Positions 1 to 64,000 of a stretch of DNA of 64,000 nucleotides are shown here, piece by piece. The stretch spans positions 33,854,001 to 33,918,000 of the forward strand of contig NC_087436.1 in assembly GCF_036321535.1 (NCBI RefSeq), written 5' to 3'. This DNA is from Camelus dromedarius (Eukaryota). A program made the position numbers and the translations under genes. The notes below the pieces were generated by a model. It was given only the letters and a program-made list of their open reading frames with translations, did not search any database and was not told the origin of the DNA. Within the stretch, counting starts at the first letter, position 1. Each line of letters begins with the position of its first letter.

Positions 1-263
1 AACATTTGGAAATGATTAGTGGACATAGCTGTTAGTCATTCTATTTATAGAAGGTCTAAGGTAAATTAGTTTAAAAGTTAGACTGTATTTCTACCCATCT
101 GGGAGAAAAATAGAACAAATTTTCTTTCTTAGGGATAAGAATATAAGATCTAAGTCTAAACTAGAGATATGAAGAATGAAAGTTATTATTACTTTCAAAA
201 ATAGATCTGTATTTATTATTTTATGTTGTATTGAATCACCAAGATACTAATTAACTACCTTTC

Positions 264-581
264 CCATTTAGTTATTTTTTTAACATTTTTTATTGATTTA
301 TAATCATTTTACAATGTTGTATCAAATTCCAATGTAGAGCACAATTTTTCAGTTAAACATGAACATATATATATTCATTGTCACCTTTTTTTCTCTGTGG
401 GCTATCATAAGATCTTGTATGTATTTCCCTGTGCCATACAGTATAATCTTGTTTATCTATTCTACAATTTTGAAATCCCAGTCTATCCCTTCCCACCCTC
501 CACCCCCTTGGCAACCACAAGTTTGTATTCTATGTCATGAGTCTATTTCTGTTTTGTATTTATGCTTTGTTCCATTTAGTT
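264..581 (-). mobile_element. Young 5'-truncated L1 3' end (camelid-type) with 10-bp TSD
   Basis: T-rich start followed by L1 3'UTR (ttttacaatgttgt..tatttccctgtgc.atacagta..ggcaaccacaagtttg). TSD ccatttagtt at 264-273 and 572-581. Confidence 0.85.
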
Positions 582-1899
582 TTAATCAATGGGCAAAGCC
601 ATTGTAAATAAACTACTGAGTTACCACTATTGATTTTCCAAAATTCTGCATCAGTAATATTAACAAGTAATAAAAGAAAGGAAAGCTGGAATATTCAGGT
701 CAAAATATTTACTTGAAATATCTTGAGAAACAGCTTAAAATATTCCTTCTCTACAAAGAATCTAATTTTTTGGAACAAAAAGATGAAAATGTATTTGTGA
801 TATAACAAGAATGATAAAAATCACAATTTATTTCATTACCCTGGAATTATCATTATCATTTCATAATTGGTTAGTTGTAGATATAGCTACTATTTGTGTA
901 AGAACAACATTTATATGAAAATCCACATGAAAATGTCTTCTTAAAGTTCATTTTTATTTCTTTTTGCTTGCTATATCTTGAAGAGAAGTGAAAATAAAAA
1001 TTCAATTGCTCATATACTTGAGATTATGCATAGTTCAGGTAAGACTTGGGAACTTTATACAGAAGTTTTTCTGCTTACCACCAACACGATCAATTTCATG
1101 AAATTGTGCAGGTTACTTATTACTTACTTAGATTCCCACCTATAATTGTTTTCATAATCTATGGAAAAAAAATTGCATGTGAGTAGTTGGTAAGCATTTA
1201 GAAAATGACATGGGTGAACTGTCCTTGTTTTACTCCTTCTAAATATTTTATAAATTTTATACACATCTACTAAAATATTTCATAAATTTTATCCATTTAG
1301 CATAAATATCATTTCACCTACTACTTTCTTTGCCAGTTTCTGTTTATATGACCTGCGGTGAAAATAGTCTGCATATGCAATTTTATACGCAGCTATTGTT
1401 TAAGAAAGCCTACATTCAAAAATAATAATCAGCCCATGTTCTTCAAAAACTGAAAGGTAGACCAAAAACCTCATATTTGTCAATTATGGAGTGATTAAAA
1501 AAAGCTGAGATCACCAATAACAACTACAGTTGTTTTACATTAAAATATTACAAGGCATGCTGAAAATTAAGATGACATTTAATAGGAATGGTTATATATT
1601 TTTATTCTTATGTTCAAACAGAGTACAATAGAAGTAGAGTAATATGAATTCATGTTTAAGAGATAGGTTTTCACTTGTCTACAAGGGTAAAAGAGAAAAA
1701 AATCAATAGTATAATGGGCTTTAAAGAAGAAAAACTATTGCCATACTTTGGTGGAAGCTTCCCAAGGACAGTTTTTTCCCCTATTGCTTTCCAATAAATC
1801 CATAGTGTTTATATAAATAAAAATATGCTTCAAACAATCCCCTTGTCATATTCTGTCAACAGAAAATATTTTAATTTTTGATCATCACACACTAACAAA

Positions 1900-3340
1900 C
1901 TGGACTGAGTATGACAGAGTAGACAGAGTTTCAAAGGAGCTGGAAACTTTTATACATGAAAAACAGCTGAAGACAAACAACTCATAATGCAACAATTAGA
2001 AAACAACCAACCAGATTTTAAAAATGGGCCAAAGACCAAATAGGAAGCACACCAAAGAAGATATACAGATGGCAAATAAGCATATGAAAAGATGTTCCAC
2101 ATCATATATCATTAAAGAAATGCAAATTAAAACAAGAATGAAATATCACTGTACACCTATTACAATGGCCAAAATCCAGAACACTGAAAACAGCAAATGC
2201 TGACAAGGTTGTAGAAAAATAGGAACTCTCATTCTTTGGTGGTAGGAATGCAAAATAATACAGTCACTTTGGAAGGCAGTTTTGATGCTTTCTTACAAAA
2301 CTAAACATACTACTACCATATGATCTAGCAACTGTGCTCCTTGGTATTTACCCAAAAGAGTTGAAAGCTTATGTTCACACAAAAACCTGCACATGGATGT
2401 TTATAGCAGCTTTAACCATAATTGTCCAAACTTGGAAGCAAGCAAGATGCCCTTCAGTAGGTGAATGGATAAATAAACTGTGGTATATCCAGACAATGGA
2501 ATATTATTCAGCACTCAAAATGAATGATCTATCAAGCTATGAAAAGACATGGAGAAAACAAATGAATGTTACTAAGTTAAAGAAACCAATCTGAAAATGC
2601 TAAGTACTGTATGATTCCAAGTATACGACGTTTTGGAAAAGGCAAAACAATGGAGACAAATAAAAGAACCAGTGGTTGTTAGGGGTGGGGAGCAAAGTTA
2701 ATACATGGATATAAAAAACAGAAGGGACAGTGAAACTGATCTATATAATCTATAATTGTGAATATATTTCATCACAAATTTGTCCCAACCCATAGAATGC
2801 ACAACACCAATGTGAATCCTCATGTAAAATATAGACTATGGGTGATAATGATGTGTCAGTATAGGTTCATCAGTTGTAACAAATGTACCACTTTGGTGGG
2901 GGATGTTGATAGTTGGGGGAGAATGTATGGGCAGTGGGTATACAGAAAATCTCTGTACCTTCTGCTTAATATTGCTGAGAACCTAAAACTGCTCTAAAAA
3001 AAAAAAAGCCTATTAAAAATATGCCTGAAGAAACTGGCTATATTTTACTTGGAATGGGAATAATTAGAAGGAGAATGATGACAGTTTTCAGATACTTTCA
3101 AAGGCTGTCACGAAGATTTTCCGATGCTGGTTACACTTTCTGATGCTCATAAGGTTACATTAGAGCAGAGGCAGACTATTTCAGAAAAGCCGATTTCCTA
3201 ACCAGGACAACTGTTTAAGAATTGACTGAATGGCTTTAAGAAGATGGACCAGCATCCTTCAAGAGTGAAAACGCTTACACTGTAAACCATTGGAGACATG
3301 AAATACCTGGATGGCCAATCCTCAGAAATGTTTGAGAAGG
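1900..3340 (+). mobile_element. L3/CR1 3' fragment split by an L1 insertion (pieces ~1900-1973 and ~3025-3340)
   Basis: ctggaaac..catgaaaaacagctgaaga | ctgaagaaactggctatatttt..gatgacagttttcagatactttcaaaggctgtca matches the recalled L3 consensus. Confidence 0.6.
1974..3020 (+). mobile_element. L1 3' end (L1MC1-like): ORF2 C-terminus + 3'UTR
   Basis: ORF 2334-2594 LLGIYPKELKAYVHTKTCTWMFIAAL is the L1 ORF2 C-terminus. The element ends actgctctaaaaaaa..ctattaaaaa. Confidence 0.9.
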
Positions 3341-6319
3341 GATTACTGATTTAACTGGGAACAAGGAATCTAAATAATTTCTTATCCTTCTTAACATTTT
3401 AAAACATATTTGTGATTCATAAATAACATAATAAAAACCCTCATTACTCTTTTTCATACAATTTCCTCTACTTTCAACATTTCAGTGTGAAATCATTAGA
3501 ATTATTAACAAGACATCAGTAATGCTGGCCAAAAGAGAAAATGCATTTGGAAAAGAAAATGTACAAAAAGTTGTATAGACTTTATGATGGAGTCAAATAT
3601 TTCCTCAAGAAGAAAATTATCTCGTTTTCCTTTCTATTTCCTGCCACTACTGAGTATTTACAACAGAAGCTCCTTCGGCAAATTGTTCTTTTGAGGGGAG
3701 TTTTGAGTGGACTTACTTTGACATTTACTACAGCATTGCTTCATTTTACATGCTTGAATTACGTAAGTCCTGGAGGTAAAAATAGCACATTAGACTTTTT
3801 GCATTCACTTTATTTAAGACTCAGTATCAGAAGTAGGTATCTCCTGCATAACTAAAAACAAAGATTTTTTTGTATATTCAGTTCAATCTTTCAAACAGAG
3901 GTGAAATAAACATGTAATTTTCCATGGGTTTGGCAACATTAATCTACTAATTTAAGCTTTAAAACCTAGAGATTATATTATTTGTAAAGTTGTTTATATA
4001 TACGTACAGATGCTCTCTTTAAAGATAATTTCAGAAAATTTAGAAGAAACAATTTGTTAAATTTTTATTGAAAATCTATTAGAATATTCAAGTTATAGAC
4101 ATCACACTAGATTCAAATGCCTCTTTTCTTTTATTGGCTAATGGTTTTAATTAAACGCATACTGTTCCTCATTTCATGTCATTATGTATTTTTGGTAGTC
4201 TGTATAATATAAAAAGTACAGTTGAATTCTTTGCTTATATTATTGTTTACAAGAACACTTCACATACTAAAGGGTATTTTAGTACATTTAAAGAAAAGTG
4301 GTCTAAATCTTTTCCAAATGTTGCAAACACAAAGTGATATTTATATTTTATGATTAAGTTAAAAAAACAATAGTAATGGATTTTGAGAGAGTAAGTTATT
4401 AACCAGAGCTAGCTATAAATTATTAACTACTTATTAATATATCTACCATAATTTTAAACTGAATATTAACCACAAATTTCAAACAAATCATATATTGTAA
4501 AATACTTTATGTGGACACAACTTAAGATTTAAACCTGCCAAAATGGAGATTTTTATTGAAACTTGAATAGAGATATTTAAATAAATATATGTTGGAGTGT
4601 TTGTGGTAAAAGCTGCAGGTAACCTCACTAAAGTAAGTATTGAAGTTTACTGGATTTTATCATAATCATCCTTTGGCATTGTGTAGCAGTGAATATGCCC
4701 CCTTATTACAGAGACTTACGTTACCTTTTGTGATTGCAGAACTCTGAATGGTCCCCATATTTTTTGATTCCCTGTGCCCTCTCTTCAGTGATGATTACAA
4801 GTTAATATTGGGCACACATACTTTTCCTAATTGTTTATAACATGTTTGATGTGTAAGCAGGGTACTTAGCCCTAGATCTGTACAACCTATTACTTCTCAT
4901 TACTCATCTTATTTATCAAATGTCATGATGCCAATGGAATATACTTAATCCAGTGCCTGGATGCAATTTCTAAACATACAGAAATAATTCTTAGTAATCA
5001 TCTGAATTTTTAAAGAATATTTTGGATAAATATGACACAGATGAAAAAAACCTACTAATATTTAATAGAAGTGAAATTGTTCAAATATTTTAGGGACAAA
5101 ATAGTGAGTTAAAAGCATATTAGATGATAAATTAAATTAGTCTTTGACACAGTGGTATTTATTCCAGCTATTATAGTCAATATAGGGAAATAACTCCTCT
5201 AACAATTACATGGATTTTTCTTTAGTTTCTGGAGTTTCAAAGAGATGTCAAAATAATTTCAAGTTGGTGTAGTAATTATTACAATCTTAAGGTGGAAAAG
5301 ACATGGACTATAGAAAGTACTGAGACTTCTAACTGTCCAACAGTTGGTTTTATACATCTGCATTTGAGTCTACAGCAAAGCAGCTTGTAAACAGATGTTG
5401 GTTATGATTAGTCTAATCTACTGGGAACCTTTTAACATCACAAGCTGAAACAAATATGAAGACAGCTATGCAGACGTTAATTAATCAGTTTTGAAAGCAT
5501 ATAAATAAGAATCCATACAAAGAAATAGTAGACCATTTGCAAACTCAGCTCAAATGATGATAAACTTGAGAAAAGCAGGCACAAACAGGTCCAGAACTTA
5601 AAATGATGAAGTAATAGAAAATACATTCATCAATGCACGGCTATGCTTTGGGAAAATTGACAGAAAAAAAAATACATGGCATCATTCTTTAAATAATATC
5701 ATCACCTGGGAGTCACATGGAATCTACATCTGCACCCAGTTGTCCTCCTTACTGTCCAAGTGAACAACAATCCACATCAGCTAACATGCTATCTACTGAT
5801 CTTGCATTTCTCTTGTCCACTGATCTCTAACTCTTTTCTCTTTGCCTTCCCTAAACTTTTTTTTTTTTTTTGAGTCTGGGGTGGGATGTAAATACTTCAT
5901 AGTTATGTATCAACTTTTTTTTCTTTCACTTACAGTAGTAAGTGTAACAACTAATAGTTAAACATTTTCAGTCATTTTTAAAGATTTTTACTGGCATGTT
6001 TTCCTCTAAGGATACGGGAGAATGGAAAGCTATTGAGACTCGAGTAAAGAAATTCAGTGAGTGTAGATGAAGGGAACCATAGCAAATATCTGAAGAACTG
6101 TACCATAACATAGGTTTACCATTCTAACAATTGCACCTACTTGAGACTGCTTCAGAAGATTCGCTTAGGCTTAGATTAAGCTTTATAAAATTCCTGGGTT
6201 GAGAATTATCTTGATCTAAAATGGCATTAGTCTGGGGACTATTTAGGCATGAGGAGGCTACTAACCTCTTGGTTCCTTACTTGTAAGTTGTGGAGGCTAC
6301 TGAATGGCATTGATTCTTA

Positions 6320-6600
6320 ATTCAATTCATATATATTAAGTGCAAATAGCGCATCACACATTACTTTCGATGCTAGAATATGGTGGTGAATTAAACCAAC
6401 TTCTTGTCCCCATGTAGCCTACAATCTAGTTGCAGAGACATAAATTATAAAATATATGGAAGTGATGTTCAGAAATATTATCTGCTATAATGAAAATTTT
6501 TAAAAACTAAGAACACAACAGATGCATTCTACTTTACATAGAACAACAAATAAAAAGCTCTCTAAAGAGATCTTACTTGAGTATAGATGTTAATTAACAT
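6320..6600 (-). mobile_element. L2 3' fragment
   Basis: attcatatatattaagtgc..ttgtccccatgtagcctacaatctagt is a typical L2 tail. Confidence 0.55.
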
Positions 6601-7049
6601 TAATCAGAAAATATAAAAAATATGTCGGCAAAAAGTATAGCCAACCCATAACCATTCTCTAGAGGTCTTAATTCTAGGGTAAGTGATGTGGTGAATCTGA
6701 AAAGTCATTGTCCTAAATGACACATTCTTAATGAAATCCAAGAGAGGTCTAAAACCATTCATTAATACACTCAAGGAGAGAGCCTTTTCATCTGATTTTA
6801 GTTCTGGAAAATAAAAACCTTGGAATTGGTCATTGTTTAGTTGACTACAACAGGGCAAAAATCTTCTAGCAGCAACTGAATAGAAATTTGCTAGGCTAGA
6901 AGTTGGTAAATATATGCCCCATGGTAGCATGCCCCAGGTTCACACACTTATTGAAAGCATTCTTCTATGTATCCACTGACTCCGTTCCCAGAAGTATCTG
7001 CTTCTGCTGATTATTGGCATATTGCTCATTACTGAACTGAAAAATCAGG

Positions 7050-7240
7050 TCAGTGCTTCCCAAACAGAGTGCAAACATCAACAGAATCTTATTAAAATGT
7101 GGGTTCTGATTCAGTTGGATTAAAATGTGGGTTCTGACTCAGTTGGTCTAAGACAGGGGCTGAGACTCTGCATTTCTAACAAACTGCCAGATGACAGCAA
7201 TGGTGCAGGTCCATGCAGCATCCTCTGCATAGCAAGGATC
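7050..7240. mobile_element. MER5A-like hAT-Charlie element with an internal 28-bp tandem duplication
   Basis: cagtgcttcccaaac..ttctgattcagttggtct..ctgcatttctaacaa..catagcaagg. Confidence 0.75.
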
Positions 7241-7337
7241 TAGGTGATGCGGAGCAGAGCTCATGCAGAGTCTCATAAATGAAGAGTGAGAAATAGGACA
7301 TAAGGTTCAGGTCTGCAGACAGTTCTGGATAGCTTGA

Positions 7338-7530
7338 TGTCTTCATCATTTTGGGCTACTACTATAACTAAGTACCACAGACTGTGTCGCACACAAACAA
7401 CAGAAATTTATTTCTTACACTTCTGGAGACTAGAAATCTGAAATAGGGGTACCAATATGATTGGGTTCTGATGAGAACCCTTACCCAGGTTGCAGACTGC
7501 TGACATTTTGTCTTACCCTCACATGGCTCT
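7338..7530 (-). mobile_element. MLT1A/B-like MaLR LTR fragment
   Basis: gggctactactataactaagtaccacagactg..aacaacagaaatttatttcttacacttctggag. Confidence 0.8.
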
Positions 7531-7539
7531 TACATATCC

Positions 7540-9515
7540 TGGAAACAACTGGCAAGTTCTATCTATAGTTAAGTATGTCCATCTTAACTACACACTCGGG
7601 AATTGGAACTTAATCACAGCGTGGACTGTGGGTCTGGTAGACTCACTGAATTGACTTCAACATGGACATGGCTCAGGAATCTATTTGTCATCTGACCACT
7701 GAATACTTCTGTTCTAACAAAGACATGTGATGGTGTTTTGACTCCCCTGGCACTAGTGTCAGTTTATGTGTCCAAGAGCCCTTGAAATATGTGTTTGCCT
7801 TTTGCCCCAGTTACTCAGGTAAATGCCAAAAGCCCTTTGGTGAAAGGATTTGGAAAATATGCATTTCCCATTACTCCTGCAAAGTCTTTCTCAAGTCGTC
7901 CTCATCTCCCTTTCAATCGATACCTTCTGGATTAGAAAATTGGTTCAGGTCTGGAAAGCGAGTGAGAGAGTAATTTTTCATTACTATGGCTGATATCATT
8001 CTTCCGCTTGCCACATCACAATCATTGTTTGTTATGTAATTCAAGCAATAACATCATTGGCTGTTATATTTAGCTTCATGAATGAACTATTAGTCATTAC
8101 CAGAGATCCTGGAAGATCAAGGTTCCTTAAGAACCATTCTCCCTTGCTGTCCATTATGGTAACTATGAAACCTTGCCTCTGATGCTTAAATGCTGCCATG
8201 TCGCTTCTGATTTTTCAAAATTATAGTATCTCTATTGATACTAGGTAGCCCAGATTAATTAGTCTTTCTTCTACCTATAATTTTGGCCTACAGTGGACAG
8301 CTACCATTGAGTTTCTTGATGATGTCAGTGTCCCGTTTTTCAACATTTTAGGGAAGGGAGAGTCTGTGTTCTCTTGGGAAGCATAACAGCTGCTGGTTAT
8401 CTAACCTTACATAATGAGCCCATTCTAGTATGCCCATCTTTCCTCAATATTTTACCAAAGATTTGCAACGTTGCTATCTCGTTAACCTTACACCATCTAT
8501 AGAGTTTCAGAAGGCATTGCTGGGGTGTATTTGGAGTAAATCCAGGCATCCTTGCCAGGATGCTAAATTCATGGGAGAATGCCACCATGTCAATAAACAT
8601 TCCCCTATCTGACCTTAACTCTGTCGCTGACCTGATCCAACAGTCTTTTAACATTTCACTTCTATGTGTGCTCTCCCAGTTCTTGTTTTAGTATATCTTA
8701 GCTGGGTTCTGCAATCCTTTTGGTAAATAATCACTTCTTCTCTAAAACAGAAATAGCACTTCATTTATCAGCTCATGCTGAGATCTGACTCTAGTTATTA
8801 CTCTAGAAGTGGTGGGGGGTGAAGGGGCACAAATGTCATCTTGTGGTGGATCTGCCTCAGATTAATCTTTTGTATAATCTCCAGAGAATGGGAAGCTGGT
8901 CCCCACTAGCAAGGACCATGAGAGATCTGGGGAATCTAGTTTTTTTAAGCACATTCATTCAAATGCTACCCTCCCTGCTCTCAGGGTCTCTCTATCCCTG
9001 CACAGTCCCTGACCTTAACTTAAGAGCTTGCTGAGGCTGTGAATTAATTTTCCATTGAAAATCATCCACCCTTAGGATCAGTCTTACTCCTGAGTTTTTG
9101 CATAGTCTGCCCTCCTCAATAAATGAGACGATAGTCTCTTAAAATGTTTCCATGAAGACTTTCTATCTTTCACAAAGTATCTGAGGTGAAGTTAGCTGAT
9201 CTGAGTGTCTTTCTCTTTCTTAATAGTTTCTACAGCACTTAACAAAAGCAGACCAACTGTACAATCCCTATAATTACATCCCCTTTTGAAAACAATAGTT
9301 TTCAAGAGCTTGTGCTTGCACTTCTATTTCTATATGTGTATCCTTCCAATCCACCATAGGTAATAATCTAAATATTACTGTGATAGTGCAGGATAACAAA
9401 AGTATCCCACTTACCATCTATATGATGATCCTCCTAGCCATCCCACTGACAAACAGTCTGATTTCAGAATTCTATTCTGAGGATATGATCTCTAGGTGCA
9501 TTGTAGATGCCTAAT
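7540..9515 (-). mobile_element. Decayed ERVL internal sequence (probably associated with the adjacent LTR16-like LTR)
   Basis: Higher-complexity, non-L1 sequence directly abutting the 3' end of the LTR16-like LTR, with only short broken ORFs. Confidence 0.45.
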
Positions 9516-9517
9516 GG

Positions 9518-9921
9518 CTTATGTTGGGTTACTCTGAAAAAAGAATCTTAAGTCAGAATCCAAAGTAGTTCATCTGGAAGGTAACACAGGAAGAACTAAC
9601 TGTTAGGGAGTAAGCAAAATGGGACACAGGAGGGGAGAAAGTCATAAAGGGTCTGTTAATGGATGGATTATACTTAATAGGTAACTGGGGCTTAATCACT
9701 AGAGCTCTCTTGGGAGACTACATGAAACGTGCCTCAGAAGTGTGCCAGCACTTGTCCCTAGTCAGTTGAGCATTGCTCCGCAGTGAGCCAAACAACATCT
9801 TATAGCCAAAGAACACCCTCATGCAGAGAGATGCAGCACAATTTCTGGGACTATGGTGATTGTAGGTTACCTCTGAACAGGCCAAGATGATATAGGTGAG
9901 GCATTGGCAGAATCTGCTTCA
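9518..9921 (-). mobile_element. LTR16-family (ERVL) LTR
   Basis: Reverse complement starts tgaagcagattctgccaatgcctcacctatatc. Contains aagtagttcatctggaaggtaacacaggaag..gtaactggggcttaatc..gcctcagaagt. Confidence 0.7.
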
Positions 9922-10339
9922 GTGATTTAGTAATTTTTTTTGGTAGTTTAATCCAATTCCCTTAATTAAATGATAGTTACTACATCATAGGATTCTAAAC
10001 AAGAGGTTGAGATATTTCATGTGGAATGTTTTACAAGATGTCGTAGACATAGAATGTATTTAATAAATGCTAGCTGTTATTATATTTTCTCCTCCATTCA
10101 TTGCTTACACAGTGACAAAACTTCCTGAATGTGCACCCTAAAGTTCTACTCTATGCCTTTCCTCAACTGAGACTTGAATTCTTGTCTAAATCTTACCTAT
10201 TATTTAAGTTCCAGCCAAATGCTCTTTTCTCAGTAAAAATTTCTATGTCCTCAACAGATTATGTTTTTTCCTCAGCCTTGAAGTATTAGTACTACTTTAG
10301 ACTCCTGCTTTTCTATTTTTTATGGCCATTTGGAGCAAT

Positions 10340-10343
<4 letters not shown>

Positions 10344-10384
<41 letters not shown>
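10344..10384. repeat. (CA)n microsatellite
   Basis: About 20 CA units. Confidence 0.98.
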
Positions 10385-10390
<6 letters not shown>

Positions 10391-10398
10391 CACATATA

Positions 10399-11288
10399 CA
10401 GTTGACCCTCGAACGCTGCAGAGGTCAGGGATACTGACCCCAGCACAGCTGAAAATTCACATATAACTTTTGACTCCCCAGAAACTTAACTACTAATAAC
10501 CTACTGTTGATGGGAAGCTTTACTGATAACATGAATAGTCCATTAACACATATCTTGTATGTTATATATTTTACATACTACATTCTTACAATAAAGTAAG
10601 CTAGAGAGAAGACAATGGTATTAAGGAAATCATAAGGAAGAGAAAGCTAATTTACAGTACTGTCCTGTATTTATTGATATCATAAATATACAACCTCTGT
10701 TTACAAGATGAATTGTCTGTCCATCAGTACCTATAATCAATATTGTCTTATATGATATGAAACACTGTAAATGTTATACATATGACTAACACTAGACATC
10801 AAATGAAAAGGTAACATGAAAAAGTAATCTATATTTGTTTACAGGTTTAGTGATTTATTGATAAGAAAATGCAGCAGCAATATGAGTGACTCATGGTAGC
10901 TTAGACTATATACTAATCATTATAAAAATTTTGTGGTATATGGTATTATAGTCATATTCACAATACATTTTTGGAAACATTGTTACATTTTTTTTTTAAA
11001 AAAAGTACCTGTGATGATAGGCTGATAGGCAGTTTCCCCAATTACAAGTAAGAGGCATACTATACAGTAATGTAATTCTTTGAAAGCTAAGTTATAAAAC
11101 ATTAAGGAAAGTAACACATTATTGATTTTATACTAAATATTATTCACCTTATGCTTATATAAGTCAGGCTATTCACTTCAAGTCTTGCACACAATGTTCT
11201 ACATGTATATTTTTGTATATTTATTGAAAAAAGTCCACATTTAAGTAGAACCACACAAGTCAAACCTGTGTTGTTCAAGGGTTATCTG
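10399..11288. mobile_element. Tigger2-family non-autonomous DNA transposon with both TIRs
   Basis: TIRs cagttgaccctcgaac ... gttcaagggttatctg. TA at the left flank. Internal tacaataaagtaagctagagagaag is typical of Tigger2. Confidence 0.9.
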
Positions 11289-12399
11289 TGTATAACTTCT
11301 AGATTTTAAAGCTTTTGAGAGTTAAATTTTCTTATTGCTTGTGTATCTCTCATAGTACAGAGCTTAATATTCTGACTTCAGTGGAAGTTCTGTAGTTATT
11401 ATCTCCTCTAATTAACTCTAGCATAACTCAAACTAAAACTTTAATTTCTGACTCAATTCAGTGCATTTTATATCACAAATACATGACTTCTTTGATAATA
11501 TCACAGTTATAGGTATAGGAGGTGAATATAATTGATTAAATTCTGTGGATGCAATGAGGTGGGATATGGATAAAATCTCTTAAACAGAATAGTAAAATCA
11601 TAAATATGCAGAAACATCTAGGAATAGTTCAAAAGCATATTGTAGATAAAGGGAAGATAAATCCAGCACAAGATTATTACTGCAGTTATTGCTCTTTGAA
11701 TGTTTTGAAGACTCATCAAGGAAAAGCTGTGGATATGGAAATATTATTCTAAATGATAAGGTAAAGAAGATATGGCTCTCATGATTTCACATGGGGTCAA
11801 ATGAGAACACTTCATGAATGACTCCACTGACAGAGATAATGATGGTTAGAAGAAAAAGTAATGAGGTGTTGAGAGGAAAGGAGAACAGATCAATACTTTT
11901 AATAGAGGTGAAGGAAATCATCTATGCAATGTCATAAACAGATGTTTATATAAAAATTAACTTTATTCCAAATAGCTCTTGCTTCCTTCTCATCTTTTTT
12001 TTACCATTGCCATTATGCAAATTAGCATCTAAGTTGCATCCCACATATATTGCAGAAAGTCTTCTACACGTCTTTTCTAGTTCTGGTTTCTTTCCTTTTT
12101 GGTACATCTTTAATTACCTTGAAGATGACTCCTGTATTAGGAACTATTTTATTAAATAATTTATTTCCACAAAATCTCCAAAATCTTCATGACATATAAC
12201 CACCTCTATCTGGGTTGGGGAGGGGTATGCCCCATTAGACTATGTTAAGAATACTTCATATTTCTATGACTTTCAAATTCTGTCTCCCTAGTTCTTTTTT
12301 CTGTCATACTTTTTACTCCCTTCCCTTTCTCCATCATAAATTCAGTCCTTCTCTATTCTCTCACTACTCTCCTCTGGTGATAAGGCAGTTACAACATTA

Positions 12400-12630
12400 G
12401 CAACGGCAGTGCATGTGTTGACTCTGGAATCCAGCTGCCTGACTTCCAGTCTCTACTGCACCATTTAATCAAGGGCAAGCTATTTAACCTTTGTCTCTCA
12501 GTTGTTTCAATGATAAGATGAGGATGCCAATAATACTTAACTCTTACAGTTGTTGAGAGTATTAGGTGAAAGAGGACATAGTAAGTCTGTGGCACAGAGT
12601 ATTTAACTAATAAAAGTTTCTTATTATCAC
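12400..12630 (+). mobile_element. MIR SINE
   Basis: gactctggaatccagctgcctg..gggcaagctatttaacctttgtctctcagtt..aataatac core. Confidence 0.8.
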
Positions 12631-13399
12631 TAAATTCATTGTTATTCTTCTCTGAAATATTTCATCATGAAAAATAGACACACATTGCTGTGATTGTTTG
12701 ATATGTTTAATACACTTTGTTCTTAAATTCCTAAGTATGTTATAGATCCTTGAGTACAGCTAAATGTATAAGTTTTGAATAAATAATTGTAGGCTACATA
12801 AAGTTGGACCTGAAGATGTGGACAGGGTTTTATTAAAGGATATTGTTGACGAGGATAACTAAAGGAAGTAATTAGAAAGTAATGAAAGTTGTTACAGTAA
12901 AATTTACCAAGGAACAGACATATTCCTGGCTAAACAATATGCAAAAAAAAAAAAAAAAAGCATTTTCATACCTTCTGAGTAGTGTTTCTTTGATTTATTT
13001 TTCCCATGGCACCTTTTCCAAGAAGTTAGAATATGAAGATGGAATAATTAAGAAGGTAAATGCAATATAAGACAGGAAAATTAGGGTCAAGTGAATTGAA
13101 TGCCAATTCTGTGTATTGTTTAAGTGTTCTACCTCCAATTCATATTGAAAAATGTAGAATGTAAGCTAACTGCTTTGAAGAATTATAAATGCAATCATAA
13201 CCTTTAACATTTTGTGGAAATGTCTTTAAATCTGTTTTTAACTTAGGTTTCAAAAAGTTTTTTAAATATTCATATCTTTAATTCATGCCTTTAAAAGACA
13301 AAACAATGTAGATGATTATATCTAACAAAGTAACACACTTGTCATGTAATATTTCAACTCTTAAATTTGAAAAAAAAATTATTTTAAATGTAGAAGAGT

Positions 13400-14130
13400 A
13401 TACTTAGCTACTATTTGTTGAGAATTTATTGTGTGCCAAGTGTTTTTTATAAGCTAATATAACTGCAGGATGAGCTGAAACTGGCCCTACACTGACTGTA
13501 ACAAGATACTGAGTTGTTTTACACAGAGAACAGAACAAAACCACAAGTTAACGCAGCTAAAGCATGTTCAGAGGAGAAAATTTTGACCTCAAAAACTACT
13601 CAGAACCAAAGTCCCCCACCCCACCACCCCACAATGAACCAAAGGCCTGGGACAGGACCAGCACCTGATCCATTGTCCAGGAAGATCCTGTGCTGAAGCC
13701 CCTTTACCACACCTTAGTGCAAATGGCCAAGTTCCAAAGTCCCCCAATAGAAACATGTCCTGCTTCCTCATACCAAGCCTACTACCCTAACTCATTAAAG
13801 TTTGATTGAACCTCAGATCAGAAAGACAGATTTGAGAACCTTGCCTCCTATCTCCTTGCCAGTCAATCTCCCAATAGAGCCTTTTCTTTTTTCAAGAGCC
13901 AGTATCATACTGTGGCTTCTATGCATGTTGAGCAGAGTCCTTGCTTCATAACATTAACATATTTAATTACTGAAATAATCCTATGAAATAAATATTAGCA
14001 CCCTTACTTTGAAGATAAGGAGTGAGGTTCAGTGAGGTTAAGCGACTCTGTAAGTTTACACAGCTATTAAGTGGTTTGATTTGAACCAAAATTTGCCTGA
14101 AGTCAAAACATACCCTTAATCTTCGAGTTG
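13400..14130 (-). mobile_element. MIR SINE split by an LTR (pieces ~13400-13463 and ~13954-14130)
   Basis: tatttgttgagaatttattgtgtgccaag | aataatcctatgaaataaatattag..gataaggagtgaggttcagtgaggttaag. Confidence 0.7.
13464..13953 (+). mobile_element. Solo ERV1-class LTR (MER34/MER39-like)
   Basis: TG...CA ends. 3' part agacagatttgag..ctccttgccagtc..caatagagccttttc..ttgcttcataaca. Flanks ataac/ttaac. Confidence 0.7.
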
Positions 14131-14249
14131 TACAAAAGCCTAAAATCATCACTTGATTGGCTCTGTGAGTTTAAACAATTTATTCAGTGCCACTATTTTG
14201 TATTTGTTTTGTTGGTTGGTTGGTTTTGTACCTGTCCTATAAAAACAAT

Positions 14250-14500
14250 GTAATTGCTCAGGCTCAAACCCTGGAGTCATACTACATGTATCTGAATTTT
14301 GGATCTTGTGGCCACTGTCTAAATGACTTAGCATGAAATATTTAAACTCACTATTCTTCAGTTTCCTCATTCAAAAATAAGGGGAATAATAAATAGACTA
14401 CTTTATGGAACTGTGTGAGGATGAAAGATTTAGTATTTTTAAAACCTTAAATTTTGAAGCATGTTAAGAACTCTAGAAGTATAAGCTGTTATTATCTATA
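14250..14500 (+). mobile_element. MIR SINE
   Basis: ctggagtcatactac..ttcagtttcctcattcaaaaataaggggaataata. Confidence 0.7.
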
Positions 14501-15357
14501 AAATACAAACAAAAGTGCCTATATTCATTTAATTCACAGGAATGCAGAGAGAAATAGGTAGTTTAGTGATTACAAATGTGCCTTACATAATAGAAAGTGT
14601 TTTATTAACTTAAGATATGTTTATGCTTTACTTACATTTATATGCCAGTGGTGAATGATATAAATTTGAATAGCTATGCATTTAAATACAAATAGCATAT
14701 AAATACTAAACTGAGAATTCTCAATATTGCTCTTTTAAAAAATATTTAATAAACTTTAAAATTGACTGGCTTGAAGTAAGTCAATCTGATAATATATAAG
14801 TTATTTACTGACTTTTGAAAATAAATTCTAAAACACATTGTTATTAAACTTTTCTGATGTAAAACCAGGAATGAAGATACTAACAGATAAATACATCCAC
14901 ATATGCTTCATCTAATACTTCTTAAAGGTTTTTGGGATTTTTTTTAATTGCTTGCACACATTTAAGATTTTATGTGTATATGTATACAGTCATATATACA
15001 AGCTCCTCTACTCACACATCATTTCAACCATCTGATGGACTGGGCAGGGGGAGGTGAGCCACATGGCACACAGTTGAAAATAATTTACTTTAACAAGAAC
15101 CATGGGGTATTTAATGGCTCGCAGTATAGGCTCTGACACCCAGCTGTATGTAGTGCTTCATGCGGCCTATGATGCATGCAGATAAAGTATGTTTAGATTT
15201 CTCCAAAGCAAATTATTTGAATTCATGGCCATCTGTCGGAAAGTAAGAGCACTTCTAGCTTAGAAACACACGCTTAATCTGTGCTTGCATTTAAATTTAT
15301 GAGTGTATTGGTACAGTCTAATCAACCTGAAATCCAAAATGTCAGACATGGACTCTC

Positions 15358-15389
<32 letters not shown>

Positions 15390-15407
15390 AGAGAGATGAT
15401 AATGTAA

Positions 15408-15439
<32 letters not shown>
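15358..15439. repeat. Compound (GA)n / (TG)n microsatellite
   Basis: GA tract at 15358-15395 and TG tract at 15410-15438. Confidence 0.97.
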
Positions 15440-15442
<3 letters not shown>

Positions 15443-15950
15443 AGGGGTGGAGAGGAGGGGGGCAGTGCAGGAATAATTAAATTGGAGACTCCCTAATTCA
15501 GAATTTCCTTTACCTGAATCTTTGGTGTCTGTGACCACCAACAGAGTTTCCTCCACTGAAGCAGTCTGACTTAAATGTGTCTGCTGCGCATTTTAGCTGA
15601 CTGAGAGTTCTGGTAAAGAGATTTATCTGCTAAATGCCACTGAGACTGCCAGATTCAACACACGTCAGTTTAAGTATATAGCATCATATGCTACCAGCAG
15701 TAGGTTATTTGATTTCTTTTCCTTTTAGTCTTTTCTTCTGAGATGTTCCAAGAATACTGATTACCTGCATTGAAAATTTGTTCTCTCCATGGAGAATTTT
15801 ATTGCTTCCCTCCTACTAGTGATTATATATGTTTAATGTAGATTTTTTTAATATGAATCTATGGTAGAGCTGTAGGTTTGAATAAAATTAACTTTCTCAG
15901 TGAATCAACCACCTACTGTTTTGCAATGAATTTCTGGCACCTTTACTTAA

Positions 15951-16008
<58 letters not shown>

Positions 16009-16050
16009 TAATAATATAATAATAATAATAATAATAATATAATAATAATA
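15951..16050. repeat. (AAT)n microsatellite, ~100 bp, imperfect in its 3' half
   Basis: Direct; explains the poly-Y/poly-I ORF 15943-16254. Confidence 0.98.
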
Positions 16051-16942
16051 AGCCTTAACACCATTGTTGAAGAGGTACGAGCAGAGTGAAGAAATTAACA
16101 TTATGGAGCTCAGACTATATGCCAGACAATTTGTTAATGATTCTACATATTCATTTTTTAAATTTATTCTCTGTACAGTCTCATGAAATGAGAAAAATAA
16201 AATTATGAGTGTGTAGGCCTCGTTTAAAGGTCTGTCTGAGGTAAAAATCCACACATATTTTTGTTTTGTTCTTTAGGTTTTTTTTTTCCAATAAACATTT
16301 TATTTTAGGAGGGTGTTAGGTTTACAGAAACTTTGTAAAAAAAAAAGTACAGAGTTCCTCTAAAACCTATACCCAGTGTCTCCTATCTTACATTAATATG
16401 GTATATTTGCCACAGCTAATAAATCAACATTGTACCATTATTACTAAAAAAAAAGTCCACAGTGTATTCAGATTTCTTAGTTTTTACCTGATGTCCCTGT
16501 TCTGTACCAGAATCCCCCCACGATACCATGCTACTACATTCAGTCGTCATCCCTTTAGGCGTCAGTAGACTGTGACAATTTCTAAAATCTTCCTGTTTTT
16601 GATGATCTTGGCAGTTTTAAAGAGCACCAATCAAGTGTTTTGTAGAATGCTCATCAACTGGAGTTTGTCTGATGTTTGTTCCATAATTAGACAGGGGATT
16701 TGTGTACTGGAGAAGAAGACCACAGAGGTAAAGTGCATATTCACCTCTTAATGAGAGTATGTCCATCAGTGTGGTTTATCACTGCTGATATGGACCTTGA
16801 TCACCTGACAGGTAATTATTCAATTTTCTTCACTGTAAAGTTATTCTTTTGCTACTCTTTCCAAACTGTGTTCATTGGAGGGAAGTCACTTAGAAAAGAC
16901 AACATTTTAGGAAAGGGGAGTTATCCTCAATCTCTCGAGAAG

Positions 16943-17358
16943 TGTGAAGGTTAATTTTCTGTGTCAACTTGGCTGGGCCATGGTGCCCCTATATTTGGTC
17001 AAACATTGTTCTGGATGTTTCTGTGAAGGTGTTTTGGGATGAGATTTACAATTAAATTGGTGGACTGAGTAAAGTAGATTACCTCATAATGTGAGTGGGC
17101 CTCATCCAATCAGCTGAAGGTCTTAATAGAAAAGACTGACCTTCCCTAAGCCAAAAGGAATTCTGTCAGGAGACTATCCTTGGACTCAAACTGCAACTCT
17201 TCCCCTAGTCTTCAGCCTGCTAGCCTACCCTGCAGATTTCTGAATTACCAAGCCTCTATAATCCCATTAGTCAAGGCCTTAAAATAGATTTCTCTCTCTT
17301 TCCATATATATTTACACACAATTCTGTGGGCTCTGTTTCTCTGGAGAACCGTAACACA
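16943..17358 (+). mobile_element. MLT2 (ERVL) solo LTR
   Basis: tgtgaaggttaattttctgtgtcaacttggctgggcca ... ctgtttctctggagaacc. Confidence 0.9.
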
Positions 17359-17376
17359 ATGGTAGTACCTTCTACT

Positions 17377-17770
17377 GTTGAACAATAACAGCATCAAGAC
17401 CGCAGAGAGGGTAAAACCTAAAGAGTGCTCCAGGGAAGAGAGTCAGGGGCTTATAAAGACAGAAAACCACAAGACTACTAAAGTTGTCAGGTAAGAATTG
17501 TGAGCGACTTTGACATAAGTCAGGAAATTCTGTCCTTAAGAATTCACTAGTTAGAAGAAAAACTAGTAACTTTGTAGAAATGCATAGAATATCGCCATAA
17601 AATATACAAAAATATTACAAGTTAAAAAAAAAAAGAATTCACCAGTTAGTCTATGGTAAGGACCTGATAAAAATCTTGAGTTTCTGAGAAATGTTCTACA
17701 TGTCTTTTTTAGGATAGTAAGTGGTCGAAAGGTCAGATTCCATCCATGATGAGACATGCATGTCACACGT
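17377..17770 (-). mobile_element. Probable ERV1-class LTR fragment
   Basis: tgttgaacaa..agagtgctccagggaagagagtcaggggcttataaagacagaaaaccaca is LTR-like; family not certain. Confidence 0.45.
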
Positions 17771-17978
17771 CCTCAATGAACTCCTAGCTTCATTTGGAGA
17801 AAATTTTCTTAGCAATACCAACTCCATTTTGATTTTTCTTTCACACCATATAAATTACATGAAATTATTCTTCTTAAGAAATTTATTTATTCTCATTTAT
17901 TTATTTATTCATTTAGTCAATCATCTGTTTATATCAGTTTAGACTCATGGATATTTATTTTATGCTTTGGATTATAAT

Positions 17979-19331
17979 CCAACAACTATTTTTTTAATTG
18001 AAGTACAGTTGAATTACAATGTCATGTTAGTTTCTGGTGTACAGCAAAGTAATTCAGTTATGCATATATATTCCTTTTCATATTCTTTTTCATTAAAGGT
18101 TATTACAAGATATTGAATATAGTTCCCTGTACTGTACAGTATAACCTTATTGTTCATCTACTCTGTGTATAGTGGTTAGTATCTGCAAATCCTGAACTCT
18201 CAATTTTCCCTTCCATACCCTCCTTCTCTCTTGCAATCATGAGTTTGTTTTCTATGTCTGTGAGTCTGTTTTCTATGTCTGTGAGTCTGTTTCTGATTTA
18301 TAAATAAGTTCATTTGTGTCTTTTTTTTTTTTTTTTTTTTAGATTCCACATATAAGTGGTATCACTTCTCTTTCTGGCTTACTTCACTTAGAATGATGAT
18401 CTCCAGATCCATCCATATTGCTGCAAATGGCAGAATTTCATTCATTTTTATGGCTGAGTAGTATTCCCTTGTATAAATATACCACAAATTCTACATCCAT
18501 TCATCTGCCACAGACATTTAGGTTGCTTCCATGTCTTGGCTATTGTAAATAGTGCTGCTATGAACATTGGGGTGCTTGTGTCTTTTTGAATTAGAGTTTC
18601 CTCCAGATATGTGCCCAGGAGGTAGATTGCTGGATCATGTGGCAACTCTATTTTTAGTTTTTTAGGGAATCTCCATACTGTTTTCCATAACGGCTGCACC
18701 AAACTACATTCCCATCAACTGTGTAGGAGGGTTCCCTTTTCTCCACACCCCCTCTAGCATTTTTTAATAATGGCCATTCTTACTGGTGTGAGGTGGTACC
18801 TCATTATAGCTTAGATTTGCATGTCCCTGTCACATAGCAATACTGAATATTTTTTCATGTGCCTATTGGCCATCTATATGTCTTCAGTGGAAAATTGTCT
18901 GTTTAGGTCTTCTGCCCATTTTTTTGATGGGGTTGTCTTTTTTGTTCTTGTTGTTATTGAGTTGTATGAGCTGTTTGTATATTCTGAGAAATAAACTTTG
19001 TCAGTCCCACCCCTTGTAAATATTTTCTCCAATTCTGTAGCTTGTCTTGTTTGTAGTTTCCTTTACTGGGCAAAAGCTTATAAGTTTAATTAGGCACCAT
19101 TTGTTTATTTTTGCTTTTATTTCTATTGCCTTGGTAGACTGCCCTAGGATAACATTGCTGACTTTAGGTTTTACTTGTTCTGTTTTTCTGATTGTTTTAA
19201 GTGGTAGGCTAGGTTGTTTATTTGAGATTTTTCTTGTTTTTTGAGGAAGGCCTGTATCACTATGAACGTCCCTCTCAGGACTGCTTTTGCTGCATCCCAT
19301 TGATTCTGTGTGGTTGCCAAAGCTATTTTTT
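17979..19331 (-). mobile_element. Artiodactyl-type L1, 5'-truncated, with an internal ORF2 deletion
   Basis: 3'UTR ttttttaattgaagtacagttg. ORF2 C-terminus in ORF 18448-18702. Jump at ~19157 to the WDAAKAVLRG region. Imperfect TSD ccaacaactatttttt / ccaaagctatttttt. Confidence 0.88.
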
Positions 19332-22300
19332 GGTTCAGATTGCTCTAGCTTGTGCCTGTGAGGGCTCTTTCACTTGGCTCCTTTAACAAACACTCATCAC
19401 AATAGGTAGTATGTGTGCAGTATTTTATCTGAGCATTCTTACTTTCTGCCACTACAAGATGTTACAGGCTCATCTGCCTCAGCCCTAGCATCAACCATTA
19501 ATTCATGCATTTTTTTTAGCAAAATATACTGGCTAGATTGATGTTGGAGGAAAGGGTATTTATGTCTATTAGCTAAGCTTAAATACATGTAATTTGAAAT
19601 ACTGTCCTTAAAAGTTGTATAGTGTGCTTGAGGGGAACACTGCACTAGGCACTGGAGTAATATAAATCAATTCATATATATTATACTTATCATATGATTT
19701 AAAATGATATATGAAAAGGTGAGAAAATTGAAAGAAAATTACTACTCAATGTTTATGCTTACTTATGTTTTACAAAATTGATGTATAAGTCAGGATTGTG
19801 GAGTTGGAGCCAATGTCAAGTGTAAGAAAACCATCAGATGAGAATGTCCTGAAAACATGTGAGGTAAGATTGGTAGGTAGTAGAGAAATACCATCTAGCC
19901 TTACACCTGTGACTTTTGGGCACTTTAATACATGCCAGCTGAATTCCTGGACGTATACTGGCATAATTTAGGGGGAAATATTTTCAACACTAAGGGAATG
20001 GGATTATGCTAGAGACACTGTAATTGAAAATAGAAAATAAAGATTGTAAGGTAGTAAGCAAATTAATTTGGCTTAGGAAGAGGTGCCATATGGAAGTTAA
20101 AAGAAATAAATAGCTAAACTAGTGCAGTGGGAGAATGAGAGTGCGTGGGCTGGCATGCTGGTAAGAACTTGGAGGAAAAGTTTGGATTTATAGAGCCTGT
20201 ATGGTGTTTGGAAATGCGGGACAATGTTCTAGCCTGAACACAATTTATACATACCTAGAGAATTGCTGAGAGCCTTGACCTGCAAGAAGTCTTTTTCCAT
20301 ATGACACTGAATAACCTTCTTAGAAAGAACAAATCTAAGTGAAATAATATATGAAAGACCCAGGAAGAAAGGAACAGTTGTCTCCCAAGTGTGGCCGGTG
20401 TTATGACAGCTGAAAGTGGAATCTGTTTCTCAGACTCTTTCTCTTTGGTCTCCAATCTTCAGATTCCTTTTTAATGACTATAGAGTATTTTGTTTTTTTG
20501 TTTTTTGTTTTGTTTTATTTGGGGGGGGGCAGTGGGAAGGGAAGGGGGGAAGGAGAGAGACAAAAAGACACGATTAACTGGATGACCATACAATTTCTCA
20601 CCCCAACTATGCTACTTCTGATAGTAAAAAAGATAGCTATTTATAATCATGCAGAGACAGCAAAGAGTAAACAGGATTATAGGTAATTTTTGGTAAATCA
20701 TCTCAAGACTTCTTTGAAACTCTTCTAACAAAGAGCAAAGAAAAGGAAGAGAATCCGCATGTTGTGCCACCAGCCCTGGCACTGTGCGGCACAAAGGAGA
20801 GACCCAGTGAGACAGAGGCCTCTGTGTCCTGCAAGCAAGAGTAGGACATCAGTAATACACACCTTGGACTGTCAGGACAGGCTAGTGAGTGGAAGCATCA
20901 GAAACACACAGTAGATACTCTAGGGAAATTCCTAGAGATTATAAGATTTGAAGATGAAGAAACCAGGCAGTGAAATTTGAATCATCACTCAATCACCTGT
21001 ACCTACCATTATGAGGCCAGGAGAAATCCAGATGATGAATTTCCCTAAAGTCTATATGTCTATATCATTCTAAACTCCATTTACTTCTAACTACTGCCCA
21101 GAAAATAAAAGTATATCTATTTATTAGCTAATCTGAGATTCGTGTAATGTGACTACTGTTATTCAACAGGAGATCTGGGATAAATCTGATATGAGGGGTC
21201 ACAAGGAGATGAAAGTATTTGAGGAGCATAACTTTACCAGCCAGATGAGAAAACCATTGTGACAGGAAGAAAGGCTGGAGTCCAAGGTACCACGTGTGTG
21301 TGATACAGTTACACAGACCTAGTATGGTAGAGATGGACAATAAGAATGCTATGAAATAAAAAAGCAAAGTGTGAATCGGAGAAAAAAAGGAATTGGAAAA
21401 ATTTAATACTTGGATATAGAAAGTGAAACTATATAAGTAATAATAATACTATTATTATAAAGAATTTATTTTTCAAAGTCTGAAAACTCAAAATTCACTA
21501 AAACCAGTGTGAATATTCAGTACGTGTGAGTAATGGTTTTGTGCATTCCCTGTGCATTAGAAATTCTCAGCTTTCAGAATATCACTGTCATTGCTACCTA
21601 CAGCTATACTGAAAATAGGATGACTAAAATACTCTCTCTTAGAATAGTGCTTATCACCCAGCCTTTTTCCTATTGCAAAGCTTTCTATTGTTTATGATAA
21701 AATTATCTTCCTCAAACACTTCACTTATCTCAACAACACCCTGCAACTTTAGAAAGTCAGAAAGACTGTGAACACTCTTCAATAACATATGTATGTAATA
21801 TATATATACAATGTATATATAAATTTACATTTATATATATGCGTAAATATAACTGATATATATGCATGTGTAACTTGAAAATACATTAAATATTTTTTCA
21901 TTTTATTTTACTGAAGGAGTTAAAGTTGATGGTACATAAAAGATTACTTGTTTTAAATCAAAGTCCCCACTTACTCCCATATTATAAGTGATATCAAGTT
22001 GTTTTTACTATAAATCATAGAATAAATGAAGCTTTATTAATATTTTAATGAAATAAGCTTATGGTATTTCAAAATTCCCAAGAAAAACATTTTGGACACA
22101 TTGATTTCCAAAGTTGTGTCTATGAAATGTTATTCATTTTATTTGTAATAATTTGGAAATTTGATTATTTGATAGAATATTTGGGAGAAATAAAATGTGA
22201 AAGATGGAGAATTACTGGTCTAGTTTACATTTCTGCTTTACCTTTAATATGAGAAGGAAAGAAATATGTAAATACATTATTTCTACTAAGCATGCCATTT

Positions 22301-22784
22301 TATATACGGTTGTAGAAACTATCTGCGTGTAGCATTCACTGGATATTGGCTTAACAAGGCACATATTTCTTGCAAATCGTTTCAATCACAAAGCATTTAA
22401 AATAAAATTCCATTTTGGGTTAGCTTGGGAAAAAAGTTAAGAAACTTTTGAAAAATTACCATTACAATTGAAGAAACAAAAACAATTGTACAAGTACCAT
22501 TTTCCCAAATAGCAGAATTATCTTATTGGCTCCTTTCCAAGCATTATTTCCTAGAAGCTGATATAAAATCTAGTCCTAAGTTTCTACATAAATCCAGCTT
22601 GACAAGCGATTGAGAAGAAAAATAACACAGCTAAGTAATTTTGATGACTAATTTCTTACAATCAACATAGATAGGCTTTGGGGTCTTAAAATGTTTTAAG
22701 TTGGTAACATAAAATAATTAAAGTAAGTCAAAAGAAGTACAAAAATTAGATAAAAACTAAATTTCTTTATTTTGATTTGTAGAC

Positions 22785-22992
22785 AGTAGTTCCCAACCCC
22801 AGTGCAAATTATATTCATCTGGAGAAGTCTGAATTTCCAACATCTGAGCCCCCCCTCCACAAGCCAGATGAGTCTGACTCTCTTGTGATTGGGGGGTCAC
22901 TAATTGTTTCACGTTCTATTTTTGGTTTTGTTTATGTTTTGTTTTTAAAAGCTCCTCAGAAGATTCTTTAGGCAGTCAGGATTGAAACCACT
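22785..22992. mobile_element. MER5-like hAT element
   Basis: cagtagttcccaacccc..ttttaaaagctcctcagaagattct..cagggattgaaaccact-like end. Confidence 0.6.
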
Positions 22993-25309
22993 AAAATGAT
23001 GCCATAATTTTAACCTTAGAGATCTACACAGTTTCCTGGGTAACTGCTTCTCATTCTTAAAACCTCAGTTTAGTGAGAACCTCTAAATGGTTTCCCAACC
23101 CCTGTTTTGTGTCAGGGTTTATCTATATTTAATGTGCTTGATCTTAATAATTAACTGCTTATTATGTTTAATGCTTGACTCTAGCCTAAGTGATAGTTTG
23201 TTTCTTGAAGGCAAGGAGAATTTTTTTTTTTCTCTGAATCAACCACCTATGGTACAAAACCTCAATTTTGAAGAAATGTATGCATGAAATAATGGCACTC
23301 ATATGCACAATCTAGAGCTTTTCCTTCAATACTACTTGTAGTCACTTATAATAATCATGGAGTATTTTTACAATTGTTTCCTTACAAAGTTAATGCAACT
23401 AAATAACCAAATGCAATGGGAAATAAGAAAATAGTAGATATGGGAGTCACTTAAGTGAAGTCCACTTAGCAAATTAAATGAATAGGGATGTTTAGATTAA
23501 TTGTCCTTAGCAGTTCTATAAACTACATTTTTTAGTTTTAAAAATAGAATTTCTCTCTACTTATAAAAATATACTATATAGAATACATCCTATTTTGTGG
23601 TGTTTATACCATCTTTATTTGTATACACCAAAATGTAAGGTAGGCAAGATCTCCCTGCCTAAAATATGCAACTGTGTATAGGTGATGAGAAGGGGATCCC
23701 TGTGAACATAAGGGTTATTGTGTCAGGGAAAGGAGATATATAAGTATTTCTCCTAATGACCATAGATTAACAGGATGATAATTTTTAATATCTAAAAACA
23801 CGGTAAGAAAATCACTGAATATAATTTCCATCATTCTGCTTTATCCCCACGCCTTTCCCAGATGGGTATTTGCCCACAGGAGTAGCTGTGCCCTATACCA
23901 AATGAGAACTAGGCCAGAAAGAGGTAGTCTGATATTTGTTTAACACATGTCTTGTACTTGGGCCTGCAGGAAGGGGAGATATTATAAATGGCCATATGCC
24001 ATAAAAAAATGGCAAAGGATTTTTTCAACCTAGGCTCTGAAAATTACTGCAGGAATCATTAAAAAAAAAAAAAAGAAAAGAAAAGAAGAAACATTTACAT
24101 TCCATTAATACCATAGAACATTTAGATGGTTGACCTGCTTCTATCTGGCCTGTTAACAAGTATGAGCTGGACACATTCAAATGTTCTGTTTATTGTTTTC
24201 TTTATTACCTCTTTTCCTAGCTGAACATAAAATGTAAGTTGGGAAAACTAGCAACATACATTTTATTACAGTACAAAGAGATCATTTAGGCCAAAAGAAT
24301 TATATTTCACTTAAAAATTCTACATTATTTACATTGGCTCTGTTTAATTCATTATTATTGGACATGCTATATATCTTTAAATTTGAAAAAAAATTAGTGT
24401 TCAGTTATCTAATATATTAGCAAGTGTGGGAATATTATTTGGTAAGCATCTGTCTTATGTTTATGACTTAGAACATTTGATTCATTTAAGCCAGGTTCAC
24501 AAGTTCAGCTGTTTATCTGCCATCTGGTTGGGCCGACATGACTTCCAGAGTTGGAATATAAATCAGGTGGGATCAGACTTCACCACCCTCATACACTCTT
24601 CCTTCACTTGCCTTTAGAATGTGCTAACATGGAATATAGCAACAATAATGAGAATGGAGACAACATGAAAGTAATTTCACATGAACTGTCACTGTAAAAA
24701 CAATTCTCTTCTCAACTTTGCTCATCTACATGGACTGAAATTTGTCTTTTAAAATAATACAATAATATAGAATCTTGCATATGTTCATACTGTTTAAATA
24801 AAGCAAATCACCATAATAAAGTGTATTATACTTTATAGTTTATGGGTCATAATGTCAATTTCTTCCTTAGAACAGCACTGGTTCTAGGCAGAGCATGTGC
24901 TATTATTTAGACACTGATGGATGAACTACAGTCTCATTGACAGTTCAATACTAGTATTAAATTGTTATCTATTAGATTGGGTATTATTAAAAAACGAGAG
25001 GTCAGGCATATTGTTCCCTCAGATTGCCACTTACCATAGGCAGAGCATACAAATGCCTTGTATGATGTTCTATTTTGTTATAAACTAACTTTCCAGCCTG
25101 TCTCCCACTTTTGCCCCTTCATCTTTCACTTTACTCAAGTGTATCTGCAACCTCTCCACTTCCTCTCTTTTGAGTCTCCTTTGCCCATAGTTTTAAAATT
25201 TGTTTAAAGGTCTTCTGTAGCACATGGCACCCTCAACCTTGCACTGTAACTATTTATGTCTGTCTTACCAGTGGGAAGTTGTTTCTCGGTGGAAATGTAT
25301 TCATTTTAT

Positions 25310-25540
25310 TTCTCTCTGAATATTTATTAACCATACTGAGCACTCTTATGCCAAACATAGCATAGTAGTGAATCATCATGAAGTTAGAATTATACTATGA
25401 ATTAACATTGTTTTACTGATGGATGAGGAAACTGTGTCTTTTGGAGGTTTGGATCACAGCCAAGCACAGCAAATATAGCAAGCATTAGGATTTGAATTCA
25501 GGACTCCCTTAAAGGACAGTCTGCTAACCATACTACTTAC
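25310..25540 (-). mobile_element. MIR (with possible L2 fragment)
   Basis: ttttactgatggatgaggaaactg..ggatttgaattcagg. Confidence 0.6.
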
Positions 25541-26209
25541 CAGTTTCCAAATTAAAAGGGTGTGAACATGAATAAAACAAAGAAATAAAAGAAAATAAAA
25601 CATACAAATAAATAATATGCATCTGTTTGTGTGCCCCAGATGTTCCCAAGTCTGGCACTACAAAACAGGGTCACATTTTCATTCCAGAAAGGAAGAGGAC
25701 TCCACATTCATCTTGAACTGCCCTGCTTGTTCTACCCTAAGAGGAGGGGGTCTACATTTAATAGTGGGTGGGATCACTATGTGCTAAAATGTCCAGTGTG
25801 GTTCCTGAATCCAAGAGGGCAATGCCAGACCTCTGGTCCTCTCTTTGTCTCCACTCATACCCAGCTGCAGCCTGATGCCTGCTTCTCCACTCAAGGGTGA
25901 CTGATGGTAAGATTTTAATTCGGGTTTATTAGAGAGTGGAAAGTCCCACTAAGACCTTCAGCTTAGGCCACATACTTCACAAGAGATATCTGATTATCAG
26001 AGTCTTGTTTTGCATTTACTGTGGCTGCCTTAGGAATCTCATAGGAAGTAGTGAGTTAGAGCAGATAGGATTTTTGTTCTTGAACTTCATCCCAAATGTC
26101 ATTTAATATTAGCCCAAACTCCTCATTATTTATAGCACTTTTTTTCAAGATGCATGCATTTATTTTATTTTTCATTTTATTTTATCTGTTTTTGCTTTTC
26201 CTTAATTTT

Positions 26210-27545
26210 TCCCCAATTTTTCCCCCAGCTGTATTGAGGTATGACTGACAAATAAAAAACTGTATGTATTTAAGGTGTAAAAAGTGATGTTTTGATATAT
26301 GTATACTGTGGGTAATGAGTACCACAGTCAAGCTAATTAACATGTCTGTTATCCCACATAGTTTCCATTTGTCTGTGTGTGTGTGTGTATGTGTGTGTGG
26401 TGAAGACACGATTTACTCTCTTAGCAAACGTCATGTATACAATACAGAATTAGTCATACAATTACCATGCTGTACATTAGATCTCTAGAATTTTTTTTCA
26501 TCTTACAACTGAAAGCTTACACCCTTTGACAAACATGTCCCCATTTCCCCCACCCACTAGCCGCTGGCGGCCACTATTTTACTCTCTGATTTCATGAGTT
26601 TGACTTTCTAAGATTCCACATGTAAGGGATATCATGCTCATTTGTCTTTCTGTGTCTGGCTTATTTCACTTAGCATATGTCCTCCATGTTCATGCATGAT
26701 TGCCAAATAAAAGATTTTCCTTCTTTTGTTCGAGGCTCAATAATATTCCATTATATGCAGTTGAGCTTTGAATAACACAGGGGTTAGGGGTGCTAACATT
26801 CCCCACAGCTGAAAATCTGCTTATAACTTTACATACAGTCAGCCCTCCATATCCGTGGCTCTGCATCTGAGGAATCAGCCAAGCAAGGATCCTGTAGTAC
26901 TGCAGTACATATTTAGTGAAAAAAATCCATGTGTATGTGGAAACACACAGTTCAAACCCATGTTGTTCAAGGGTCAGCTGTATATATATATATAAATATG
27001 TATATACACATATGTATATTTATAACTATATATAGCATAACATACACTTAAAATATTACATATATATTTATATATGGGTAATATATATGTGTGTATCCAT
27101 ATCAAGATCTATAATCTCACAATTTCTCTATCCATTCAACACTTAGGTTATGTCCATAACTTGGCTATCATGAACAATGCTTCAATGAATACAAGAGTGC
27201 AAGTATTTCTTCAAAATACTGATTTCATAACCTTTGGATATATACTCAGAAATGGGATTACTAGATCAGAGACTAGACCTATTTTTAATTTTGCAAGAAA
27301 TCTCCATGCTATTCTCCATAATTACTGTACTAATTTACCATCCCACCAACTGTGTACAAATGTTCCCTTTTCCCCACATTACAGTATTTTGATTATCGTA
27401 CTATTGCTGTGAATTTTAAAATCAGGAAGTATAAGTCTTCTAATTTTGCTTTATTTTTCAAGATTGTTTTGACTATTTGAGTTTCTTGAATTTCCACAGG
27501 AATTTTAGAATCAGGTTGGCAATTTCTGCAAACTCAGCTGAAGGA
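26210..27545 (-). mobile_element. L1MA9-like 3' end, interrupted by a MER8-like element
   Basis: tattgaggtatgactgacaaataaaaactgtatgtatttaaggtgta..caagctaattaacat; ORF2 antisense at 27130-27540. Confidence 0.85.
26758..26980. mobile_element. MER8-like (Tigger2-derived) MITE
   Basis: TIRs cagttgagctttgaataacac ... gttgttcaagggtcagctg followed by TA. Confidence 0.88.
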
Positions 27546-27559
27546 ATAATCTGGTACTG

Positions 27560-28195
27560 TACCTCAAAGTGTGTAGCTATGGGCATGTGTACATTTACCC
27601 TTGGATGATTAGCAGGACTGTTTTAAACTGTTTCTGCCTCTGATATCTCTGTTAAACTAACTGTCCCATTTGGTATTACACCCAGTTCCACTAATTACCA
27701 GTTGATTGTTTCACTATTTTTGACAATGCATTGGAACATAAATTGTTCTGTAGTCTTATCCAATAAAATCTGAGTTCCTTTGCAGAAGTACTTTTTGAGG
27801 TCAGTCTTTGAGATCTATTTTCACAACAGAAAGGCTCTACCTAGTCTCTTTCCCTGGTTCTTTTTGGTAAACTAGCCTGCCTACAGTTTACCTTACTTCT
27901 TTCATGATGCTGTCATCTTCCTCTTAACTGCTTACAGCCACATTCTCTATTATTTTCAAGAGCATGGTTAGGCTTGAATTTCCCCCACAGTGTTCCAAAT
28001 AAAGTTATTTCTTTTTCTGGGAAGTTTCAGAGTTCTGTGTTCTTATGGCCTGTCTTTTCCCCCTAGAAATAATCTCTGAGCCACTTCTCCTGATCTAGAA
28101 GGAAGAACAATAGCCCACTTGGTTAAGCTTGTTGTTCTAAATTAAGAGGAACTATTATTTCTGAGAGCATCCTTAGGCGTGAACTTCCCATGAAA
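27560..28195 (-). mobile_element. Old L1M 5'-region fragment
   Basis: ttttgacaatgcattggaacataaattgttc.. with a repeated gagcat..ttaggc.tgaa.tt subunit; family uncertain. Confidence 0.4.
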
Positions 28196-28204
28196 TCAGC
28201 TCAT

Positions 28205-28250
28205 GTCTGTCTGTCTGTCTGTCTGTCTGTCTGCCTGCCTATCTATCTAC
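28205..28250. repeat. (TCTG)n/(TATC)n tetranucleotide repeat
   Basis: Direct. Confidence 0.95.
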
Positions 28251-28479
28251 ACAGAACCAAATGATCATTTCTTAAGTCCTGTAAATGACAGTAGAAAGGA
28301 CACTATGTTAAGTACAGTGTATAAAAAAAGACTTTAGAAACTTTATACAAGCTAGAGCTTGATTTAATTGGGAGCATCAAGGAAGGCCACTAGAATGTCC
28401 CATATTGCTTGTATTGACGTTTCATTCATAGGCATATAATGTTAAGTTTTGGTCAGTTATATACACAGGTAAATTACCT

Positions 28480-28792
28480 AGGAAAGTTCAGGGATTTCTG
28501 TATATTAAAATGAGACACAAGGAAAATAACAACCCACTTCTATCTTTAGATATTGTGGGAGGAATATGATTCCCAGAATTTCTGCATCCATCATTAAATT
28601 CTGAGAGATGATAACCCAAGAGGAGGCATATTAGATATGAATGATAGAATAGACCAGAAAGTCTGGAGGTGGCTTCGATGGCACTAACCCTTCCTGAGTG
28701 TCCCTTGACTGATTACAGAACATAATAAATTGCCACTGAATAAGGCAATAGATTTGGATTTGTCCATTATTTGCAGCCAAACCATTCTAATA
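28480..28792 (+). mobile_element. Old MLT1 (J/K/L-like) LTR
   Basis: Ends ataataaattgccactgaataaggc..ttatttgcagccaaaccattctaa. Confidence 0.55.
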
Positions 28793-28849
28793 AAGGAGGA
28801 CAACATTTTCAGTTTATCTATGACTGATGGGAACATCATAACTATGAGG

Positions 28850-29700
28850 AATAAAACAAGATCATAAAATATGATGAGAAAAAAATTAGGGGAACTGTAG
28901 TTGAGGAGAGGCCAAAATAGTAGGCAGGGAACAGAGCAGGTGAGATCTCTTAGAACACGTTATAGAAGTCTGTCCTTATCAAAAGGACAGAAAAAAACCG
29001 ACTGGATGATTTTAGGCAACGAAGAATATTCAGATTTACATTTTGACAATATTGTTCCGGCAGAAATGCAGAGGATGTATTTGCAATGTAGAAACAGAAA
29101 GTGTGTGCAGCTTGAGCAACCAAAGGTAAAGAAATACAAGGGAGAGAATTTTAACTGGGATTTTGAAATATGCAGCAGAAGTAGACTGAAGCTATCTAAG
29201 CAGTAACTACAATAAAACTTCTGACGGATTCGATTAATAGAGTAGATTTTGAAGGGTGTCAAGAGTGATACCTATGTTCTGTTCTTGCAGTGGAATAAAT
29301 GGTGATACTAGTTATTAAGACAATAAACAGTAGAAGGAGTCCACACTGCATAATAAGGGACAGATTATTAGTTAAGTGAAGAATTCAGTGAAGAGGTGCA
29401 CGGGAGGGTCTGTATAAAGACAGGTTATCTATATCTAGGTGGAAATTAAAGCAATGCATGAGAATGAGATGGCTAAGGGCCCATGGTTGAGCCTTGAAGG
29501 AGGCCAACATATGGCTTCATAGAAAAAAAAGAGGCAAGAGAAGAAAGTAAGAAAGGTCAAAGCCCAAAGATTCTGTGTTAGCTAATCAAAAATATGCACT
29601 TTAAAAGGGAATAGAAAAGAATTCTAACCATGCTGGTTTATGTCATTGAGAGGTTAAATTAGAAAAATGAGAAAGCATTTCAAAGTGGATGGAGATTTGG
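28850..29700 (-). mobile_element. L2 fragment
   Basis: Purine-rich gattttaggca..cagatttacattttgaca..atgagaatgagatggctaaggg. Confidence 0.6.
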
Positions 29701-30799
29701 AAATAGAAAAATAAATCACTCAATTTGGCTGAATTCTTGAATTTCCAAATTCATCTTTAGAAAAATAGATGCTTATATTATAGTCTGAAATACCAAAAGT
29801 AAATGTGGGACAGAACCAACTAAATATATGTTACATTCACCAAAAATGTCTATAATATCTAAAGTTTATCCTGAATATTTTAGTATTACCATAAAAAAAA
29901 TTCCTATATCCACTCCCTAAAAATGATAAAAACACATGCTTCTCCAAATTAAGAGTACCTGGAAGATTATACAACTGTAATTCTGGCATTTGTGAGGGAA
30001 TTTATGTTGTTATTTACTACATGATCAAATGAAAATGTGAATCCATCATAGAAACTCATGTGTGGAACTGAGAATGCAGCACTTCTGAAAAGTTATAGCA
30101 CTTCCCTTCACAGTAGTGCTGCATGCAGTCTGGATCCTTGCAAGAAACTTAATTTGAAAATATGGTTTTAATAAACAACATAGTTTCCCTAGTTTTACAG
30201 TACAGCTAAAATCCACTCTAAATTCAGTGGGCTACAGTGATTTTGTAAACCACTTTAAAAATCTCAGGGAAATGGCCATTTTTGTTAGACAAGAATTTAA
30301 GATTAGGGTTTGCTAATGAAAAGTGAAGGACTCCAGGAAACGTTTGGAGCTGTTTGTCAGACTGATCAAACTTGTGGATGGTCAGTTGTGACTCTGCTAT
30401 TTTGCAGTTCAAGGAGAAAAATAATGGCTGTGCTGGTTTGCCAAAATGTATGCACAGCTCCAGTTATTCTCTAATCAATTACTGAGTGGGCAATAACTGT
30501 CTTTTTAAAATGTCTTTCTCATGATGTCATTTTCACATATTTGAACATCTACCCAAAACTTATCTTATGAAAATATTTCATTGCTAAATTTTTTAATGAG
30601 TAAAATCTTTACTGGATTTGTTACACATTTCTTTAAAAATGCCCATCACAAACACTCTCCCCCTATCTAAACATCACCAACAAAACTTTCTTCCTTTGAA
30701 TCACTTTGTTTCAAATAATACATTCCTTCAAAATATATTCCAAGACAAAGACAAATTATGCATTAATATGACATCAAAAGGGAGGGAAAAAATCCGTAT

Positions 30800-31055
30800 G
30801 AGAGGCAGTAAAAGAATGTGCTTGAGAACTTGGCTTTCTGAGTTAATATTTCATTTTGCATTTACAAGGTATGTGACCTTGGGCAGTTACTTAACCTCCC
30901 TTTTCTCCAGTTTTCTTATTTACAAAATATGGATAATAATTATGATTATAAGTATATCATATGACTATCATGGAGAATAGATACGTAGGTATTTGTAAGA
31001 AGATAAAATAATTTATTGCATGTAGTAAATATGCAATACATATTAGATATTAATA
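30800..31055 (+). mobile_element. MIR SINE
   Basis: tgtgaccttgggcagttacttaacctcccttttctccagttttcttatttacaaaatatggataataa core. Confidence 0.85.
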
Positions 31056-31499
31056 TATATTAAAGTGTGAATGGGATATATAGATATGTATTTTTTAGAT
31101 ATTTAAGTCTTTTAATTTCCTTATTTTGCCTTGCAAGATTTCAAACAGTGAGAGTTTAGATAATGTGTATGTGTGTTTGTGTATGTATATAACTCTGTGT
31201 GTGTCCATTAATAGATATATTGATAAATGTGAAATAGATTTTTTTCTGTTGTATCCAAATTGGCAAAGGGCTCAAAGTTGACAACAATGCATGTTAAGTG
31301 AAGGCAGGCTCTAAATTCAAGATTCTCAAAGGTGCCCAGCATATCTGCCCCCATGGTTTGCAGGGCTTTAGGCAAATATATTTTGTAAGGCTTCTCCATC
31401 TATAAACAATTTGATTAAAAATGTATAACAAACTATATGAGTCCATGTGAAATATACTGATTTATCAATGATTTAAAATAGTGGGTAGATAAGTGAATC

Positions 31500-32950
31500 C
31501 TTACAAATTTTGCTTATGTCCAGTGAGTGCATGGGGAGAATCTTCTAAGCATTCAGGCACCATTTCTTCCTATTCAGTCCAGGAATCATCTCTGTACTCT
31601 TCAATGTCAAATGCATTGTTAGTGGCTAACATCATATCCCCTATCACGAGGAGCAAGACTATCATTACTCCCAGTGCTATAGCTTTGGAAACCATTTGTA
31701 TCAACAGATCACAGATCTTCTCTCTTCTGCAGTTCCTTAACAATTTTATTTACTTATTAAAATGTTGTTTACCTCATCAGTCATAATACTGCATCCTCCT
31801 TCAAACAGCCAATGAGTATCAGCTTCCAATGACTCTCTTAATGGCTGTTATTGTACTTTGTTGATGATACCCACAGATGCATGTCTTATCCAAATGTGCA
31901 GGAATACATGAATTATAATTTTATTTCTGGTCATGTTAAATTCACCATTTGAAGTATTATTATAGGCCAAATACAGAATAATATTCATCTTCTAATTATG
32001 ACTTCTCTTGAACCCTTTAAGTTATTGCTACATCCTTAAAATGTGATTTCTTTCAATGTTAACAACAAACCTGCCTTCTATACAGTGCAATAGTGGGGAG
32101 GATAGTCAAGGGTCCTATGTGCAGAACTTCCATTTATACAAGGTACATCTACTTCTAGTTTTCAAAATTTAAGACTTATTAATTGACGCATCAGAGGATA
32201 CCAATCAAAGGTGACTACTGATGTTGAAGAGCAATAGTACTGAAAAAACTGAAGACCATCCTTGAAGGACTGTCTGAGCCAGTGGAATGACTGCCCTGGG
32301 TGCCAGTGCCTGGGGGCACACAAGATGAAGAACACCTGCTACCACCCCAACTACCCTTGGGTGCTGTAGAACCATGGTCAGAGCAATGGCAGGCTAAAGC
32401 CAAGGTTCAGGCTTCATATGGCTCAAAGTCAAAGGGTCATCAGTAGACCACCAGTAGTCTAATCTTGAAATCTCCCTGTGTCTGATGTGACTGGTACTCA
32501 CCCAAGTTCAGCATGAAGTACCGTTCTGGTAGCCCGATCTCATGCAAATCCCATGAGAGAAATACTATCTTAGTCAGTAGATGTGGCCCACTTATCATGT
32601 TGCCCTCCAGGGACCATCCATAGGAACCTATCAGCTTGAGTCGCAAGAGTTCCTGAGGCATCTGGTAGACCCCAGGCTTGAGATAAAGGGATGGAGGGTC
32701 CCCACCACCAAGGAGAGAAATAAAGACATGGGTCCGGGGCACCCTGCCTGGACAGTAATGCCAGTCCAAGCCAGTCCTAATCACCAAGAAGAACACAGAA
32801 AATTTTGAACTAGGTGCTTCCAGAGACCAGAATTTCCAGAAAACAAGAACCAGGCTTGAAGTGCCCTGCCCAGATGACACTGGAAGGCACCACAAAGTGC
32901 AGCTCCTCCTTATCCCCTACCCCCAATCAGTCCTGGGCAGGAGCTCTGCC
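31500..32950 (-). pseudogene. Tentative highly decayed retrocopy of a FAPP/PLEKHA3-like PH-domain gene
   Basis: Colinear minus-strand motifs across frameshifts: LYKW (32141-32130), YPPHYCTV.KAGLL, KGSREVI, NNT-QM-EFNM-PE, HWKLILIGCLK, ICDLLIQMVSK (31713-31690), ATNNAF-DIEE. They resemble recalled FAPP1 LYKW, WQPRWFVLDNGIL, KGSKGSI, DNTRMELIIPGE, RWLVALGSSK, YCDLLMQQVHT, ATCNTFITTLEE. The TG/CA-rich, more GC-rich block at 32250-32950 could be a decayed 5' end. Confidence 0.4.
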
Positions 32951-33354
32951 TATCTTTACCTACAAGGTAGAGACTTACTGAGAAAGAATTCATTGACAAA
33001 ATTTAAGAAGCAGAAAACACACAAAAAAGCAAACTTCTACTTCCCATCAAGCCAAGTGAGGGTAGCTCTAAGAAACCCCTTGAAAATGGGAGAAATATGC
33101 AACATGAGGAGCTGAAATCTCATGCTTCAGTGAGCTCTTCAGATGATTCTAATCCATGTTAAAGCCTAGAAACTCCTAAGGGAAAGACTGCCATCACTCT
33201 CAGTTTCAAATACTTCAGTTCCTTAAGGTCATATTTCAGAGGAAGAGATGTTTTTTAGACTACCTTTTCCTCATGTCAATAAACATTTGAATCATTTAAA
33301 TCCCCTTTCTCCGATTTCATGCTTTGCCAAGCAACTTTTTATTTCATTTGCTTT

Positions 33355-33770
33355 CTATATCAGTTAAAAGGCTACAGACTGCATTTAATGAAAATTTCCA
33401 ATTCAAACAGAATAAACAACCAAAAAAGGTATTATCAAATAAATGAATGAATAAATAAATGATAGAATGGGGTCGCTTTTAGAGCTGATTAATTCGGTGG
33501 CTCAATAACATCAAGGGCCAAAGTTTTCCCCATATTCCGTTTTTTATTCTTACCTTTGTTCTTATGTTTACAATGGTTGCATCATCCCAAGCATCACTTA
33601 TAACCACAGAAGCATCCTTGTACATATATTTTAAAGAAGCTTCACAGTTGACTTCTAGCTTTTATTGGTCAGAATTGTATCAGAGATCCAAGCCTAACAC
33701 ATTTACTGTCAAGGATATTTCAGTCACCACAGTTGGCTTAAAACAATTAGGAATCATTCTCTGGGCTGTG
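33355..33770 (-). mobile_element. Old MLT1-like LTR
   Basis: ctgattaattcggtggctcaataacatca..acaatggttgcatcatcccaagcatcac..ttattggtcagaattg. Confidence 0.5.
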
Positions 33771-34529
33771 TTGGAAGGAGGTAGCAGGTGTAAAGCAATT
33801 TGGTATAACCCAATTTCTCATAGTAAATCTCTTAGTACCCATCTCCAACTGGTTCTATGTCTCTGGTTGAAACCCTAACTAGTATGCTCTGTATCATGGA
33901 TATTCAGTAAAATAAATTATATTATTGTAAATTAAATTTTAAATATCTTCTCTGGTAACACCTACCTCATTCCATGATCCCATTCAAAATCTGCATAGAA
34001 AACCCATTTCACAACAGGGTATATCACGCTGTTATTAATTTGGATATACTATGAATTAAAAAATGATTGTAATAGTTAATACATAGCTATAAAATGAGCT
34101 TTTCATCAAAGGCAAATGGTCTTGGCAGGTTCCTCTCTGTCTACACATTGATTCCTTCATATGTGAGAAACACTGGATTTTGGTAGAGCTCAAAACAAAC
34201 ATGACAACTAAAGATGAATATCTCTTTGTTTCAATTTGAAAAGGAAAATTGGTTAGCTGATATTTGATTTAAATGATTTATCTTTCTGATACTGATATAA
34301 AATATTTTGCATTTAGCACATATTACATATTTATTACATATTTATTTTGCAGACTCACTGCTGGCAGTCAAAAGCTATTTTTTTAGAATAGTCACTGAGC
34401 ACTTTTTGTTCTGCTGAATATTAACAAAGAGCAACTATTTAAACCCACTACTTAATGTGGAAAATTATATGTATATATTAAATGACATTGGTAACTTTGT
34501 AAATATTTTATAAAGTAAATTAATTTGAT

Positions 34530-35860
34530 AACCCATTGCAGTATTCATGAATGCATTTTTCACAGAAGTAGAACAAATAATTCTAAATGTTTATGAAAAC
34601 ACAAAAGACCCGGAATAGCTAGAACAATCTTGAGAAAGAAGAACAAAACTGGAGGTGTCACACTCCCTGATTTCAAGCCAAACTACAAAGCTACAGTAAT
34701 CAAAACAGCATGGTACTGACACAAAAACAGACATATAGATCAACAGAACAGAATAAAGAGCCCCCAGATGAATCCACACTTATATGGTCAATTAATCTAC
34801 AACAAAGGAAGAAAGAATACACAATGAAAACACAGCTTCTTCAGTACATGTTGGGAAAACTGGACAGCTACATGCAAATCAAACTGGACCACTTTCTCAC
34901 AGCATATACAAAAATAAACTCAAAATGAATTAAAGACTTCAATGTAATACCTGAAACCATAAAATTCCTAGAAGAAAACCTAGGTACAATCTTCAACAAC
35001 CATCTTAGCAATACTTTTTTGGATCTGTCTCCTCAGGCAGAGAACACAAAAGTAAAAGTAAACAAAGGGGACTACATCAAACTAAAACCTTTTGCACAGC
35101 AAGGGAAACAAAAAAGGCAGCTTACCAAATGGGAGAAAATATTTGCAAAGAATATATATCTATAAGGGGTAATATGAAAAGTATACAAAGAACTCACAAA
35201 ACTCAAATTCAAAAAAAATATGCAACCTGCTCAAAAACTGGGCAGAGGACCTAACATATTTTCCAAAGATGACATGCAGCTGGCCAAGAGACACATCAAA
35301 GATGCTCATCATCACTAATCAACAGGGAAAGGTAAATGAAAACTACAATGAGATAACACTTCGAACCTGTCACAATGACTATCATCAAAAAGACAACAAA
35401 TAACAAATGTCAGTGAGGATGTGGCGAAAAAAGAAACTTTGTGCATTGTTGGTGGGAATATAAATCAACACGGCCACTAAGGAAAACATTATGAAGGTTT
35501 CTCAAAAAGTTAAAAATAAAACTACTATATGATATAGCAATTTCACTTCTGGGTATTTACCAGAAGAAAACAAAAACACTAATCTGAAAAGATATACACA
35601 CCCCAATGTTTACTGCAGCATTTACAATAGCCAAGATATGGAAGCAACCTCAGTGTCCATCAATAGATGAATAAAGAAAATTGTGTGTGTGTGCATATAT
35701 ATATATAAAATTACTCAGTCTTTTTTAAGAAGTGAAATCTTGCCATTTGCAACAACACTATCATGCTAAAGTAAATAAGTCAGATAAACAAGTTCAAATA
35801 TCCCATGATCTCACTGATATGTGATTTATAGTATGTACTATACCTGAAACTTATATAACA
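34530..35860 (+). mobile_element. L1 ORF2 3' half + partial 3'UTR
   Basis: tacaaagctacagtaatcaaaacagcatggtactg..aagatatggaagcaacct. Confidence 0.92.
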
Positions 35861-36927
35861 CCTATCTGGCATATAGATTAGGTGTTATCTGAAACCTACA
35901 TGGATTAATTAATTCTTTTATTTTAAAGATCTTACACTTAGATGCACCATAGTTTATCAAACACTTTTAATTAACTGGAATTAAAGCAATACCCAGCACC
36001 TACCTATGGTTTTGGAAAAAATTTTGCCGTTTGGTTGAACTAAGGTTGTTCAGACTACTTAATGGAACATACTCTAATTGGTTCTTGAGTAATTAAGCTC
36101 ATTTAGAGTCTTTATATTCTATTCTACTTTGGATTAAAATGATTTTTGTAGAAAAATTAAATTTCATATTGAAAGAAGTAGAGTGTGCACTGGGAGTTAC
36201 TTCTGAGTTCTGAAAGTCATTTAATTTTGTTGAGCCACTATTTCTCCACCAGAAATTTTGGTATAATAATTATCCTTTAATACTTTAAAGGGATTTGGAG
36301 AAGGAATAATAAATAAATTATTTTTAAGCCTTCAGTAAAAAACAAATGTGCTCTTGCTACCTATTATTTAGCTAATACCTTAGCTTTTAATAGCTTTTAC
36401 TCAGAATGTCATTGTTACTTTTTCCTATAAGAAAAATGCAAACTAGTTTAATATATTGATAGGTAATAAATGGTCAATGACTCCAAACATGATTGTTTAA
36501 ATGAATGAGTGAATGAATGAAAAGTGATCAAATGTATGGCATTGAAAATTTTCAAAAGCACATTTGTTTAACTTTGAATGATTTAATCTAAAAACACTTA
36601 AAAAGGATAATGATCAGGACCAGTTTGGGTAACATTAGTAAAAATATAAACAATAGAAATTAATCAGTCAGCTGGTTATTCTTGCTAAACTAACTTGTGT
36701 AGTTGATGTTATTGTCTAACTCCTATTGTACATAAGTGTTATGCAGGGGTGGGCCAAACAAGGTTACTATTGATGCTGAAGTCAGTATTAATGGGGTCCT
36801 GAAAGGGCTTTTTGTCTCTGCACTATCCAGGCATCATTTGAATCCTGGGAATATTATTTTTTTTTCCTTTTGGATTTAGAAAGCATTCCAGAATTGAAGT
36901 TATTGTAACCTAGTATAATAAAGTACT

Positions 36928-37578
36928 TTAAATATTCTAGTTTTTTCCCTTCCAGTTTTATTGATATACAGTTGACATACAACACTAACTTTAAGGCAGA
37001 TAGCATAATGATTTGACTTACATACATCATGAAATGATCACCATAATAAGTTTAGTAAAAATCCTTCATCTCATATAGATACAGAATATAAAATGAAAAG
37101 AGATAGAAAAATACATATTTTCTTTGTGGTGAGAACTCTTAGGATTTACTCTCTTAACAATTTTCATACATAACATACACAGTGTTAATTACATTCATCA
37201 TGTTGTACATTACGTCCCTAGCACTTACTTATCTTATAACTGAAAGTTTATACCTTTTGACTGCCTTCATCGAATTCCTCTTCCCTCTACTCCCCTCCAC
37301 CTCTGGTAACCACAAATCTGATCTCGTTTTCTATAAGTCTGTTTATTTGTTTTTGAAGTACTACTGACCTAAACACTATGTTAGTTCCTGGTGCACCAAA
37401 GAGTGATTCAGTATTTCTTAACAGTGTAAAACAATCACCACAATATATCTAGTTACCATCTGTCACCATACAAAGACATGGCATTATTACTGACTGTATT
37501 CCCCACCCCGAACATTTCATCCTCATGACTCATTTATTTTGCAACTGGAAATTTGTACCTCTTAAATATTCCAATTTT
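36928..37578 (-). mobile_element. Laurasiatherian-type L1 3'UTR with TSD
   Basis: ttccagttttattgatatacagttgacatac... TSD ttaaatattc at 36928-36937 and 37562-37571. Confidence 0.8.
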
Positions 37579-38334
37579 ATCAGGTTTATATAAGTGAGTT
37601 AAACTGGTACACTAGAGAGTGATGGAGAAGTGGATGAAGAGGGGAGATATAACCGCATCAATGAGGAAGCATTCAGGGTTTACAGAAACTGATCTAGGAC
37701 TTCTCACATCACTTTGTCTATTAGTTCTGAGGTCACATTTAAGCTCTTTCCTCTAGAACTGTCAGAATTTGAACCACTTCCCAAGGGGTTCAATGGTAGC
37801 TTTTTAAATTTCATATGTTTTGTTTTTTTCTTAGCACAGACAGAAGGGAGAATGGAATCTAATAATCATTTACCTAAAGCTGATTTGAACCAGATTTAGC
37901 TGTTCTTACTCTGCTCACCAAGTTATAAAACTTTGGGGCTTTGGCAACAGATCACTTTTTCTTTAATGAACAGTTATAATTATATTTCAGTGACCTTTTC
38001 TTAAACCTACTTATCTACTTACATGCAAAATTGCAAGAAATTAAGCTTGAGATTTTTCCAATCCATTTCTTGAAACTAGAATTATTCCCACTGTGACATG
38101 AAATCAGAGTATGGTTATGATCATCTTAAACATACCAAGTTGAACAATTTTTTTTTTTTTTACAATCCCACAATTCTGATTTCTTTCCACCCTTGACTTC
38201 TCAACATTAGTAAGGGGGGAAAAAGAAGAAAATGAACAGGCAACATAATTTTTCTCTTAAAAAATGGAAGTAAAGAGAAATGTATTCAAATAAATGCAAT
38301 AAATGCCTTCTATGTTAGATACTTTTAGAAGTTT

Positions 38335-38640
38335 TATTCATTCATTATTTCATTCACTCATTCAAATATTTATAGGGTGCTTAATATGAACCTGGAAATA
38401 TTGTAGGCACTGGGGATATTACATAAACAAGAGAAAACCCTGCCATTGTAAAATGTATATAATAGTGAATTGAGATAGAAAATAACTTGTAAGCAAAAAA
38501 ATGTGTCACATAAGGATAATTAACACAGGCAAAATGAAACAAGATAATGCATGAAAGTGCATGTTGTGTGGTGAGGTGTGAAGAGGGCATTTTGAATTAG
38601 AACTGTCAGCAGAAGCCAAGCTGAGGTTATGACGTCTAAA
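38335..38640 (-). mobile_element. L2 3' end
   Basis: cattcactcattcaaatatttatagggtgcttaatatg..gtaggcactggggata. Confidence 0.75.
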
Positions 38641-41281
38641 TTAATATAGATCTAATCTCAAAATCAATAATATAATAATATGTCATTGAAAATTTTTATT
38701 TAAAATCAGGTCAAACGTTTCAATAATTTTATGAAATACATTAAAAAAGCACCTATCATTTGTAAAGTGAGGGAAAACCTTTAAATTTATCTTTATGTAA
38801 GGAGGCTAGTATCAACATTGGTAAATACATTACTAATATAATTTGATAGTATAATAATATAAAATATTATATATTTTTCTTTTTCTTTGAATCACTTTTT
38901 TATCATATATGATGTCAAAATTACAAAATGACAAAGTCCCAAGATGAATTGTGAGCTTGTATGTTAAAGATGGCTCAGGATCTAAAATGTTTGGAAAATA
39001 TGACTTAAGTGCAAGGGCTGGAATATGCATAAATATGAATCTCTTGATATCATAGGAGTGCTAAATATTCTCTTTGCTCATGAATATTTGATTTTTCACA
39101 AGAATATACTGAATATTGAGTTAGTGAATTCTCGTTATCTCTGAGGTTGGCTTAATTAGATGCATGGTTAGCAGATATTTTAGGTTTGTAATTCTTGCCA
39201 GAGAAATCACCAATAAACAATTTTACTTATTTTTTAAAATGAAAGGCTATTTTCTTAATTTTAATTGATTTTCTTATCCCAAGTTTTGCTCATTTCTATT
39301 TTATTCTCCATACAGTCTCCTTATTGATCTATCAAAAATATAAATGTATTATTGAAAATGTGAACATATAAATTCCATGCTTAAAATGCTTCAAAGACTC
39401 CTACTGTCTGGTCAGTGCTTTTCAAATACGTATCAAATGAACTGGACATTGAACATATATCTCAAGGAGTGGGCATCTTTTTATTGAGGTATATTGTACA
39501 TCTATAAAATGAACAAAGCTTAAGTGCACAATTCAATACCTTTTGAAAAATTCTTTCACTTGGTAACTCAGACTTCCATCAATATACAGAATATTTTCAT
39601 CATTTGAGAAAGAGCTCTTATGCTTCTCAAACTCCATACCTCTCCCTACTCCAGATGTCAGAAACAATCACTGTTGTGATTCGTTGCCTCATAAGTTTCT
39701 TTGACTATTACAGAATTTCAAATCTAAGTAAAGAGTACCTGGCTTCTTTTAATTAGCTGAATAGTGTAATATTCCTGAGGTTTATCAATTTTGTGCAAAT
39801 TAGAAGCTTGTTGCTTTTTGGTATGTTAATCTGCTGAGAGCTATTCCACTATACGGATATACAATTCTCGTAACCACTCTCTAGTTGATGGGCATTTGGA
39901 TGTTTCCTGTTTTGAGCGACTCTGACATCCTTGTTATGTTATGGACAGCGTCGTCCACCTTTTTGTATACATGTTTTCATTTCTCTTATTTAAATAACAG
40001 TATAGAATGGCTGGGTCATATTTAAAAAAAAAAAGAAAGTTTAAGAAAAATTGAGAAGCTAATTTCCAAAATGACTTTAATCATTCTAACCTCCCATCGT
40101 GAATGTCTTCATCAGTGCCAACATCGTGTGTTAAGTTGGCAGTCTTTTTGAAATCGAATACTTATGTACTAGTACTTCACTGAGATGTTATTTTGCATTT
40201 CTCTGATGACTAATAATGCTGACCTTGTTCATGTACTTACTGGGCATTTGCATATCTAATTTTGTGAATTGTTTTTCATATCCTTCAACTAAATTTTAAT
40301 TTGGTTGTGTTTTAATTACTGAACTGTAGCAGTTATGTACTCTGGATACAAGTTCTTTGTCAAATGAATTGTAGATATTTTCACATTTTCTCCAAGTCTA
40401 GTTTGTTTCGTCAGTCTTCTATTAAAAAAATTTTCTCTTAAGGATAAAAAGATATTTTCTTGTTTTCTTATAGAAGTTTGTATTTTTAGTCTATGATTCA
40501 CCTCAAAGTAATTTTTACATATTGTATGAGGTATACTACATTCTCTTTTTCACTATAATGAGAAAAAAAAATGTTCCAGCATCATATATTTTGAAAAGAC
40601 TTTAGCTTTTTTATTGAGTCATTTTGAAAATAAATTGACCACGTAAATGTGAACCAACTTCTGCATCCCATTCTGTTCCATTAATCTAGTTTTATATCTT
40701 CATATTAATACCATATCAACCACCTTGGTAAATGTAGATGTGTGCAAATTTTGATTTCCAATAGTGTAACTCCTCCACCATTGTTTTTCAACATTGGCTT
40801 GTCTATTCTAAGTCCCTTAAATTTCTGCATACATTTTGTAATCAGTTGGTTAATTTCTACAAACAATATGCTAGAATTTTTGTTAGTAATGCATTGAATC
40901 TATAGATCAACTTGGATGAACTGGCAGCAAAAAAATATTAAACACTCCTTTTCATTACCCTGGTATAGATCCCTACTTAAATTTTTTTAGGTTTCCCTGA
41001 ATGAGATTTTGTTTAGTTGCATGCTACAAATTATAGTATGATGTATTTTTAATATAATTAAAAAATTTTTTTACTTTCAAATTTTTCTTTTGTTCTATTG
41101 GTTATGTGCAAATAGGATGCTTAGTTGGCAAATGCATGCGGATTTTCCAGCTACCTCTTTGCTATTGATTTCTAATTTGTAATTTTCTTTGCATAATCCT
41201 TATGCATACTTTGTTAAATTTATACCTAACTATATCATATTTTTTAAAAATAATTCTGTAACTGATATCATACCTGCAGTT

Positions 41282-41307
41282 CACACACACACACACACAC
41301 ACACACA
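41282..41307. repeat. (CA)n microsatellite
   Basis: Direct. Confidence 0.95.
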
Positions 41308-41899
41308 AGTTAACCTGCTATTCTATCACTTTGCTAAATTCTTTCATTAGCTCTTGTAGTATTTTTTCTTGTTGCATTGTTTTGTTTTTTGTTCCTTACT
41401 ATGTTCTACATACATGATTAGGCCCTTTGTGAATATAAATAACTATTTCTTCCTAGTGAATTGATACAACCTTTTTTTCCCCTTTCCCTTGACATACTGC
41501 ACTGGCTCAGACCTCTGGTCTGAATGGGAATGATGAACAGACATGTATAGCCTTGTTTGCAGTTGTAAAGGGAAAGTTTTCAGTTTCTAACATATATTGT
41601 GATGCTACCTAGTTTTATTTTGTGGTTTTTTTTTGGAGAAAAAAATTTATTCTATTGCTAGAATGCTGGGAGCATGTATTTTGAGTGTGTGTTAGATTTG
41701 ACTGACACTTTCTAAATTTGTTGATACAATAATGATTTTGTTTCCCCTTTAATGAATATGATTAATTACATTGTTGGATTTTGAATTTAAAAAGTGTGGC
41801 ACTCCTGGGATAAACAAAATTTGGTCAGTATGTATTAAACATTTCTGGAGCTTGCTGAGTAAGTTTTGCTAATATTTATTTAGGATATATAGCATCTAT

Positions 41900-42080
41900 A
41901 CAGAGGTTAGTCTGATAAAATTTTATTGGAACTTAACCATGTAAATTCATTTACATATACTCTATGATCAATTTTACACTGTTATGGAAGAGTTGAGCAG
42001 TTTCAACAAGACAATATGACCCTCAAAAGTAAAAAATATTTAATCGCTGAGCTTTTAAAGAAAAAAAACCCCACACCAAT
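41900..42080. mobile_element. MER58A-like hAT element
   Basis: taaaattttattggaac..ttcatttacatat..gagttgagcagtttcaacaagac..aaaatatttaatc. Confidence 0.7.
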
Positions 42081-42648
42081 ATTAGTGAATGATATTAGTG
42101 TGTAGTTTCTTTTCTTTTTTTTTTTTGTAATGTCTTCAGAATTACTAGCCTTACAAAGGTGAGAAGTGTTTATTGCTCCTTTATAAAAGAGTTTTTGTAA
42201 ATTTTTTGTTTTTTACAGTTTTTTTGGCATAGAACTTTGATAAGCCTTCTGGCCTGGCGTTTTCTTAGTTGGAAAGCTTATAATTAAAACGTAATTACCT
42301 TAATACATAAGATTATTATTTTTTACATTTACCTTGTAAAATTTTCAGTAATTTATTCTCAAAGAATTTGTCTGTATCTTTGAAGTGAATTAATAATTTT
42401 ATCAAAATATTCTTTTATTCTCCTTCTGAATAATTTATAGTGATGTTTTTAATTTAATTCCTAAATTATTCACTTGTATTTTCTCTATTTTTTCTTGATT
42501 AGTCTAGTTAGTGGTTTACCAATATTATTAATTATTTTAGAGAATCAAATTTTATTTTCATTAATTATTTCTGTTTTGTCCATTTTCTGTTTAACTGATT
42601 TAATTCTATTTACTATTGCTTTTCTTTCCTTATTTCAAATTTAATTTA

Positions 42649-44057
42649 CTGTTCTGTTTTATTGAAGTATAGTTGATGTACAATGCTGTGTTAGCTTCTC
42701 GTGTACAGCAAAGTGATTCAGTTTTATGTATGCATATATATCATTTTTCATATTATTTTCCATTATGGTTCATTACTGGATATTGAATATACTTCCCTGT
42801 GCTATACAGTAGGATCTTTTTTTAAAAAAATATATTTTATATATAGTAGTTTATATTTGCTAATCCTAAACTCCTAATTTATCCCTCTCTCACCTCTTTT
42901 CCCCTTTGGTAGCCATAAGTTTGTTTTCTACGTCTGTGAGTCAGTTTTTATTTTGTAAAGAAGTTCGTTTGTGTCATATTTTAGATTCAACATATAAGTT
43001 ATATCATACAGTATTTGTCTTTCTCTTTTTGACTTACTTCACTTAGCATGATAATCTCTACATTCAACCATGTTGCTGCAAATGACACTATTTCATTCCT
43101 TTTTTATAGCTGAGTAGTATTCCTGTTTATATATATATACAACATCTCCTTTATTTATTCGTTAATGGACATCTGAGTTGCTTCCATGTCTTGGCTGTGG
43201 TAAATAGTGCTGCTATGAAAATTGGGGCACATGCATCTTTTTGAATTACTGTTTCCTAAAGATACATGCCCAGGAGTGGGATTGCTGGATCATATGGCAA
43301 CTCTATTTTTAGTTTTTATCATTTTCCATAGCGGCTGTACCAATTTACATTTCCATCAAGAGTGTAGGAGGGTTCCTTACTCCGTACCCTCTCCAGCATT
43401 TGTTATTTGTAGACTGTTTAATTATGGCCACTTTGACCAATGTGAAGTGGTACCTCATTATAGTGTTGATTTGCATTTCTCTAATAATTAGTGATGTTGA
43501 GCATCTTTTCATGTGCCTGTTGGCCATTTGTATGTCTTCTTTGAAGAAATGTCTACTTAGGTCTTCTGCCCATTTTTTGAGTAGATTATTTTTTTGTTAT
43601 TGAGTTGTATGAGCTGTTTGTATATTTTGTAAGCCCTTGTCAGCTTCACTGTTGTCTTTTCATTTTGTTTATGGTTTCCTTCATTGTGCAAAAGCTTATA
43701 AGTTTAACTAGGTCCCATTAGTTTATTTTTGCTTTTATTTCTATTGCCCTGGGACAGTGACCTAAGAAAACATTGCTAAGATTTGTGTCAGAGAATGTTT
43801 TGCCTATGTTTTCTCCTCGGAATTTTATGGTGTCATGTCTTATAATTAAGTCTTCAAGCCATTTTGAGTTTATTTTTGTGTATGGTATGAGGGTGTGTTC
43901 TAACTTCATTGATTTACATGTGGTTGTCCAGCTTTCTCAACACCACTTGCTGAAGAGACTGTCTTTTCTCCATTGTATACTCTTGCCTCCTTTGTTGAAG
44001 ATTAATTGACTGTATGTGTGTTGCTTTATATCTGGGTTCTCTAGTCTGTTCTTTTTA
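42649..44057 (-). mobile_element. Artiodactyl-type L1 3' 1.4 kb inserted in the older L1
   Basis: ttttattgaagtatagttgatgtacaatg. ORF2 fragments [19 protein letters not shown] and MKLEHTLIPYTKINSKW. TSD-like ctgttct at both ends. Confidence 0.92.
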
Positions 44058-44816
44058 CAGCTTCTTAAGGTGGACATTTAGATCATTAGATTTAAAATTT
44101 TTGTCTTTTCTATAAGCATTTATAAGTTAGCTTCTAAGCCATAATTTAGCTACATCCCACAAATGTTGATATATTATCATTTATTTTTAAATGTTTTATA
44201 ATTTCCCTTAATATAATTTCTTCTTTAAGTCATAGATCATTTATAAATATGTTACTTAATTTCCAAATATTTGAGGATTTTATAATGATTTTTTGTTACT
44301 GATTTCTAATACAATACCATTGTTTTGATTTCTAGTAATACCACTGTTTCTAATATAATGCCATTATTCTAGCACATGGCCTATTCTAGTTAGTTGTCTG
44401 TGTGTAGTCGAAAAACATGTAGTCTATTGTGGTTGGGTGCAGTTTTTTATAAATGTGTGTTAGTTCTAGTTGGTTGATAGTATCTCTCAAGTCTTTTAAT
44501 ACCCTTACTGATTTGCTATATACTTATTCTATAAATGACTGAGAAGGGAACTTGTTGACCTTTACAACTATAATCTCAGTTGGCTTCTTTATCACTTCAG
44601 TTTTTATATTTTGCCAATATTCGAAGCTTTGTTACCACATACACATATTTTCAGAATTGTTATGTCTTTGTGATTAATTCAACTTTTATCAGTGTGAAAT
44701 GTCTGTTTTATTTCTGGTAATCTTTCTTGTTCTGGAACTGATTTTATTACTAATATAGACACTCCATTTTTTTATGATTGGTGTTTCTTTGGTACACTAT
44801 TTTTTATTCTCCTTTG

Positions 44817-44892
44817 AATCTGTATGTGTCTTTACAATCAATTTGTCTACTATAAATCTGTATGTGTCTTTACAATCAATTTGTCTACTATA
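44817..44892. repeat. Perfect 38-bp tandem duplication
   Basis: aatctgtatgtgtctttacaatcaatttgtctactata x2. Confidence 0.97.
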
Positions 44893-47876
44893 AATACCAT
44901 CATAAATACTGGACACAGTGCAGGTTTGCTGGCATTAAATTCTCACAGTTTTTCTTTATTTAGAAAAGTCTTTATTTCCTCTGCATTTGCCTAGCATATT
45001 TATGTTGGATAGGCAATTATAGGTTAAAGTTTTTGAAAGAAAAATTTTGTATTAAAAAGTATTTTTACGTTGTTCTTCTAATTGCAATATGTCTTTTTTT
45101 TTTTCTCCCCTTAGTTCTTTTAAAGTTTTTCTCTTTATTTATTTTCAGTTTTGGCAATTTGATTATAATGTACCTTGATGTCCATTCTGTTATGTATATT
45201 CTGCTTAATGTTGATTAAGCTTAAAGCTACTGATTTATGTTTACATTGAAATTTGAAATATTTGGCAATTAATCTTTTTTGCTTGAAATTTTCTCTCTTC
45301 TTCTTACTGTATGCCAATTACATGCATATGAGACTATTAGATATTTTCCCAGAGCTCCCTGAAACTGTTTTTTTTTTCTGTATTTCAGTTTAAAGCAGTT
45401 AGAAGCATTCAGTTTTCCTTTATTCATGTTCAAATATTTTATTTAATTGGTTCTAATTTGTTTATGAACCCATCTTTTTGGAAATTTCACTTTGGATATT
45501 TAATTTGTCTATTTTACATGTGCATTTGGTTTATTTTTACAGTATTTATTTCTCCAGGGAGATTTTATATTTGTTCTTTCATTATCTTTATGCTCTTTTC
45601 TTAAATATTTGAACATTTTAATAGACCTTTTAAAATTATTTCCTAATTCCATTATCTCTGACAGTTCTGTGTCTATTTTAATAGTTATTTTTCATCTTAT
45701 TATGAGACATTTTTTGCTTCTTCACATATCTAGAAGTATTTTACGGCATTTTGGACATGATAAGTGCTATGTTAGTGTTTATCTAAATTTTATTGTTTCC
45801 CTTAATATAGTTTTGAGGTTTTTCATGGCGTTAATTTATTTGCACACTAGCTTGACCCATTCAGTGGTTGTTTTTAAGTGTAACTAGGGTAAGACTAAAG
45901 TAGCCTTTATTCAAGAGTTAGAGTAGACCTACTCCAGATTCACAACTTCTGAAGTCTATTCAATGTCCAGCTATTCAATGAGGACTCTTCACTCTTGCTT
46001 CTTGGAATCTGAACATTGTTCACTTTCGTCTGTTCATTTCCTTTGTGTGTGTGTGTGTGTGTGTACTTTTCCCCCCCAGCTCACAGCTCCTGGTAACTGT
46101 TCTTTCTCTAACTTTATGGACTCTTTCTCATAGCTTCTGCAGCTAAGTATTTGCCAATAATTCAAGAAAAGGCCATTAGGATTTTCTTTTTCTGTATAGG
46201 CCTCTATTCTCCTACCCAGCACATTTCCGTCACCCCAACAGCCTTGAACTCAAGTCTTCTCAGCTCAGTGAGAGTTCTGTAATTTAGTCTTCTTTTCACT
46301 CTGCCACACAATCCAGATAATGTTGGCTGAAAGTCAGGGTATAGATTTGAGATTTGAAATTGACTCAAATCTCTTGTTTCCCTTCTACTTTGAATCATAG
46401 TCCTTCATTATCTAATGTTAAATGTCTGAAAATAATTATTTAGTATATTTTGTTCAGAATTATAGTCATTTATCATGGGGAATCTAGACTTGTTAGCTCA
46501 TCACTGACAGAAATAAAATATTCTCTGGGAGGTCTTTTAATTTATCCAATAGTGTGTTTTATAAATGCCAAATTTCTTTGGCATCTCCTATTTTACTATT
46601 TTTTAATTATGCCAAACATGCATTATGAAATACTATAAATTATTATTTAAAAATCAATATTTTATGTGCCTTTTGACAAGTTAATGTAGCTTCCTAAATT
46701 TCGTATAAATTAGAAGTTGTAAGAAGGTCATTTTTGCCTAACTTACAGTTTTTTTTGTAAGCACTAAAATTCAAGCTTATGCTCTTAGCCTCAATATTAA
46801 TCCCCCAAACCAAACTTTACACTCCAATGACACCATAGTGTACAATTAAGCCTATGCAAAGTATTATTTCTTTTTATGTGTCTTTCTCACTCTGTTCCCA
46901 CTGTATAGACCAAGACCATTTTCTTCATTCCCAGCAAAATCTGTGGCAATTTGAATAACTGTATTTGCTACATTGTATTATAACTCCTTGGCATAAGTTA
47001 GTGTTTGTATTTATATTTTTGTATTTTACTGTATTTATTTTTTGTATTATATTTTTTGCACCTCCACCTCTCAGTATAATGCCTGGATAATGTAGATCCT
47101 AAAAATATTTGTTGACTTTATTTTTACTTATGGAAAAATATTGTCTTTCAGATATAAGTGTACATCAATTTCTTGTGGAAAAATCTTTGTGAGAAGCTAA
47201 ACTGTGAAAAGAAGTTAACTTCATAAGCAAAGCAAATGAAAAAAAGAAGTTGTTTGGATAATCTGGCAACTGTCATTCATCTATAATTTCCAGAATTATC
47301 TAATTTCATTGAAGAAATATATATTTCAATTCAGTCAGACTTAGGGAGTTAGCTGGTAAGGGGATGTATTCCTAGAAATAGTGCTAGAAAACCAAGAGCT
47401 ATCATATGAATTTATTTTCACTCACTGAATATGAAAATTATTTTAGAGATCACTCAGTCTATAGCATTTATAGCATGAAGAAATTGATATCCAAATAATT
47501 ACCTAGGTTGCCTAGATTTTTTTAACAACTTCTACACCATCCAATGGGAAAACATATGTAAGTGAAGAAGCCAGTTCATATATAACATATGTTTATGACT
47601 CTTACTGTTCTATCAAGTGCATTACCAATAGACAGTGATGAAAACTTTTTACAGACTTCTAGATCATGTTAAAGAATCAAATAATAGAGCTAGAAGACAC
47701 CTTGAAAAGTAGAAGAAGAGTGAAGAAAAGAAGAAAGAGTCAATTATTTTAGGAGCAAACTAGGGAGGCAGAGCTAGTAAAAATAAAATGTATCATCCTT
47801 TATAGTGGAGAAAAAAATAGCTATATCAAAAATTAATACTTCAGCAATTCAAATACACGTATACCACATCGGTTTT

Positions 47877-49998
47877 AAAAGTAACTTCAGGAGCTCACTG
47901 AAAACTAACTGGAGACTGGCAGAAAGACTCATACAACCAAGGCTTTAAAAAAGATCCACACTGAATTGGGAAAGAAGGAAAGAGAGGCATTCAGTTCTGG
48001 ATTTGTGTTCAGAGAGGAGACTAAAGGGTAGAGGATTATACAAGTGGAAATACTCCCTGGGTATGAATGGTTCGAGCCACATATTGGGTGCCCCAGCCCT
48101 GGTGCCTAACCCCAGGAAGATAAATTCTCATAACTGTTTGAAAACCAGTGGGACTCACAGGAGAGCTGTAAGAAACCTAGGCTCCACTCATGAAAAGTGA
48201 GCACAAACTTGCTTAATCCTGAAACAAGGCAAAGGAAGCAGACTGAAACTGCATGTGGCTGGCAGTTTTCTGGGCTAACACAACCAGCATGGGACCCCAC
48301 CAAGGTGAGCGCCCGTTCTGCCCCACATGCTCAGCAGTCAGCTCCACACCAAGGCGAGGGCTGTAGCAGCCTAGGGGTGTTCTCACTTGCGAAGGACGGA
48401 ATAACTGGGAACAATATCCAAACAGGGTGGGGGCAGCCATTACTGTCACTTACCAGCTGTGCATTGGGTGCAGTCCTGGACTCTGACTGGGGCTGGGACC
48501 ACCACAGCCAGAGCCCTGACCCATGCCAAGTGTCCCCTCCAGCCCTTCTTGCACAAGCACTGTTCCCTTCAGGGGTGAAGGTGCCGGTGCTAGGACAGGG
48601 GAAACCACACATGAAGAGGGACCGGAGCTAGCTCAGACCTGAATCTCAGGGCTCCTGCCCCAGTAACTTGGGACCCAACCCTGCCTCCAACAGGGTGGTG
48701 TTGGCCACTGAGCTGAGGAGAAGCCTTGGCTCACACCTGGCCCTGGCTCTAGCCCCTCCAGCTCCAGCCTTGCCTCCTACCAAGGTGATAGTTGCTAGCA
48801 CACCCTGGGGAAGGATGTGAATCTGCTCACCTCAGATCCACCTCTCCCACCAAAGTCACTGGGCACACACGGACTGTGTCAGGACACACCCACACAAGGA
48901 CAGCCCTTCAAGACTGGGACAGGTAACTGTTTCAACTAAATTCATAGAGACAGAGAAAGTCAAGCAAAATGAGAAGACAGAGAACTTGTTTCAGTTCAAA
49001 AAACAAGAGAAAACCCCCGAAATAACAAATACTGACATTACCAGTAAGGCATTAATATCCAAAATATATAAGCAGTTTCTAGAACTCTATATCAAAAAAA
49101 CCAAACAACTCAATTATAAAATGGGCAGAAGACCAAAAGAAATTTTTCCAGTGAAGATATACAGATGCTCAACAGGCAAGTAAAAAGATACTCAAGATCT
49201 CTAATCATCAGAGAAATTCAGATCAAAATCACATCTGTTGGAATGGCTATCATCAAAATGTCTACAAAAAACAAATGTTGGTGAGGATGTGGACAAAAGG
49301 GAACCCTAGTATACTGTTGGTGGGAATGTAAATTGGTGCAGCCACTATGGAAAACAGCATGGAGGTTCCTCAAAACACCAAAAATAGAACTACCATATGA
49401 TCTAACAATTCTACTCCTAGGTATATATATGAAGAAAATGAAACACTAACTCAAAAAGATACATGCACCTCAATGTTCATAGCAGTATTATTTGCAATAG
49501 GCAAGATATGGAAGCAACAGATGACTGGATAAATAAGTGGTATATATACACAATTATATATATATAAATGAAGTGGTATATATATAATATATATGATATA
49601 CTTTTTATAATTAAATATTACTCAGCCATAAAAATAATGAAATTTTACCATTTGCAACAACTGGGATGAACTAGAGGGTATTATACTTAGTGAAATAAGT
49701 CATACAGAGAAAGATAAATACTGTATGTTATCATTTTTATGTAGATATAGTAAAAAAAAAACCAATGGTTAGTGGGGAGAGAGGGGGAAGGGGCAAGATA
49801 TGAGTAAGGGATTAAGAGATACAAACTATTATGTGAAAAATAAATAAGCTACAAGGATATATTGCACAGCACAGGGATAGCCATTATTTTATAATTTTAA
49901 ATGAGTATAATCTATAAAATATTGAATCACTGTGTTGTATATCTGAAACTAATATAATATTGTAATACACTATACTTCAATTAAAAAAAGTAACTTCA
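47877..49998 (+). mobile_element. Internally deleted L1: GC-rich 5'UTR + ORF1 start fused to ORF2 3' end + 3'UTR, with 13-bp TSD
   Basis: TSD aaaagtaacttca at 47877-47889 and 49986-49998 (TTTT/AAAA site). ORF1 ATG at 48969 (MRRQR..KKQEKTPE). ORF2 C-terminus from ~49035 (LISKIYKQ). Confidence 0.9.
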
Positions 49999-51639
49999 AA
50001 CACACTAGAAACTGATAATGTTATTTTCTAGAAAGAGAGACTAGGAGAGAAAGAGATTTTCATTTTGAGGCTTTCTTATCATTTGAACCATGTTTTTGTC
50101 ATGTATCTGTATTATTTCAATATTTTATAAAAGAAAAAAATATTTGAGACCCTTCATACAATTATGGATTTGTATTTTAAATTCTCAGTCAGCCAGAATG
50201 TAACTGAAGTGAATATGATAGGATTGTTGGATTTCTGTTTCTGATTCTTTATAGAGCGGACTAATTCATTTTTTACTGCTGTTCCTTCTGTTTGGTATAT
50301 TTGGTGTGACTGTTTCAAACAGCATCTATAATGGGACAAAATGCAGTCTGATTGATGATGTCATTTAATTATATAACTATTTCTATTTCATTAAAGCCAG
50401 ATGTTGCTGTCCTAATTTCTCCTGTGTCCAATTTAAATGTAGATGAGAATAAAGAGCAAATTAAGAAGATAGTAATTTACGTAATAAGGTAGAAATGAAA
50501 GAAAGGAAAAACAGCAGAATTAACTATCATCAATCACCTTTGAATAAAGCCACTTCTTATCATTTAGAAATGTGGATATCATGCACCTCATAGAGATTTT
50601 TTACTACTATATGTTACATTGGGAAATAAACCTAGTTTCAGAAAGAATACTATTATAAGTATTTACTTCCAAACTGAGGACTAGTGTAATATGACTCACA
50701 TACAAATAACTTAAGCCAGATTAATGTGTCTACTAATGTGTATTTCAGCATATATATATATATGTATATAGTCTATTTTATTTGTACAACTTTTCTAACA
50801 GACATCAAATAACGCTCAGTGGATATCATAAGGGAAAGGGACTAAAGATGAAACAATTAGAACCTATCAGAGGCAGTTGATTTTAGCAGTTCACTGCTTC
50901 TTTTACACAAATTTACAAATGTCACAACTTATTAAATTGTAACATTAAAAACAACATCAGTAATTATCTGCGCTGACAGAAAAAAAATCCATTCTGAAAA
51001 ACTAGAGAAGCAAGAATGTGTTTTTTCAAATCCTAAAGCCATTTTAGAAAATTGTTTTGTTTCGTTAATTCCTTGAGGAAGGAAAAAAGAATGTTTAAAT
51101 ATTTGTGCATAAATTACTGGAAAAAGACTAAATATGGAGACACTAAGAAATAAAAAATAGTGTCACACATACATATTACAATTGTTACCATGGTCACTCA
51201 CAAAAGATAATACAGATTAAAATCATGTCACACACAATGAACCAAACTATTGTGCAGGATAGATTAAGTTTCTTAAGAATGGTTAAGCTTCTTTGATGAG
51301 TGAATCCTTGTCAATACCACAGAAAATACCTGCACAGGCCAAAGCAGAAATAGAATAATTTTTTAAATTGTTTAATTGTATCACTTATAAGCAGTTTAAT
51401 ATTTATTTTGTTTTTTTCTCTATCATAATAATTTATTTTCTAGTTGATACAAGAATCATAAGACCCTTATAAGCTAAATTTAGTTTTCTCAAACTTTAAT
51501 GAACTTTAATTTGATATTAATCCAAGGACTTGAGGGCTAAGCAAATATCCATATTACAGTTAAATTTTGAAATTATTCAAAAGTATATTTTAACAAAACC
51601 TGAGACATTTAAAAATAAAACAAAACAAAAAACCTGGTG

Positions 51640-51940
51640 AAATTTACACATCAATAAGAAAGAAAAACAGATACAGAGAACAAACTAGTGGTCACCAGTG
51701 GTGAGAGGGAAGAGGGAGAGGCAAGATGGGGCAGGGGGGAGGTAGGGCATCAAAGGCACAAACTACTATGTATAAAATAAACAAGCTACAAGGATATATT
51801 GCACAGCACAGGGAATAGAGCCAATATTCTGTAATCACTTTAGAGTATAATCTGTAAGAATATTGAATCATTATGTTAAAACTAATACAATATTATAAAT
51901 CAACTATACTTCAATTAAAAAAAAGAAATAAATAAAAACA
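51640..51940 (+). mobile_element. L1 3'UTR fragment with A tail
   Basis: acagagaacaaactagtggtcaccagtgg..caaggatatattgcacagcacaggga..caactatacttcaattaaaaaaa; same 3' end type as 49750-49985. Confidence 0.9.
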
Positions 51941-52180
51941 GTACAGGTATAGCTGGGGGGAAAAAAAACGAGAGAAGGAACAGCCAACACGCTAAGTCTT
52001 CAGGGCTTTCTCAGGACACTGATGATCCATCAGAAGTCTCAGAGAGTTTATACGTAACTCTAAAAATCAAGCAATTTGCTTTCTTCCATTTTCCTACAGT
52101 AGCACTTATGTTATTAATCAAATATAACTTGCTATAAATGTATATACATTTGTCTTTGTTTTCTTCTGCTGTGCTTCATG

Positions 52181-52186
52181 TTTATT
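52181..52186 (-). terminator. Polyadenylation signal AATAAA of the retrocopied mRNA
   Basis: tttatt on the + strand, ~15 nt before the degraded poly(A) tract and the left TSD. Confidence 0.75.
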
Positions 52187-53199
52187 GTAGGAAACAAAAT
52201 TGAGCATGAAACTATGTATATTCCATGTTCTGCTTGTCACAGGTTGTGAAAGGCAATTCAGTTTTCTCATATTCACAATGTACTAGAGACGGAAAGAGTT
52301 GATATGGGAGTTGGAAACAGGTTACACGATAGTTTCATTCACATTAGCCAGTTTCCTTGTGAGTCCTCTCCATGGCTGTGCAGAGTGCTCTGATTGCTGG
52401 GATGGTCCAACACTGCCTCTGTTCTTAGTACTGAGAAAACCAAGGGGAAACTTGCAAGGCAAAGAAAACTCTGGTCCAGGCCCAGGGTGGCGGATAATCA
52501 GCACCCCTCCACCTCTGAGGTGACTCGATCAAGGAACAGCCAACTCAAGTGAACACAAGGCACAAAGTATCCAAAAAGTGCAAGAGGTATTTCAACCGCC
52601 CACAGTGCAAAGGCTGTCACCCTGAATATGGCAACACTGAAAACATTCTTTGGAGAACTTAACTCTCCTGGAAAAGTGGGATAATTTGTCGCCTCCCTTT
52701 GAGTCTACCGTCTTAACTTTTGGTACTGGAAGCAAGGGGTCGGTAAGTAAAGCCAGCCAGAAAGAGAACAAACAGGAAGATGCAAAGGACACTCTGCATA
52801 AATGAGGCTCATGCTGTCGGTCAGACCCTTAAAGGGAAAGACAGCAAAATTGTGAAGATACTGCTGCCAGCGGTGACAACGCCATTCACCAGGCCAAGGC
52901 GCTTCTAGAAGTAGCATCCCTAAATGACCAGTGAAGCCTGGTAGGCAAAGGAGCAGCCACAGCAACCACGATTCCACAGGTAAGGTACAGAGGCTCCACA
53001 GAACTCACAAAAGAACTGGACCTGAGTCCAACAAACCCAACAGCGGCACCCACCACAGCTGTTGTCCCACAGCCAAACATGTCTGGGAAGACGCTACTGG
53101 GCAGCAAAAGGAAATCATCCCATGCGTAGAGAACTTACCTATGCTGTCTTGAAGACCATCTTATCACCGCCCTTGGAACTGAAGGTCTTCAGCATGGAC

Positions 53200-53584
53200 G
53201 TAAAGAGCACCCCGCAGGGGTCCTGGATGCCGGACACCGACCCTTGCACCACAGGGCGGTCAGCATCAGCAGCCAGCCCCAGGCGCCCTCAGGGGCTCAG
53301 GGGCCTGGGCCCGTCGGCCAGCACGGCCTCCACCTGGTCGCCAGGGGCCATAGGAGGGACAGGCTAGGGCTGCAGCTCGCTGTCCCTCGCGTATGCAGGC
53401 ATCATGGCCTGAGCTGCCCCCTGAGTGGGGTGGGGGGAGGGGGGCACGCACGCCCGGCTGGTGGAGGAGCCACCGAGTTGGGCTGGCGGGCTAGAGAGGC
53501 CGGCGGGACGGAGGTGGAGCTTCCTGGGCTGGGGGAGCCGGGCTAGGACTCGGCCTCCCAGGCCACAGCCGCGCGCCGGCACTC
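53200..53584. promoter_or_regulatory. CpG-rich, GC-rich segment inherited from the SLC16A10 5'UTR/exon 1
   Basis: Dense CpGs (gcacgcacgcccgg, ggccggcgggacgg, gccgcgcgccggc) in an otherwise CpG-depleted window. Confidence 0.6.
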
Positions 53585-53722
53585 TACGTTTGTTTTTTGA
53601 TTTTAAGTCATACCTAGCAAAATATCTGGACTAAATGTATATAGCTACCTGGTAGTTTAATCACAGGAACTTTAGTTTTATAAGTATGGTTTATATTTTA
53701 AATATTCGATAATTCATTCACC

Positions 53723-54231
53723 TGTGGACTGAAAAAAAAAAAAAAAAAAACCACTACAAGTTGAGAATTTGGTTTTATTTGGTGGATTTTCCGAGAACAA
53801 GTCCAGAAGACAACCTCTCAGATCACTCTGGGACTATTCAGAGGAGGTAAGGGAGGGGGCTGGCTATATGGGAGTTTTGCAATAAAAACCAGGTAGTCGG
53901 AATATCGATAGATACTGTTAATTAAAGAAAACCAGACATTTGGAGTTAATGAATTTAGCCGTTTTCTATGTATGGGAAGATGCAAGGTTCTGGGCTTCCT
54001 ATAATTACTCCTTTGAAGTGGAGCATAGATATCTATTGTTTTCCCTCCTGAGTCCCCCCGGGTGCACCGCTGGGGGCGGCTGCGGTGGCCGAGGGCCTGG
54101 CTGAGGGCAGCCTGTTTACCTCCATCCTGAGTTCCCTCAGGCTCACCACGCCTGGAGCCTGTAGTGACTGATGGCTTGATGGCCATGGTAGCCTTTGTTT
54201 GCTAATAAGGCAGGGGACACTTTTCATCCGC
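53723..54231 (-). mobile_element. Solo ERV1 LTR, MER41-like (cetartiodactyl type), inserted in an L2 3' tail
   Basis: Matches recalled artiodactyl MER41-like LTR blocks (agttgagaatt..ttttatt, ttaattaaagaaaaccagacat, tttctatgtatgggaagatgcaag). On the minus strand a TATA-like site (~53864) is followed by AATAAA (53779-53774). Flanks ttcattca / caacaaatattt..ctatgttccaggc are L2-tail-like. Confidence 0.8.
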
Positions 54232-54999
54232 TCAACAAATATTTCTTAAGTCCCTGCTATGTTCCAGGCAAGTTTGGGGGCTCTCGGGAAAAGGGTACTA
54301 AACAAATAAAATATTTTTTTCGCTTGCAGAGTTACCCTCCACTACTCTTCAGCTGCCTTACCAAATCACCCCATTTGGATCCTTCTGAGAACAGCAGAAT
54401 CGTGAGTACCAGGAATGATTTAAAATTTTGGCTTGCCTCAGAAATGGTTAGGCTACTTCGCCTTGACTGTTTACATGTACGATAGTCATTTGCCTCTTGA
54501 AGGCGATGTAATGTTCAAATGCATTTCTCTTCCAAAAGCACAGAAATAACCAAGTAAAGAAAAAATACTCCTAGGAATTTCATGCAGAATTTTTGTTTCT
54601 CTTCAGCTTTTTGGTTTTCATCAATTCTCTTCAGAATGCAAAATAAAGATAGATGCATAGCTTTAATGACTATGAATTTGCTTTGAAAAACAATGCAAGT
54701 GCCTGTATTTCATATATACTTCAGTTACCGAATAATTAACGATCTAATTCCGCTTTGTACTGATTTTAATGTGCTTAATGATGTGTTTATCACAGTATAA
54801 CTTTCAAACAAAAATAAGACTGTAATGCATGTTGAAGGATTAAATAATTGACTCCATTTTCAGTATTTCTACTTTTTAAATCATGCAGAGAGTATCTGAA
54901 CTGAACTTACACAAATACCTATTGGATTCATTTACATTGGTGTAAATAATGGTTGTAATTCCTGAGCTTTGTATACCAAATGACAGATGATTGACACAT

Positions 55000-55160
55000 A
55001 CTATCTCACACTAGCTCCTAACTTGGGGGGTAAGATCCCTGACAAGCAAGTATTACCACTTCCATTTTACACATCAGGAAACTGAAGCTTAGAGTAATTT
55101 AGTAATTGGTCTTTTATCACACAGGTGTTTAGTGGTAGAGCCAAAAGTTCAATCTTAAAT
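55000..55160 (-). mobile_element. MIR SINE
   Basis: ccattttacacatcaggaaactgaagcttagag. Confidence 0.75.
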
Positions 55161-55259
55161 GTTTTTTCTTACTACCTCATAGAATCCTACAGAAAGTGGG
55201 GTCTCTTTCTGAAGACATGTAATTATTATTCTAAATTATCTGATTTAGAATTTATACAT

Positions 55260-55690
55260 TTCAAATCAGTTCAATAAATACCTTTTGATTTTATGGTTCA
55301 ATGGATATATACTATTCAGATAAGCCCAAAGAGTCAGGCCTCAGATAGCCTACTGATCAGCAATGAGGCTGTAACAAGCATGAGACAGCTGTAACTCACA
55401 GCAGAAAGATGTAAGTTGATGTAAGCAGTATCATGGTAACTTAAAAGAGGAAAGTTCCTTGGGGTTGAGAGAACCAAGAGAAGTATCTTGGAGCAGAAAA
55501 GATTTGAGATGGCCTTGAAAATGGACAGCACAGACAGAGAAGATAATGGGAATGGTGAGTAAAGAAAACAGTATGAGCAAAAGCATAAAGACTGGAAACT
55601 ATGATATATATTTGCAGAATAGCAAGAAGTTGTTTGCTTAGATTTTGGAATAAAATATGGCCAGCAATCAAATGGAAAAGCCAGCACTTA
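55260..55690 (-). mobile_element. L2 fragment
   Basis: tttgagatggccttgaaaatggacag..aaaacagtatgagcaaaagcataaagactggaaac. Confidence 0.6.
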
Positions 55691-56269
55691 CCTTTGAATA
55701 TCCACCTAGAGACCAGCTCTAAAAGCCTATGTGTACTTGTGCTGAACTAATATGCTAATTCTAATATTCCTCTACTAGCAAGTTAAAGGAGAGAACAGAC
55801 ACAAAACAACTCTCTCATAATTTAAAGGATACTCAATTTGGGAAGAAGAGGCAATGAGCATGAATTATATGAATATCCTTTGGTTCTCAGACGGGACTTC
55901 TTTCAGTAAGAAAAGTAGGAGACTCAGTTAAGTAGTTAGTTCAAAGAATATTTTTATAATAATTTGCTGTTAATTTGCTGCTATAGATAAAAATGTTTAT
56001 GGTAAAATAAATCCATCATCAGAGTTACTAAAATTTTCAAAGGCATCTAATTTCTTTGATTTTGAAAGATAACACCCTGTAGTACCTGACTTGCATACTG
56101 ATTACAACTGTAGCTACAAGTGAAACAATGGCCTCCAAACAAAGAATATTCCTTCTAAGGTGATGCTATGGCGAATATTGCTTGGGGGAACCGCAAAGTA
56201 ATCCTTTACAAATAGGTAACAATATTATGTGCTTATAGGCCTTCAGTCAGCCTTACTCTGGGAGTGACT

Positions 56270-56731
56270 CTATTAGTCAGTATTCTCCAGAGAACAAGAA
56301 GAGAGAGAGAGAGAGATTTATTATAAGAAATTGGCTCATGTAATTATGGAAACAGAAGTCCCACAGTCTTCTGTAAGTTGGAAGCTCAGGATAGATGGTG
56401 GTGAAAATTCCAGCCTGAGTTCAAATGCCTGAGAACCAGGAACACCAACAGGGTAAGTCCCTGTGTAAAGGCTGGAGAAGACCAGTGTCCAGCTCAAGCA
56501 GTCATGCAGGGAGGAAATTCCACCTTCCTCTGCCTTTTTGTTCTATTTGGGCCCTTAACTAGTTGAATGATGCCTACTCACATTGGGGAGGGCAATCTGC
56601 TTTGCTCAGTCCACCAATTAAAATGCTAGTCTTTTCTGAAAACACTCTCACATATATGCACAAATATGTTTAAATAGATATCTGGGCATCCTATGGTCCA
56701 GTCAAGTTGATAAATGAAATTAATCATCACA
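56270..56731 (-). mobile_element. MLT2 (ERVL) solo LTR
   Basis: tattagtcagtattctccagagaa..gagatttattataagaaattggctcatg..gtcaagttgataaatgaaattaatcatcaca. Confidence 0.9.
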
Positions 56732-58149
56732 GTGATATCTTCATGAAGATTTCTATTTAGGCCAGTTTTGTGGCTTTTACTAAAATGCTAGGTTAAGAAA
56801 TGGAGTAAGGGCAGTCTTTATCCTTTCTAGAATATGAGGGTATGTCAGTGCTTTCTTAGGGAGAGAAGGAGCTAGCCACCAGCAAAGGTGGGGAGGTGAA
56901 AGGAAATGGACATCCTAGAAAAGACATCTGGGTATAAGGACTTGTGATATCCCTCAGAATTTACTGGTAAAAAAAAATGTAGGGTTTGAAGGCGAAATAG
57001 AGCAGTTATATGAGTAATTTCTTGAGAACAGCAGGAGCTCTGCTCTAACCTAACTGATCCAGTAGCAAGTGCTTAGCTGAATGAGAGGATTGTGAGTCGC
57101 AACTGCACATGTCCCTCCTTTTCACTGAGAGCTAACAATATAAAGTGAGAACTGAAAGGCAATTTTTGAATATGACCAGCTATTGGGGCATAACAAGACT
57201 AGGAGGTGTGCCTGGTGGATCTCTTACCTAGCACTAGTGAGCCTATCCAGGGAGATAATTCTATACAGTAAGCCATACAAAATAGTAAATTGAAAAAAAA
57301 AAAAACAAAACAAAACAGAAAAGGAAAAAGAAAGAAAGTAAACTGGGCAGAATTAGAATTCTCGTTTGCAGGTGAAGAGAGGGGAAAGCCGAGATCATAT
57401 AGACTGGTAATCGTTTTCTTGTCTTATACGTGCTTTTTAAAAAATGAACTTTTTTTATACCGCAATAAATATTCTATGTAATAAAAATAAATAAGTAAAA
57501 GAGAAGGCCCACAGCTTTCCTTTGCTATTTAAGCGGGGCTTGTGATTATCCCAGATATTTAGAATTACTAAATAGACTACTATATAGGTTACAGGAAATA
57601 TAAAGAGCAAGAAGAAAACAATGAAGAAACAGTGAAATTTGATTCTTTAATCTCTGGTATTATAAATCATAAATCCCAGTGTCTACTCTGAATATTATTT
57701 CACTCTAAATTTCTGTTTATGTTTACCTGTATAACACTTAATGCCATGTTACAATTTCATTACCTAAAGTTCCAAAAAAAAAAAAAAAGAAAGAAAGAAT
57801 GAATCAGAATAGAAAAATTCTTAGGTATGCCAGAAATGGGCAAAGAGAAACATGGTTAGCCCAGAAAATGTCTCATGCCTGCCCAGTTGACACTACCTGA
57901 CCCATCTATAAGTCATCTGAAGAAAAGAAGATGCTTATTTTGCTGCTTATTATTCCCCATGCTCACTGGGGAATAGTCTAAATCTCTTGGAAGCTATCTT
58001 AAAGATTGGACTTTGTTTACAAAATGAACAAGACAGGTAGAAGAAATTTTGGGGGGAAAGTTACATGAAAAACCTCTTAAAATAGTTTGTTGAGGAATGT
58101 ACTTAAAGATATACAAAAAAAAGTTCAGAATAACAGCAGAACCTTACTT

Positions 58150-58800
58150 GAACATGGAATTATCTGGAAGGCAATGGAAAAGATAGAGAAGAATTCCAGG
58201 AGAATTTTCAGGATGCACTTAATCATATCTGATTTTGAGGCAATTTCTCTGACTTATCCAGGAGGGTGGAAGAATAAACAGCAAACAAAAGTCAAGTAAA
58301 GAAATGAGAAATAATTGAATTCAAGGGGTTTCTTATTGATTTGCAAAACTCTGTGAGTAATAACCACATTGGCTTTTACCCATACTAGAGAAAAAAAAAA
58401 AAAAAACAACTCTCAGGTTTGGAAGGAAAATAAGGGATTGTAATTGGGTTTCACAGAGCTCCTGGTAGTCAACCTAAAGAAAGCAGAAGTTATTAACCAA
58501 TAAAACAACTGTATCCTTTTTGAAGATTGCTATGGAATGTAAATCAGAATTTTACATGGCATCAGTTTAGCCTACACTTAGGTTAGGAACTGCTGACTAT
58601 TCCCAAGCTTCCTTAAATATGGCCTATTGGGACTGTGTTCTGGCAAAAGTTCATTAGAATTCTCTGTGGTTTCTAAAAGCATGGTCTTTCTGAGTGTACA
58701 CACAATGGAATCTGTTGTTGGCTCTAAATATTTCAGCCTTTTAACAAACTAGGGGTTTGTATACTAATCAAACTATAGCGGTCAACTTAATGGTCAAATA
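58150..58800 (+). mobile_element. Ancient CR1/L3-like reverse transcriptase remnant
   Basis: Ordered degenerate motifs DFEAISLTYPG (cf. NYRPVSLTSIPG), NHIGF (cf. NQHGF) and MESVVGSKYFSLL (cf. QGSVLGPVLFNIF). Confidence 0.4.
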
Positions 58801-59071
58801 ATTAAGGTTTATGTTTGTGCAAGGGTGGGGATTAAGTGAACCCAGCCCAATTCCCTCTGAAAGTTTTTCTTGGATTAACTTCATTGGTTCAGGAGATATT
58901 AGAAGGGAATGTGGTAGGACCACCAGCTCTGCCATATTAAGTTGACGTTATTTACTCTTACGGAGGTGATACAGCCCTAACAGCGTCAAGTAAATGATTA
59001 AAACTTATTTTGTTTCTGGTAACTTCGAATTTGGTTTCAGAGAATTATATAATTTTAAGAGTGACAGAAGT

Positions 59072-59729
59072 TGTCATATGCATTTTCAGATAAGTAATGC
59101 TCACTTTAGTTAACAATCGATATTCCCTTTGGTCAGACAGTATCAGGACCCTCTTCATAGCTGAGGAATCCCCCACTTTATGAATTTTGGTGGGAAGCAG
59201 AAATTGCCTCTTATTATTAAAAAGTTGAGCATGCCAGACACTCATCTGCACAGCCTCCCTTGCAGCCAGAGAGTAGACGTGTTATCTGCATCTTGCCAAT
59301 CAAATGCACTCACGTCATACTTGACTCAGGAGCTAGTGGCACGAGAAACGTGAAATAGTAGAACGTTTTCCTCTTGGGTAGCACAGAGGAGGTTTTGGGT
59401 AAAAAAGATTATGTCCTTAGTAGAGAAGTGACAATTATATCAGCAGCATTAGTAGTTACAGTTCCATTAAATTTTTAGGGCAGAAGAAGAGGCAGAAGTA
59501 ACAGCAATTAAACTAGTATCTAGTGGCAATTTCAGAAGTTCTGTTACCAGATCAGTTCTGTAGCTGCTTGGTTTTGGGGAATTGTTCTTGAGTGCTTAAT
59601 TGAAATCTTTCTTCTCTGGTTCCTCCAAAGCTGCAGTGAGATACTGTGCATCTACTTAATAAATTCCTTATCTAATTCAGCCAGCCAGAGTTGGTTTATC
59701 TTAGTGGAAACTAACAACAATGATGGACA
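59072..59729 (+). mobile_element. LTR33-like ERVL LTR
   Basis: cagcctcccttgcagc..gccaatcaaatgcac..aataaattcctt..cagccagagttggttt. Confidence 0.65.
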
Positions 59730-59760
59730 AAATAATTTTTTAACTTATGATATATTACAG

Positions 59761-60105
59761 TGTCTCAGACTGTGTTTCCCAAAAGCAGACCCAGAGATAA
59801 AAAAAAAAATTGAATATAAGGGTTGTATTTATGAAGGGATCCCAGAAAACACCAGTCTGGGAGTGGGGAAGTAAAGGGAAGGGGAAAAGCTGATGAATAT
59901 TGTGTTTTTGAGCACATTATTGTTTTCAGCACCTCTGGGAGAATATGTAGAATGCACCTCAGAGTTCTCTCTCTTCACCTGAAGGGGAGATGGAAGTTGT
60001 AATGTAGCCAATTAATTAGCCTCTTCTCATCCATGAAACTCTGAGGCAGGGACCTTATGTGTGTAGCAAAGGCAGCTGGATACCAAGAAGGACAGCACGC
60101 CTACA
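59761..60105 (-). mobile_element. LTR16-family ERVL LTR
   Basis: tgtctcagactgtgtttcccaaaagcagaccc..gatcccagaaaacaccagtctgggagtggggaagt..cacctcagagtt. Confidence 0.75.
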
Positions 60106-60447
60106 CAGCAGCCCCTCCAGACAATCTAGACTTACTTAATCAATAAACCCAGATACTGACTCTTCATCAACATAGAGACTTGTTTCTTTTTTCCTTCTCT
60201 GAACTTCATCCCCAAGAACCCATCTGGACTCTGCTTGGACTGTGTATCAGTTTCCTGTTTCTGCTGTAGTAAGTTGTCATACATTTAGTAGCTTAAAACA
60301 ACGCAAATGTATCCTCTTACAATTCCGGAGCTCAGCAGTCCAAAGTCAGTGTCACTGCACAGTTTTAAGGTGTTGTGGTATAGGCTGCTATGAAGGATCT
60401 GTGAGGAGAATCTGTTTCTTGTATCTCTTCAGCTTCTAGTGGCCTCC

Positions 60448-61275
60448 TGTGATGGTCAATGTTATGTCAACTTCACTGGCCTACAAGATGCTGGGATAGC
60501 TGGTAAAACATTATTTCTGGGTGTGTCTGTGAGAGTGTTTTCAGAAGAGATTATCATTTAAAGAGCAGACTGAGTAAGAAGATGACCCTCCCCACTGTGG
60601 GTGAGTATCACCCCATCCATTGGGCCTGAACTGAGCTACAAGGCTGAGGAAGGGCAAATTTGCTTTCTTACCTTAAGCTAGGACATCCATCGATTCCTGC
60701 CCTCTGATATCAATGCTCCAGGTTCTCGGGCATTAGGACTTAAACTCAGGTTCACATCATTGACCCTCCTAGTTTGTAGGCCTTCGGCTTGGACTGGAAC
60801 CTCATCACTAGCTTCTGTGGCCTCCATCTTGCAGATGGCAGATTGTGGAACTTTTGAGACTCTCAGATTGCTTAAGCCAATCCCTCACAATGTAGACATA
60901 CCTTGTTTTGCACCTTGCTTGGTTGCATTTTGCAGATATTGTTGTTTTTTTTTTTCCTTTATTTTTACAAAATGAAGGTTTGTGGTAACCCTGCTTTGTC
61001 AAATGATGGTTAGCATTTTTTTAGCAATAAGATATTTTTAATTAAGTCACGTACATGTTTTAGACATTATGCTGTTGCACACTTAGACTAAATTATGGTG
61101 TAAACATAACTTTTATATGCACTGGAAAACCAAAACGTGTGACTCAGTTTATTGTGATACTCACTTCATTGCAGTGGTATGGAACTCATTGTGTCTCTGT
61201 CAAATGCCTGTAAATCTCTTTCTTTATATCTATATATAATTGGTTCTGCTGCTTTGGAGCACCCTGACTAATATA
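60448..61275 (+). mobile_element. MLT2B-like LTR, split by Tigger1
   Basis: tgtgatggtcaatgttatgtcaactt..ttggttctgctgctttggagcaccctgactaatata; flanks cctcc/tctcc. Confidence 0.9.
60893..61210. mobile_element. Tigger1-derived MITE (internally deleted)
   Basis: tagacataccttgtttt..gaaggtttgtggtaaccctgc..tcaaatgatggttagcatttttt..aatgcctg followed by TA. Confidence 0.88.
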
Positions 61276-62997
61276 TCTCCTGTGTCCCTTGACTTGTGGC
61301 CTCTTCCCCATCTTCAAAGTGCATCACTTCTGTCTCTGTTTCCATCATCACATCCACCTTTTCCTCTGATTCAGACTCTTCCTATGTCCCTCTTATAGGG
61401 ATCCTTGCTATTACACTGGGCCCACTCAAATCATCCATGATAATCTCCTTGTCTCAAAATCATTAACTTGAGCACATCTGTAAAATCCATAAAAGGTACC
61501 ATTCACAGACTCTGGGGATTAGGAGATGAGCATCTCAAACTCCATCATTCAGTCCACCACAAACGGGAGTCCCTGCTTGGCAGTAAAACTCCTGCAACAG
61601 TCTCTCGTTTTGAAACGCATTTGTTCTGCAACAGTAGGAAAGCTGGACAATGTATCTTTCAGCTCACATTTTTTATTGACCAATGCTGCTTTAGGGGCAG
61701 CAACTTCTTAGCACTTTCTGACTCCTTTCCTATCCCTCGCCCAAAGTCCTGAGGTAGAGAGTTGCAGGTATTTTAGTAAGATGCTGCTGGCGTAGGCTGG
61801 GAGAGCAAGTGCTGAGGGGACATGAGGATGGCATCAACAAAGTTCAATACATATTGAAAGCAACCAAAAATACATGTGAATTAGCCAAACTAATTAACTA
61901 AATACAGTGTAAACAAGTTCAGTTCTAGGTCGTGGGCATGGGGTGACTCACACTTTCCTATGAGGCCATGTTTAAAAGCTGACCCCATGAGTTGCCTATG
62001 TTTCTATAGTTTGAATGTTTCCACTGATATGATACAAAAGAGGGAATGCAAAATATATTTCATGACAGATATTTGAGAGTTACCTGATAAGGAGGGGGAG
62101 GCAATTAGTCACAAATTTTACACCAGTGCTTTAATATTCAAGGGAGGTGTTATTGTCAGTCCATAGCATGAAAAAAGAAACTGGGAGATCTAGTCACGGC
62201 AGTGACCTCAAAGAGAGATTTAAACAGCCTTTTGTTAATTTTTGTGGATGGTTAGCTTTTGTCTCCTACTCCCTTTTGGAAATTGAACACCAAAACTAAG
62301 CATAACAATTAAGCATATTTTGGGCATCAAAGTTTCTATGGTATTTCCACAAAACCCGAGGTACATGTTCTTTAATCAGATTTAGGGATATCAGGGTATG
62401 TATCTGGAAGTGAAAATAAGATCTTATAGTGTAGGAATCTGTCATCAAATCCTGTAGTCAGCATGTCAGACAAAATTTGTATATGATTAAAATTCCACTT
62501 AGGAACCCTTTGTTTTATCTATAGATACAGAATTCAGAAATTAAAACATTCGAAAGTTTTCCACATTTGAAACTGTAAACAAACATCTAGATATCTTTGT
62601 CCTATAAGGACGATTTTGCCAGTTTTTTTCCCAGTTTCCTCCTGATCCTCAATTAACTATTCCACTAAACTTAAGGATACAGGTGAAATCATTCTGTATA
62701 TTTGATCCTGTGAATGATGCATTTTGCTTCTTTGTCAGCAATTACAAAATTATCTCTTTGTTATTTCGATAGACTGAGCCATAGTACATTGGGAATCACA
62801 AGTTGAACTGTTTCATAGTAGAGAGCATGGAGGATGAGACTGAGGAAAGGGCAGACTTCTTTTCTCTCATGCCTCCTCTGAGGAACCTATGAGAACTCCC
62901 ATACTATTTCAGCTGTTGATTTTCTCTCACACAATCTTCTAGCCAAGGAACTCTATTTGAATTTCAGTTACTCAAAATGTTAATCATGAAGCCAAAT

Positions 62998-63178
62998 CTG
63001 GGATAGATCCAGGTTTTATTTAATTCCTGAAATGTATTTAATTTGGAAACCCTTCTTTAAATATAATATAATACAAAATTACACATAAGAAATTGGATAC
63101 AGGGCCTTGGAGGGATACCTTGGAAGTGAAGGGCCCTGATGCTCAATTTTCAGTAGCTTCAGGGTAAACTTGCTTCTG
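62998..63178. mobile_element. MER53-like hAT element
   Basis: gatccaggtttt..aatacaaaattac..tacagggccttgga..aagtgaagggccctgatgct..agcttcagggtaaacttgcttctg. Confidence 0.75.
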
Positions 63179-63279
63179 GGACCAAAATTTAATCATTTGA
63201 CATTTGGGAGGCATGAATAGTTTTCAAGCGGAAGATACCTGCATTCTAAAAATAATTTGGGAGGATTATGTCATACCAA

Positions 63280-63714
63280 TTACAGTAAAGAGAGGCTGAA
63301 TGTAGGGAAACCTACTAGAATTCTATTATAATGATCTAGGCACAAAAATGTTTTAGTCTTGACTAGGGGATTACATTGGAATTGGAACTGAAAAAGCCTT
63401 TGCAGGGTTTGAAGATAGATTAGCAAAAGTGAAGGACAAGTAAGAATTAAGGATGATTTTAAGGATCTGACATCTACAAGGATAGGTGGATGGTAGAATA
63501 TACTGGTGCTAAGTGGAAGACACTGAAAAATCAGGAAGAGGGTCAAGTTTATCATTCTGATTTTCAACATTTTAAGATTTAGCTGTAAGCCAGAAAGAAA
63601 TCCAGGTGAAAATACCAACTAAAAAGTAAGTAAAAATGCAAGTGTAGTGTTTGGTAGACAGCTTAGGGCTAGAAAAATAGAGAGATCCTATATGAACTTA
63701 TAACTACTCTCTGT

Positions 63715-63755
<41 letters not shown>

Positions 63756-63800
63756 CTTTTTATCCTAATGGTGCTTGAAATGAAGAAATAAAATAGATGA
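63280..63800 (-). mobile_element. L2 fragment containing a (TATC)n repeat at 63716-63755
   Basis: gaattaaggatgattttaaggatctgaca..gcttagggctagaaaaatagag. Confidence 0.65.
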
Positions 63801-64000
63801 GCGATAAATACATATTGATTTTTGCTTCTTGTTTTTATGCATTTATTTCTCTTTCATTAGCACTCCATTTTCCTTTTAGTTGACTGAAATTTGGTAAGTA
63901 ATTATCAGACTTACGCAATAAATATTTAACTTACGTTGTATAAATGCTGCTAGAACCTATGTAGTAGATTTACACTCCCACTTTCAAAAGTAGCCAGTGG

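Follow-up and report, generated by a model that had tools for sequence, protein, structure and literature searches.

A decayed SLC16A10 retrocopy in the dromedary probably preserves a transcript in which exon 3 was joined to an alternative last exon within intron 3

In intronic polyadenylation with a skipped terminal exon, an upstream exon is spliced to an acceptor inside an intron and the transcript ends within that same intron, often through old repeats. Processed pseudogenes have reportedly been described by Shemesh and colleagues, in PNAS in 2006, as archives of alternative transcript isoforms. Retrocopies are likewise named as archives of transcript isoforms in passages of a later study (Carelli et al., 2016; PMC4772013). 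For SLC16A10, the gene of the transporter MCT10, truncated isoforms are already annotated. Human X1 (XP_006715392.1, 325 aa) and X2 (XP_011533724.1, 321 aa) have the same break point, the same loss of TM8-12 and the same kind of short tail from intron 3 as the fossil form described here. This fossil form was found in a 64,000-nucleotide stretch of the Camelus dromedarius genome (NC_087436.1, positions 33,854,001 to 33,918,000; hereafter the window, with positions counted from its first base). As in the isoform-archive pseudogenes, the copy is intronless and decayed, and the way its exons are joined documents a splice form of SLC16A10. What is new is the gene and the exon only, together with the fact that the acceptor AG is now gone from the parent. 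The layout is that of intronic polyadenylation with a skipped terminal exon, but here it is known as a fossil only, with an acceptor and a poly(A) site that are not demonstrable in the living gene. The retrocopy is an ordinary case of a known phenomenon and requires no new mechanism.

The minus strand of the window from 53584 to 52546 is a decayed, intronless copy of exons 1-3 of SLC16A10 (MCT10), and its parts are listed in Table 1 together with the features around them. A genome search with this copy returned five matches, namely the window itself, three places on C6 (83-84%) and a short match on C37 (72%). Translated, the parent exons 1-3 on C6 are identical to camel MCT10 (P0140) over residues 1-315. 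Introns 1 and 2 are both absent from the copy, and in the alignment to the parent the exon 1/2 and exon 2/3 joins are exact. The exon-1-derived part comprises 5′ UTR, a start codon at 53405-53403 and decayed coding sequence with several deletions. Homology begins within the 5′ UTR, at about 53584, and the parent promoter is not included. With four stops and many frameshifts the copy is disabled, and its differences from the parent number 52, 29 and 56 at first, second and third codon positions, respectively, each out of 274. The copy lies on C1 and the parent on C6, and the whole insert, with the non-coding segment described below, spans about 2,185 bases (53584-51400). The locus is most likely a processed pseudogene for which a minor SLC16A10 transcript served as the template.

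Table 1. Features of the SLC16A10 retrocopy in the window (positions in the window; C6, contig of the parent gene; TSD, target-site duplication)
Feature	Position	Strand	Details
5′ insertion site and candidate 5′ TSD copy, A-rich	53585..53606	-	TT/AAAA at 53606-53601
Exon-1-derived part	53144..53584	-	84% to C6 exon 1 over 53144-53319, 71% over 53398-53561
Exon-2-derived part	53004..53143	-	83% to C6:43338064-43338212; stop at codon 114 and frameshifts
Exon-3-derived part	52546..53003	-	83% to C6:43333883-43334338; stops at codons 189, 194 and 259
In-frame tail after exon 3	52498..52545	-	15 codons to stop in the copy; 38 codons in today's parent frame
Intron-3-derived last segment	51400..52545	-	Colinear with C6:43327733 to ~43323560
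Old interspersed repeat inside the last segment	51654..51925	+	Antisense to the transcript; other copies nearby
Real 3′ end	51398..51437	-	AATAAA at 51437-51432, then A-rich run at ~51417-51398

Two neighbouring or related sequences came up in the same searches. The short match on C37 (C37:57840398-57840505, 72%) covers part of exon 3 and is probably the paralogue SLC16A2 (MCT8). Upstream of the copy, a multi-copy repeat in the same orientation (minus strand, 53722 to ~54200) ends about 120 bases from the copy's 5′ site. Of 2,901 candidates 40 were scored; all of these match the repeat, those other than the window itself at 72-77% identity. It has the look of a solo LTR and could drive transcription of the copy.

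The initial annotation of the window had noted that MCT10 homology stops sharply at 52546. This is borne out, as exon 3 of the parent ends on precisely this base and its GT donor comes next. The last codon of exon 3 is L315 in camel and L314 in human. Exon 4 of the parent, 24.2 kb beyond exon 3, begins with the residues MKHV, as had been correctly stated. Over the last 20 bases before the junction the copy is identical to the end of exon 3 at 19. The first 20 bases after it agree with the start of intron 3 at 6 positions and with a distal segment of the same intron at 14, so plain read-through from exon 3 is excluded, in line with the earlier claim. The segment thus matched comes from the same strand of the parent's intron 3, where its first base is found 6,149 bases after the donor. 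A genome search with its first 387 bases (52160-52546) gave two matches, the window and C6:43327346-43327723 (78%, E 2.9e-74), and for the last part of the segment the parent is again the only other genomic match. Since that other match sits inside the parent intron, the segment is neither flank nor foreign. For the skipped 6.1 kb of intron 3 and for exon 4, no match to the window's retrocopy region was found.

The last segment measures about 1,146 bases in the copy and about 1,155 in the parent once two younger insertions are set aside. In its unique first half (52545-51985), 446 of 546 columns are identical to the parent. Further on it contains the old repeat of Table 1, presumably an L1 3′ end, which is split by a 2.9-kb insertion in the parent and unsplit in the retrocopy. 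Both younger insertions in the parent segment (C6:43324096-43326951 and 43323750-43323912) carry a TSD and are not in the copy. The larger one now lies within the fossil exon and would have stretched it from 1.15 to 4.2 kb. Just before the acceptor a MIR-like stretch had been suspected, and no second copy of it was found.

If the join is the work of the spliceosome, the parent should carry an acceptor immediately before the segment, and the initial annotation had expected a match within SLC16A10 intron 3 preceded by a polypyrimidine tract and AG. The match is there, and so is the first half of the acceptor. The site in the parent has 14 pyrimidines in 20 bases, is free of AG for about 30 bases and includes a branch-point-like motif. 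Pyrimidine tract, AG-free zone and branch-like motif occur together at 3.1% of intron-3 positions, or at 4.4% when only the first 10.4 kb are counted. Three acceptors of SLC16A10 that are real or annotated have pyrimidine scores of 14-16. The second half is missing from today's parent, which has AAAAA before the junction where NAG is needed, and no AG. One G-to-A change can account for this loss, in a segment that is already 18% diverged between copy and parent. With its acceptor AG gone from the parent, the fossil form may be extinct in camels. Other ways of making the join by splicing were tried and rejected. The acceptors AAG (2 bases into the segment) and CAG (21 bases in) are present in the parent, but neither can be the site used, since the bases preceding each of them are retained in the copy. 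Recursive splicing does not fit a segment whose start is not GT.

We consider it likely that the copy goes back to a spliced and polyadenylated transcript with an alternative last exon from the intron, which L1 retroposed in an early cetartiodactyl. The template RNA was free of introns 1 and 2, its exon 3 was joined base-exactly to the point 6,149 bases into intron 3, and from there it continued along the intron over about 1,150 bases. The join itself would be an ordinary splice to a cryptic acceptor, and the parent would later have lost the AG of that acceptor, for which a single G-to-A change suffices. The RNA would then have been cleaved and polyadenylated inside the intron, making the segment an alternative last exon. 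From established L1 biology, it would have been reverse-transcribed by L1 proteins in the germ line or early embryo and inserted at full length at the TT/AAAA site, in the gene desert between INTU and FAT4. The insertion preceded the camelid-specific amino-acid changes in MCT10, and probably the camel-sheep split, and was followed by the decay seen in the four stops and many frameshifts. Exons 1-3 followed by a last exon from intron 3 of SLC16A10 is also how the initial annotation had read the copy, and this remains the best reading; the exon length, poly(A) site and TSD pair that it gave were wrong.

At the real 3′ end of the copy, 14 bases separate the AATAAA at 51437 from an A-rich run. Past 51395, the identity between copy and parent drops from 14-17/20 to 7-9/20, and beyond this there is no parent match. 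This run aligns loosely with an A-rich run in the parent (11-13 of 20 columns) and may represent what is left of a poly(A) tail together with a TSD, or else an A-rich tract that the parent itself has. The parent has no AATAAA at the place matching 51437, the nearest being about 20 bases further on. Because the parent is also A-rich there and is without the hexamer at that position, there is no demonstrable poly(A) tail or TSD, and the best 3′ TSD match near the real end (11/13) is at chance level in the window. At the 5′ site, TT/AAAA resembles the L1-endonuclease consensus, and the earlier recognition of such a site here was correct. The flank at 53590-53730 is single-copy, as are both flanks at the search sensitivity used, and a genome search of the flanks found no repeat spanning the insertion site that would show the empty site.

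The character of this 3′ end bears on an alternative that shares the cryptic splice and departs from it only afterwards. An unfinished or aberrant RNA, for example one with a cassette exon and the next intron unspliced, could have been copied by L1 reverse transcriptase primed internally on the A-rich tract, in which case there was no last-exon isoform. The loose match of the A-rich end to the parent's A-rich run, the missing AATAAA at the matching place in the parent and the want of a clear TSD all agree with internal priming, against which the copy has its AATAAA at a spacing of 14 bases before the A-rich run and no GTRAG donor-like site in its segment. L1 prefers a terminal poly(A) tract, which also counts against it. 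We regard internal priming on such an RNA as unlikely.

A second alternative does away with the cryptic splice. A read-through RNA would have been polyadenylated about 10 kb into intron 3, and 6.1 kb would have been skipped between near-identical 12-mers, one of them just inside the donor, by template switch or by a later deletion, the three intron bases left over being lost simultaneously or afterwards. Between intron positions +4 to +15 and the start of the segment, 10 of 12 bases agree. Of 10,200 intronic positions, between 0.08% (strict) and 1.6% (loose) do equally well, according to the amount of shifting permitted. Splicing does not account for this microhomology, which agrees with a template switch, as does a parent without AG at the junction. 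Read-through isoforms ending in VSML... are annotated in four of 260 MCT10 proteins among the matches listed, which also speaks for this route. The jump, for its part, must end only a few bases from the donor, in a stretch of about 7 kb, and needs the loss of exactly three bases to restore the exon end, when none of the seven real indels in exons 2-3 (608 bases) is three bases long, and the acceptor-like context found at 3-4% of positions would have to be chance. A rough multiplication of such chances would favour splicing over the template switch by 100- to 1000-fold, and we hold a switch or deletion of this kind to be decidedly improbable.

The version given in the initial annotation, a last exon of about 380 bases ending at 52166 with AATAAA at 52186 and a TSD pair at 53597-53585 and 52157-52145, is scarcely credible. 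The AATAAA and an 11/13 match between the two 13-mers do exist in the sequence, and the parent has an ATTAAA near the matching place. The homology to the parent intron nevertheless runs unbroken through all these features. It is colinear between 52545 and about 51400, which takes it some 750 bases beyond the proposed end and refutes this version. The stretch holding the AATAAA, the A-remnant and the 3′ TSD (52145..52186, minus strand) is internal to the insert and aligns to the parent intron in 120 of 141 columns, so these features are templated. The AATAAA at 52186 itself aligns to a non-signal hexamer, with the parent's ATTAAA a few bases away. Six minus-strand places in the window, the two proposed copies included, match the 5′ 13-mer at 11/13 or better, which puts the pair within chance. 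That the segment is local flank, or was brought from an unlinked locus as a chimera or transduction, as the annotation had also allowed, has practically no chance of being right and is refuted by the genomic matches, since the first 387 bases match only the window and parent intron 3, and the last part only the parent.

To place the retrocopy in time, the residues of the copy were compared among 43 mammalian MCT10 proteins, at sites that show some homoplasy. Where all three camelids have changed, the copy is ancestral at each of the six readable sites (137, 145, 149, 210, 246 and 299), site 258 being unreadable. Its residues are laurasiatherian at 116, 210 and 223 and cetartiodactyl-typical at 61, 152 and 260. 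On C1 the copy, at 33.91 Mb, lies between an INTU-like gene (32.56 Mb, preceded by a PLK4-like gene at 32.42 Mb) and a FAT4-like cadherin (34.27-34.39 Mb, followed by a Sprouty gene at 35.78 Mb), with gene names inferred from Pfam family and order. In sheep, Table 4 of a genome-wide association study gives a SLC16A10 BLAST match 12.5 kb from the SNP OAR17_34475530.1, associated with post-weaning gain (PMC3692449). Passages of two other sheep studies name INTU as the gene nearest to OAR17_33858663.1 (PMC11800528) and place OAR17_35112051.1 inside FAT4 (PMC11939720). The camel copy and the sheep match thus fall in the same interval, between INTU and FAT4, which suggests one insertion before the two lineages split. 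The copy therefore probably predates the camel-sheep split, the sheep side of the comparison being the one table entry, and this split lies roughly 60-65 million years back. The earlier placement of the isoform 'in this lineage' is too narrow for a copy that predates the camelid-specific changes and probably the split from sheep as well. Because it sits in the same INTU-FAT4 interval, the 'SLC16A10' nearest to the sheep growth SNP OAR17_34475530.1 is probably the orthologous dead copy, not the gene. A scan of metagenomes with exon 3 returned 19 loci with exon matches only (65-78% DNA identity) and none to the intronic segment or the flanks.

How the fossil form relates to living MCT10 isoforms was assessed on 270 MCT10 proteins among the matches listed (at most 15 members per cluster). 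Ten were without the junction motif, leaving 260 with the exon-3 end motif, of which 222 continue canonically into exon 4, 17 skip exon 4 and 21 do something else. Among these 21 are 13 that end no more than 30 residues later. An ISTSAA-type tail closes six of the 13 (human, two bats, jerboa, degu and chinchilla), four are read-through forms and three are others, human X1 among them. Truncated forms like those of human thus occur in bats, rodents, a canid and a rhinoceros, in 13 of the 260 proteins among the matches listed. They use other intron-3 acceptors (in camel, C6:43333252 and 43320363) or read-through, and none uses C6:43327733 as the fossil does. The fossil tail was found in none of the 260 proteins among the matches listed, the best local score against its six frames being 29, with no likeness. 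Searches of the protein database with the window junction peptide (20 candidates) and with the 49-residue frame from the AAG acceptor (5 candidates) found nothing, both being weak negatives. Titles and abstract openings of the SLC16A10/MCT10 literature name no such isoform or pseudogene, although the supplements of retrocopy or polyadenylation catalogues could list it, and the portions of PMC6039204, PMC5470649, PMC2584115, PMC4613773 and PMC2718932 that were covered hold nothing on an SLC16A10 fossil isoform. The initial annotation had considered the isoform undescribed. For this particular exon that stands, as it was not found annotated; for the type it does not, exon-3-truncated MCT10 isoforms being annotated in human and other mammals.

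Intron 3 of the camel gene contains further candidate exons. A 32-base exon on the minus strand (C6:43320363-43320332) combines a strong acceptor with a GT donor and reads through seven codons (ISTSAAI) before a stop, and the corresponding tail is the one annotated in human, bats and the three rodents above. Judged by its sequence, it looks like a conserved poison exon. SLC16A10 is unnamed among the best 12 literature matches for this exon. A second acceptor (C6:43333252, minus strand) lies 630 bases into intron 3 and opens a frame resembling the tail of human X1, of whose alternative exon it is probably the orthologue. Exon 4 skipping, which is in frame, removes 48 residues and takes away the TM8 arginine, occurs in at least 17 of the 260 MCT10 proteins, across mammals (P0003-P0127, P0253, P0254).

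The predicted product of the fossil transcript comprises residues 1-315 (TM1-7) and a short tail, and TM8-12 are missing. Coding selection on the tail was considered and rejected, as it is no more conserved between copy and parent (90/113, 79.6%) than the rest of the segment (356/433, 82.2%). In a study of MCT8, the twelve helices are arranged in two bundles, TM1-6 and TM7-12, and Arg371 in TM8 binds T3, its loss abolishing transport (PMC11947448). This arginine aligns to camel R344, which is encoded by exon 4 and lies past the cut. The predicted product thus fails both features of the transporter, the twelve-helix two-bundle fold and the substrate arginine of TM8, and to call it a truncated transporter, as had been done, overstates its function. 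Most likely the isoform would have been a by-product without transport activity, or else a means of lowering the output of the gene, as with the other forms truncated after exon 3.

A bolder proposal, which we put forward as speculation with little expectation of its being right, is that intron 3 is an old mammalian control point diverting transcripts to products of the N-terminal half, and that the retrocopy represents a stable germ-line form that escaped nonsense-mediated decay. The TM1-7 product could then pair with full-length MCT10 or MCT8 and, in a dominant-negative manner, hold back the uptake of thyroid hormone and aromatic amino acids in germ cells. Such a half-transporter is conceivable because MCT8, according to the same study, dimerises through its N-terminal bundle, by TM3 and TM6 (PMC11947448), the half that would remain. 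The 32-base intron-3 exon, with its early stop and its conservation from camel to human, bats and rodents, would fit selection on the switch, not on the fossil exon. When 67 words sampled from 620 bases of the parent segment were looked up in sequencing runs, 27-87% of them were present in 14 RNA or possibly-RNA runs from five studies, introns being included in total RNA. Four of the 14 are recorded as RNA and come from one study of the reproductive tract, and among the 24 runs listed six further unlabelled ones hold all 67 words, while the remaining four have no indexed words or contain none of those sampled. These counts speak neither for nor against expression, because assembled total RNA also contains introns.

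Taken as the remnant of a spliced, polyadenylated and retroposed transcript, the retrocopy gives an age and a map position to one splice form of a transporter of thyroid hormone and aromatic amino acids. For cetartiodactyl phylogeny, its presence or absence could be used as a marker. Intron 3 of SLC16A10 would already have been diverting transcripts in early cetartiodactyls.
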